Assembly (NCBI GenBank): GCA_046563655.1
Contig: CM102284.1
Span: 3,968,001-4,032,000 of the forward strand
Source: Yuukianura sp. NJ FZ-2021
Taxonomy: Eukaryota
DNA length: 64,000 nt
Direction of reading: 5' to 3'
The notes below the pieces were generated by a model that made no database searches, was not told the DNA's origin, and was given only the letters and a program-made list of their open reading frames with translations. A program made the position numbers and the translations under genes. Positions within the stretch are counted from its first letter, which is position 1; each line of letters starts with the position of its first letter. Below are positions 1-64,000 of the stretch, in pieces.

Positions 1-1543
1 TTGGAAGCGGAAACTTGTGCAAAGCAAAACAATCTGGATCAGCTCCGACGAGAGAAGGTTGAATTAGAAAATACGCTTGAACAGGAGCAGGAGGCTTTGG
101 TAAATCGTTTATGGAAGCGAATGGACAAATTGGAGGCTGAAAAACGGTAATATTGAATATAATTTTAAAATTCTAGAATTTAATAAGATTAAATGACTTT
201 ATTAGCGTAAAAGGAAAGTTACTTATTTTGATGTATTGTACTTCCCTGTTCAGGAATCTCCAAAACAAGGTCAGCAATTCACTCAGCTTGAATGTGTTGG
301 GAGGTCCGGTCACAAGTACCACTAGCTCTGTACCTTTGGTGACAGAAATCCAATTCGGCAACAACAACAGGATTCGCCGCCGAAGTTCTGGCAGCCAGAC
401 GTTGCAAGGCTTGAACAATTCTCACATGGACAGCAGTAGTGGAAGCATAAGCATGAACTCTGATCCTCAAAAGCATGTGCCAGGAGGCGACAGAAATGCA
501 GTTTCAACTACGGAAATGGACATCATCTCAATGACTGGGAATGTTCAGCATCTAAGAAACGAGGTGGAGAGACTCAAAGCCCAACTGGCTATTGCTCAGA
601 ATCAGCGTAAGACTTAAAAAAAATAGAAGATAAACAGCGAAATACTTGGTACTTACTTTTACTTTCATGAAACGTCCATTTTTCAGATACAGAGAAAATG
701 TGTCACTTTGCAATGGAGGAACGTCAGATTCGTGACGAAAATCTACGTCTGCAACGTCGCTTGCAGTTGGAGATGGAAAGACGGGAACAGTTGTGTCGCC
801 ATTTGTCAGAATCCGAATCTTCTCTTGAAATGGAAGATGAGCGACATTTTCATGAGTCACTTGTTGGGAGTGGAGCAGTCGCTCCTTCTGGACTTCCTCA
901 CAATTCAATTAGCAGTGGGTCACTTGTTCCAGTCAGACCGAGACCAGGCTCGTCTCCTGGTCCATTCATGCCTTCACCAGGGAGTGGATCTCGCCCTCTC
1001 AGCCCTGGTAAAATTCCTTATTTTTCAATTATTTTTGAACTTTGATTCATACAGCACTCGAAACATATATTTTGACAGGACTTCATTTGGGAAATCGCAC
1101 TGAGCGTGACATCATGAGTCCTCCTAGCCCAGTGAACCGTTGTAACGTCTGTAATGGTCACGGATGGATCCAACCACTCCTGGTCTCCACCACCAACAAC
1201 TCTGGTCCTTTCTCTCAAGTCGTTTCTTCTTCGTCACCGCCCATCAGACATTCCGGAAATCGCGAGCGATTTGCTCGTCCTGCTCCACCAGCGGGTTCGT
1301 TGAATCTCAGAATATTAATAGTTTCAATGAGATGCTAAAAGTTCCAGTGAGACGAGAAGCCGGACTTGTTAACTGAAGAAGTTTTTTTTTCTATTTGCAG
1401 CGGGTGACAGAAACCAAGATCGAGAGCCAAGGACTCCTGGCGACAGCACCATGTCCAGCCCATCTCCAAGTCCTGCTCCCTTTGAAGTTTTGAGCCCCTC
1501 TGCCCCCTCTCCTTCGCCTATGGACACTTCTACCAAAAATTGA
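1..1543 (+). CDS. CCDC6: Coiled-coil domain-containing protein 6 (5' end outside window; about 5 exons here)
   Basis: Frame 1 reads [49 protein letters not shown]; a later exon reads [43 protein letters not shown]. Both are hallmark CCDC6 segments. Pro/Ser-rich tail ends at TGA 1541-1543. Confidence 0.93.
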
Positions 1544-2169
1544 CTCTTTGATGCTGTTCGAAATTACAACACTCAACAATCCTTCTGTGTTTCTAGATTT
1601 GATGGCATAACCGTTTTGGGGAAGACGAATCGTATTGTTAATATTCGGATATAAATGGGTTCATCACGGCCAGGGAGAAAACATGAACAAGTCGCTGCAG
1701 CAGCATTATTTTTTATTTCCTAAGCTGAATCCATAAGCAAAGACTTTCTGGATCATATTAACTTATAGTTAACGTTAAGTATTAACTAAACTAAGCATGC
1801 TGAGTTAATTAATGTTATGTTCTTAAGTGTGAAGCATGGACTCCCGCCCCTACTTTGTTTTCTACCAAATTAAGTCCAAGGGTCATGTTGCTGCTGTATT
1901 TGTCCCTGTTCTACTCATTAAATTCTCTAATTCATAAAAAGTCAAACTTCTAAACAATTTTTTTTCATATTTTGTTTTTAGAAATTGTGAGAAAGCTACT
2001 TGGGTGTGTCAGTTTAGGTTAAGCTAACGTTAAACGAGCTTAGAGCATAATGTTTTTGAACATGAACGTGACATTTCGAGATCTCTAGGGAAGTTTTCAA
2101 TTAAGTCGATTACTTCGATGCTGCCAAATACAGGGATGATACAATATTTCATTTCAGTTCGTCGCCAGC

Positions 2170-3882
2170 ATGGGTAGAGGAAGCAGATCAAGTTCCATTG
2201 GAAATGTCGACTGCATTGCCGCACTCCAGAATCTGTACTCTAAGGAGCCTCACCAGCATGAGTATTCAATTGGAAGTACTGCTGGATGTGACCGTACCGT
2301 GGAAGAGCATTTACTGAAGTCAGGGACTTGGGCCTTATTTGCAGTACGAATCCCAGGATACTTCCCTCTTGTCATACGCAAAGGAGAAGCAGGTCGCAGG
2401 AGGTTGGAGCTGCATCTAGTGACACTGCCCACGTTCTACACTGTCATCGTGTCAACTTTGTCCGTTGGCGGCAGTGGATACTTCGTCTTTTCATACTGCA
2501 TGAGAGTCCTGTTTGCTACGGCAGAGCAGCTCGAATGTTTTGAAAACACGCTGATTGTGCTGTGGACAACGTTCACTGGCTTGGTCATCTACACAACATA
2601 TCTTCGCTGCTCACGGATCTTCTACGTTCAGTCAAGCTTGGACTTTTGGCGATCGATGGTCACTTTGGTTGACAACTTGGTCGCAAAAGGATACAACCTC
2701 AAGTCCGTCTATCTTCAGGAAGTATATAAAAAGGCCTTCCTGTTTACGTTTCTGTTTCATGTCGCCAGTCTTGTCCGGATTGCCTACAACTTCTACGACA
2801 TTTACATTACATTTGTAGATCCGTGCTCTTCCATGTTGGAAATTACGGCAACTTACATGGATTTGTTCATTTCGTGTACCTTGTGCTACCACGTTGGCTA
2901 CTCTATCTGGCTCACATTTCTTATTTCCACTCTCACGACGTGTGTCAAAATGCTGCATGACGATTTGGACCAAGAACGAATGAAACTTAGCTTTGGCAGC
3001 GAACTGCCAAACTGCAGCGGTGAAGACAAAGCAGCTCTAAACCGAGATTTGGCTCCAAATTGCATCTTTCAGTTTGGAATGGAAGGTCGGGATGACTCGA
3101 ATTTGATCAGAGACGAAATGGCTACAAGAGATCAGTCCAAAGCTGTGGAACGAACAATCCATAAGACCATGGCTTGCTATGGATTGATTGAAGGTCAGAT
3201 ACATAAGTTCAATGCCCAATTCGGCGTGACGCTGATTCTGGAAACTTTCTTCATCTTTCTGTACATCGTGACGAGCATTTACTGCGTTGAAAGCTTCTTC
3301 AAGAACAACTTCTTCTATGCCGTTACGCAGATGATTCCAGTGGCCATATTCAGCGTCGCTTTCTTCAACTTGGCTTCAGAGTCCTCCGTTTTGAGCGGAA
3401 TGTCAACTGGCGTACTAAAGAAACTGGAAGCATTCTTCGTTCCAACTGAGCGTCCACAGCTCCGTGTATTGCAACTGAAAGTTAGTAAAATACTTGCAGT
3501 ATTTTCTGAATCAATTAAAAAAAAAACAATCCCATCGTGTTAATACTAAATACGTTGTCGAATTACGTACGATTACGACTGGGTTTACGATTTCTAGGTC
3601 TTGTCACTCATTGCTCGTGTTGCAGACAATCCTCCCACAATCAGCGCTGCCCATTTCTTCAACATGAATCGTCATTTGCTAACTTCGGTAACCGCCATGC
3701 TTCCTAAAATTGAACAAAATTTTAAATCACTCTCATGTTTATGTTTTGCGTATTCTTAGTTTGTTGGAACCGTTACAACTTACTTGGTCGTTCTTCTCCA
3801 GTATCGCGATCCGCCACCAACCGGCCAAAACGTCTACTGCCCAAACAGTACTTGCCCAGCGAATGATACGATGTCACTCTAA
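2170..3882 (+). CDS. Gustatory receptor (7TM chemosensory ion channel family); exons about 2170-3480, 3598-3687, 3760-3882
   Basis: Multiple hydrophobic helices in a long first exon. Two phase-0 introns precede PPTISAAHFFNMNRHLLTS|FVGTVTTYLVVLLQY, which matches the arthropod GR TM7 motif TYhhhhhQF. Confidence 0.85.
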
Positions 3883-4157
3883 AATGGTGTTGGCTCCCTT
3901 CTTTCAACTCGTAACGGTTTCGCTTAGGAATTCTCCGTGTAAAACCCCGAATCCAGAAGGTTCGAAATGCTACTTCCGAATACTAATTTACCTATGGGTT
4001 TGCAAACTTTGCTTCCTTTACTAAACAAAGCTAAAAAAAACATGTATCAACGAACATTATTCGACGAATGATTTCTTTGTTAGGATGCGGTAAATTATAG
4101 TAAATTGTTTTTGAAACGAATAAATTCTTGTGACTCACCGATTATTCTAGACTTTAT

Positions 4158-7100
4158 TCACTTTCTAATTTTGACGTTTGAATTTTGAGTATTTTTGCGT
4201 TGTCCGGTTTCGTATGGTGACGTGGTAAGGATCTTCGAAGTGTCTTTCAGGTGAAGCTTTTGTATTAAATCAGTAAAAGTTATGCCAGTATCTGCCACTG
4301 GAGGAACTGGAGGTGCAGCCTTCGGCGTAGGAAGTAGTTGAGTCTTCCGAGGAGTCAAAGCTGCCACACGTTCTCGTGCTGCGTGCTTTGTCAGAAGTCT
4401 ACAATAACAAAAGCATTCAGATTATGACATCATAGTACTATTTTGCGTGTAAATACTCCGAAGTTCTACCCTGGCCAATCGGCGGCGTCCCGGTTTAGTT
4501 TCTTCCCATTGACCAAGAGATCGTTGTTATGAAAATACGAAAAATTTAGGGTTAGAGGATTCTGACGAAAAATGAGCTCGAACATCCCAGTATCAGCATT
4601 TCGGTCAGCTTTCCGATCCACCACAACTGAAAAAATGCAAAACGAAAGTTAAAACTCAATGCAATTGATCACAATGGTTGACCTGGACAGTACGAAGTAT
4701 TGATAAATCTCTTACCTTTGATCGTATCTTCCAAGCATTGGGCACACAACTGCAAAAATCAACGTAAAATAGTAAAATTAATGAAATAACAAATTTACTT
4801 AATTGCTGTTTGGAATCATCTGAGATTTTTTCCATTAACACTTACGCGAGCAGTGACACTGGTACTTCCGGCCATACATGGACAGGAGTTAATTTCAATT
4901 AGCCACGGCTTGAAATCTTCCGTAAACATGTAATCAGCACCGTAGAGTTCAAAACAGTTCTTCTTCGCTTCCGAAGAATCTTGCGATGCCAGCAAAATCC
5001 CCAGAATGCCTTGCTTCATGCCTGGATAAATCACTTTTTCCCACATGTCCAGCTTCCCGATGCTCCTGAAAGTAATATTTAAGCTAGAAGTTAGCCAGTA
5101 CCATCAATAACAGTGAAACTGTCGTCAGCTATAGTTAAATCAATGCGTATTTTCTTACTTGAGATACGCCTGGAAGGTGTGGCAGTCCCACATGTTTTCT
5201 TCAGGCAAACTGGGATCACGATTTGGCGCATTGGAATATTTGCACTGGACTGCATTGTTACAGAGATGGATACTTTCATGGAAGTCTTCCAAGCTGAAAG
5301 GCTTAGTGCAGAAACGAACATAACTTTCCCTACAAAAGTTAAGAAAAATATTTGTAATCGAATCAACAATTGTAAATTTCACAAAGACAAATGAATGACA
5401 AAAAATTTACTTTGCAAACCACACTGTTAGCGGTGCCCAGTCTGTAATAATGAACCACTGACGCATGTCGAATTTCGTCTTGTAAATCAGCATTGGCTTT
5501 TCAATGTACTGCAAATCAAATCAAGAAACATCACATTAAAGTTTAACTATTTGCTGGGAATTTAACAGTGTTGCGTGTTGCTTTGCTTTACCTTCTGAAC
5601 GACCCAGTTAGCTTCTCTAGCCTGTGATTGGCTGAGTAGTCCCATAATCTGATCCAACTGATTCATAATCACGATTCCTTTACCACGAGAGCGAGCACCT
5701 AAAATCGACAAACAAAAGTGTTGCAAAACTTCAGTTTAATTAAAACTCCGATTTTACGTCACTATCCCAAAGAAATGCTTTTTAGCCTTTACCTGGCTTG
5801 CAGATCCAAACATTCATGATCCCATCAGCAGTCATGGTTCCCCACACTTGAGATAGCGCTTGAAGCGTCTTTTTGATGGTGCTATACTTGGCCTACAAGA
5901 ATGCAGCAGTTAAAAGTGGACACTAAATTCAAAATACAAAATTTCTTCAGCTTTTTCGCGACATTTCTTCACCTTAATTGTTTCGGACATCTCCGATGGA
6001 TTCAGTTTAGATTTTTGATGGACAACGCTGTAGTATTGTGTCAGAAACATTTCCCAGTGTTGACTCAAGTATGCAGGAGGAAGTAGCCAGTCGATGTCTT
6101 CATGGTGGCGCATTCGGACGTAATTGTTGACTTGCCTCACAGCAAAGTCCAGTGAAAGACTGCTTACTTTGGAAGTGGTGTCAAACACACCTCTTTCCGC
6201 AAACGATTCGTAGTTGTTGCAAAACCAACGCAAGAGCCCAATACAAGCAGTTAGTCGGTAGTCGTCTAAAAATGCTTGTTTTTCTTCCTCCAATGACAGT
6301 CTGTAGCACCGTGGAAAGTAGGTAGCAGAAACACCGGGATCGCTGAACCAGTGTATAGACTGGAGACAGGAAGCAATTCCAACCTAATGAACAAAACTTA
6401 CACAATTATCATATAACTTGCGGAAGTAGCGGTATTAATTTGCAATGTACTCAACATTTTGCATTACCTTGGTTGTGAAATAGGCTCTCGGGAAACGATT
6501 AATAATTTGGTCATGTTGCATTTGTACCCATGGGATATTGTCCCTCCGAATGACCCAAATAAAATCCGGAGCATAGTTGGTCAGGACATGTTGCGTGTAC
6601 GCATTCTCCGAATTGTCTTCTGAACTGGGCCTTGTGTCTACATCTGAAAAGCGAGAGGTCAATATTGGTTATGACAAGATACAAATATCACGGTGGAGAA
6701 TTGCAATATAACGGTTTACTTTTGATCAAATGCGGACTGATGATTGACCTCATGTACTGCGGAGAATTTGTATTGACAATCTTCTCTATCCATCCACGCT
6801 TCCGAAGTGCAGCTCGTACGGCTGGATACGCACCTCCCATGCAAAAGACTTTATTCTCCTGCAAAAAGATACAATCGATTACTTTTAAGTCTTGGAGGTG
6901 TAAGTGAACAGTTTGTTTTACCTTAATGGCTTTGTCTACATGGGCAATATGGCTAGCGCTTATTAGTTTCGAGAATTTTGTAGAAGGGGAATTTGGTAAG
7001 ACAGATCGAGAAGTTCTGTACGTGTGGTCAACCGTTGTGCCGTTTCCATTGATGGATCCTCTCGAACTCGGCCTCGACTTCCCCGTGGACGAAGTTGATG

Positions 7101-7161
7101 GAACTGGGGGAACCCCCTTGGATGACAAGTACGACGACGGCACAACCTTACTCCCCGACAT
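4158..7161 (-). CDS. TTLL3: Tubulin glycylase, TTLL3/TTLL8 family (multi-exon)
   Basis: Motifs [115 protein letters not shown]. Confidence 0.9.
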
Positions 7162-7571
7162 TTCAATTTAGACTGAACAGAAGATGATGATGCTTGCTGC
7201 TTCAAGTGCTAGCGCAAACAAAAAATTAAAACCTGCACACTTCGTCCAGTTCAATCCGTACCTCGAATAAACAAAATGCAAACAAACACAGAAATTGTTG
7301 CCAGGGCAGCATCACAATTCTCGAAAATTCCTAGAAGGTCAGGCTGAATGCAAGTAGGATTTTGATTTTATCCTAAGCCGTGGAAGCAGCCTGAAATCAG
7401 AGCAAATCATGGCTGTCAGCGACGTTCATGACAAGTTTTGAAGTCAATACCAATTACTTTATATAGAACAAATCGAGAAACTTGGTATAAGTTTAAGATT
7501 TAAATTAAAAAAGCATAAATAGATGGATTTAACAAAAAAAAATGCTGCAAATAAACTTCTCTTGTGGATTT

Positions 7572-8329
7572 TTAGCTCGCAACTGGGGAACGGTCAACAT
7601 CAATAGTTGGTATCATTGAGTCAGAATCAATGCAGCTGAGGTAGTACTGGGTGACAAGTTGTGGGTACCTCGCTTTACATTCGGATGCGGCGACAACGTC
7701 GACTATGTTTGTATCCTTCCATAAGACGAGGAATACTAATTCTCCGGAATCATCACTGGCAGCCATAATTTGTGCTGGTTCCAGTCCGCGGTTAAAACCG
7801 TACTTGCCGCCATCCTGCCCATTCAACAACCAAATCTAACGACTTCTTTAGCACATTTCCAGCAATATTACAAGTTTTCATATTAGAATACCTCTCCATC
7901 GTTTTCCGAAGATTGTCCACCGTACTTCATCTTATAATCCAGTTCGAATTGTTCTATGAGTTCTGGACAGCTGAGGTTCGCTAGAATGCAAATGAAAAAG
8001 GATATCATCAAGCCTTAATCCAGACAGTACAAGTGGTAATCGAATTTGTCATTTGAAAGCGTAAAATTTTACCGGCAGGCTCCCAAGTATTATCGCTCCT
8101 AGAGAAAATAGAATAAATCCCATATAAAATGTAATTACTAATTAATTAGGAATGAAATTTAGAGTTCGAATATTGTATGGCCTTGTGGAAAAACTCACTC
8201 TTGGTATCCTTTCCATTTCAAGAAGTATTCCGTGACACCACCTCTGACCCTTTTGTTTAAAATTCTCTCCACTACAAAATCTTCTTCCTCTGCCGTTTCT
8301 TCGACTTCGGAATCCGATGATCTATCCAT
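7572..8329 (-). CDS. HP1/chromobox protein (chromodomain + chromo shadow domain), 4 exons, very short hinge
   Basis: [52 protein letters not shown] (chromodomain), then GFNRGLEPAQIMAASDDSGELVFLVLWKD...CKARYPQLVTQYY (chromo shadow domain). Confidence 0.92.
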
Positions 8330-8742
8330 TTTACGTTTCAGTTCAATTGGGTACTTGACGGTTAGTAAGTAATTAGCTGTACTAGTTATTAGACAACTGA
8401 TTGATCAAATTAAGATAAGAAACAAGTTAAACAAAAGAAATTTACAGCTGATTGTTTTGATTTTTAGACTTTCACAAAGCGTGAATTTGCAGGTTGTAAC
8501 CGCGATATGCGGGTACGACTATTCCTCAGAATTCTGAGGATTTAAAAAACTTTCTCCATAGCTTTTTCTAAACTTGATTCTTTCCAATTCAAATTCAGGT
8601 TAAAAACTATTTGCAATATATAAGCAATATTTGCAATTAAAGTAGGTACTACTAAAAATATTTTGTAGGAAAATTAAGAATTTGAAAGTGTTTTGAGTGA
8701 TGGATATTTATTTGGTTTAATTGACATCGTTTCTTATGATTT

Positions 8743-11700
8743 TCAGTACCAACTTGACTTCCACTTGGTCCTGAGCATCCAAGCGTCTTCATCACTCTTC
8801 CAGTTCCACTTCTTCTCTTCATGAAGAGCCGCAGTAATGGCTTTGGCCAACGCTTGCGGATTCACCTGGAAGGTCAAACCAATTTGCAGTAACCTGAAAT
8901 AGTAACTCTGAATGTGACATAACTTACTTCGTAATAGCCTTCTAGCGGAGAAAGTGTGGGTGACTCATCCAGGGATTTCTGCATTCCTGTGGGGTTAGGC
9001 GGAAGAAGGAGGGCTGGAGACTGGAGGAGAATGAAGTCAGAGTACCCCTCCCCTTGACCTTCGCCCTCCATTTCCTCCCAAGGGCCAACTCCGTCCTCTT
9101 CAAATCCTGCTTCTTCGCTGTCCACTCCCTTCACTCTACCATCCCATTCTGTGACATTGACTGGTTTAGTACTTGTCAAGTGCAGTCGTGACCCGGGTTT
9201 GAAGGGACCGTACTCCCTTCGAGCCTTGGCCAACTGAGTCCTTTGCCAGAGTCGCTTGTCTACCAATAACTGGTAGCTGGACGTTCTGGCTCTCTCTTCA
9301 GCATCGGTTACAGCTCTATGATATTAAGCAAATCAATTACTGTTACACTTTGAATTGGCAATTAATTGTGCTTTACCTCAAGTGACCCTGCAGGGTGGAA
9401 TGGCGAATGAGAAGATGGAGGTGTCTCTCTTTGGCCAATTGTGTTTCCTGATCTCGACACAAGAGAAACTGCTGAGTGTCCAGTACTGTGAGAGCCTTAT
9501 TGGTAGAAATCATGGCGTAGCGTTCCAGGGTGACGGCGTCTGTATCGACCAATGGGCAGTCCTTGACGCTCTCTTTTATTTCCCGCCAAAGTTCCGCTCG
9601 TTTCAAGTCCAGAAAGTTAATTATCAACTCCATTGTGACCTGGAACAAACAGTGAATTTGGATTAGCCTTAGTATATACAAACAGCGTTTAAATCAACGT
9701 TTTATTCAAATGTAGCTGACTTGGTTTTTGATGCTGAGACCGCCATAGAGCGTTGCTTCTGTGTTCGTTTCTTCAACGATTTTCTTGGCCAGCAGAAATA
9801 TTTTTGGTCGCATGGAACAAGTGAGGTCAAGGGTCACGACACCCTCCTGCTTAGATTCTCTACCAAGATCACTCAGCAGCGGGCTCTGGACATCTACAAA
9901 ATGCTTTGAATAGAACTCAACATTCATCTAAGGCTTAATTCAAAGGCAACGCCATTTTAACGCTAATCTATTTAAGTTTAATTTCAAAATTAGTACTTCC
10001 AATGAGTCCATCTTCTCGTTCCACTTGCAATAACGATTCTTCCTCTCTCCAAAGTTCGCACAGCAGAGCGGCCAATGAAATATCTTGACATTCATGGTAA
10101 CTTCCTACGTCCTCTCCAATGACAACCCCTGGAATGTCTTTCCCGTCCAGGCTTTTGGATTTGCGTCGTTTCCAGTAGAGGACTTGATCGAGACAACGCG
10201 GATACTCGCAGAGGTCAAGAAGTGCACTGAGCAATGTCAACTGACAAGGTCTGCTTTGAGTCTGCTCAAGAAAGTCCAGAAGACGAAACATCCCTTCAAA
10301 ACCCAGCCACACTTCGAGCGAAGAAGTACAAGAGGTCAAACAGCGCCAAATACATTCTGCCAAAGACGTTCCCATTCTATCAAACCAAGAAGAGTCATAT
10401 ATAAAACTTTAAAACGTTTTTTTAAAGTTGAAACTCACATGGAATCGGAATGACGCTGGTGTGGTGGAGCGTAGATTTGGCGATTTAGAAGTCGAAGTAA
10501 GATTTTGACCCCGTTGGCTTCCAGAAACAGTCGCTGCTGAATGTCGTTTTGGCACGAGAGAGATGCCAGTGTTAGTAGAAGATTTGAAATGACAGAATCC
10601 ATTTCATATCGACTGTGACTCAGCTCTTCCAAACAATCTTGACAAAAAAAAATGTCAAAATTTAAAAATTTGCAAAACTAAAAAAGAACAGTTTTTACTT
10701 TCTCCAGGAAAATTGAACTTACCGACCAAAATCGTCATTCCGCCATTTTCGTTCCAGTAGTCCAGAATCTCTTGATGAACAACCAAAGTACGAAGATTGT
10801 TGAGGAAAATGTGCATGATTTTCATATTGACCGTTCCCTGACATCCAGCACGAGCCGAGTTCACAAAGACTTGGATGTAATCCAACATGGCGCCTACGCC
10901 TTCCTTCTGAGCGAAATTTGCAGGACAGAGTTTAGTTAAAGTTTGCAACAATTCTGAGCACGAGTTCAGAATTCCGTCGTCACTTGATACAGTGTCCAGA
11001 AGTGGACATGGTCCGATGAGCAGTGCGATCCCGCTTTCAACCAAACAACAACTGTCTGCAATCTAAATCAAAAAAGAAATTGGCATTAACCGAAAATCAA
11101 AAAATTTCAAGGACGTTACATATGCTGCTCTCGGATGTCCCAGAAGGGCGATGTTTAGAAGATGGACGAAAATCGTCAGGAGTTGGACGTCTTCTGGGCG
11201 AGAATGAAGCGGAAACAATGGACAATCGCTGCCAAGAGAATTTTCGAACACAAAAGTGCCAATTTCTAAAACAGAACAAAGTTTTTATGTGAACTTTGGG
11301 ACTGGAGGTCACACTCAAGAGGAAGATTAGTTTAATTTGCTTACTTAGACCGAATGGTCCAAAGTCCTTCTGGAGGTCCTTGACCTCTGTTGCCACATGA
11401 AGGATGATTGTGGCAATGTCATTACGCAGGGCTGCCATGTCCCTCGCCAGTGACTTTTCCATTTGAGCAAATAGAGCGTTGAGACTTGACTGGAACGATT
11501 CCGGAGAAACCTGTATAAGCAGCCCCTGTACTTTGACCTTGAGCAGCAACTTCAGCAAAACGTGGACTTTGACCAGTAGCAATTGACTTTTGAGCACTTC
11601 ATCTCCCTCGTCCTCAGACGGACTGACGTCGCTTTCCAGACTGCCCAAAAGTACGTCTATGAGTGGCGAATCATTGCAGAGCGCTGAAACGTCCTGAGCC

Positions 11701-11780
11701 TGATCCAGCGCTTCCAGTAAAGCTTCCAGCAAGTCCACCCTCAAGGGTAGCTCTATTTCGTGTTCGTCTTCCGTCGTCAT
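8743..11780 (-). CDS. CFAP69: Cilia- and flagella-associated protein 69-like (helical/ARM-like, multi-exon)
   Basis: C-terminal segments MRPKIFLL..GGLSIKNQVTMELIINFLDLKRAELWREIKE..PLVDTD and ERARTSSYQLL..LHLTSTKPVNVT resemble the CFAP69 C-terminus as recalled. EGMFRLLDFLE..LLSALLDLCE also fits. Last exon ends at TGA 8743-8745. Confidence 0.75.
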
Positions 11781-12320
11781 CTTTTGTACGTTTCCTTTTC
11801 CTTTGTCGACACACGATATCTAACGTTGAACAAATTAGAACAATCGTCGTCGCAGTCGGACACAATAGAAGAAACGCCAACATTTTTGGAACATCAGGTT
11901 AGTTTGTATTTTTGAGTGCAACTTCCGGGAGTGGTTGCCTTACCATCCATTTTCAAACGTTTCTCAAACGAAATTAAAAAAAACGCAAGTTTTTTCTTGC
12001 CGCTAGTATTTTTGTAAGGATTGCCGCTTGTAAGGATCGGCAACGTGAGAACAACTACTGTTCATGCTTTCGCTGGTGTACTGAAAGAAGAAAAAGTGAA
12101 CGACAATGTCATATTAACGACTTTACAATTTTACAATTAGTAAAAGGCCTTGGAAATATTAAGTTAATTGTTAATTGCTGGAGCTTTGATGAATAATTTT
12201 TAACAATAATAAAACAAAGCGCTGTATAGTGTTCAAGCGACATACAAGACAAAAGATAGCCTTCGACGTATTAAAGTTGAAGCTTCGTAGTTTTCGAAAC
12301 TTGGCAAAATTTAGCAGAAA

Positions 12321-13245
12321 ATGTACTCTTTGTATCTATTGTACCTGAATTTAGTACCGGTTTACTATTTGAGAAATGTTATTTCGGCGTCTCACGTTAA
12401 TCCTGGCTGCCTATCCTATCATAACAAGGTCATCGTCACATCTTCCCATAATAAATCAACATCAGCACTGGTTGTTTCTGCACTGAAGACTCAAGCTAAA
12501 TGGTGTCAAGATCCCGAAATGGTCCCTGCAGAAATCAAAAACAATTCAAATTACAAACGCTCTTTGAACAATTCGCCATTCTTTGTGCACACTTTCATTT
12601 CTAATCAATCCAATGCTATACGGGGTACAAAATTGACTAATTATTAATTACAAATTATGTGCTATAAGTATGTGGTCATTACTTTTCATTACTTTTTCAG
12701 TTAAGATCAGAGGTAGGAAACCATATTCAAAGAAGACGCTGATTCAGGATGTGATAATTCAGGCGAGAAATGGAAAAGGAAAGCCACTGGGCAAATTTCT
12801 GTCGTTTCCAGCCGATGTCCTCCTGTATTGTTGCCAGGATGCACTGGATCATGTATGAACTAAAAATTAATTAATCGATTAAAACATTTTGAGTCGATTA
12901 AAAACGGGACATTCTTTTTAGAATACAGCTAGAATTCGGAGACTAGATCCTTCAAAACAGACGTCATCAGTAAATTTTCTGTGGGCTCCGAGTGGATTTC
13001 TTGTAGACTTCGAAGGGCCATTTAAATTCATGTAATAACTTTCAGAAGTTATCGAACTTATTGCTCATGCATCATGCTAGCTAAATATGATTCAAAACAT
13101 ACTGAATTTTTAACTCTACCATAACTGTCATTTTAATAGTTTGACAATTGTGAACGGGGAGTCAACATTCTGGACAAACGTTCAATCACATCCACAAGTT
13201 GCTCTAAAAAGTGCCAAACTAAATGACGAAGATACTTATTATTAA
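12321..13245 (+). CDS. Secreted Reeler-domain protein (4 exons)
   Basis: Spliced product reads VKIRG...IQDVIIQARNGKGKPLGKF...YCCQDALDH|NTA...KQTSSVNFLWAPSG...GPFKF|ILTIVNGESTFWTNVQS, matching the Reeler pattern (xQAR, GxF, C, W-AP, TxV..FW). N-terminus is hydrophobic. Confidence 0.72.
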
Positions 13246-13649
13246 ATCCATAAAAACTAGATTAAATTCATAACATATTAAATACTGCACCTTCAAAATT
13301 GTTAAAACTCACCCCACTTAATTCCATGGTACAAGGAAGCGCAAATTCAATTTGTTTCTACAAAGATCAACAACTTGGTGTTAATTATAACAATATGGCA
13401 TAATGGCATTGGCATCCGAGAAGTAAAAAAAAAGGCACTTTACAAATTTTTGTGCTTACGAGTACGACTAAAGTTTAAATTCCAAATCAATCAAGATTGA
13501 GAAATTTCTATCGGGGAGGCAAGACGATTGTCCAGTGGACTAAAAATACGATGAAGGTTACTTTTTCTCCATTTGTAACACTAAATTCAAAATCTTCTGA
13601 CACTCATGACTCTTCCAGGATTCGTAGCTGGAGCGGCGTGAGATCCAGG

Positions 13650-14030
13650 ATGCCGCCATTTGTGGACTACTACGAAGTCCTTGGAATTGGCAAGGGAGCA
13701 ACGGACAATGAGATCAAAAAGGCCTATCGCACTCTGGCCATCAAGTGGCATCCAGACAAGAACCCTTCCATTGTCCAGGAAGCCACTCTCAAGTTCCACC
13801 TTATCCTGGAAGCCTACAACGTTCTCATAGACAGAGACAAGCGTCGTAACTATGACAATGCCCTTACCATACAGAAGTTCATAAGTACCCTCTCCGGACC
13901 CATCCGCTTCCTAAATTCACAACTCTGCAAAATCTCTGAACAGCTAACGATGTTCGACATCGCCGTTCACATGTCGGCGTTCACCGTCGGCATTTACTGT
14001 CTCATTGCGCTGCTTGCAGACGAAGACTAA
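13650..14030 (+). CDS. Small DnaJ (J-domain) protein with hydrophobic C-terminal tail; CDS intronless
   Basis: [39 protein letters not shown] contains the HPD motif; C-terminus is [19 protein letters not shown]. An upstream in-frame ATG at 13551 is also possible. Confidence 0.88.
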
Positions 14031-14153
14031 CCGAATTCTTTCTTAAAACCTTTCTTCTTTTAAAAAAAGTTCAAATTTACAGTAAAACCTCTCATTCCGT
14101 AACTTCGAAAATTCTTCCGTTGTTCCTGTAAGTTTTCTAATTCAGTACACTTA

Positions 14154-14401
14154 TGGCCAGTTCGACCATTGCAGGTTAAAGTTAAACGGAGTTTAGTGCA
14201 AACTAGTTCCACCTTTAAACTCAATTAACTTAATTATGCGTCAATTAATCTTGGCATACAAGGTATCAAAATTCTTGTATTCCTCCGCCGGTTAAAGTCC
14301 GGTTAAATTTAACCGGCCGATTTACTCCAGTTAAATTTTTTAATCTCCGGTTAAATATTTAAACTCCGTTAAAACTTAACCTGCAATGGACGAACTGGGC
14401 A
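14154..14401. mobile_element. MITE, Tourist/PIF-Harbinger-like, 248 bp
   Basis: About 40-bp imperfect terminal inverted repeats (TGGCCAGTTCGACCATTGCAGGTTAA... / ...TTAACCTGCAATGGACGAACTGGGCA) flanked by TTA on both sides (14151-14153, 14402-14404). Internal CCGGTTAAA repeats; no ORF. Confidence 0.82.
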
Positions 14402-15113
14402 TTAACAGCTTCACGGGATTTACTACGCCTTCAAATCTTCAATAAAAAGTAAACATGAGTTGTACTATTGGTTTTATTTCCTTTTTAAAAATCAAAACAA
14501 TCGGAATTAGTCAGTCAGCATAGTGTTTTGAGGACAAAGCGACTGAAGTTTTAAACATAAACTTCTATTTTGTATATCGTTAGAGCTAAATTACGATTCT
14601 TTAGTCTTTTTCCCGTTAATTTCTTGCAAGAATATAAGCAGTGGTACTGGAAATCAGGTTATCACAAAATGGGATAAATTGAAATTATTTCTGTTTCTTC
14701 AATAATTAGAACAATTAAGAAACCGTTTTCAACTCATCCCTGGAAATACGACTTTCTCTCATAATTCAAAAAATTAAACCAAAAAGAGAAGTTCCGCCGT
14801 AACAACTTATAAATTGGACGCTCATGAAAACAGTCTGACTTTGGTTATGAAAAAGCGTTATGGGGGGAAAAACAGGAAAATATTGATTCTCTTCTTTTGA
14901 TTCCTCTTAATTTTGATTAATTGGCAATGGAATTAATTCAAAAAATCAATTAACATTGTGAGCGCCTTGATTGGGATCGGGAGTGGCAGAGTACAAGTGA
15001 CTATCGCTTGACACTTGACATAGTCACTACTCAAACCAACTTAAATTCGACTTTTAGTAGTTGATACTGGCTCCAACTCACCGTACGCACGGTTCTACTA
15101 ACGTCGACGTGGT

Positions 15114-20761
<5,648 letters not shown>

Positions 20762-22548
20762 TCTGACTCAACTTCCTGTCGCAGCCCTTGGCTTAACTAG
20801 CGTAGTTGACCGCCACTCCCTTGCCCTTGTCGTTTGACCCTGGAATCAAAATAAAGCAAAAATCAAAATCCAACAATGCACGAACGCACTATGCAAATAC
20901 AAGAAGTACACTAAAGTTTACGTTGTCAAGTTCACAATTATAAACTTAAGTAAGGTAATTTGCGATTGGAAAGCCCTTAGCTGTGAAAGGAATACGAAAT
21001 TATTTTTAGCAAAGAGAACTTATTTCTACCTCACGTTCAGAGTCACTCAAAATCAATTTAGAATCTGCCTTTGGGATGTCTACTTATAAATTGAATAAGG
21101 TCACCACGCAACGCACCTCACAAAAGATTTTCAAGGGAATGACTGAACCGAGAGCTCCTTACAAATATCCAAGTTCAGTGGAAGCTTATGGAGTAGAAAA
21201 CGGGATGACCTTGTGAAAATATCGATTGTCTTGGTCTACTCTTCCGATCCTCCCTCTTCTACACTACGCCCAGTTTAGAACAACCAGAAAGAAACTTTCT
21301 CCCCGAGGAACTTTCCTCAATCAACTTCCTGCACTACTGTATTTGTTTGGTTTCGGTTCGGTGAAGGAAATGTTTACGAATACTAAAATTTAGTACTTTA
21401 TGAAAATTACATAATGCAAAAAGGGTGGGGTATGTCTCGGCTCTCAGTAATACAAAAAAAAAAAAACAGCTGACCTTCGCGTAGTAGAACCGTCAGTTGT
21501 CAGTATCCCAGCGGGAACTGAATTTCTCGATTGCTTTCCACACTGAAATGGCGCTGGATACACGAGCTGTTCTAACGACAATTGATGTTAACTAAATGTA
21601 ATCAGCACGAAATCACGGAAGTTGCTTGCTAGGACACTTATCGTATTGAAATTTGATTGTTACTGAAGGATTTTTAGTGACTCCGATTGGATGACTAATC
21701 GATGATTATTAAAAAAAGTTCTAGTATTGAGGTGGACAGTTGAGAATAATTTAATGAAGAGGCCAAGAGGTAGTCACTATTCTATTGACTGTGCTGAATT
21801 GGTGGGTGGGTTTTCCAAGAACCTTTCGGTAAAGCATATCCTGTTTTCCACTTCTGAGTATATGTGCTAAAAGGCTAAAAAACGACTATAAAACAGTTTT
21901 ATAGGAATGTTATGACCGACAGTATGCACCCAATTAGTACATAAGAAAACTAGTCGTAAGCGCAATTCTCAAAAATTTTGATTCGGAATTTAAAAAATAA
22001 GGGAATTAAGACAAATCCTTCAACATGCGATTTTGCAAAATACTTTAGGTACAATAGAATACAAGATACATTAGAATACAACTTGGAAATTCTGAAAACG
22101 CCACTTTTTTAAAATTTAACTCAAGGTTTTCGACATACGAATGGCACCCTAATCAACTAGTGGCAATTCACTACTAGGTAATTAGAATGACGTTGCCGCA
22201 AACTTGGCAAAAGTATTATTTGGGCACTTTAAGTTCAAACAACCTTTCGTTTCGGAATATATTTCGACAGGTTGAGAGTTATTTGCGACCGGTTCCGTCA
22301 CATGATGCTACCGATGCGACAAATATACGCCACGCATTTTTGTAAACGCTAGTTTAGATCGTATTCTGGCGTAACCGGTCCTTACTGTATAATTTTTAAG
22401 CAGTCGAACCTGCCGCTGCGCTGACTCTTTTGATTTGGCACATTTATACTAGCGCACTCTATATTACACTATTTTCAACTTCAAACTGCTCTCAGCACCC
22501 CAAACGTCCAAATAGGAAACGCATGTTTTGGTATAGCAGCCCGTCGTG

Positions 22549-22568
22549 CTCTCGCTTTCATCCTCTTC
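22549..22568 (+). promoter_or_regulatory. Polypyrimidine TCT/TOP-like initiator candidate for RpL5
   Basis: CTCTCGCTTTCATCCTCTTC lies about 65-85 nt upstream of the RpL5 ATG. Ribosomal protein genes typically initiate in such tracts. Confidence 0.45.
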
Positions 22569-22632
22569 AATGCGGTAAAAAGTGCCGTCAGTTTCTTGGA
22601 TCAATCGTTTTTCATCTGTTACATCAGTAATT

Positions 22633-24149
22633 ATGGTAAGTAAATTGATAATTGAGCAATTAATCACTTAGTTGTTATTGCGGGGCGAGGGGCTGGGAGA
22701 TAGAATCATTTCAGTAATATGTAGATTTAGAAAATCGATGTTCAAAAAAATCAAAAATCAAATGTTCTATGAAGAAGCGCAAATGAATCCCTCCGGGCGT
22801 TTCACTAATATATTTTTAATTTTTAAAATTTGTTATAGGGTTTCGTGAAAGTGGTCAAGAATAAGGCTTACTTCAAACGATTCCAAGTCAAGTTCAAGAG
22901 GCGACGTGAGGGACGTACGGACTACTATGCAAGAAAACGTCTAATTGTTCAAGACAAGAACAAATATAATACACCAAAGTATCGCATGGTTGTTAGAATT
23001 TCCAACAAGGATATAACCTGTCAGGTAAATTCGGTTTTCTATTTACTTTTTACTTTTAGTCAGGTAACAAACGTCTTTAATCTTTCGTTCATTCGCTCTA
23101 TCGGACTCCGAATTTCGGAGTAATCACAAGTAAACACTTTTGGGGCAATTAAGTAATAAGAAGTTTTTATCTGATTGCAGATCGTGTATGCCAGATTAGA
23201 AGGTGATGTTGTTGTATGCGCGGCTTACAGTCACGAACTGCCACGCTACGGTGTCAAAGTCGGTTTGACCAACTACTCTGCTGCTTACTGCACCGGGTTG
23301 TTGTTGGCAAGAAGAGTAAGTGCTTTAGTCAAACTTTTTTTTCCATGCAATGTTAGCATTTTACGATTAAGAATAGTTGAGTTTTGAACTATTATTTTTG
23401 TGTTGCGTAGTTGCTGAAGAAGTTCGGTTTGGACACAATTTACGAGGGCAAGAAGGATGTCACTGGAGACTACTACTGTGTTGAATGTATTGATGGTAAG
23501 CCCAAGGCCTTCCAAGCCGTTCTTGACGTTGGCTTGTACAGAACTACCACTGGGGCACGAATCTTTGGAGCTCTGAAGGGAGCCGCCGATGGTGGCATTG
23601 ATATTCCCCACAGGTACGTTTTTTTTTCGTTTGGCGGTCGTATGCTATAGCTTTCTTGTACTCATACTGTTGAACTAAATCCTTGACTGTTATTTTTTTT
23701 TTTATAGTGAAAAGAGGTTTCCTGGCTGGGACGGCGAGGCCAAGGAGTTGAACGCTGAACTCCACCGTAAACACATCATGGGTCAGCATGTTGCTGAGTA
23801 CATGAAAAATTTACTGGACGAAGACGAGGATGCTTACAAGCGCCAGTTCTCCCGCTTCATCAAGGAAGGAATTGGTTCGGATAACGTAAGTTTTTTTTTA
23901 CACGCATGTCTTTCAATTTTTTTAATTAATTTTCTTCTTGTATCCCAGTTGGAAGGAATCTACAAAAACGCCCATGCCAACATTCGAGCTAACCCTGATC
24001 CTCTGAAGAAGACGAAGGACACCAGTAAGATCACCAAGAAGCGGTGGAACCTGAAGAAGCTCTCGGGAGCCGTGAGAAAACATCACGTCCAGCAAAAGAA
24101 GGCAGTGTTTCTCAAAAACCTGAGCAATGAAGCGGAAGTTGCTGCCTAA
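22633..24149 (+). CDS. RpL5: 60S ribosomal protein L5 (uL18)
   Basis: ATG|gtaagt (ATG-only first coding segment), then [81 protein letters not shown]. Confidence 0.98.
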
Positions 24150-24312
24150 GATCAGTCATTGTCTCAAGGTTTTTAATTATTAAAATTCGAATGTTGTCGA
24201 AATGATGTCGTTCCAGAGAACGTGTTCTTTAAAATTTACACTTAGTCTAATCCCTAAAAGTCTAGAGGTTTCGTTTCAACGTATGAGATTGATTAGTAAT
24301 TGTTTTACGTAT

Positions 24313-26237
24313 TTAGTTACTGGAGGATGAGGATGACGTGGGGCTGGACGAGTCGTGTCTTTCTAGAATAGGGGAGGGTGACGAGGAGCTTGACGAGTTC
24401 CAACCAATGTCTAGCGGCAAACTATGTCGCTGGTAAGAGCTGCTACTTGTGTCGTCTTGTCTTGGATTGACGATGAGGTTGAGGTTAGCTCTCCGAGGCA
24501 AGGTTAGGCTCCGTCTAAAGACATTTAGTCTAGTGCTGGTTCCTGGAGGCAGTTCAGAGTATGGTGGTAGTTCTGGCGGCCGAGTGACTTCGGACTCCGA
24601 CTTGGTCCGGACTTCCGGTTCTCCAGGCTGATCGTTCGGACCTGGAATTAAGACGCTTGAACTGGATTCAATGTTTCCGTTGTCAGTGGCAACAGCCGGA
24701 GCATTAGTAGCGGCCGAGATAACCAGCGATATGCCTTCCAGCGGCTGAGTGGAAGGAAGACCAGAATCTGGTGGTGCTGAAGCAGTACATTCAGTAGTGG
24801 TACTCGTTTCTTCTGGCTTTGTTACTCGTTGAACCTGCACTTCCGCCAGAGGTGGCGGGGCAGGGGGATTGATAGGTATGGAACTGGAAGTAATTGCTTC
24901 TTCATAAGGTGGTGGAGCTTCTCCAGTAGGATAGTAGGCCTTCCTCCACCAAGCAGCATACTGTGGTGGATATCCAAAACCGGAAGTTCTTCCAAAGTCG
25001 TGAATAGCATAGTCCAGGCTCCGACTGTCGTCACAATCATCGTAAATTCCTCTACCGGGTCTCCGTGGTTCAGAAAGTGAGTTCAAGCGACCTAATTAAA
25101 ACAATTTCCAGAAATGTGAATCATTCAACATTGGAGATTAAGTTTGACTTACCTCTCTGTCTCAAGCGATTGACGAGGAAGAAGAGGAGCGAGATGGAGA
25201 GGAGTGACAAGATGGCTGTAATAATGATCTTGGGTACCACCACGCCCATGTCCACCGGCGATGGTGGCATTCCGTTGGTGAGCCAGTCATCTTCCGGGCA
25301 CACGAACTGAAATTCGCAACACGAAGTCCCAACACGCGTCGGCTTGCAGTTCTGCACAACACAAAAACGACATCAACGAAAGTTAAATTAAAACCACATT
25401 ACCACAAATCAATTAGTATTTATTCTTCTTCAAGTCAGGGTGGGGTCAACGCCCTTAGCTTTACATTTTACTTCAAGAATGGAGTGTGAAATAAAAAAAA
25501 ATCATGTTACTTGATTCGATCAACTCTTATTTTTCGACTTTAAAGCACCCAATTTAAAAATATTTAAAAAATCGTACTTGGTTAATAGACTATAATAGCA
25601 GGGGTGAATGAAACGCTACTAAATATAAAAAATTATTAAAATTTAAAAAAAAAGATGCACTAGCCGAGACTCGAACTCGGACCTCATGCTTGGCAAGCAT
25701 GAATTCTACCCTTGAACCACTAGTGCCTAGTTGAAGAGAGTCTGAATTTAAAGCCGTCTTGAAGAGAAATTTAGTTCTGCTTGAACGGATAAGTAACACA
25801 CAAGGAACTTGGAACTCATTGCAAACACAATTCCAATTGTTGTCATTTTTATGTCACAATAAACAACGTGCAGTTTCAATTTTAGCAAACGTGGATGAAT
25901 GAGCAAATGCTCAAATTACTCAGAAGAAAAAATAACAGAAATGGAATATGTATTAACTTTAAATCAAGCTAATTAAAGTGAAAGTTTTTACCCGCTTTTC
26001 TGGAGGTTGTCCACAGAGAATTGCTCTGCACAACTGTGGTCCTCCAATGTCACAGACACATTGGACACACGTATCCGGTCCAGGAACGAAGTGGACACCC
26101 CTTGGAATCACCCTCCCTTGAACATCAATGCAATGGGCACCAACGATCCCGCCTCCAGCTCCTGGCCCTTCCGGAAGTATCACTGGCACTTCACTTCCAG
26201 CTCCAATACTCACATTGTGGAAATTCAATATCGACAT
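24313..26237 (-). CDS. Integral membrane protein DGCR2/IDD-like (VWC domain, single TM helix, PPxY-containing cytoplasmic tail); 5' end uncertain
   Basis: CIDVQG..FVPGPDTCVQCVC..GPQLCRAILC..CCEFQFVC (VWC-like), TM IIITAILSLLSISLLFFLV, tail with PPPYEEA and LPPYSE. Confidence 0.75.
25656..25726 (-). tRNA. tRNA-Gly(GCC), inside an intron of the DGCR2-like gene
   Basis: GCACTAG TG GTTC AAGGGTA GAAT T CATGC TTGCCAA GCATG AGGT CCGAG TTCGAGT CTCGG CTAGTGC A forms a complete cloverleaf with anticodon GCC and A/B boxes, followed by an oligo-T Pol III terminator. Confidence 0.9.
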
Positions 26238-27042
26238 ATTGAATCTAATCCCTACATGGCTAAAACGTTGCCTAAAAACTTCAACATTTCTAACATTTTA
26301 AAAGGTCAATCGTTGGACTATACAAGGAAAACTTAAATTTTTTCCTTATTATAAAAAAACAGGAAGAATTTTGGCCTTGAAGGCCAAACGAAATCGCCGC
26401 CGCACCAAACTTTCTCTTTCACATAAGCCAAAAACCTGCAAAGATTTGCATACATACAGGGGTCAAGTCAAGCTAATGCTAAACAGTAAAAACAAATAAC
26501 TTTCCATTTTATCTCATAAATTGATACTTTTAATTAAAACAAATTCAATTGATAACACAAAGCTTCAATCCCTTTTAGCTTTCACTTTCACTATTATAGT
26601 TACTAATGTATTATAGTTTTTCTGTTCAATATTATACTCGAACCCAGAGTAAAATTAGCAGAAAGGTGATTCGAGATGTTAAAACTGATAATTTTCAAAT
26701 GTTAAAGTTAAATATAATTTATATTAACTTTGTAAATTTAGTTGGGTGACAATTTTAGTAAGTCAGGCGTTGCGTTGAGGCATCAAAGTATTACAGGGGG
26801 AAAATATAAGGAACCCTCTTCTCATACGAATCAAAACAATGGATAACCTGCCCGCGTCGTTAAAGTTAAATATTTACATCTCTCTTCATAAACTAATAGG
26901 AGATTAAGGTGCTTCCTTGCACTTCTGACGTGAGTTAAGATGGAGAATTCTAAATGTAAAACTCAAATCAACAATTAATTAGTAGTCTCAAAATTATACG
27001 TAACACTAACACACCATTTTCCGTTTTATGTCACTTTCAATT

Positions 27043-30000
27043 TTATCTCAGAGACGAAGGTGCAATTCCACTTCCAAAGTTGAACGACGTTGGCACTGCT
27101 TGCTGCTGGAATTCGAATCCTGTATAAACAACAGCACAACCGATTATAAAGCTTAATTCGATTACTTTACTCAATTAATCACCAAATAATTAACGTGAAG
27201 TGATCTGACCTCCTCGTTTTTGGATTTCTTTACTTTCAGCTGCAGCCCTTCTTTGATCAGCCAACGTGAAGATTTCTTGAAGAGATTTTCGCTGCTCTTC
27301 ATTTAAAGCATTGGTAATCGTCATATAGAAATTGGGATCATGTTGTTGCAAATCTAAATTCAAAAAGACAAAAACTCGACTGTAAAGCATGTGAGCCAAA
27401 ACTAAAAGTACAAAGAGACAAGTGGACTCACTGAGCATAACGTCCTTGAAAATTATGTATTCGTCCACTGAGCACTCATCTTTGTCCAGTGGAGTAAGAA
27501 AGACCTCCAAAGCAGTTTCCTCACATGAGTATTCACTGTCGGTGTCATCCGTCTCATATTCATCCTCATCCTAAGTTTAGTGATTCAGAGTCATTTTACA
27601 ATCGAGTAATGAGAATAACTTCAACCCGACAAAGTTCTTACATCTACAATATCCGTGGAGATTGGAAACGGAGACTTGGCGGAACTGATCTTCTTCTCCA
27701 ATTGTTCCAAATATTGTTGACCATCTTCATCGATTTCATCCTCATCCGTGTCCAACACTTCCACTGCAAAAACAAAAATGGCAAAAATGAGTTAGCAGTT
27801 TTACTGTTACGAACATAAAAAACTCGCGAAACTTGTTTTTCATTTAATAAGTCAAGTGCATACCTTCCAAAGCTCTACAGTCATCATCCCCATCATCGTC
27901 TTCCTCATCACTGTCACTGTCCGCGTTTTCCAGTGCTTTGGCTGAAATATTATTGGGAAAAAATAATTTGGTTTACCACCACAATTTTTTACATAAACCA
28001 GTTATTTCCTAGCAGAAAAGCGTATTATATCATCTACAAGTATTTTTCGTCCAAATACCTGCATACGCTCGTTTGAGGCCATCAAAGAGTAAAATTAGTG
28101 AAGGTAAAAGTTCTTTGGAACACTCTTCTAACGCAGAGGGGCGTGCATGAACCTAATAATTCAAAGACCGAAAAAGTAACACAAACATCACAAATTGCTA
28201 CCTTATTTACGTTAACCTATCACTTATTACTTCAATAACTCCAGTACCTGCAATAGCGTACATAACCCCAACACACAAATCTTCCTGTCGTGAAGACCCA
28301 AGAAACAGTCAGTATCTGCCAATAACTGTTTCACAAAGGCGTCCATGTTGGATATCACGCTAGCAGTAAGAGAAAAATCTACGTATAGAGCCGCTACAAC
28401 AACCTAAAATAAACAGAAGACATTAGACCTTGAAGTGTCCAACCTCAGGCGGATATTGAACCACTCAATGCTTTACCTGGAGACACATTGTGCGCAACTC
28501 CGAAGTGTTGATAGGACGAGACAGTCGCTCCATGACAAGCTGAAGGAGACCGGGCAGAGAGGGTGCGATTCTCTCTCGGCACTGGAGTATTATGATTTCA
28601 ATTAGTTTTGCAGCATGAGACTCCAGCACTTCCCCTGGACTATCGTCCAGCAGAACCTAAAATAAAATCAGCGAATTGAAGGAATTGTACAACCTATTTC
28701 ACAATAATCAGTTGATGGCTCCACAATGCATTACCTTTTTGACAATATTACAGATTGCTAGAACTCTATTTGGATCCGAAAGAAAGGCTTCCGTGTCTAC
28801 AGTAATGTAGTTGTGCAGACAGGGCATCATTTCCACAAAATACTCAACTCCGTCTCGCTCGATGACTCTACAAATTGGAACAGAACACAATGTTAATTGA
28901 ATTTTAACAAACATCAAGCTAATTACTTGAATCTAATCTTGAGTCTTACCGATAAGTTCCTTCAAAGACGCTCCACATGGCGGGTGAGATTTGTTTTTCA
29001 ATTAGAGATGAAATGATGGAGAAGGCCTCTTCATAGAACTCCATGATTGACTTATCCAGAATAAAGGTTACTACTTGGAGAAGAACTGGTTCTAGAGCAT
29101 GGACAGCTTCTGGTAAATCCTCCATTACGACCAACACTGTTTCCAGCGTATTCAACAGTCCCATGGCCACGACCGTCTTCTCTCCTAGTGCATTTGGCAC
29201 AAAATAACACAAACAGTCAACCTCATTTGACAAGCTGGAAACCAGCATCTTCAATTCAAATTACCAAGAAGTAAATATTTTAGTTTAGTTTTAGTTTGTA
29301 GTTTCACTTTCCTCTGCCTTTTAGCTAGAAAAAAAAAACACAGAATTTGATATGAAAATATTACCATCCAAATCGCTGGAGCCCTCCATGATTTGTTGAA
29401 ACGTATGCGTGAGGTGTAGAGATATTTCATGAGCTATCGGAGCGACATCATTGACGAAATTACAAACAAGTTTTTGTAAGACGTTCGTGAGTTCATCATT
29501 TTCAGTTAGACGAATAATTTGGAGGAGTTGTACTGTCAAGTCCCTGACCTGAATTAAGACACATGAAATTAATATACTTATCGTTAGTTAAACATGTTGC
29601 ACATTAAAGTTTAATCAGTCACTAACCTGCGGTTGAATAAAGGCGTGACTTCGGTGTTGGTCAACAACAAACATTTCGAGTGCAAAAGCCGAGGCGACCT
29701 TCACCGGCATGTCTTCATCCTTGCCCAGAATTGAAGTGACCAGAAACCTGAGGATTTCCTGCAGAATGTCTTCCCGGGAGAACTTCAAAGTACTCAACTT
29801 GGACAAGAGCCACGCAGCTCGAGCTCTAAATTCAAATCATCAATTTAATAATTTAACGTTTTAGTTGGAGGGATTGTTTTGTAAATACCTGAGGAACCCA
29901 TATGGTTGTGCCATGGCCGGAAAGATGTACTGGACAAGCACTACTGATTCAATCTGGTCCTTAAATTGGTCCTTCTTGAGTAAAATATCCGTAATTGCTC

Positions 30001-31729
30001 CAATCATATGCAGGGCTCCATCTCGCTGACGTGGAGTAGAGTTGGCATCATTAAGCACTCTGAGGATCATCTGGACACACTGCTCCAGAATGCCCTTCCG
30101 CTTTTTACACATGGCATTCACGAGTAGCTCTCCACAAGCAACTGGAGAGTCTTCTTCCATGATTTCAGCTAATGAAGTACATATCATTATCAAAAATCAA
30201 AGTTTTCCCGCCAAAAGTCCACTATCCTGTCCTTTCTGCTTGTTATTTACCGTATTTCATTCGAACGTATTCAATTGGATCGTCTTTCCACAGTGCATCA
30301 TCGGAATCTGAGTGGCACATCAAAGGAAAGATGATGTCCGACAGAATAAGGGTAGCATGCGGTCTCACAAACTTCCACGCGTGAGCGTGACTGACACCGT
30401 TCTGGAAGACAAAACCAAAAAAATGAAACGGAAATCTCAATCACTCACACAGATGAATGATTGAATTTGAATTACACTACACATTCACAGGCATACCTTT
30501 ATGTACAGTATTCCATCCCGCAGTACTTTTTTGGACACAAAGTCGCCCTTCCGGTAAGAATCCATGATTGAAAAGATCACTTGTAGTGTACCAAAGGAAA
30601 AGGTATTGAGATACCAATTAGCGAAGGTCTTGTACTCTTTTGTCACTCCACCGGGACTACCATATCGTTCAAACATGCGAAGTAGGATTCTCATAGCCCA
30701 TTTCTTCGTTTTCCACCATTCCGTCTGCTCCATTTCTTCCTTGTCATCTTCGTCGTCAATGTGACTGTCGAATTCGGGGTTTCGTCGCTCCAATATCAAC
30801 CGAATAACTTCCATCCATTGCCCAAATTTTTCTTGGGGCAAAAGTTGGAGATTTAAGTGATGCTAAATCGGAAATGGAACAAAAAATAAGTTAGGAAAAG
30901 GGCATTCGGTTTAACTGGAACACATTACTTTAGTAGTTGAAATTCACTCACTTGAGTCAAAGCAAAAAATGACTTCAAGGTAAGGCGCTGCAAGGTCAGA
31001 GACATTGTCGAAGTATCGTTTAACAAGTTGTTGACCATAATTGCTTGCACCTTGGGAAGTAAAAGATTCATTGCCTCGTCCACAGCAGTGCGTTCTTCGC
31101 CTTTTGAGTACTCGAAACACTGTGAAATTTTAGAATAATCTGTTTGAATTACGAAGTTTTGTAAAGATGTTAGACCAAAACTGACCTTGACAAGCGACAG
31201 AAGCGCAGAGAGAGCACCGTTCCAACCGCCTACTTCAGGTGATTCCAAATAGATGCAAATCTTGTCCACCAAAGATGACCACCTTCCCGGGAAATCCACT
31301 TTGCAGATGACTCCAATACAAACGCAGAGTTGAGATCGAAGAGCCGTTGGAGCATGTACAACAGCATCGACAAGTTGGTCACGGAGAATTCCTCTGTCTT
31401 GTTCGTGGATGTGAAATCTAGGTTCTTCATCTTCCCTTGGCTCAGTCCATGAATTGAGAATTAAGTTCTTTAGATAAATTGCTCCTGCTTGTCGTACTGG
31501 CATATCAACTTCATTGCTCATAATAATTTGAAGAAGATTCGGAGCAACTCCTATAATTTTCTCCACCTACAACGAAACAATCAGGTGAATTTACATTCGA
31601 TAATTGCGAAACGGATGTAAAGATTAAGATTCAAGTATCAAGTACCTGTTTGAGCTGCTCTTCAGCAGCAGCCCTCTGAGCAGGGTCAATAGTCCCTTTC
31701 AGATATTCTACGAGTTTCCGACTATCCAT
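27043..31729 (-). CDS. IPO7: Importin-7 (moleskin orthologue), multi-exon
   Basis: [90 protein letters not shown]-terminus [28 protein letters not shown]. Confidence 0.96.
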
Positions 31730-32945
31730 TTCGTTTCGTCTAGAATTTCACTTGGATGGCGATGACGATGATTCAATACCAATGTGGTTGTCCTCGTCTG
31801 TTAAAACGTTGAATCTGAAACAAATGAAAACGTAGGGGAATGATGAATACTTTACAATTGCAATGTATTTTATACGAATAACGAAAAACAATCAAAACTA
31901 AATACAAATCAATGCACACAACCACGTATTCCCATTTCGAATTTCATCTTCAACTCCTACATTAGTTTCTCTAAATAGTAAAATGACTAAAATGTAAAGA
32001 TAATTTACCAAGCTTGTCCTCGTCGTATGTATTTCGTCTGGTCGTTTAAATTATGAAATGGGAAAGAAATTTAGGATAAACCTAGGCGTAGAACACGGTG
32101 TGACCTTGACACATGCAATGCTGTTGTGGATACTGGAACTGGACAGATCACAGTTATTTCTGGACCTGGCAGGAACAGAAAAAGTAAAGAATGACCTTCT
32201 CGAAATATTGGAAAAAGATGCAGGTCACACTCTCGTCTCATCCGGATCTTACCACCACACGTCATGAGCCTTCCCCATGCGCCAGGCTGTGACATAATTC
32301 TGAAGCACTACTTACCTCTACCACCCCTTGACACACCTTTGGGCATTCAATTATTTATCTACACAACTGAACTACTAATTAAATTGAGCAATGCTGTTAA
32401 GTAATTTTCATCATGACACGTAAATTCAGCTATGACATTAGTTATTGAACAGTGTCAACTGGAAGAGTCACAGGTATTTGTTAAATTGTTAATAAAACTG
32501 GTCAAGCGATGCCTCATGTGTGGGGTGGTGCATCAGCTGTTGAGCCCAGTATTGAAGTTTTTACAGAACCTGTTTCAAAATTAAGGCGGAAAAATGCGCG
32601 GATTCCAGAAATTCCAGAGTGATCAAGAGATGATGCTTTCTCCAAGTCCAAAGTCGAAGATAGGGACGCTATGACGCTAAACGCTGCGACTACACGCTGC
32701 TAGTCTCATCGTCATCATCAGCGATTCAGCATCGCACTCCATTCTTTGAAAACTGAATTTTCAGGTCATGAGGCATAATCAAGTAAAATTCGAAAAAAAA
32801 GTTCAGGTTGTCGTTTTTCAAAGGTCGTGTCATCTTTGTTGGTTTCATTGGATTTGATTTCGAATGCCGTTAAAATTCCTGGAGTAAGAGTCGGAGAGTG
32901 CTAAACTTGGTACTGGTAGCAGATTGTATTTTTTCCTTTTTTTTC

Positions 32946-34040
32946 TTATTTGCTAAGCGTTGATATAATCGAAGATGAGCGTGAGCGTACCATCTCGTGT
33001 CCTCTGTGTGTTTTGGTGACGCTGTAGCCTGCATCCAAGTGGGTATAGTCATCGGCAAATAGAATGAGAAATGACTTGATGTACTTGTTGGAAGGGAGAC
33101 ATTGGCCCAGAGCTTCTAACAGCATAGGGTCATTTGAGCACGCTAGTGAGATCAAAGGTAGGAACATTGTTAGACAAAGTATAAATCCTAAGATTCCAGT
33201 GTTGCATGTGTAGATATAGTCACCTTGAAAGAAGTCGTCAGGGGTGATGAGTCCATTTCGATCGACGTCGAGTCTCTTAAAAATAATGTCGCCAATGTCC
33301 TTGATAGCATCTGGTACATCATCCAAGTCCACTCCTCCCACTCCGTAGGATGTCAGCACACAGTTCCTTAGAAAGTGGTCCACCTCCTCTCGGCTGATGG
33401 TCATGTCGCCAGCGATGTCGTACAGCTGAAACACGTACGCCATCTTCTCTTCCAAGTTCCCGCGCGTGAGGACAGACAGACATGAAATCCACTGGATCTC
33501 GCTGACCTGACAAATCAGAATTTTTTAACAAATTTTTTATAATTTAGTGTACATATTTATGATTTTAGAAGCAATATTCATTCATACGACAGCTACGGCC
33601 CCAGTTCCCTCACAGAACACATGAAACATGCGATCCAGGATAATGTCCTCCGTGATGTCAAAGGTCGAGTAAATGAAATCTCGGAATCGAAACCGATCCA
33701 TTTTTCCATTGGCCGTAAGTCGGGCATAGATTTTGCTCAGTGCTTGAATCTAAATAACAAAAGTCAAAATTGAAAGTCCCTGCTTTCGACGACTGATGAA
33801 TTTGACCAAGTTCCTCTAAAAACTTGCCTGTTCGTGGGTAAAATGTGTACTCTTCGTCAATTCTTTGAGTATCGGGTTCAAATGGTCATCCTTCCTTCCT
33901 CTATGCAACTTGTGCTTTATCCCAGCAGGTTTTGATTTTGTAATAAGCGTGACTGCAGCGGCAGCATTTTCATGAATCGTTATTCCATCGTTGACGTTGC
34001 TTTCCGGAAACAAATCGTGTCCTTCTTCAATGTCCGTCAT
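32946..34040 (-). CDS. EFCAB1: Calaxin / EF-hand calcium-binding domain protein 1
   Basis: LTKSTHFTHEQIQAL..MDRFRFRDFIYSTFDITEDIILDRMF..LSVLTRGNLEEKMAYVFQLYDIAGDMTISREE..LDVDRNGLIT..PMLLEALGQCLP. Confidence 0.88.
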
Positions 34041-34559
34041 TTATTGACGCGTTAAGCGGTCTTAACTGAAATACAAATAAAATATGAATTTTAAATTTTG
34101 AATTTTTCGAATTTCGAATTTTGCTTACAAAATTACGTATTAGCTGTTATTGGTTTTTTGCTAAAAGTTGGGGGGTGACTAATCCTCAGATCCGCCGGTG
34201 CATGCTGACATAATCTAGCCAAATTTTTGGAATTCCTTTCACTACCACAACAACACAAAAGGGAAATTCGAACGACAGATGGGTATTACTAATAGTAAGT
34301 CCGGTCCGATTGAAATTAGGGTAAAATAGGGTAAATTTATATTCGTAAATCATCATCGTTTTCGTTGTTGTCACTACACTACTCACTACTCACCGGGGTT
34401 CGGGTAACTGCTAATTTCCTTATTCTGTTTTAAATTTTACTTGACCTGCTGTTTAGATTGAGTTAATATCGTTGAATTGACACTTGACAGCTACGTACTA
34501 CAGTTTCATCGGTATAAGAAGACGTAATTAATCAATCCAGTGTAATTACTAGTTGAGAG

Positions 34560-36089
34560 ATGGAGGACATATTTGGTGATCCATTTGGTAAACCGCTGCC
34601 GCCAGTTCCAAAAGTTTATAAAACCGGAATTGCTAAAATGCCACCAATAGCTGAATCTGATAAAATGGTACACCGTAGCGATGATCCGGAGGCGAAGAAG
34701 AAGAGGAGGAGGGTTACATCCGTTGTAAGGAGAGTGTCAGAAATCGACAGGCCTTTATATACTGAACGTCATTTCCGACGACACGTAAGCAAGCACTACT
34801 CCATGAACTTTACAGGAGAAGTAAACGTCTGACTTAAAAATGTAACTGGTGTTCCAGGTTCCGAATGCAGCGGATGTGATGCGTCGAGCTCTCCTGATGG
34901 GGCCTCCCGCACCGCCGCCCGATACCAAGCCCTGTTGCTCTTCAACAGTTCCGAAAGAGAATATGGCCGACGTTTTTAATCGTCCACAAAACGTAAGTGG
35001 CCCTGTGAAGATTCGTACAGTAAGGACAGCAATCAGATCGTACATTCGGCCATTTGACCAAAAGTGCTCTACCTCGGTCGACGAAACAGGTATGCCGTTT
35101 ACGAATTTTGCTAATAACTTAATCCGTAGCAGAGTATAGACTATAGAGTTCACTTTAACTTAACTAAGAGTTACTTTAAAGACACAGCAGCCATAGGAAG
35201 TGATGGTCGTTCGATTGAACAAACCTTTGGAACGAAGGCAGTCGATCTGCAGGATCCGAGTTCCAGTACCAATGTCGGCCGCTGTGTAACTATTGAAGAC
35301 GCGCTGAACTCAGATGAGAATGCATCACATTTCGCTATGGACTCATCGCTTATGGATTTCGATATGGCTGACGTTTTTGATCGTCGTCAATTTGCTGATG
35401 GGCCTGTGAAAATGCATCCAGTAAGAGAAGTAATCAAACCGGCAATCAAACCTAAACAAATTCCACCCGTTGAACAAACGGGCTTTTCCTCGGACGACGA
35501 AACGGGTATGCCTATGCCTTTTTCGAATTTTGCTAGTATTTAAGTATTCCCTATTTATTAGCTGGAGTTGCCTAACCTAACTAAGAGTTAACTATATTAA
35601 TTCAAAGACACTCCAACCACGGAACGCGATTGTACTAGTCCTATTGAACAAAGCTTTGATACTGAGACAGTCGACGTGAACGAGCCAAGTCCCAGTGCCA
35701 ATGTCAGCCGCTGTGCAACCATTGAAGACGCTCTGAACTCTGGTGATAGTGCATCATATTTCGCTAAGGATCCATCGCTGAATTCGGATTATGCGGACCT
35801 GGAAGTAAGCGATCGATGTATTTCCGAAACTTCATCTCACTCTAACAGTAGCTCGTCTTCTGATGTTTATACAATTGATCGCAACACCCAACCGGAGAAT
35901 GTCATACGGGAACCTTTGGAATCTGATGAAAGTTCGGACGAAGTGTTCACTGAACAGTCATTTGACATTGGAACGACATGTACATCCAGCGACCTCGAGA
36001 CGCCGATAAAGAGTCCAAAACCTTCCCCTAATAAGAAACCGTGGTTCATGACTCCACTGGTCGACGATGAACTTGACTACGAATATTAA
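34560..36089 (+). CDS. Uncharacterised, largely disordered protein with two internal repeats (4 exons)
   Basis: Four in-frame exons can be joined with GT-AG sites (about 34560-34820, 34858-35088, 35181-35506, 35608-36089). Contains a KKKRRR NLS-like patch and a Ser/Asp/Glu-rich C-terminus; no recognisable domain. Confidence 0.6.
34961..35795 (+). repeat. Tandem duplication of about 400-430 bp including an intron
   Basis: ATATGGCCGACGTTTTTAATCGT (34961) vs ATATGGCTGACGTTTTTGATCGT (35362); GACGAAACAG|GTATGCC vs GACGAAACGG|GTATGCC; ATTGAAGACGCGCTGAACTC vs ATTGAAGACGCTCTGAACTC. Confidence 0.88.
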
Positions 36090-36589
36090 TTGTACAACTA
36101 AAACTGTTTCAAGTTCGAATTTTTAGAAACCGATGTACCCGGCTCGTTTAGTAGTAAGTACCGCACTTAAAGTACGCAACTCGTATCATATACGAGGTAA
36201 GTCATTTCTACGTCAGATTAGACAGCGTGTCGCCGATCTGTTCCAGCCACATAGTTTAGTTTTGTAATTAGTTTTCAACTTTTCACGGTTAGGTTAACCT
36301 AACATTTTTTTCAGCTCTTACTGTTATTCTTACTGCTCCAGAAGCAGCTATAGTTAAGTTCCGTAGATTAATGGCTGGCACATTAGCGTATTTTAGATCT
36401 AGGATGTTAGTCCTTCGGGTCCGAATGATTCTTGTATCATAGTATTTGAGAAGCGGTAAATTCTAACGGATTCCGACAAACAACTTTACGATTTGTAAAA
36501 ATAAATTTCAGCAAATGTAGGAGACAAGTAGAATGAGATAATTTCAATGTCATTTTACTGTAGAAAAAAAATCCGAATTAGTGTGAATT

Positions 36590-38460
36590 TTATGATTTCG
36601 TAACGTAGATTCCCGATAGAATGTAGCCACCAGTTGGACTCATGTTAATTTCTGGATGTGTTCGTTCCGGCTGTACCTGAATGTTGCGGTACCAGTTGTC
36701 AACGATGTTCAGATTTATCCCACCGTTTCCATCTTTCAGCCACAGGAAACAATCTCCGAGAGGCTGAAAAAGAGAGTTTCAGAAATACAAAAGGCGACAG
36801 TTTAAAAAAAATCGTATATCACCTCTAGAAATTGACAAAAGATGACAAATGGAGCTGATCCTCTGAGTCTGGGTAATAAGTTTTGTAGAATCGTTAGCGG
36901 ATGCTCTTTGGCACAAATAATGAGGCCATCAAATTCTGTACTGTTCAGAAGTGCTGCAGAAGCTTCGTTCTCAAAGCGGGTAACGGTTTTTACGGACTCC
37001 AGCGTTTTGGTTTCTTCTGCCGGAGGAGTTTCGTTCACTTTCGTTGATTCATCGCATTCTTCAGCAACTATTTTTGGTTTTTTGCTCGGTGATGGCTGTG
37101 TGATGTCTTGAGAATCATCGGCGACTTCGTTCGTAGGTTCACTTCTGGTATGTCGGATGATGTAAAACAAATCTAGGGTCTGAAGGGGTTTAAGCTGTTC
37201 TGGGCCAAAGTTCATGTAGTAGAGTGCCTGCCTAAAGAAATTGAGTTATGATTTGAATTCTATTTTTCTTGGATTGTACTCCTAGTTTTACCTCTGTGGC
37301 ATACTTCCAGTATGAATGTGAAGACACAGACCCTGTCCGCCTAATCTCTGCAAAACTCCAGCGACGACGAGGCTAGAACATCCCGTTTCGTACACCATAT
37401 ACCTTCCACCAGAAGTAATGTTTGAATATGTGAGCAACTGAGCCAGAGAATCCGATCTCAGGTTCCTGTTCGTAGATACAAAGCTTTACAATTTGTATAA
37501 AGGTTATATCATAATATGTAATTGACGACCACTTACATCACCTTACTCGCATCCATCTTGAAGTAGTAGTCTGAAATATTTTTGAGTGTTGGTTTCACAA
37601 AGAACAGACAGTCCCCATATGTGCGAACTTTCTTCTTGAGGTATTTTTCTTGAGAAAACTCCGTTTTCTGCGTAAACGTTTTTGATTTGGTAATCAATGC
37701 GCCCAGAATCTCTGGACCGGAAACCCCTTTCTCGCGAAGTACAGCAATATCCGATTGTCGTAATGGTTGCGATTTGTTGTCATCCATTATATTTCTGTTG
37801 TCTTTCCCGCTGGTTGTATTGTCTGGAAGCAAATAATCATTTTGTAATTGCAAATCTCTTGTTCACTTATTATACCAAATTGCCGATTTGATTTACAGCA
37901 ACTAAACGGCATACGTTTTAGGTTTACTTTAAGATTCACCTGCGCTAAATGGTGTCTCTTGCATTGCTTGCTCCGTATATGGTTCCAAGTAGCACCGCTT
38001 CTTTTTGCTTTTGTCTTGACCTTCGACGACATTGGAATGTTGAACACGAAATGTCGTATAAAACGGATGTCCGAGGGCATTCCTTAGTTCGATTTCTTGT
38101 TGTTCCTTTCCTCGACCAAATCTTAATTTCCTATTGGATGTTAAAAATTCAGCGAATTAGGTATTACAATCGTAACTCTTTGTTAAAGTTATTTATAACT
38201 AAAATACAAAACTTAATTAATTTAATTAAATTAAAAATTAAATTTTTTAATGATAAAAGCAGCAGACTGCTTGTCTCCTCTCATTTGCATATTCTTTCCT
38301 TATTGTTTCCCGCGCTCCAAAAATTTGAAATTGTCAACATAACATACCCTTCCGCCTTGACTTCGACAATTTTGTCTTGTTCCCCTCTTTGGATCAGAAC
38401 AAATTGACCTTCCGTAATAACATCTCCTTCCACAGTCGGTGACCTTTCAGTGACCTCCAT
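36590..38460 (-). CDS. TRMT6: tRNA (adenine-58-N1)-methyltransferase non-catalytic subunit
   Basis: SGKDNRNIMDDNKSQPL..KSKTFTQKTEFSQEKYLKKK, NLRSDSLAQLLTYSNI, FDGLIICAKEHP..SAPFVIFCQFLEPL, RNIQVQPERTHPEINMSPTGGYILSGI. Confidence 0.93.
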
Positions 38461-38475
38461 CAAGAATCTAACGGT

Positions 38476-39146
38476 ATGCCAGGCGAAAAACGGAAGTTGG
38501 AAGAGGACACGTTGATATCACCACAATACAAGAAACAGAAGGGAGACGAACAACAAAACAGAAATCCTCACAGTAATGTTTACTGTGAGTCCGTCTAAAA
38601 GCTACTTTTGTACACTTAGGTTCTTGTCACCTATAACCGTGATGGGCATCTTGAGCTATTTTAAGTGCAATTTAATTAATTGATTTTTTTTAGAGGTTAA
38701 TTGATTTTTTTTTCAATACTAGACTTGACACTAGCGAAATTGAGAAGTGGAGCAAGATGTTTCTACGAGAAGTTGACTAGTCAAGCGACGATTGGAGTTA
38801 TGGAAGAAACTGGTAATCCAATGTCTTCGTCATCGCTGGAAATCATGCCAGCTCAACAGCGATTTTCCTGCGAAACGTGTTCCAGATTTAGTAGAAACGC
38901 TTTGCAGATTCCAAGCGTCGTTTGTACCTACTGCGAAAAGCAAATTTGCCATCACAATTTATGCAGCCGTTGCAAATTTGGCTTCTGCAGTTCGTGCTGT
39001 TTCCAAAAGTGAGGAAATATTTCCTGGAATTATGTTTGATCATTTCAAAATCGAAACTAGACTCATAAAGAATTTTTATTGTTTGCAGTTATGATGACGA
39101 TGACCCTCTATCGGATCAATTCGTTTGCATCGGATGCCTGGCTTGA
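38476..39146 (+). CDS. Siva-like apoptosis regulator / Cys-rich zinc-binding protein (3 exons)
   Basis: MPGEKRKLEEDTLISPQYKK...HSNVY|YLTLAKLRSGAR (donor T|GTGAGT at 38585, acceptor TACTAG near 38722), then CETCSR..CTYCEKQICHHNLCSRCKFGFCSSCCFQ|NYDDDDPLSDQFVCIGC, the Siva cysteine spacing. Confidence 0.75.
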
Positions 39147-40121
39147 AAAAATTCGTTTCCTGCTACAACGTATTAATTCTCTGCGTTTAACTGAGATTCG
39201 GTCGTCATTTGTCAACGTCTCGTCATTGAAGTGAAACTCACTTTGTAAAGTCATTCGGTTGTTCGTTCATAGGACAAAGTGTTAATTTCAGTGCATTAAC
39301 TAGCATATGCTGGAAGAACAGCCCAAATGTCCTTTTGCAAATTGCAAAAATGGGAATCTCAAGGCGTCATCCCATTGTTTTTAATGTTTAACTGGTTTCT
39401 TTTATGATAGGTGTTTCTGTTTGCTTACTTTTGAACGGAAATGAATTTTTCAATAATTGGAATCCAATAAAAATGGCCGCTTTTTCATCCCTGTTCCAGC
39501 ATAATTTGGATGAACCTTTGTTTCAGAAATGTCAAACTCTTAAAAGAATCTTTTTAGCACTGATGAAGCCGCAGAAGTGGAATTAAATTTGAGATTAATT
39601 AATTTTTATTAATGCCTTTATTTTTTTTAGAATTTTTACAGAGATGAAGAAATGCTTAATACTGTCACTTGTTATGTCCGTCCGTCCATACATCTTTTGT
39701 TTACATTCAAATTCAACACAAGAGCACAGCTGACGAGAGACGAAGGTCAGCCCGTCTCGTGTATTATTCGGTTCGTTTATCGTCAGTTTTAATTATACTT
39801 GTGTTAGAATAGTTTGATTACCCAGCTACTCTTACCAACTAATTAACATGCGATGTTGAGGTGTGGCTGTAGCGAAGAACGGGGTGTTTACCCCGTTCTG
39901 TAAGGATATAGGTGATTGGGATCCTGTCAAAAGCGAAGTTATTACAGTATTTCTTCTAAATCAAATCAGCTGTATCAGGTAGGAATTGTTGACATTTCAT
40001 AAAACGACAGAATCTCTGGCACATACGAAGGGTGCTCCTCAGCGATTCCTAACCTAAAAATTGCAAAAAAGTTTAAGAAATTGTGAAGTGTTTGTAGGCT
40101 CCACTGATCCAGTCAAGTAAA

Positions 40122-43100
40122 ATGTCACAAAAACCCACGAAGACTACAATCGCTGTAAAGGCTGGAGAGAATGAAGTTGAAAGGGCGAGGGATATGGGGG
40201 ATTGGCGAAAAGTCATTGAACTCCTGGAAGCGGGTCGAGCCGGGAAGCAAGTCAACACTGGACCAGGCGACATCTTGGCCAATTTCCTTCAGTCAGAGGC
40301 CAAGTTGGAAATATGGCTGGAAGAAAGTCAACCACTGGAAAAGGCTACGAAAGCAAAGTCTGCCCTTGTAGATGTCAAGAAAGGTCTTCAACTTGTCCTC
40401 AGTCATACCGGAGACCAGGTCAGCCATACTAAACAGCACAAATTGGCCATTTGAAGTAGTATTGCAGTAATGGTTTGTTATTTCTGCAGTCTGGACTGAA
40501 GACGGATGTTCGCGTACTTTTGGCAAAGGTATACTACACGTCTGGATTGTATGAAGAGGCACTGGATGAGCTGGAGAAGTCTGGAATCATGGGGGTATCG
40601 GAATCGGGTCAAAGTGTTCGTAACGTACAGCTTATGGCTGAGTCTCATGCTATACGAGCACATAGTCTGGAAAAGGTAACGTGGTAGTGTATTGTAGTAC
40701 AGCTAACAATTAACTAATGTTTTATTTTTCATTTTAGGTTGGTAAGTCGCTGAGAGGAAAGAATCTGATGTCCGAAGCAGAACGTAAAAAGGAGACCCTT
40801 CGATGTTACAATCGAAGTGCCGACTTGGCTCTTCAATTTTTCCAAGCCCAGGAAAGGCTGTTCGCCAGTATATTTCCAGCTCCTTCTGGTAACTTCACAT
40901 TTCCAAATGTCAATATCACTTTGAATAATAATACGACCTCAATTTCTCCGACAGGTATTTCATTTAATCTTTCAACTCCAGCTAGTTGACACAAAATCGC
41001 TTTTGCTCTGTGTAGCTACTAGCAAGTTGATATCCAGTGTTCACCATAGTATGCCAGTTTTTTAGTCACAAGATCTGCACAAAATCTAGGTTGATAGTTT
41101 TGAAGAACATGGACAGAGTTTTTACGTTTCGTAGATTTTTTCAGCACGGTGTACTGTACTACTAGTTCTTAAAACCGATTGTGTTTACGCAAAGTGTTGT
41201 TGTAAAGATGAACCAAATGCTCACGCGCTTATAATTGTATTTATAGTTTACTTTTCGTTAATTGGTTTTAGTCGATTAGCTGCTTATGTTTCTTGTTGTA
41301 TATTCCAGGTACAACGTCGCCCCATCTGCAATTCTGGGAAAAGCGAAGACCGTCGGCTTTGTTCGACCATGCCATTCGTCGTGGTCCTATACTCCTAATT
41401 GAAGATGGAAAATTGGACGAAGCGATTCTTCGAATCGGGAAGTTGTGCCGGACGTACGACACAAATTCATTTACTCCAATTCGACTAGGATTTTATCGTC
41501 GCTTAGCAGAGGTTCTCCTTCGTCACAAATTTGTTCCAAGTAAACTCACTGCCCTGGAAGCAAGTGGAACTCATACCAAATTTCATACCAGTGCGGGTCT
41601 GTTTGCTCCCAAAAACGTATGGGAGGACATTATTCTGGCTCTACTTCTTGCGTAATTCGTTTTAACACACTAATTAAACATCACTTCATTCAACTAATTC
41701 TTTTCAGTTTGATAAGTCTAAGATAGTGCCACTCAAAGTTTGGTTTTGATTTTGCAGAGAATCTATAGTAGTCAAAGAGGGCGTTCTCAATCAATCTCCT
41801 GAATTTGAAAAAGCGAGAAAGTTGGCCAACAGTAACGCTGCTGTCATTTATGACCTTCTATCTCTGGCTGCTGCTCGCTGGTCACAATACCAATTAGTGA
41901 ACGAGGTAATGACGATGATGTATGAATTCGCGACGTTGATTCGACTTCAATTAGGTTACTCAATTATTGGTGACAGGGATTCGAGCAAGCGCTGAAATTT
42001 TCGTTTGACGAGCCTCATATCTGGTCACAATACGCCCTTACCTTTGTTGCTGCTGGAACCAATTCCACAAAAAGTTTTCAAACTTTGGTAGAAGCATCGA
42101 GATTGAATTCCAAACCTACGCCATTTTTGTTGCTGTCAGCTCAGCAAGCTTTCAAACAATCGAAAGTAAAGCGTCCTCTATCATAGAATTTGTTTTCGAA
42201 TTTTCTTGATTCTGACTTTATGCTATTTTTTAGACAGAGGAAGGCATTAGAATTGCCCAAGTAGCAAAATCTAAGGAACAAGCAGGAACCCAGAAATTTC
42301 TCAGCAGAGCGTTGTTACATGAAGGGATTGGATACTTCCTGCTATCTTTCGAAAAGGAAACAAATCAGCAGCGTTTAGATGCACGACAATCGGCACTGGC
42401 TTCATTGCAGTCGTAAGATTTGATAAAGTTTACCTTCAACAGCTTCATGTAGCCTTTTCGGCTGTTTTGTAGGGCTGCTGAAATGGACCCTCTTGATCAC
42501 TTGACACTTCACTGGTTGGCAAGAGTTTACGCCTGGACTGGAAACATTGACGATGCTTTCAATGTTGCCGTCAAGGCTCTCAAGGCGTATCCTTTTCATT
42601 TGCCATCGCTGCAACTTATTGTTCTCGTACTTTCGGCTCAGCGGAACTATCCAGATGCTTTAGCTGTAACTGAAGAAGCTCTCGATGAATATCCGGATCA
42701 TCTGGGATTGTTACAGTTGAAAGCTGCTTTAGATGAAGAATTACTCGGAGCTGAGGTGAGTGCAAGAAGTATTTCCTCAAACTTTTGGTTTTGGCTTCTA
42801 GAAATAAGATGTTTTTACTATGGTTTGAATTCCAGACGGCGCTTCTAACGGTTCGTCAAATGGTGGTTGTGTGGAAAGGACTATTCGAAGACACTTATGG
42901 ACAATTGAGAGGTGACAGTCCAGAACAAAAGTCGTTCGGAGGTTATGGAACGCTCCAACTCCCGTCTCCACCGGTGGATCGTGACGGTGGCTGTAAGTCA
43001 AACAATCCGAGACACATTTTTACATAACAGTACTTTGAAATTGTTAATTTTCCTATTCGTTTTCTTAGCTTTGGCATCGTTTCGTGCAGCGTCATTAGCC

Positions 43101-43951
43101 GGTTCCTCCACAAACACAGGAACGCTTACGGCGGGATTCCGGACAGACGCAGCCTTGTCCGAAATTGCTTCATCGGTCAGCATCAATGTACAATAAAATC
43201 CAAAAACCCGCTTTCTCATGGCGAGAAATTCTCTATGCTTTAACTTTTGATTTATCCTTTGCAGGGAATTACGTGTCAAATGACTCCAGGGGACCTGGTC
43301 TGGACAGCACAAATCAACATTTGGATTATGCTGACCGATTTGTATTTGAAACTCAATCAACCTGACCAAGCAGCGCTATCGATTGATGAGGCTGGACAAA
43401 TCGCTCCTATCCATCCGGACGTATTGTTCTGGGTAAGTTAATCTTCCGAACCGGGACTTTTTTTTAGTACTATCAAAAGCTTTCGTGGGAATTCAGGTTA
43501 ACTTTTTCATTTTGAAATGTTCCAGCGCGGACAAATTGAAGAACACCAAGAAAATTATGGAGAGGCTAAACATTGGTACGAAGGTGCTGTTGCTATAAAA
43601 CCTACTCATATAAAGGCCCTTCAGGGTCTCTCCTTGATGCAGCATTACAGCGGCTCGCATCGTCTTGCAGAAAAGTTTCTGCATGAAACACTGAAGTTGG
43701 ACCCCTACAACCATCATACTTGGTCAGTATTTACGAACTTACGTTAGTAATTGAATCAATTACACTGATTAGTCTGAACTACCTCTTAAATCACAATTGC
43801 TTCTTCCTGTTTAACTAGGTACAACTTGGGAAAGGTGCTGGAAGCCTTGGGCGAATGGTCTGAAGCCGCAGATTGCATGGCAACAGCTCTCAAGATCGAG
43901 GCTACGAAACCAATTTTGTCCTACTCAATCATTCCAATTTGTTTTGAATAA
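40122..43951 (+). CDS. TTC7: Tetratricopeptide repeat protein 7 (PI4KA complex subunit)
   Basis: ENEVERARDMGDWRKVIEL, FAPKNVWEDIILALLLAES, VIYDLLSLAAARW, FSFDEPHIWSQYAL, SLQLIVLVLSAQR, IWIMLTDLYL; C-terminus ALKIEATKPILSYSIIP. Confidence 0.92.
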
Positions 43952-44450
43952 ACGTAGTAAGTAACATCATAACTATAGTAAGCATCTATCAACCTCTCTA
44001 GATATTCTGGTATGGTTTTGGAAACTAGTTTTTGTTGACCAGAAATCCAGCATTTTTTGCAGTGCAAACCAACTGAACTGAAACTAGAATTAGATTAACC
44101 ATGAGACCGATTTACTCTTACCTCGACGTGACTCCAAGCTTAAGTTTAAGCTTAAGCAGAGGAAAAGCGTGCCCAACGTCTGCGTCTATTATTGCAATTA
44201 GACGCTTCCCAAATGAACCAAGTATGCCTAGAATGAGTAGCCCAAAACAAAAGACCAGTTGACCTTCAATGATATTTCATAACAAAAAACATTGAAACCT
44301 GCTTAGCATCTCCCTCTTAATTTTTTATCCCGCTGACTCCGCACATTTCTTAGCCATGTGCTGGCGTAGTTGTTGTGCATCGGAACATAGATTCCTCGGA
44401 ACTCTGGAAAGTAAGACGCAAACACGTAAGGCATTACGACACTGGAAATC

Positions 44451-44754
44451 ATGAACTGGAAAACCGTGAGAATTCTAAATACTTAACTGATTGTTGCTTG
44501 CATGAAAATCTGTAATTATGATTTGATTCAAGGTGTTGGTGATGACTCTCTTCGTCAGTTTCATTTCAGTATCGGCCATTCCACAAGGAATATTTTCAAC
44601 CAACTATCGCATTGCGCAAGCGCAAGGAGGATACTACGGTGGTCGCCTTCCTGGAGACGTTCCGGGCGCTCGACCCAGTGTTGATCCCAGTGCTTACTAC
44701 ACGGGAGCAAATCGAGCCAAAATCGGAAGAATGCTGGCTCAATACAACTTCTAA
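44451..44754 (+). CDS. Small secreted peptide (about 78 aa), unknown family; 2 exons
   Basis: MNWKT|VLVMTLFVSFISVSA is a signal peptide (short first exon, GTGAGA donor, AAG acceptor), followed by IPQGIFSTNYRIAQAQGGYYGGRLPGDVPGARPSVDPSAYYTGANRAKIGRMLAQYNF. Confidence 0.72.
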
Positions 44755-44924
44755 CCGAAGACACTTGGAACATTTCACACATTTCACTTGAAAATGCAAC
44801 AAATCTATTTTAACATTTGATTTGATTAGTCAGATTACAACGATTTATTTTTAGGGATTAAATATGTAAATAAAGAAGTACTGCTAACTTTTTGTTTTGC
44901 CACTCTGAGTAGCTCCACGTGAAT

Positions 44925-46078
44925 TCAGTAACGCACGGATGTTTTGGTCTCGCCCACCCAGTAGAGTGTATCTGGAACATGGTAAGTTGGAACAAGTTCC
45001 ATTTGCTCAACAGGCTTAACTTCGACTGGATTGTTCTTCAAAGTCTCGATTCGTTTAATCGTTTCTTGAATTGCATCTTCAACGGAACAGGGAAGTCTCA
45101 TAGAGTCCTCATCAGCCTTGATTTGATTCAGTGCAGCTAGTTTCTCTTCTAGAAATGGAATCTTTTGATTCTCCAGCTCCAATCGGTAGTCAAACATTTT
45201 CTTGGATCGAATGGCATTACAGTAGATAGTTGTCAGTTTCTCCAGAGCCGTCTTTCGGTAAAGTGTTTCAAAAACTCTGGAAAGTACAAACAAATACATG
45301 TAATTCCCCGTATTTCCAGTTTTAAGGTAAGTTGTGCTTGAACTGTATTTACTCTGGAAGTGGCTTGTAGATGATTCCAAGAAGTTGTAGTACCCATTCG
45401 AACTTTTTGACGTCCTCGTTCCTTAATTTTGTTAAATGCTTGTGCCGTTTTGCAATAAATTCGAGGCAACGGCTCTTCTGCTTCCCACGACAAAGCTTAT
45501 AATTCGCTTGAAACATATCCTGGAAATTCCGGATTTGGACTGTCAACCTTGCAACTGTGTAACAAAACATTGTTATTATTATCCAGACCTTATCTGAGCA
45601 GTTTAACATCGAAAATTCGGATTTGTTTACTTTTGTATTCTGCAGACGAAGTGTCATACTTGTGCCGTTTCGTCAAAACCGTTGTGTCCTCCATGATTAC
45701 ATTTGTGGTATCCTTTCTGCATCCTAGGGCTACTGTAAAAAGTTTACGTTCATCCTCTTCTAACCTAAAAATTAGAATTCAGACAAAGTAGAACAAAAGT
45801 AGCGGTCGAAAATATGCGATCAATGTAGTCTCTAGTGCTTACTGATCGATAGTTTCTGAGAACGGTCTGTACTCCAGGCGCAATGTCTTCGGGTCAATCT
45901 TGGTTAACGGCTTCATGTCACATGTCTTTTGAGGATGCCATACCTCGAATTGATGTGGCTCATTCCACTGAATAATTTCATGGAACTCATGTTTTACATA
46001 AACACATTGTGTTGACCTTAGAGTACTGAATTGGCGAATCAAGTTTATCCATCCCGGGCGAGGACAAAATAGTGTCAT
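44925..46078 (-). CDS. MRPS15: Mitochondrial ribosomal protein S15
   Basis: Mitochondrial presequence-like N-terminus (LIRQFSTL); VARLTVQIRNFQ..LEFIAKRHKHLTKLRNEDVKKFEWVLQLLGIIYKP S15 core; metazoan MRPS15-type tail (LELENQKIPFLEEK). Confidence 0.88.
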
Positions 46079-46642
46079 CCTTTGTATCCCTTGACACGGC
46101 GAACAAATGTCAACTCCAAAAAAATTGGTGAGAAATACTCCAAGTTTAAAATTAACGAAACCGAAACAACGATTTATGATTAAAAAGTTTTCCAAAAAAA
46201 AATGTTGTTTTGGTTTGAAATATGAATGAAAATCAAAATTTTCTACAAATAAAAATCGCGCTTCAGATATTCAAGTTTATACCATGTGCACTGGATGACG
46301 CTGGAGTGACAAGTTTCTGACGACGACTTAATCAGGTAAAAATTTTTTAAGTCATTCATTATCATTACACTTTCAGGGTCAACATTTTTTTCAAAGTATC
46401 AGTATTTTCAGTGTCAAAATTCCCAAAAGGTCAAGCTACAAAACAGGAGAGCGAAGAGGTGACTAAAAAGTTAAGTTTAATTGATTATTTTTCCGACTAA
46501 AAAACTAAACTTTCGAAAGTGTAGGAAACAATTGAACATAAAGTTAAATAAATTGCAATTCAGAACTTTTGTGTGTTGATTTGAAGCTAAATTCTGACAT
46601 ATCAAAAACGCAAAACTACGAGCAAATTGATTTAGTTTAGAG

Positions 46643-47661
46643 ATGAGGCGAAGCACAGGCAATAAAACTATAGTGGTTGTACTTTGTGTTCTAAACTTTA
46701 GGAATGTGAGAGGTCAAGGGTCAGGTAAAGGGAACCAGACGCGTGTAGGTGAAACACCGGATGGGTGTCCGTTTTCCTTTGACTTTGGGCAATTTGCCTA
46801 CAAGTACAAACTTCCAGGAATTTGCGAATCGTTACTTCCAGATCACCTCAAGGAAGTATCACCTCAGCACAATCCAGTTCCATTTCGAGTGGGCCTGGAA
46901 CAAGTTGAATCTGACGATTCCTTCTATCACAGTAAGACATAAATTCAAACTCATATTTAAAAGATGTGACCTTAATGCCTAACGCATGATTGTGATGATC
47001 GGTGACCTTTGACCCTTGGAAATGTTAGTCAGCATAACCGTTGAACCTGGTTTCAACGACACCAAAATTGCTGGAGCCATTCTTAGGACGGAAAAAATCA
47101 AAGCCAATGGCAAAGTTACTCTCGACGTCCACGCAGGACACCTTGAAATTGATTCTCCAGAAGCCAGTGGCTACTGTTGTTCTAATTCAAAGTATCACGT
47201 GAGTCCATTTATAGCTAGCTATTCGTTCTGTTCAAGTGCTTAATTTACATTTTTTTTAAACTTCCTCAGTCGCTCATACATTTCTTCCAGAAAGATCCTA
47301 AACTTCAACCGAAAGTGGTAAAAGTTCGGTGGTATCCAATGAATTTCGGTGTAGGAAGGATCATGCTAGAGTAAACCAAAACTTAATTTTAGTTAATATT
47401 AAATTACTTAATTTAATTGTTCAGCATGAAATTTTAATTGCATTTTGTTGAAAAACTTTTAGTGCGAACGTTTTCGCCGATGAAAAGCGTTACTGGTGAG
47501 CGTGTAATGTTTGATATTTTATATATTTTTGCAGTTTCCAAACAGATTCTTTCCCAGATTCAAAAACGGATTATTTTACTTCGTTTTTCAGGAAAATACG
47601 AGATTTAGAATTCAAAATTCCAATCGTAAGACCAACCACACCAGCAACACTGCAAGACTAA
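46643..47661 (+). CDS. Secreted divergent Reeler-like protein (about 5 exons)
   Basis: Signal peptide IVVVLCVLNFRNVRG; CESLLPDH...SPQHNPVPFRV; IAGAILR; YCCSNSKYH|SLIH..K..VKVRWYP..GRIMLDANVF....YW. This is the Reeler motif order. Confidence 0.6.
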
Positions 47662-47862
47662 CGAAAAAGTTGTATCCACAACATGAGTTTAATAATTTCT
47701 TGAAAGAATAAAATCCGCAATTATTAAATTTCTCTAAACTACAAACTATAATAAGTGCGCTTAAATGTCTTAGTAAACACAACATAACTTTAAATACGAT
47801 TTTCAATTAAATTCTCTTTTAAAATCCAATGAATTCAGGAATTTCTCATTCAGTTCCGGAAT

Positions 47863-50800
47863 TTATAATTTTGATACCTCCTGCTCCTGTTCCTCCTCTT
47901 CATCCCCAAAACAAATGGAGGTGTACTCGACTTTATTGGCCAGATTGGATGAGACGACTGTGGCAGCAACTGGTTCATCAACTGTGGTAACTAGGCCTTC
48001 CGTTGCCATCGGGCACGATAGAAGCTGGTTTTGTTCCTTTCGTGGTGATGCTGGTAAACTTTGGTCACCGTGACACTCTAAACACTCTGCCGGTCCATGT
48101 AGGCTCTGATTTTGACTTATAACATTGACTTCCGGTACAGGCACTGCTGGAATTTCTACTGGAACTGCTGCCACGGTGGATGTCAATGGATAAGATGTTT
48201 CGCCGGAGACTGAAAAAAAGCGAAAAGTATTCAATACAGATACTAGAATGTTGATTTAAAGGAGTGTTGCTAAATTGCTAACCTGATGGAGCAGCTCGAA
48301 TCAGTTCTGCTCGAAGTGACGGCAGAAACGAATCAATCTTCTCCCACGTCAAGGCCCATAGTTTGGTATATCCATCTGGTGTATGGAAAATTCCAGCAGT
48401 CTCCATCACCAGAAGCAAATTCTTCAAACTTTCTGGAATTGCTTCCAAAAGTAATTCGCTTCGATCAGAGTGGTTCATGTACTTGTCCAAGTACTCTAGA
48501 ATTTGAAGCCAAAGGGTCGTAAATCCTTCCAGTTGCAAAAGTGGCGTAAGATGCTGTAAGAAAACTTTGCAAAGGAGAGTTGCAGCACGCATTCGCGTTT
48601 CCTCCATTCCTGCAGTATCTGATGGGTTAACTTCCAGTAGTTTTGACATTAGTGGAAATAGTACCTGAAGTTCAAAGTTCAATCACAACCATGTCCAGAA
48701 GAAAAAATAATTAAAAAATTTTTTTTTTCCTCAAATAAATTTTTCATACCTCGTTGAAACAAGATTGCCATTCTAGAGGAGTCAATTGCTGAAGGTCATG
48801 AACGAGAAGGGCACGCTGAAGATAAGTTAACGCTACTGTCCTGACTTGTTTTCTTGAATCCGAGCAGAGAACCACAATCGCTTGTAAGAGGGGCTTCCAG
48901 CCCAAAGACCAAAGAGAAGCCATTTCATCAACACCTCCTGTTGTGCAAGACATTTCCTTTTGCCACCACTGGAATATTTGGGCCGCTCGAGTATGTAGCG
49001 TATGAAGCAAATCCAGTAGCTGAAAAAAATGGAACTGGATTAAATTCAACTGAAAATTACAAAATATTGTACTGAAGAAATTGCAAATTACCTGAACAGC
49101 AACTTGCTGAGTAGCTACTGCCTGGTCTTCGTTATCACTTTCATCAGCGTCATAGGCAGCAGAAGGCACAGAAGCTGGAAATGACTTTGATTTGGGAATA
49201 CTATGGTCACCGGTCTTCTTGGTACGTCGTTTTTTGTTGCCAGTTTGAGACTGGTGATGATTCGTCGCCTTTACTTTCATGGTGGAGGCTTCAACAAATG
49301 AGCGAATGGCTCCAACACAAAGAGTGAAATTATCTGGCGTAATATGAGCAGCATCTCTGACCAGAAATGATAGACTTTCACAACACTTGACCAAGGATTT
49401 CGGATCGGGGTAAAACAAGTTTTGTCCTGCTAGTGGAGTCGGAGCAGCTCGACGAGGTGAAGAACTTAGCTGTTGACCTTGACCTTGAAGTTGTTGATCG
49501 TCTTGGCTCAACTGTAATTTGAATTATGCTATCATTCAATTCAATCATTACTCTTCGCAAAAAATTGAAAATTTTGACAATTACCAGTATCCAACTTTGT
49601 GCTGGAGACACATTTCCGAGTCGACCATTTTCATTGCCGTTTTTAATTTCCAGCTCAGAGTCTGATGTGTAGCCTCTATCGGATCCACTGGAATGGGCAA
49701 CTTGACCCGAATTTAGAAATTGTGGAATTGGATCTTGAGAAAGTGAATGATGCAGTGTAGAAGTAAGAGAGGCCGTTTTAAGGTCACGCGATGAATTTGA
49801 AGCTTTCGTGGCAGAAACAGTAGTAGGGGATTTGAGTGGATTCAGATTCGGATTAACAACACCAGCAGTTAGAGTTGGCGGTAACTTCCCAGCGCCAATG
49901 TACTCCAGCACAGTAAATATGATGCTCCATTCGTCAGTACTATGAATGTTAGCAGCAGTTGTCTTCAAAATTTCATGCAACCCAAAACTGAGTTGCTGAC
50001 TCAATTGAATCACAGCGGCAGGTCGCAAGTACAGCAATATTTTCAGTGATTGGAGGACCTGAAAACAACATCGTGACAACGTTGGCTCAACGTATTTTAT
50101 TTTAAATCAGCGATTTAACTCACGCGAGAACAGAGATCTTCCTTCCGCATAAGTCGCAGCGCTACTCGAAGCAATCCTACTGTAGCTCGTTCCAGGATAT
50201 ACGGCATGTCGCAACCCGCTGTTGCTATTATCATAGCAAACAAATGTTCTTGAACGGTATCCCAAAATTCCAAGGCTCTATCGCGATTTTGGATGGTAAT
50301 TTTCAAAAGAACTTCTAAGACAAACGCAGTCTGGTCTTCATCGGTATCTTTTCGCTTCGATTCGGGAACAGGAGATGAAGAAATTAAAGCCTGAGTAATG
50401 ATAAAAATCGAAACTATCAAAAACGCTGATTTTCCACCTCACGACAAATATGTTATACTGTACCTTCATTAGGTCCAGCAGCGATTCAAGTTGTAAAAAT
50501 TTCGATTCAGACAAGAGCAGTTCTGGTCGACACTCTAGAATCAAAACCTGAATTTTCTTTTTTCCTTCTTCCTCTTCAGCGTTTGAAGATTTGCTGCCTG
50601 GAGAATCTGGAAAACCAACAATAAACTTATCACCACTCTATTCCTTAATTGAAAAAAATCACTAGATTTTCGAAAATTCAATTCTTTACCAGTAGCACTT
50701 AAAGCAATGTACGAGTAGATTGATGAAAACAGTCCCGTTTCCTGCCTTGGAACAGAAATTTGACTACGCCTGATCAGCGATATTCTTCCAGAAGGTTCCG

Positions 50801-53800
50801 TGAAATCTTCGGATTCTGTCAGGATTTTGGGCAATACTTGAAGTTTGAACAGTGTGATGAGACAGTCTACAAAGCTCTTCCATCCCTCTCTGAGGATGTC
50901 TCCATGTCTATGAACAAGTTGAAATACTTGGCGACAACAGGCTTGTGTCTTGAGGTTTGTGCTCAACTCTGATCCATTTCCGGTCGGTAGAGTTGTGAAC
51001 TTGCAAAGTGTCGTGATTAGGTAGTCAAACACATCAGACATTCCGTAATGGGCTGAAATTGTTGCACATTTCTGAAACGCCATCATCGTCTTTGAAATTA
51101 AGGCCGAGTCGTTTGTTTTGTCAAATACGACGGACAATGCTGTGACAATTGGACTCCACGATAACGAGAACAGATCGTGATCATACACTCCTTCGTCTGA
51201 TCCCGCTGGAGTTTGGAATTTAGCCGAAGAGGTCATGCCACGCCGTAGCAGCAACTTCCATAAGTAATTTTCTTTCAAGACTCCCACATGCTCCGCTGGC
51301 ATCACAATTTCCTCAGATCTAAAATCGAAAACGAAAGTGTTCAAAATTTCAACATCTGTACTGTATCTTTATCTTGTTTTTCAACTTACTTGATTGAAGT
51401 GTAAATCTCCTTCAGCATGTCCGGATCGAAATCCTTCCCGCCATTGCAACCTTTAAGATTTGCCTTCAGAGCGTCTAGAGTCATTGAGTTTCCTTGTTTC
51501 TTGACGTTGGTATTGTGTTGATCCACGTTGAGCATAATGACTTGATAGGCCAAGATGTAGGCAGCATCTACGTTTGCAAACGGATTTCCATTAGATGTAC
51601 TCCAATGAGCAGAGAATTCTTCAAGGATTAGAGCAATTGGTCCAGCCTCTCCGGGTAATCGAAATGTTTCCAGGAAGATTCTCAGGGCTTCATCCACACG
51701 AAGCCGAGAAAAATCGAAGGAGCGGACATACTCCTTCAAAAATTCACTGTTCTTTCTATTGGAAATGTAGTCGCCAATGATTCGTTTATCCAACAGAGGA
51801 TTGTCACGTAGAAAACCGGCAACTTCAGTTGGGTCCAATGGGTCGCTGAGAATGCCGTGAGTTTGCAAAAATTGTATTCCCTTTGATGCGTGAAGATTGA
51901 ACTGTTCTGAACCCGTGTGAAAAATCTAGTACACAAGAAAAGAAGAGATAATCAGAATCTTTAGTTTTTAGGTAATTTAACTTGATCCAATTAAAATCAG
52001 TTACCTTCTTCTTGTGTCGTATTGCCATCAATTGCTCGTGCGTAGGAAGTCTCAATTCTTCTGAAGCTATAGGCGTGTTGAATGTCTTAGAGACGCTGTT
52101 AGTGCTGCTGATCCTATGATCATCGAATTGGTACCCCACAGGTTTGGGTACGGAGTCAAAGAAGTCTACTCGGTCTGGTGAAATTGGATCGTGATAGAAG
52201 ACGGACGAGTTGGATTCGTCTGAACCAGACGACGAAGACGTGTTGGCCGTTATGCGTAAAGTACAATGGCCTTCGATTCCGTCCAGAATTGACACAAGAC
52301 CTTCCAGGCACAACAAATGTGTTGTGTTGAGTCCAGCAGTGGCCTGCAGCGGTGCAACATTTTTTGAAAGAAGTTTGGTCGTATCTTCAAATATATTCGA
52401 ACAAAACAAATCACAGTCGTAGTTGAGGTAGAGTTCGGTAACAAAGCAGGGTAGCTTCCACAACTGAACCAAGAAATCTGAAAATTAATTAATTTGTAAG
52501 TAAGAAAAGCATAAGTTAATTAATCATTAGGTTAAATACAAAGTTAAAATTCTTACCTAGAGCAATTTCTCTTTGTTCGTAATTCCATTTTCCTTGTAAT
52601 TGGACATTTCCAGTTCCGACAGCAGTATTGCTCTCGTTATATAGTTCTCCAATTTTGATTAGAAAGCTCTCCAGTTGATACTTGAGAGAGTAGCGTAAGT
52701 TTTCGAAAATGATGAACAGGATTCGCAAGCTATTGAGCAGGATAGAACTGCTTGAGGGTGCTCCGGATTGTGTTGAAGGAAAATAGCTAAGAAGTCCAAT
52801 TAGGTTTTTACACAACTCGTTCTTAACTTGGGACATGATTGGTGTATGTAGACCAATAGCTTCGATTCCAGTTTCAATTGATACCAACAGTAACTTCAGT
52901 CCAAGATGGATCATAACTTCTGTATTTTGTTTCTCTTGTGGATTGATTAGTGACAGGAGAAACCGAAACAGTTCTCGAACACATGGGATTCCGTAAGGCA
53001 CAGTAATTTTTCCGCGAATTGTTGGTGAAATGATTGTTGGTTTTGTCCATTCTTCCTCCACAAGGATAGCGGCAGTACTACTGACAACAGGGTTGGCACC
53101 AATTGTGAACTTGACCTAAATATGAAATTGGAATTAGAAAGTACTCTCAGCGACTTTGCACTAAAATTATTGTTCAATGTGACTTACTCCGCTGGCATTT
53201 TTGAATTCTTCCTTAGAATGTATCACTGTGACCTTCTCTGGTGGTGTTGGTTCTTCGACTTGAATAGACGGTGGTTCCTGTATTTGACTGATCTTAGCCT
53301 CTGGCGATGACACGTCAGGTTTTGAACTCACGTCGCTAACTTTGCCATCAACATTCTTCTGTTCTTCATCCGCAATATGTGACTCGGGATCCAATACGCT
53401 AACCGGACTTCCGTCTAAAGCTAGATTAGCATCAGGATCGGTCACGAATAGGGTTCCGAGAGTATCATCTTTCTGTCCGTCATCCCCGACAGTAGTGTGC
53501 TCCGTTTGTCCAGAAATTATGGGCGATGGTGGCAAGTCCTTAGACGGGGCAACGGCGATGGATGGTTGTGCTCTTGCTGATGACGTACTGCCACCACTTT
53601 GATTGTTGTACTTTCTTCCCGCTTCTACTACTGGAAAAGTGTGCAACCGTGAAAATAACAGGCGAATCATATCTGTTAGTGCCGTTTCGGCCGACTTTCT
53701 GAGTAGCTCGTTTGCCCGATCGATGAAACACATCCGGAAACACGCTTGCATCAATTCACAAACACTTTCATTCGACAAGAGCGGTCCAAGAGGGCTCAAA

Positions 53801-54398
53801 AACATGCGATGCAGAACCTGTTGAAGAGAATTAATTAAGTCAACATACACAAGGCTTATGTTCACAATTACTACATTTGACTTACGTTAAGAATTTTCAT
53901 AAGAACGAGTTCATCAGACGCAGAATCCGTTGAAACAAAGTGAGCGTGAATAACAGCATCAGTTATAGCTTCTACAGCACCACCAGATCCGTTAGCTTCA
54001 TTGATAATTTCATAGGCAATAAATTTTTCAATTGCAGAAAGTGCCAACGACGTCACTGGACCAGAGGTCTCTTCGGATCGAATCACATCCAAAAACGGAA
54101 CCAGAAAGTAGTTGGCATCGACATTAATCTTTACTCCAGTTGACTTGGATGAACTATCAAGTGAATCTTTCAGTGCTTGAAGTTTTCTAAGGATTATGTC
54201 CGTCTTGGATTCCTAAAATTGTTTATACAGTTAACTCTCGTCTTCAAGTACAAGAACTTCTAAATACTTTAAACGTCATCAATATTGAACCTGCTGATGT
54301 GAAGCCCATCGTGCTGCTCGTCGCAAGCTACCGATTATGACACAAATCTCTCCCCGAATCACAACCAGCGCTGCTCTATGGTTTCTCCTCGAAATCAT
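47863..54398 (-). CDS. GBF1: Golgi-specific brefeldin A-resistance Arf-GEF 1 (garz orthologue)
   Basis: FLVPFLDVIRSEETSGPVTSLAL (DCB), PYGIPCVRELFRFLLSLINP, ELYLNYDCD (HUS), Sec7 FLETFRLPGEA and IMLNVDQHN, EEIVMPAEH, MEETRMRAATLLCKVFLQHL. Confidence 0.97.
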
Positions 54399-55209
54399 CT
54401 TGAGGTCTTTGGCCGACACCGAGTTTTCCTGAATCCTGACAAAAAAAAAAGAACAACCAATTTAAATCTTGCAAATAATTACACTATTCCATTGATTTTT
54501 TGATAATTAATGGATTTATGGAACGTACACCACTAATCCCTGCTGGATCCTTATATCAATAAATAACCGAATTCTCCAGCGATAGGTGATTGGAAACAGC
54601 TGTTACCGAGTTCAACTGGACCTTCCACGGGTAAAAAAATTGCCTGAATGTGTCGTCTATTTTTTTTTCGGTAGATCCAAGAACTGAATGTGTTGAGTTG
54701 ACTAAATACTTAATGAAAAATTGACGAAGCAGGAAGTACAATTAGAAACGTAGGATTAACTAACTAATTGATTAGTACTTTTACTTCCTGCTCCTGAAAT
54801 TAACAAGGAGAAAGTGAATCCCCTTTACAATTTGACAAGGCAAAACCTTGAAATGACAATTATGACACGTTGCACTCTTGCACTCCCGTCCCAGTCCCAC
54901 TTCAAGAATTCCACTCTTGAGACAAAACATTTGACATTTCGTTTAAACTTATGTTTTAATGACTATACGTTACTAGAGGATTAGCATTAAGTTCATTTAG
55001 CATTAAGTGCTCTTACTGTATTTTGACTTGAGACGGACGGATTACTCAGACTAAAGCTTAAATCTAAAAAATAGTAGACATTGCACTTAAGGGGTGATTT
55101 GCTTCCTTTGTTAAACGAGCTTTTTCTGTAGTAGAATTAGTATTTACTTGTAGAATGTTTTGCTTAGGAAGATTGTATCGATGAAATAAGCTGCGACAGA
55201 TTTGTTTGT

Positions 55210-57173
55210 TTAATCCAGAAATAATTCATTCCAGAGGAACGGTGGAATGCAATGTTCTGCTGTAGTAATGACTGAATTGTGGTACTTCATCAATACTTCC
55301 AGATAGTCGTCCTTCTGAAATTACAAATTTTGTCTTTATTTACATCTTTTTCTTTTTCTGAAATGTTAGGACTAAGTTTTGAAAGTGATTCAACACTCAC
55401 CTCCTTAAAATCCTCCGGACCGAAAACGAGTTTTTGAAGGCGTCGGAGTTGCCCAGCTTGGCTGGCGTAAATAACGCCCTTCCAGCACTCAATGCTGCCG
55501 CAGAAGAACTTCAAATGTGTCAGTACTAGTTCAAAAAAAAAACATTTGTTAATACACGCACTGCGACATTTAAAATGATTAATTTATCCATCAAAAAACT
55601 TTAAAAATTAAAAGTTGTGTTTTAAAATTTTATGCTTACCCGGAAAATTCCGAAAGGAGTCGATTGATTCCGAAGTTTTCCCAGTTTCTACGAGAGAATT
55701 CGTAATCATGCTGTGTGAGATGTATTGAGCTCCATTAGTTAGGTGGTTCCAGTGTTTCAGTTGAAGGTCACGGTCCCCCCCATCAGGTCCATTATAATCG
55801 GAGTCGATATAAATGTGCAGTTTTTGAACTTTCGGAAACCGGAAAATCCCTTCTAATGTTTCAGAAGCAACGCACAAGTCAGTAACGTTGGGGAGTACTA
55901 ATGGCCAATGTTGCCGTTCCTGCTCCGTTTTCAAATAAATTTGTGCGAATTTCACATTTGGAAAAATGCATCCAGCGAAGATGAACTTATCGGTTGTTCC
56001 ACGATAAATGCAGTCGAGCGTTGTGAGAGCTGGAAACTGCACCGGTTGGCTCAAGGCGACACATTTGTACCAGAAAAAGAACTCCAAACATGTAATGTTT
56101 GCGTGGGATTGGAGAGGAAGTGTAATTGGACCAACATATTGGTCACGACCATTGGTGTCGCTCCAGAAGTGCAGACATTCGAGAAAAAGCCTGCGCAACG
56201 ATGTCAGCTTTTGAATCCAATTAAAAATAATTTCCAGTGTTTGTGGTAAACTTCCAGAACTCGGATCTCGGGGCTTTAAGATTAATTTCAAGTCCATAAT
56301 TTTGTATTTTGTTGAAATTGCAACCAAGTTTTCGAGTTCATCCATATTCAAAGCCGGAAACTGAAGAAGCAGAACCAACTTTTGAATGAGGACGGGTCGG
56401 TCGATTCTGTAGATCTGGTGTAGGATGTTTGTAACAAAGGCAGGGTATGATTCTTCGTCATCGTGTAGGTCTCCATTTCGGATTGACACGTTCCTGAGAT
56501 TTGGAGCTTTTTGCAAAATATCCAGCGGGCGGAAATCGTATTGGTCCTCAGAATCGTAGAACTCGATTTTGATTGTTTTTAAATTTTTTAGTACAGGGAT
56601 TTCCACAGCTTTTGACATTTTCTCTTTCACAACTGGGTACACGATTTCTTCTACATTTTCGAATTTGTCAAATAGGATTTGGATGTTGTTTAAAAGTGAA
56701 TTCTCGTGTGGCGGTTGTGGACGGACATAAATCCAAATTCGACAGGATTTCACAATACTTCCAAATTGGACACAAAACTCCTCCAACGGCTGCCCGTACG
56801 TGGAGAGATTTTTACTGAATCCAAACTTTTGGAACGGAACGACCGTTTTGTTTCGTTGAAACACCGAAATAAACTTCACAATGTCCGAGTCTTTCCGAAA
56901 GTTCACTCGAAACAACTTTGGTACGCATGTCGTTGCAAGTTGATTGAACCGGTGGTTCACCAGGCGTAACTTTGGTATTTCTTGTTCTTCCAAACAACCG
57001 ATAATTTGAAGCAGAATCTGAAAGACAAGAACGTTGTTAGTAATAACATAGATTATTTATGTCAAATCAGAGTTTAAGATTCAATATTACACTGAGAAGT
57101 CAACAAAAACGTTTCTAATTTTAACTGTTTTTTTTATCTCCAAATCTTGTTTAGGATTTATTTTTAAACGCAT
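55210..57173 (-). CDS. Divergent F-box-like protein with LRR-like C-terminal region
   Basis: ILLQIIGCLEEQEIPKLRLVNHRFNQLA (F-box-like), followed by LxxLxL repeats (LKNLKTIKI, APNLRNVSI, LTSLRRLFL, FPALTTLDC, FPKVQKLHI). Start exon inferred. Confidence 0.65.
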
Positions 57174-57342
57174 TTTCACATGCTGAGGTTAGTTGGAAAT
57201 TTTTGTTTCGTGAGGAATACGTTATGATGAATCATGAACCTTAAAATAACGTTATTCAACGAAATGCAGATCCAAAAAACAGTGGCATGAAACAAACGTA
57301 TATTGGCTTCAAGCTCGAAAGTTTAGTTTTGAACATTAGAAA

Positions 57343-58221
57343 TCAAGTTGACGTTACTTCATTTGGAACGGAATCCATCGTGGCAGTGCAAGACAAACGA
57401 GCGGGATCACGAACTGGTTCAACAAATGAACTCGATGTAGCACACGGATTCTGTACTTCACTGTGATTAGTTAACGTTCCTGGAGTAGACGGAAAACAAA
57501 CCCCACTTCTTAAAGCAGAAAAACTGATCTCCACAGAAAGCACAGCTTCCTCCAGGTCTAATAAAAAAAAATCAATTCAGCCCGCAAAAAAAAACATCAT
57601 ACGGAAAATCTGGTTTTGTTACTCACTCTTCATATCTGTTTCGTCATTCCACGGTTTGACGACATCTAGGATCACGTTTGACTTGGCAATGGACTCAGGC
57701 TCTTTGCTCTTATTCCCTGCGCAGGCTTTGAGACGATGTTCTCGAATCTTGGCATCCTGCGAACCATAAATCATTATTACAGTCTCAATTCTCCAGCCAA
57801 TCCTTTTCTAAAAAGTATTACCTCTTCTTTATCAGATGCAAAAAGATCAATATCTTCTTCTTCATCCTCATCAGCAGCCCCGTATTTGACAGGAGCAGCT
57901 GAAAAAGTAGCAGAACATGTTCCTGATGCCCCGAAACTGGCTTTCAATGCTCCGAAGCTGTTGATGTGATTGTACCATCGGAGGACATGAGGATGTGAAG
58001 AATCCGGAGTGGATTTGATGAGATCAAGCGTTTTGGTATCAGCACTGCTCGGAGAATACCTGTTCAGAATCAGCCAGTTGTTAATCTGTTAATCTGTTGG
58101 AATTCATGTGCAAAAACTAGCAAATTCTTAATCTAAATTACCCTTCGACGTAGGAGTGGGACTTGAGATGTTCATTGAGTTTAGCCAATCCAGCAGCTGT
58201 TGTGACGTCACCGAACGACAT
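57343..58221 (-). pseudogene. EEF1B2: Elongation factor 1-beta-like copy with a truncated/replaced C-terminal GEF domain (pseudogene or neofunctionalised paralog)
   Basis: MSFGDVTTAAGLAKLNEHLKSHSYVEG|YSPSSAD..HVLRWYNHI..DEDEEEDIDLFASDKEE..IAKSNVILDVVKPWNDETDMK|DLEEAVLSVE, followed by unrelated sequence instead of the expected [21 protein letters not shown] region. Confidence 0.7.
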
Positions 58222-58455
58222 GTTGCAGAGGAAATGAAATTAAATGAGGCTAGAGTAATCGGTTTACAATCAATTAATCGACAACCGGTCTTGTACTCGC
58301 GTCGCGGGTGGTAAGAAGATGAGAGAAGGACGAGATCAGCTGACACACGACTTCGCCAAAGATTTTGAATGACAAAAAAAAAGCCAAAGCCGCTACTACA
58401 CTATGAGGGGAGAAAACCCGAAATATTCCTCAACAGATTTACATCTGGATTTCCT

Positions 58456-58571
58456 GATGTGTGAAATTTCACACATCTGGAAATACAAAAACACAACTGA
58501 AATCCAGATGTGTGAAATTAAACACATCTCAAATTACGAAAACACAACAGGAATTCTGATGTGTGAAATTT
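58456..58571. repeat. 51-bp tandem repeat (about 2.3 copies) whose first copy contains a perfect 22-bp palindrome
   Basis: GATGTGTGAAATT starts at 58456, 58507 and 58558. GATGTGTGAAATTTCACACATC (58456-58477) is self-complementary. Confidence 0.85.
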
Positions 58572-59344
58572 AAGCTTTTCTTTCAAAAAATTTTTCGGTG
58601 CTAAAAAAAAACCTAAAAAGAAACAACGGTTGAATTGAGGGAAAAAGTTACCGTGTCACCACTTTTCCCTCCACTCGCCAATTTAACAAATCAAACAGTT
58701 TAGATTAACTAAATTTTACATCCAAAACTTAATATTATTTATTAATACTTATTTATAAAACTTACTTATTAATATCTACTTTATTACACCTGTGTAATAA
58801 AGCAAAGGTGTGAACCTGAACATTTTGGAAACTTCGCCTTACTGCAACTTTTTCTCACGTGTCACTTCCACACTCCGTATTTACTTATTAATCCTAATCC
58901 TAAAAAATCCTATTATCCCTTCCAAATTCCTAAAATGCTTCATCAAAACTAAAAATTCATACTGAAATGAAAGTGAAACTTATCCTACAATACAATACCT
59001 TATGAATTTTTGAACCTGCTACGGCAGGTGAAAGTGTAAAAGTTTAAACGTAAGCTGCATTAAAAACTTTCTGTTAAAAAAAGGTATAAAAAACATTGAA
59101 GAACAGCGTGCAATTACAAGTTTTAAGGATTTGGGATTGTGTAGTCATGGAAAATTTTAACTTTTGCTGTATACATAATTTAGAAACTAACTTTCCAACA
59201 ACATTGGAAAGCGCTACTATGCATTGTGGCAAACATTTTTGCAAATCATTTCATTTTAGCGTCAACTTTTTTCACGTCAAAGGAGATGCGCCTACTATTC
59301 TGTAATTAGGACCCCCGAAACTAAATGATATTGACCGAGACCAA

Positions 59345-62169
59345 ATGAATCGCTGCAGAAAATGTGGCTGTTCCTGTATAGAGTGTTGTAGTAATGATGG
59401 ATACAGGAAACCTGGACACGGGAATAGAGTGACCAAGGAAAAGCGACTGAAACCAAGGGGACAGCGGAGTAGTCAGCGATTTTTAGATCACCTACGCTCT
59501 ACATCTCCAGTCTGTCCAAAGTATGATGCTGAAGATAGTGAACAAGTAAAACAATTGCGCGAAAAAACAGTATGCATAGTAGCAAAGTTTCCATTTTTTT
59601 TTAATTTTGCTGGGTTTTCTTGGGAATTTCAGGAGTTTGCCGATGACTTTACCGAATCGGTCAGAATTTTTCCAAATTCCTCCGGACATCATGAGCGTTC
59701 GCATCATCGTGCCAAGCAACCTAAGCAAAAATGTCGTTACTACACAACTTCATTTTTAGAAGCGGAGCGTCGTTGTCGCGAACTTCCAGCAGAAATTGTA
59801 AACCCTCGCGTCCTTACGACTGATTCGGAGTACGACTTGTACTATGGCGGCGGAGAGGAAATCGTGGACTATCCGACTTATGACGACCGTCGTTTTCGCG
59901 AAAGGCGAACAGTCGCGCATCCTCTTCCTCCAGATTTTGAAATTAGGTCTCCGGATTTTAGAATTAGGTCTCCGGAAGCACTTCGTTATAACACAGCATC
60001 TTCTGAGCACTGGAAATTTCAAAGTGGAAGGACCCGCCAACGAACAAGCGAAAGACACACGCAGTATGAGCGGAACAAGATGGGTTTTGCTGCTAACGAA
60101 GTTCGAGTAGTGACGAAACTGGACAAACCGAAAATGGTGGACAAGCAGTCTCAAATGGTACGAAAATGCTAGTTATCTCAGGTTACCCCAAGTAATTTGG
60201 TGACTTTTGTACTAGAACGGCTGGTCAAGTGATGGATCTTCTGTGCGACATGTCACAGGCACGACTACGGCCAAACGCATCCAGACACACCGTTATCAAA
60301 CAATCAAAAATAGTACCTCGGAAGTACCGAAATTCCCATCGCCTGAATCGGATCGAGATAATCCTATCTTAAGCTCAACAAGTTCAATCAGCTTTCTTCG
60401 TCGGACGAAACCTGTTCAAAAGTTGAGACGCGAGTGGCAAGCAAAAGTTGACAACCATTTTACTAAAGTCGAAACTCATTACACAAAAGTTGTAGTAGAA
60501 CGACGTCCAACGAACAACCCCGAAAAGCGACGGTCAGATAATTCCGAAAATTCAGAGGATTTACAACCCCTTCCGTTGTCAACTGAACTTGAACCGGCAG
60601 GAAGTCCAGCTATCCAGCCAGAATCGCCGAGGGCTTACCAAGTTCCTGAAAAAGACAAAAACCAGGGATCAAATAAAGCCAAAGGTCAACAACGCGACTC
60701 GTACATTGAATCCGAAAGCCTAAAGCGATTGCTCAAAAGTGATAGTCTAATTGAATCTGCGACTGAAGTTCACGACGGAGACCTGAGAACACAAGAACCT
60801 ACGAAACCAAAACCTTCAGAAACTAATATCAAACCTTATTTTGAGAAATGGAAGCAATTCAGGCGGCGGAAACCGATTAAGACAGAACCTGTGCCTGACG
60901 TAGGCGCAGCAACAGACGGTCTATCGTTTTTAGAGTTTCGAGAAGCCCATGTGACAATGAATTTGAAGTCAACGAAGGAAAAACGACATTTCAGCGATTC
61001 AAAGCCTAAAGACGTTAAGTCTTTATCTGAACCAGAAGCTGAACCTCCAAGGTCACGCTGGTGGAATTTTACCAGTTGGGGAAAAACTTCCGCTGCAGCG
61101 CCAGATGACGTCACTGAACAGACCACTAACGTTACAGAGCACTTCGAATCAAAATCCGCCACAAGCAGTCATACCCATGTAACACAAATTTCTTATGCTA
61201 TGGCAATTGGAGGTCACGGAAATCATGTCAAAGGTCACAGAGAACCAGAGTTGGATGAAATTGTGAAAATGGAAGGAAGAGCTACAAGTCTCAAAGTGAA
61301 AAGATCCAAGTTAGCAGTCAACATTCCCTTTGAAAAGCTGAAATCGTCGTCACAAGTGAATTTGTCCATTGGAAAATCAAAGTTGACGTTGGTCAGTGGG
61401 CAGGCGCAGAAGAGTCATTCTTCAGAGTACATTGACCTTCGATGCCCTGCATGTCACGAAATGATAGACTATAAAAACCCTGGTGACTTGATGGAAAGCC
61501 ACGGACACTACTGGCATGAACAATGTTTTAATTGTTCCGTGTGTCATGGACGGCTCAATTCAAATAATCATTTCTTCGAAGATGGAAATTTGTACTGCGT
61601 TCAACATTACGCGGAGAAAGTCAACGCCCCAAAGTGTGCAGGTAAGGTTACAGCTTTGTACAAAGCAAAATGCAAATGTCAAAGGTCACTTTACGCTTTA
61701 CTTGATTTCAGGATGTGGTCATTACATTTTCGATTCTTTGTATACGCGAGCCAGAGGAAAAACTTGGCACAAAAATCACTTTCGATGCTCATCTTGTAAT
61801 CGACCAATCATTGACACCAAGTTTGTTTCCCGCAAAAATGGAGACGTTGTTTGTTTCGATTGTCATCAGCAGTACTTTTCACATGTCAGTAACAGCATTA
61901 CCTAACACAACAAAACTTTAATTTTAAACATAACATTTTCTGCGACACCTCTTTCCTAGACGTGTGCTGCCTGTGATAAACGGATACTGCCAACGGAGCA
62001 GTTTGTGTTCCTAAAAACTACTGGAAAGTACTGGCATGCTAACGATGACTGTCTCCAGTGTCATTCATGCGGCCAGAGTCTCCTTAGTCAGTCCAAAAAT
62101 CGACTAATCTTTGTTAAAAATGGCTTCATATTTTGTAACAAATACTGTGCTCAAAGGAGTCCAATTTGA
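59345..62169 (+). CDS. LIM-domain protein: three C-terminal LIM domains (testin/prickle/FHL-like) after a long disordered N-terminus
   Basis: CPACHEMI..HYWHEQCFNCSVCHGRL..LYCVQHY; CAGCGHYI..KTWHKNHFRCSSCNRPI..VCFDCH; CAACDKRI..YWHANDDCLQCHSCGQSL..IFCNKYC. Stop TGA at 62167-62169. The 5' exon structure is uncertain. Confidence 0.85.
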
Positions 62170-63076
62170 CAAAATAAACTTTAACAGAATTGTACACATT
62201 ATGCAACAACAATTTTCAATTAACTGCACTTTTAATTAAGATTAAATCAATTGAGAACTTCCATTTTCATGTCCAAATCGTAGTGTTAAGAGCTTAAGAC
62301 GCTAAGGTCATTGGACTTAGAGATTTTTTGCCCGAATCTGACTGTGGTTATCTTCCTCGCATTGAGAAAATTTTGTTCGGCCGGAATTTAATAATCCGAA
62401 AGCGGTAGAATAAGGATTGACGACAACATTGTAGCCGCTCCGCCATTTTTAACGGCTACAATATGCGGCTACACCTGAGTGGAAACATAAGTAGCCAGTT
62501 TAGCTAAACCTTACTTAAAGTACCAACATAAGTTGCCGCACAACAACGTAGCCATTCATTGTAGCCACTAAAGATGATCGGAGTGGCTGGGTGGGTGAAA
62601 AATCAGGGTTGTTATGCCTTACGTTAAGCCTGAAAGCATATGATTTTGGTTTTAAGAAATGTCAATTTTTTAATTGGTCAACGCTGGACGGGTCAATCCA
62701 ATCTGTTTGACCTCTGGATATAAAGGATTCAGCATTCAGCAAACGAAAGTGACAGCGACTAAACTGTGATTGATTCCGTGATTGTCGCTGTTAGCGAAAG
62801 TACAAGGGGTAGGCGAGCTATTCAAGTATTGAATTTACATATTTTGAATTACTTTTTTAACGTTTCCACGTTTCTGTCTCACGTGAGAAGTATTGCACCT
62901 AATCGAAGTTTAATTATTGGTTAATTAGAGCCCATGAAAACTTTCATTTAGTGGTTTCCAGACCACAACGATTCTTATTCTACGTTGTTCTGAATTTTTC
63001 AATTTATACCTAGAAAGAAATGTCTGATTCTTAGATTGTTTTGGTTTTATTTTACAGAGAGAGCGAAGAGACCATC

Positions 63077-64000
63077 ATGGCTGGCAAAGATGTGATAATC
63101 GACGAACTTGTGCGAGACTCTTTTCTATATGAAAAAGTTGGGCCGTGTATCGGACTGCTAATCGGATCGGTAAGATTCGCAATACGAACATTAAAGCGTG
63201 TGAATATTCAAAAGTATTAGCGAAGGATTAATTTTTTTCCTGAAATTGGTTTGGTTTCCAGTACAGTGAGAAAGGACAGTTTTGTGTTGCCCATGCAGCC
63301 AACACGCTTGAAGAAGGAGAAGATGAGGACCCCGAATTCCAGCCTCAAGCAACATCATTCACCAAAGTACAACTTCCTTCTATTTCGCATCATGCCAAAC
63401 AGGTGAGTTTTTATCGGTTGATTCGCCAGTGATTTTGCTTAATTTATTTTCCAACTCGGAATAACGGAGTGGGGTCACTCATCTTTTCAAGGTAATGCGG
63501 ATGCTGCCAGGAGGTTTGTTGGTTCTCGGACTATTTGTAATAGAGGATGTCGAAACCATCTTTACTGTCAAGTACCAGGACAGGATAAGGTCTCTGCTGA
63601 CGATGCTGAATAAGAGTTTGTCTCGAAATCCACACTATGGTGCAGAATTTGGGAAAAACAGTGAAAAAGTTTTTATTCATTACCGCCCTGGTTCTAACAT
63701 GTAACTTGTTACACAATCACCTCAAGTTTCTTAATATTTGTATAGTTTAGTCATTACAGCACTGTGAATAATTTTTCAGCTTCAACGTGATGGTGGTCGA
63801 CGGAAATCAATTTCGACCTCGCCAACAGGAATCAATTTTTGGTCGTCTGGAATGGCTGAAGCTGGAGTCTGAGTATGATACGTTTTACGCTATGCATTTG
63901 GAAAAGGCTGATGTTGGATTTCCGTTGAAGAAGAACGTCAAGGTATTTCTCAAAATCTAGCTTGTCAATATTTCTACCTCAAAATCTATCTGACCGTCTT
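63077..64000 (+). CDS. ODR4: Protein odr-4 homolog (3' end outside window)
   Basis: MAGKDVIIDE..CIGLLIGS|..FCVAHAANT..ISHHAKQ|VMRMLPGGLLVLGLFVI, matching ODR4 GLLIGQ and HAxQVSRMLPGGLLVLGVF. Confidence 0.88.

Follow-up and report, generated by a model that had tools for sequence, protein, structure and literature searches.

A conserved, extremely tight head-to-head TRMT6/Siva-like gene pair in a compact animal genome, with probable crossed transcription start sites

Background

In human, pairs of protein-coding genes that overlap at their 5' ends have been described as a class (PMC8076222, PMC11890862; available portions of both), the overlap being characterized in the accessible text of the former as unstable, dependent on the transcription start site (TSS) and poorly conserved (PMC8076222). 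A neighbouring class is that of the animal bidirectional promoters, with TSSs less than 1 kb apart, which to judge from the available parts of three papers combine a head-to-head orientation, one partner of housekeeping type and a conserved pairing (PMC1487180, PMC2670823, PMC3483549). In the classical form the TSSs point away from a shared nucleosome-free region of approximately 100–200 bp and the transcripts do not overlap.

The window analyzed here (the whole 64-kb stretch of DNA) carries TRMT6 on the minus strand and a small Siva-like gene on the plus strand, arranged head-to-head. The pair resembles the bidirectional class in these same three features, but the 15 nt that lie between its ATGs make the classical geometry impossible. 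With the human 5'-overlapping pairs, as portrayed in the available text of two sources, it has in common divergent protein-coding genes, 5' regions in the same DNA and an expected shared promoter region (PMC11890862, PMC8076222). It differs from them in that the ATGs are 15–22 nt apart, coding exons would be involved and the pair is kept in two species, the RNA overlap being deduced from sequence; at such a distance the sharing of DNA is structurally obligate. By its arrangement we read the locus as a 5'-overlapping divergent gene pair. The TRMT6/Siva-like pairing was not found in print; 45 papers contain both names, and the ten of these that were listed are co-mentions in cancer or RNA-modification contexts. 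Human TRMT6 is paired head-to-head with MCM8.

The two genes and their start codons

The coordinates of the features are collected in Table 1. TRMT6 and the catalytic TRMT61 make up the tRNA m1A58 methyltransferase, and by homology the minus-strand gene is TRMT6, the non-catalytic subunit. Two exon matches to Gcd10p (PF04189), at 37533–37862 (93.6 bits, E=1.5e-26) and 37288–37485 (49.8 bits, E=3.3e-13), both exceed the gathering score of 27 bits. Its minus-strand ATG reads CAT at 38458–38460, and the exon 1 donor is GTATGT at 38347–38342. The stop-free translation of exons 1 and 2 matches residues 12–98 of P0001 (E=1.6e-21), a protein encoded on a 2151-nt transcript-like contig, with 49% identity to it in exon 1. 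The N-termini of eight of the nine homologues in alignment A1 align with exon 1, P0002 being without that part. Searched alone against PDB sequences using phmmer, exon 1 gave no match at E≤10, and an initial metagenome scan queried with P0001 found no relative.

Table 1. Features of the TRMT6/Siva-like locus (window coordinates)
Feature	Position	Strand	Details
TRMT6 (Gcd10p family), other exons	36596–38130 (approximate span)	-	Pfam Gcd10p, tblastn with P0001, tblastx collinearity with L001
TRMT6 intron 1	38131–38347	-	217 nt; 3' end CAATAG; exon 2 begins at 38130
TRMT6 (Gcd10p family), coding exon 1	38348–38460	-	113 nt; 37 codons + 2 nt; phase 2; from sequence, splice sites and translation
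Spacer between both start codons, CAAGAATCTAACGGT	38461–38475	.	15 nt
Candidate 3' splice site of the first-pass annotation, TTTTTCGCCTGGCATACCGTTAG followed by ATT	38467–38490	-	14/20 pyrimidines
Siva-like coding exon 1	38476–38584	+	109 nt; 36 codons + 1 nt; phase 1; donor GTGAGT
Siva-like intron 1	38585–38722	+	138 nt; GTGAGT...TACTAG
Siva-like exon 2, with Cys-rich region	38723–39008	+	phmmer: P0048 2e-15, P0049 3.6e-9
Siva-like exon 3	39089–39146	+	stop TGA at 39144–39146

The plus-strand gene starts at the ATG at 38476–38478. Its first exon encodes a Lys/Arg/Glu-rich N-terminus and has a purine content of 66%, where the whole window has 50%. The exon 1 peptide matches residues 1–30 of protein P0048 from Met1 (18/36 identical, E=1e-7), and alignment A2 has 33 invariant columns, 8 of them Cys. 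Joined, the three exons form a coding sequence of 453 nt without an inner stop, and the 150 amino acid product aligns with full-length P0048 (residues 1–150 to 1–146; 50% identity, E=1.3e-47). A homologous-protein search with exon 2 returned no candidate; the same search with P0048 returned only itself, on a 916-nt transcript-like contig.

This small Cys-rich protein is a probable distant relative of Siva (CD27-binding/apoptosis regulatory protein, PF05458), which it resembles in its small size and perhaps in a C-terminal Cys-rich region and from which it differs in a Lys/Arg-rich N-terminal exon without a demonstrated Siva counterpart. The name "Siva-like" given in the first-pass annotation has the ESM Atlas on its side: the first match is a Siva cluster (0.91, 188/256 features), the best ten family-bearing matches are all Siva, and PF05458 is carried by 54–74% of the members of the nearest clusters, a lead only. 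The Pfam part of the case fell short. The Siva profile gave no match to the window exons at E≤1 and none to P0049, and full-length P0048 reached 12.4 bits (E=0.13; profile positions 109–169 of 173), below the gathering score of 26.2.

The earlier observation that the two ATGs face each other across 15 nt is exact in its coordinates. Both first exons proved to be real coding exons, as had been claimed, given the alignment of the TRMT6 homologue N-termini and of P0048 Met1 and the in-frame splicing, and judged on these grounds both start codons are genuine. A later start for either protein was rejected, since neither has another in-frame ATG ahead of its conserved N-terminal block; for TRMT6 only one precedes the block I-T-E-G-Q-F-V-L-I-Q-R-G-E-Q.

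Conservation of the arrangement

The arrangement was compared in one relative, the metagenome contig L001 from a related species. Using tblastx, L001 is collinear with window positions 36565–43980, with TRMT6 on the minus strand and the Siva-like gene and TTC7 on the plus strand. It holds a matching head-to-head pair (CAT 4976–4978, ATG 5001–5003), so that the ATG spacing, singled out earlier for comparison among related genomes, is 15 nt in the window and 22 nt in L001 with the pair kept. Exon phases and intron positions are common to both. The donor and phase of Siva-like exon 1 are kept, intron 1 being 169 nt in L001, and the first ten residues are identical (10/10). An assembly or gene-model artefact was considered and rejected, since the same pair recurs on this independent contig. 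A second homologue, on L002, has no TRMT6 within its 325 nt upstream.

Outside the exons the two sequences have diverged. The blastn-short comparison of window and L001 found no conserved block in the first introns, the spacer or the Siva–TTC7 intergenic region, the best non-coding matches being of 7–13 nt with E-values of 0.07 or worse. Siva-like intron 1 has nothing conserved past the donor, and the spacer has no detectable similarity to its 22-nt counterpart. Codon identity at conserved residues is 46%. Since the spacing is kept while the non-coding DNA is unalignable, it has survived near-saturating divergence.

The window belongs to an intron-bearing animal genome, with about one gene in every 3.5 kb. 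A coarse Pfam map of 131 ORFs puts the other opposite-strand neighbours roughly 1–2 kb apart and other neighbours in general about 0.5–2 kb apart, so that the 15-nt pair stands out within its own genome. Its recurrence in collinear L001 takes the pairing beyond chance, and from the two sequences this compact animal genome carries a conserved, extremely tight divergent pair, both members of which are real protein-coding genes.

Transcription start sites, leaders and promoters

The first-pass annotation had pointed out that there is almost no room between the ATGs for two promoters and two leaders, and this stands, the space being 15 nt (22 nt in L001). Its suggestion that each leader or promoter lies in the DNA of the partner is sound to this extent: for want of room, each TSS, or at least each core promoter, should lie in partner-transcribed DNA. 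A scanning ribosome requires a leader, and an RNA polymerase II core promoter occupies approximately 70–80 bp, so the two TSSs would have to be "crossed". We consider crossed start sites together with a shared bidirectional promoter to be the probable state of the conserved TRMT6/Siva-like pair, and its two transcription units almost certainly share DNA. TRMT6 transcription would begin within Siva-like exon 1 or past it, and Siva-like transcription within exon 1 or intron 1 of TRMT6. Each transcription unit, and very probably each mature 5' leader as well, would be antisense to the partner's first coding exon, and the pair would act as one shared bidirectional promoter region with elements inside transcribed and coding DNA. 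The likely consequence would be an ordinary one: co-regulation like that of other 5'-overlapping pairs, with no special switch.

The ATG content of the flanking DNA was examined on both strands. Upstream of the TRMT6 start the minus strand is ATG-free for 186 nt in the window and for 160 nt in L001, and upstream of the window Siva-like start the plus strand is ATG-free for 223 nt. As background, ATGs occur once every 60 nt in the window (once every 62 nt antisense to coding sequence), gaps of at least 187 nt accounting for 5% and of at least 220 nt for 3%. The 15-nt spacing and these stretches together suggest that the mature 5' leaders overlap, and the case for shared DNA is strengthened by the retention of the pair in L001 and by the stretches without ATG that precede the TRMT6 start in window and L001 alike. 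On the plus strand of L001 an ATG 10 nt before the Siva-like start forms a 2-codon uORF (4991–4999), and another ATG lies at 4872; the Siva-like leader there would thus be very short, or tolerant of upstream ATGs.

Extra constraint at first-exon synonymous sites, proposed earlier as a mark of dual use, did not appear: 17/36 codons are identical, against 459/1003 elsewhere (Fisher p=0.87, a comparison of low power). These 36 codons consequently give no sign of embedded sequence-specific promoter or RNA elements. The unconserved spacer, the ordinary first-exon synonymous sites and the upstream ATGs of L001 were counted against crossed start sites.

Alternatively, one or both mRNAs might take their 5' end from an acceptor just before the ATG, through a cis 5'-UTR intron or by trans-splicing of a spliced leader. 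Primary transcripts would then run across the partner gene, but the mature mRNAs could lack any sequence antisense to the first exon of that gene. We regard spliced leaders as unlikely. YAG acceptor-like sites do occur close upstream of both ATGs in the window and in L001. The one noted in the first-pass annotation (CCGTTAG) indeed stops 7 nt short of the TRMT6 ATG, with 14/20 pyrimidines upstream and 38467 as the first base past the AG; in L001 the minus-strand site is at 26 nt (16/20 pyrimidines), and sites with at least 16/20 number only 0.51 per kb per strand. Before the Siva-like ATG, plus-strand sites lie at 25 and 40 nt in the window (13/20 each) and at 38 nt in L001 (12/20), and the real acceptors of this locus score 11–14 on the same count. 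Trans-splicing of this kind is known in some arthropods such as copepods, according to the available portion of one source (PMC4664967), and the ESM Atlas lead for the Siva-like protein is to arthropod-rich Siva clusters.

The positions of the acceptor-like sites differ between window and L001, however. L001 offers no equivalent of the AG at 38468–38467: its spacer lacks a minus-strand AG, and its nearest candidate, that at 26 nt, lies across the other gene's ATG. Over the 64-kb window, counting both strands, there are 351 YAG sites with at least 14/20 pyrimidines, or 2.74 per kb per strand, which is chance level. A Lys/Glu/Arg-rich coding exon on the opposite strand accounts for the pyrimidine tract, pyrimidine richness being automatic where that sequence is purine-rich (66% and 62% purine). 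Another gene of the window, RPL5, likewise carries a YAG 5 nt ahead of its ATG, where splicing would produce an exon of 8 nt; the example shows that chance can generate such sites. Window and L001 share no detectable non-coding exon upstream, and Rfam found one tRNA and no SL RNA in the whole window, where an SL gene need not lie. The earlier proposal that Siva-like exon 1 doubles as the acceptor of a TRMT6 5'-UTR intron is accordingly not upheld, its position being unconserved in L001 and such sites common.

Both TSSs might instead lie inside the 15–22 nt spacer, giving back-to-back ultra-short leaders and non-overlapping mRNAs, with only the core promoters overlapping the partner exon. In L001 the ATG that precedes the Siva-like start by 10 nt would do no harm to a leader shorter than 10 nt, and an Inr-like TCAGTG at 38447–38452 aligns with CCAGTA in L001; this site hints at Siva-like leaders of 27 and 40 nt, which would still overlap the TRMT6 coding sequence by 12 nt. 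Scanning ribosomes recognize poorly AUGs within about 12 nt of the cap, and the two leaders combined would have no more than 15 nt available (22 nt in L001). The spacer has no conservation of the sort expected of a shared initiator, and this arrangement would leave unexplained why, in both species, the DNA upstream of TRMT6 is free of ATGs for so long. We judge this arrangement improbable.

Equally improbable in our estimation is an obligate, selectively maintained "interlocked" promoter, in which core promoters and leaders in the partner's first coding exon would couple transcription mechanically and, in this animal lineage, link tRNA m1A58 methylation capacity to a cell-death regulator. The coupling would operate via polymerase collision, R-loops or a 5' RNA duplex, and ETS-like and E2F-like candidate sites in transcribed DNA would serve both genes. 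An E2F-like core, TTCCCGC, is present at 38307–38313 within TRMT6 intron 1, and the sole TTSSCGC match in L001 (10.7 kb) falls in the homologous intron, a post hoc lead; a possible ETS-like site, ACGGAAGT, is at 38490–38497. The E2F core is not enriched in the window (20 observed, 15.5 expected). The first-pass annotation had likewise proposed that m1A58 methylation could be coupled to apoptosis through interference or dsRNA, and nothing here supports it.

That plus-strand exon 1 is unused, so that the small gene starts at the in-frame ATG at 38800 and no tight pair exists, would agree with the lack of any Pfam match in the exon, but it is a gene-model artefact that stands close to refuted on the sequence evidence, as the exon peptide fits the P0048 N-terminus from Met1 (E=1e-7), the exon 1–exon 2 junction reproduces P0048 across the join, and the first ten residues, the donor and the phase are all retained in L001.

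Significance

The TRMT6/Siva-like pair, with its probable crossed start sites, is an extreme yet explicable case of a common arrangement. For annotation it carries a caution, in that automated gene callers may drop one of two such first exons. If RNA data confirm crossed TSSs, the locus would provide a clean natural animal example of a structurally unavoidable, conserved 5' overlap, in contrast to most human cases, where the overlap is optional and TSS-dependent, and it would be convenient for asking whether 5' overlap gives interference, co-activation or nothing.

Gene identities and start codons

The window derives from a compact, intron-bearing animal genome (GC about 40%), with introns mostly of about 45–90 nt and, on a rough Pfam map, about 18 genes per 64 kb window. 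The head-to-head ATG pair of TRMT6 and the Siva-like gene was confirmed exactly as the first-pass annotation had placed it.

Features at the junction of the TRMT6 and Siva-like genes
Feature	Position	Length	Strand	Sequence
TRMT6 exon 1	38348–38460	113 nt	minus	ATG = CAT at 38458–38460; GTATGT donor
Siva-like exon 1	38476–38584	109 nt	plus	ATG at 38476–38478; GTGAGT donor
Spacer between the two ATGs		15 nt		CAAGAATCTAACGGT
TRMT6 intron 1		217 nt	minus	GTATGT...CAATAG

Pfam Gcd10p matches two downstream minus-strand exons far over threshold (E 1.5e-26 and 3.3e-13). Exon 1 lines up with the block at the N-terminus of TRMT6 homologues (49% identity to the homologue P0001), and exons 1 and 2, when joined, give an open frame matching P0001 residues 12–98 (E 1.6e-21). 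An in-frame stop is present upstream, and no second in-frame ATG was found 5' of the conserved block.

The exons of the plus-strand gene in the window had no Pfam match at E<=1. Three proteins emerged from an exhaustive phmmer search, with P0048 (164 aa, E 2e-15) on top. The match of the exon 1 peptide to P0048 begins at Met1 (18/36 identical, E 1e-7), and the three-exon model, whose 453 nt encode 150 aa without an internal stop, matches P0048 end to end with 50% identity (E 1.3e-47). Hence exon 1 is coding, with 38476 as its start, as first annotated. The "Siva-like" label fared less well than had been assumed, since P0048 reaches 12.4 bits against Pfam Siva (cut-off 26.2), limited to the C-terminal Cys-rich part. 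The ESM Atlas, which gives a lead rather than a test, places P0048 nearest to Siva clusters (0.91; 188/256 features common), with Siva in 10 of the 10 best family-bearing matches. The gene is probably a distant relative of Siva. Its N-terminus (38476–38584; Met-Pro-Gly-Glu-Lys-Arg-Lys-Leu-Glu-Glu ... Lys-Lys-Gln-Lys) is reminiscent of a bipartite nuclear localisation signal and is kept in P0048 and in the related locus L001.

Conservation of the pair

Metagenome contigs were scanned with a degenerate pattern from the Siva-like alignment, which yielded two loci. L001, a 10.7-kb section of a 23.7-kb contig from a related species, codes exactly for the Siva-like homologue P0049 and carries TRMT6 on the opposite strand. 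By tblastx, window positions 36565–43980 are collinear with L001 3152–10513, in the order TRMT6, Siva-like, TTC7. The TRMT6 start (CAT, 4976–4978) and the Siva-like ATG (5001–5003) of L001 are separated by 22 nt. Exon phases are the same in the two loci; intron lengths in the window and L001 are 217 versus about 115 nt (TRMT6 intron 1) and 138 versus 169 nt (Siva-like). Only 46% of identical residues use identical codons, the two species being far apart at silent sites, and blastn-short revealed no stretch of conserved sequence in the spacer, in the first intron of either gene or in the intergenic DNA downstream. Thus the tight pairing persisted while the surrounding non-coding DNA was randomised. 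The second locus, L002 (1–1141, same metagenome), holds a more distant Siva-like homologue (28% identical to P0048 in exon 2, which follows an acceptor at about 322); the 325 nt upstream, all that is there, contain no Siva-like exon 1 and no TRMT6 and are uninformative on pairing.

Synonymous constraint in the first exons, suggested as a check, was not seen: identical codons at identical residues numbered 17/36 there versus 459/1003 in the remaining exons of TRMT6, the Siva-like gene and TTC7 (Fisher p = 0.87), a comparison of little power with 36 codons. To that extent the codons give no hint of embedded sequence-specific elements in the first exons.

Transcription starts

A gap of 15–22 nt separating the ATGs leaves no room for two promoters that face outward, each with its own leader. 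That part of the earlier interpretation stands, in that DNA common to both transcription units seems almost unavoidable on this spacing; overlap of the mature mRNAs is somewhat less assured, though likely. The start sites would be crossed, each leader running antisense through the first exon of its partner. Going upstream from the TRMT6 start, the minus strand lacks ATGs for 186 nt in the window and 160 nt in L001, stretches that take in the whole of Siva-like exon 1 and run into the intron next to it. The window has one ATG per 60 nt, gaps reaching 187 nt are only 5%, and the density antisense to coding sequence is the same (1 per 62 nt); the stretch is consistent with a TRMT6 leader that passes through exon 1 of the Siva-like gene. 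Evidence on the Siva-like leader itself is mixed, with 223 ATG-free nt upstream on the plus strand of the window versus ATGs at 10 nt and at 4872 in L001. The nearer ATG opens a two-codon uORF (ATG GTG TGA, 4991–4999), absent in the window, that stops one base 5' of the Siva-like start.

Instead of crossing, the leaders may possibly be spliced on at acceptors beside the ATGs. The first-pass annotation suggested that Siva-like exon 1 may double as such an acceptor for TRMT6, and a minus-strand site does exist (TTTTTCGCCTGGCATACCGTTAG, then ATT, with 38467 the first base past AG) whose 14/20 pyrimidines are comparable to the 11–14 of real acceptors at the locus. This pyrimidine tract arises because the opposite coding exon is 66% purine and Lys/Glu/Arg-rich. 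Sites of such quality are common (2.74 per kb per strand); equally good ones lie 25 and 40 nt 5' of the Siva-like ATG on the plus strand, and another precedes the ATG of RPL5, a gene elsewhere in the window, by 5 nt. In L001 the minus strand of the spacer has no AG and the closest candidate, 26 nt upstream, overlaps the ATG of the other gene, so the position is not conserved. Nothing singles out the proposed dual-use acceptor, which is unsupported, as is coupling of TRMT6 and Siva-like regulation. Both leaders might also be just a few nucleotides long, which is likewise possible.

Candidate promoter motifs

Three motifs are offered as post hoc leads. An E2F-like core, TTCCCGC, lies in TRMT6 intron 1 (38307–38313), and the homologous L001 intron has TTGGCGC (4797–4803), the single TTSSCGC match in the 10.7 kb; the window itself is not enriched (20 found, 15.5 expected). 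Human SIVA1 is a reported target of p53 and E2F1. The ETS-like ACGGAAGT at 38490–38497, reading ACGGAAAC at about 5015–5022 in L001, covers Siva-like codons 5–8 (Lys-Arg-Lys-Leu) and could be a promoter element in coding DNA or mere codons of a conserved basic motif. An Inr-like TCAGTG (38447–38452) aligns with CCAGTA in L001.

Other features of the window

A single tRNA gene (25656–25726, minus strand; Rfam 65.9 bits) has RPL5 on one side and an importin-beta-like gene on the other. RPL5 (22553–22850) has an exon 1 that stops right after the ATG (22634–22636), GTAAGT following, and a pyrimidine-rich upstream sequence, CTCGCTTTCATCCTCTTC, resembling a TCT/TOP-type initiator. A multi-exon plus-strand gene without Pfam match (34557–36089) has internal repeats, e.g. 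M-A-D-V-F-[ND]-R-[PR]-Q ... G-P-V-K, and terminates some 500 nt away from the 3' end of TRMT6.

Comparison with known systems

Animals commonly have bidirectional promoters and divergent gene pairs (PMC1487180, PMC2670823, PMC3483549). Head-to-head protein-coding pairs with overlapping 5' ends form a described class, one of which has been dissected mechanistically (PMC11890862). A search with both names found no TRMT6/Siva gene pairing in print, the matches listed being co-mentions in cancer or RNA-modification contexts. The human overlapping pairs are characterized as TSS-dependent and poorly conserved (PMC8076222); in contrast to that description, the sharing between TRMT6 and the Siva-like gene is structurally obligate and conserved, and the pair is an outlier in its own genome. 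It would be a further case of the described 5'-overlap class.
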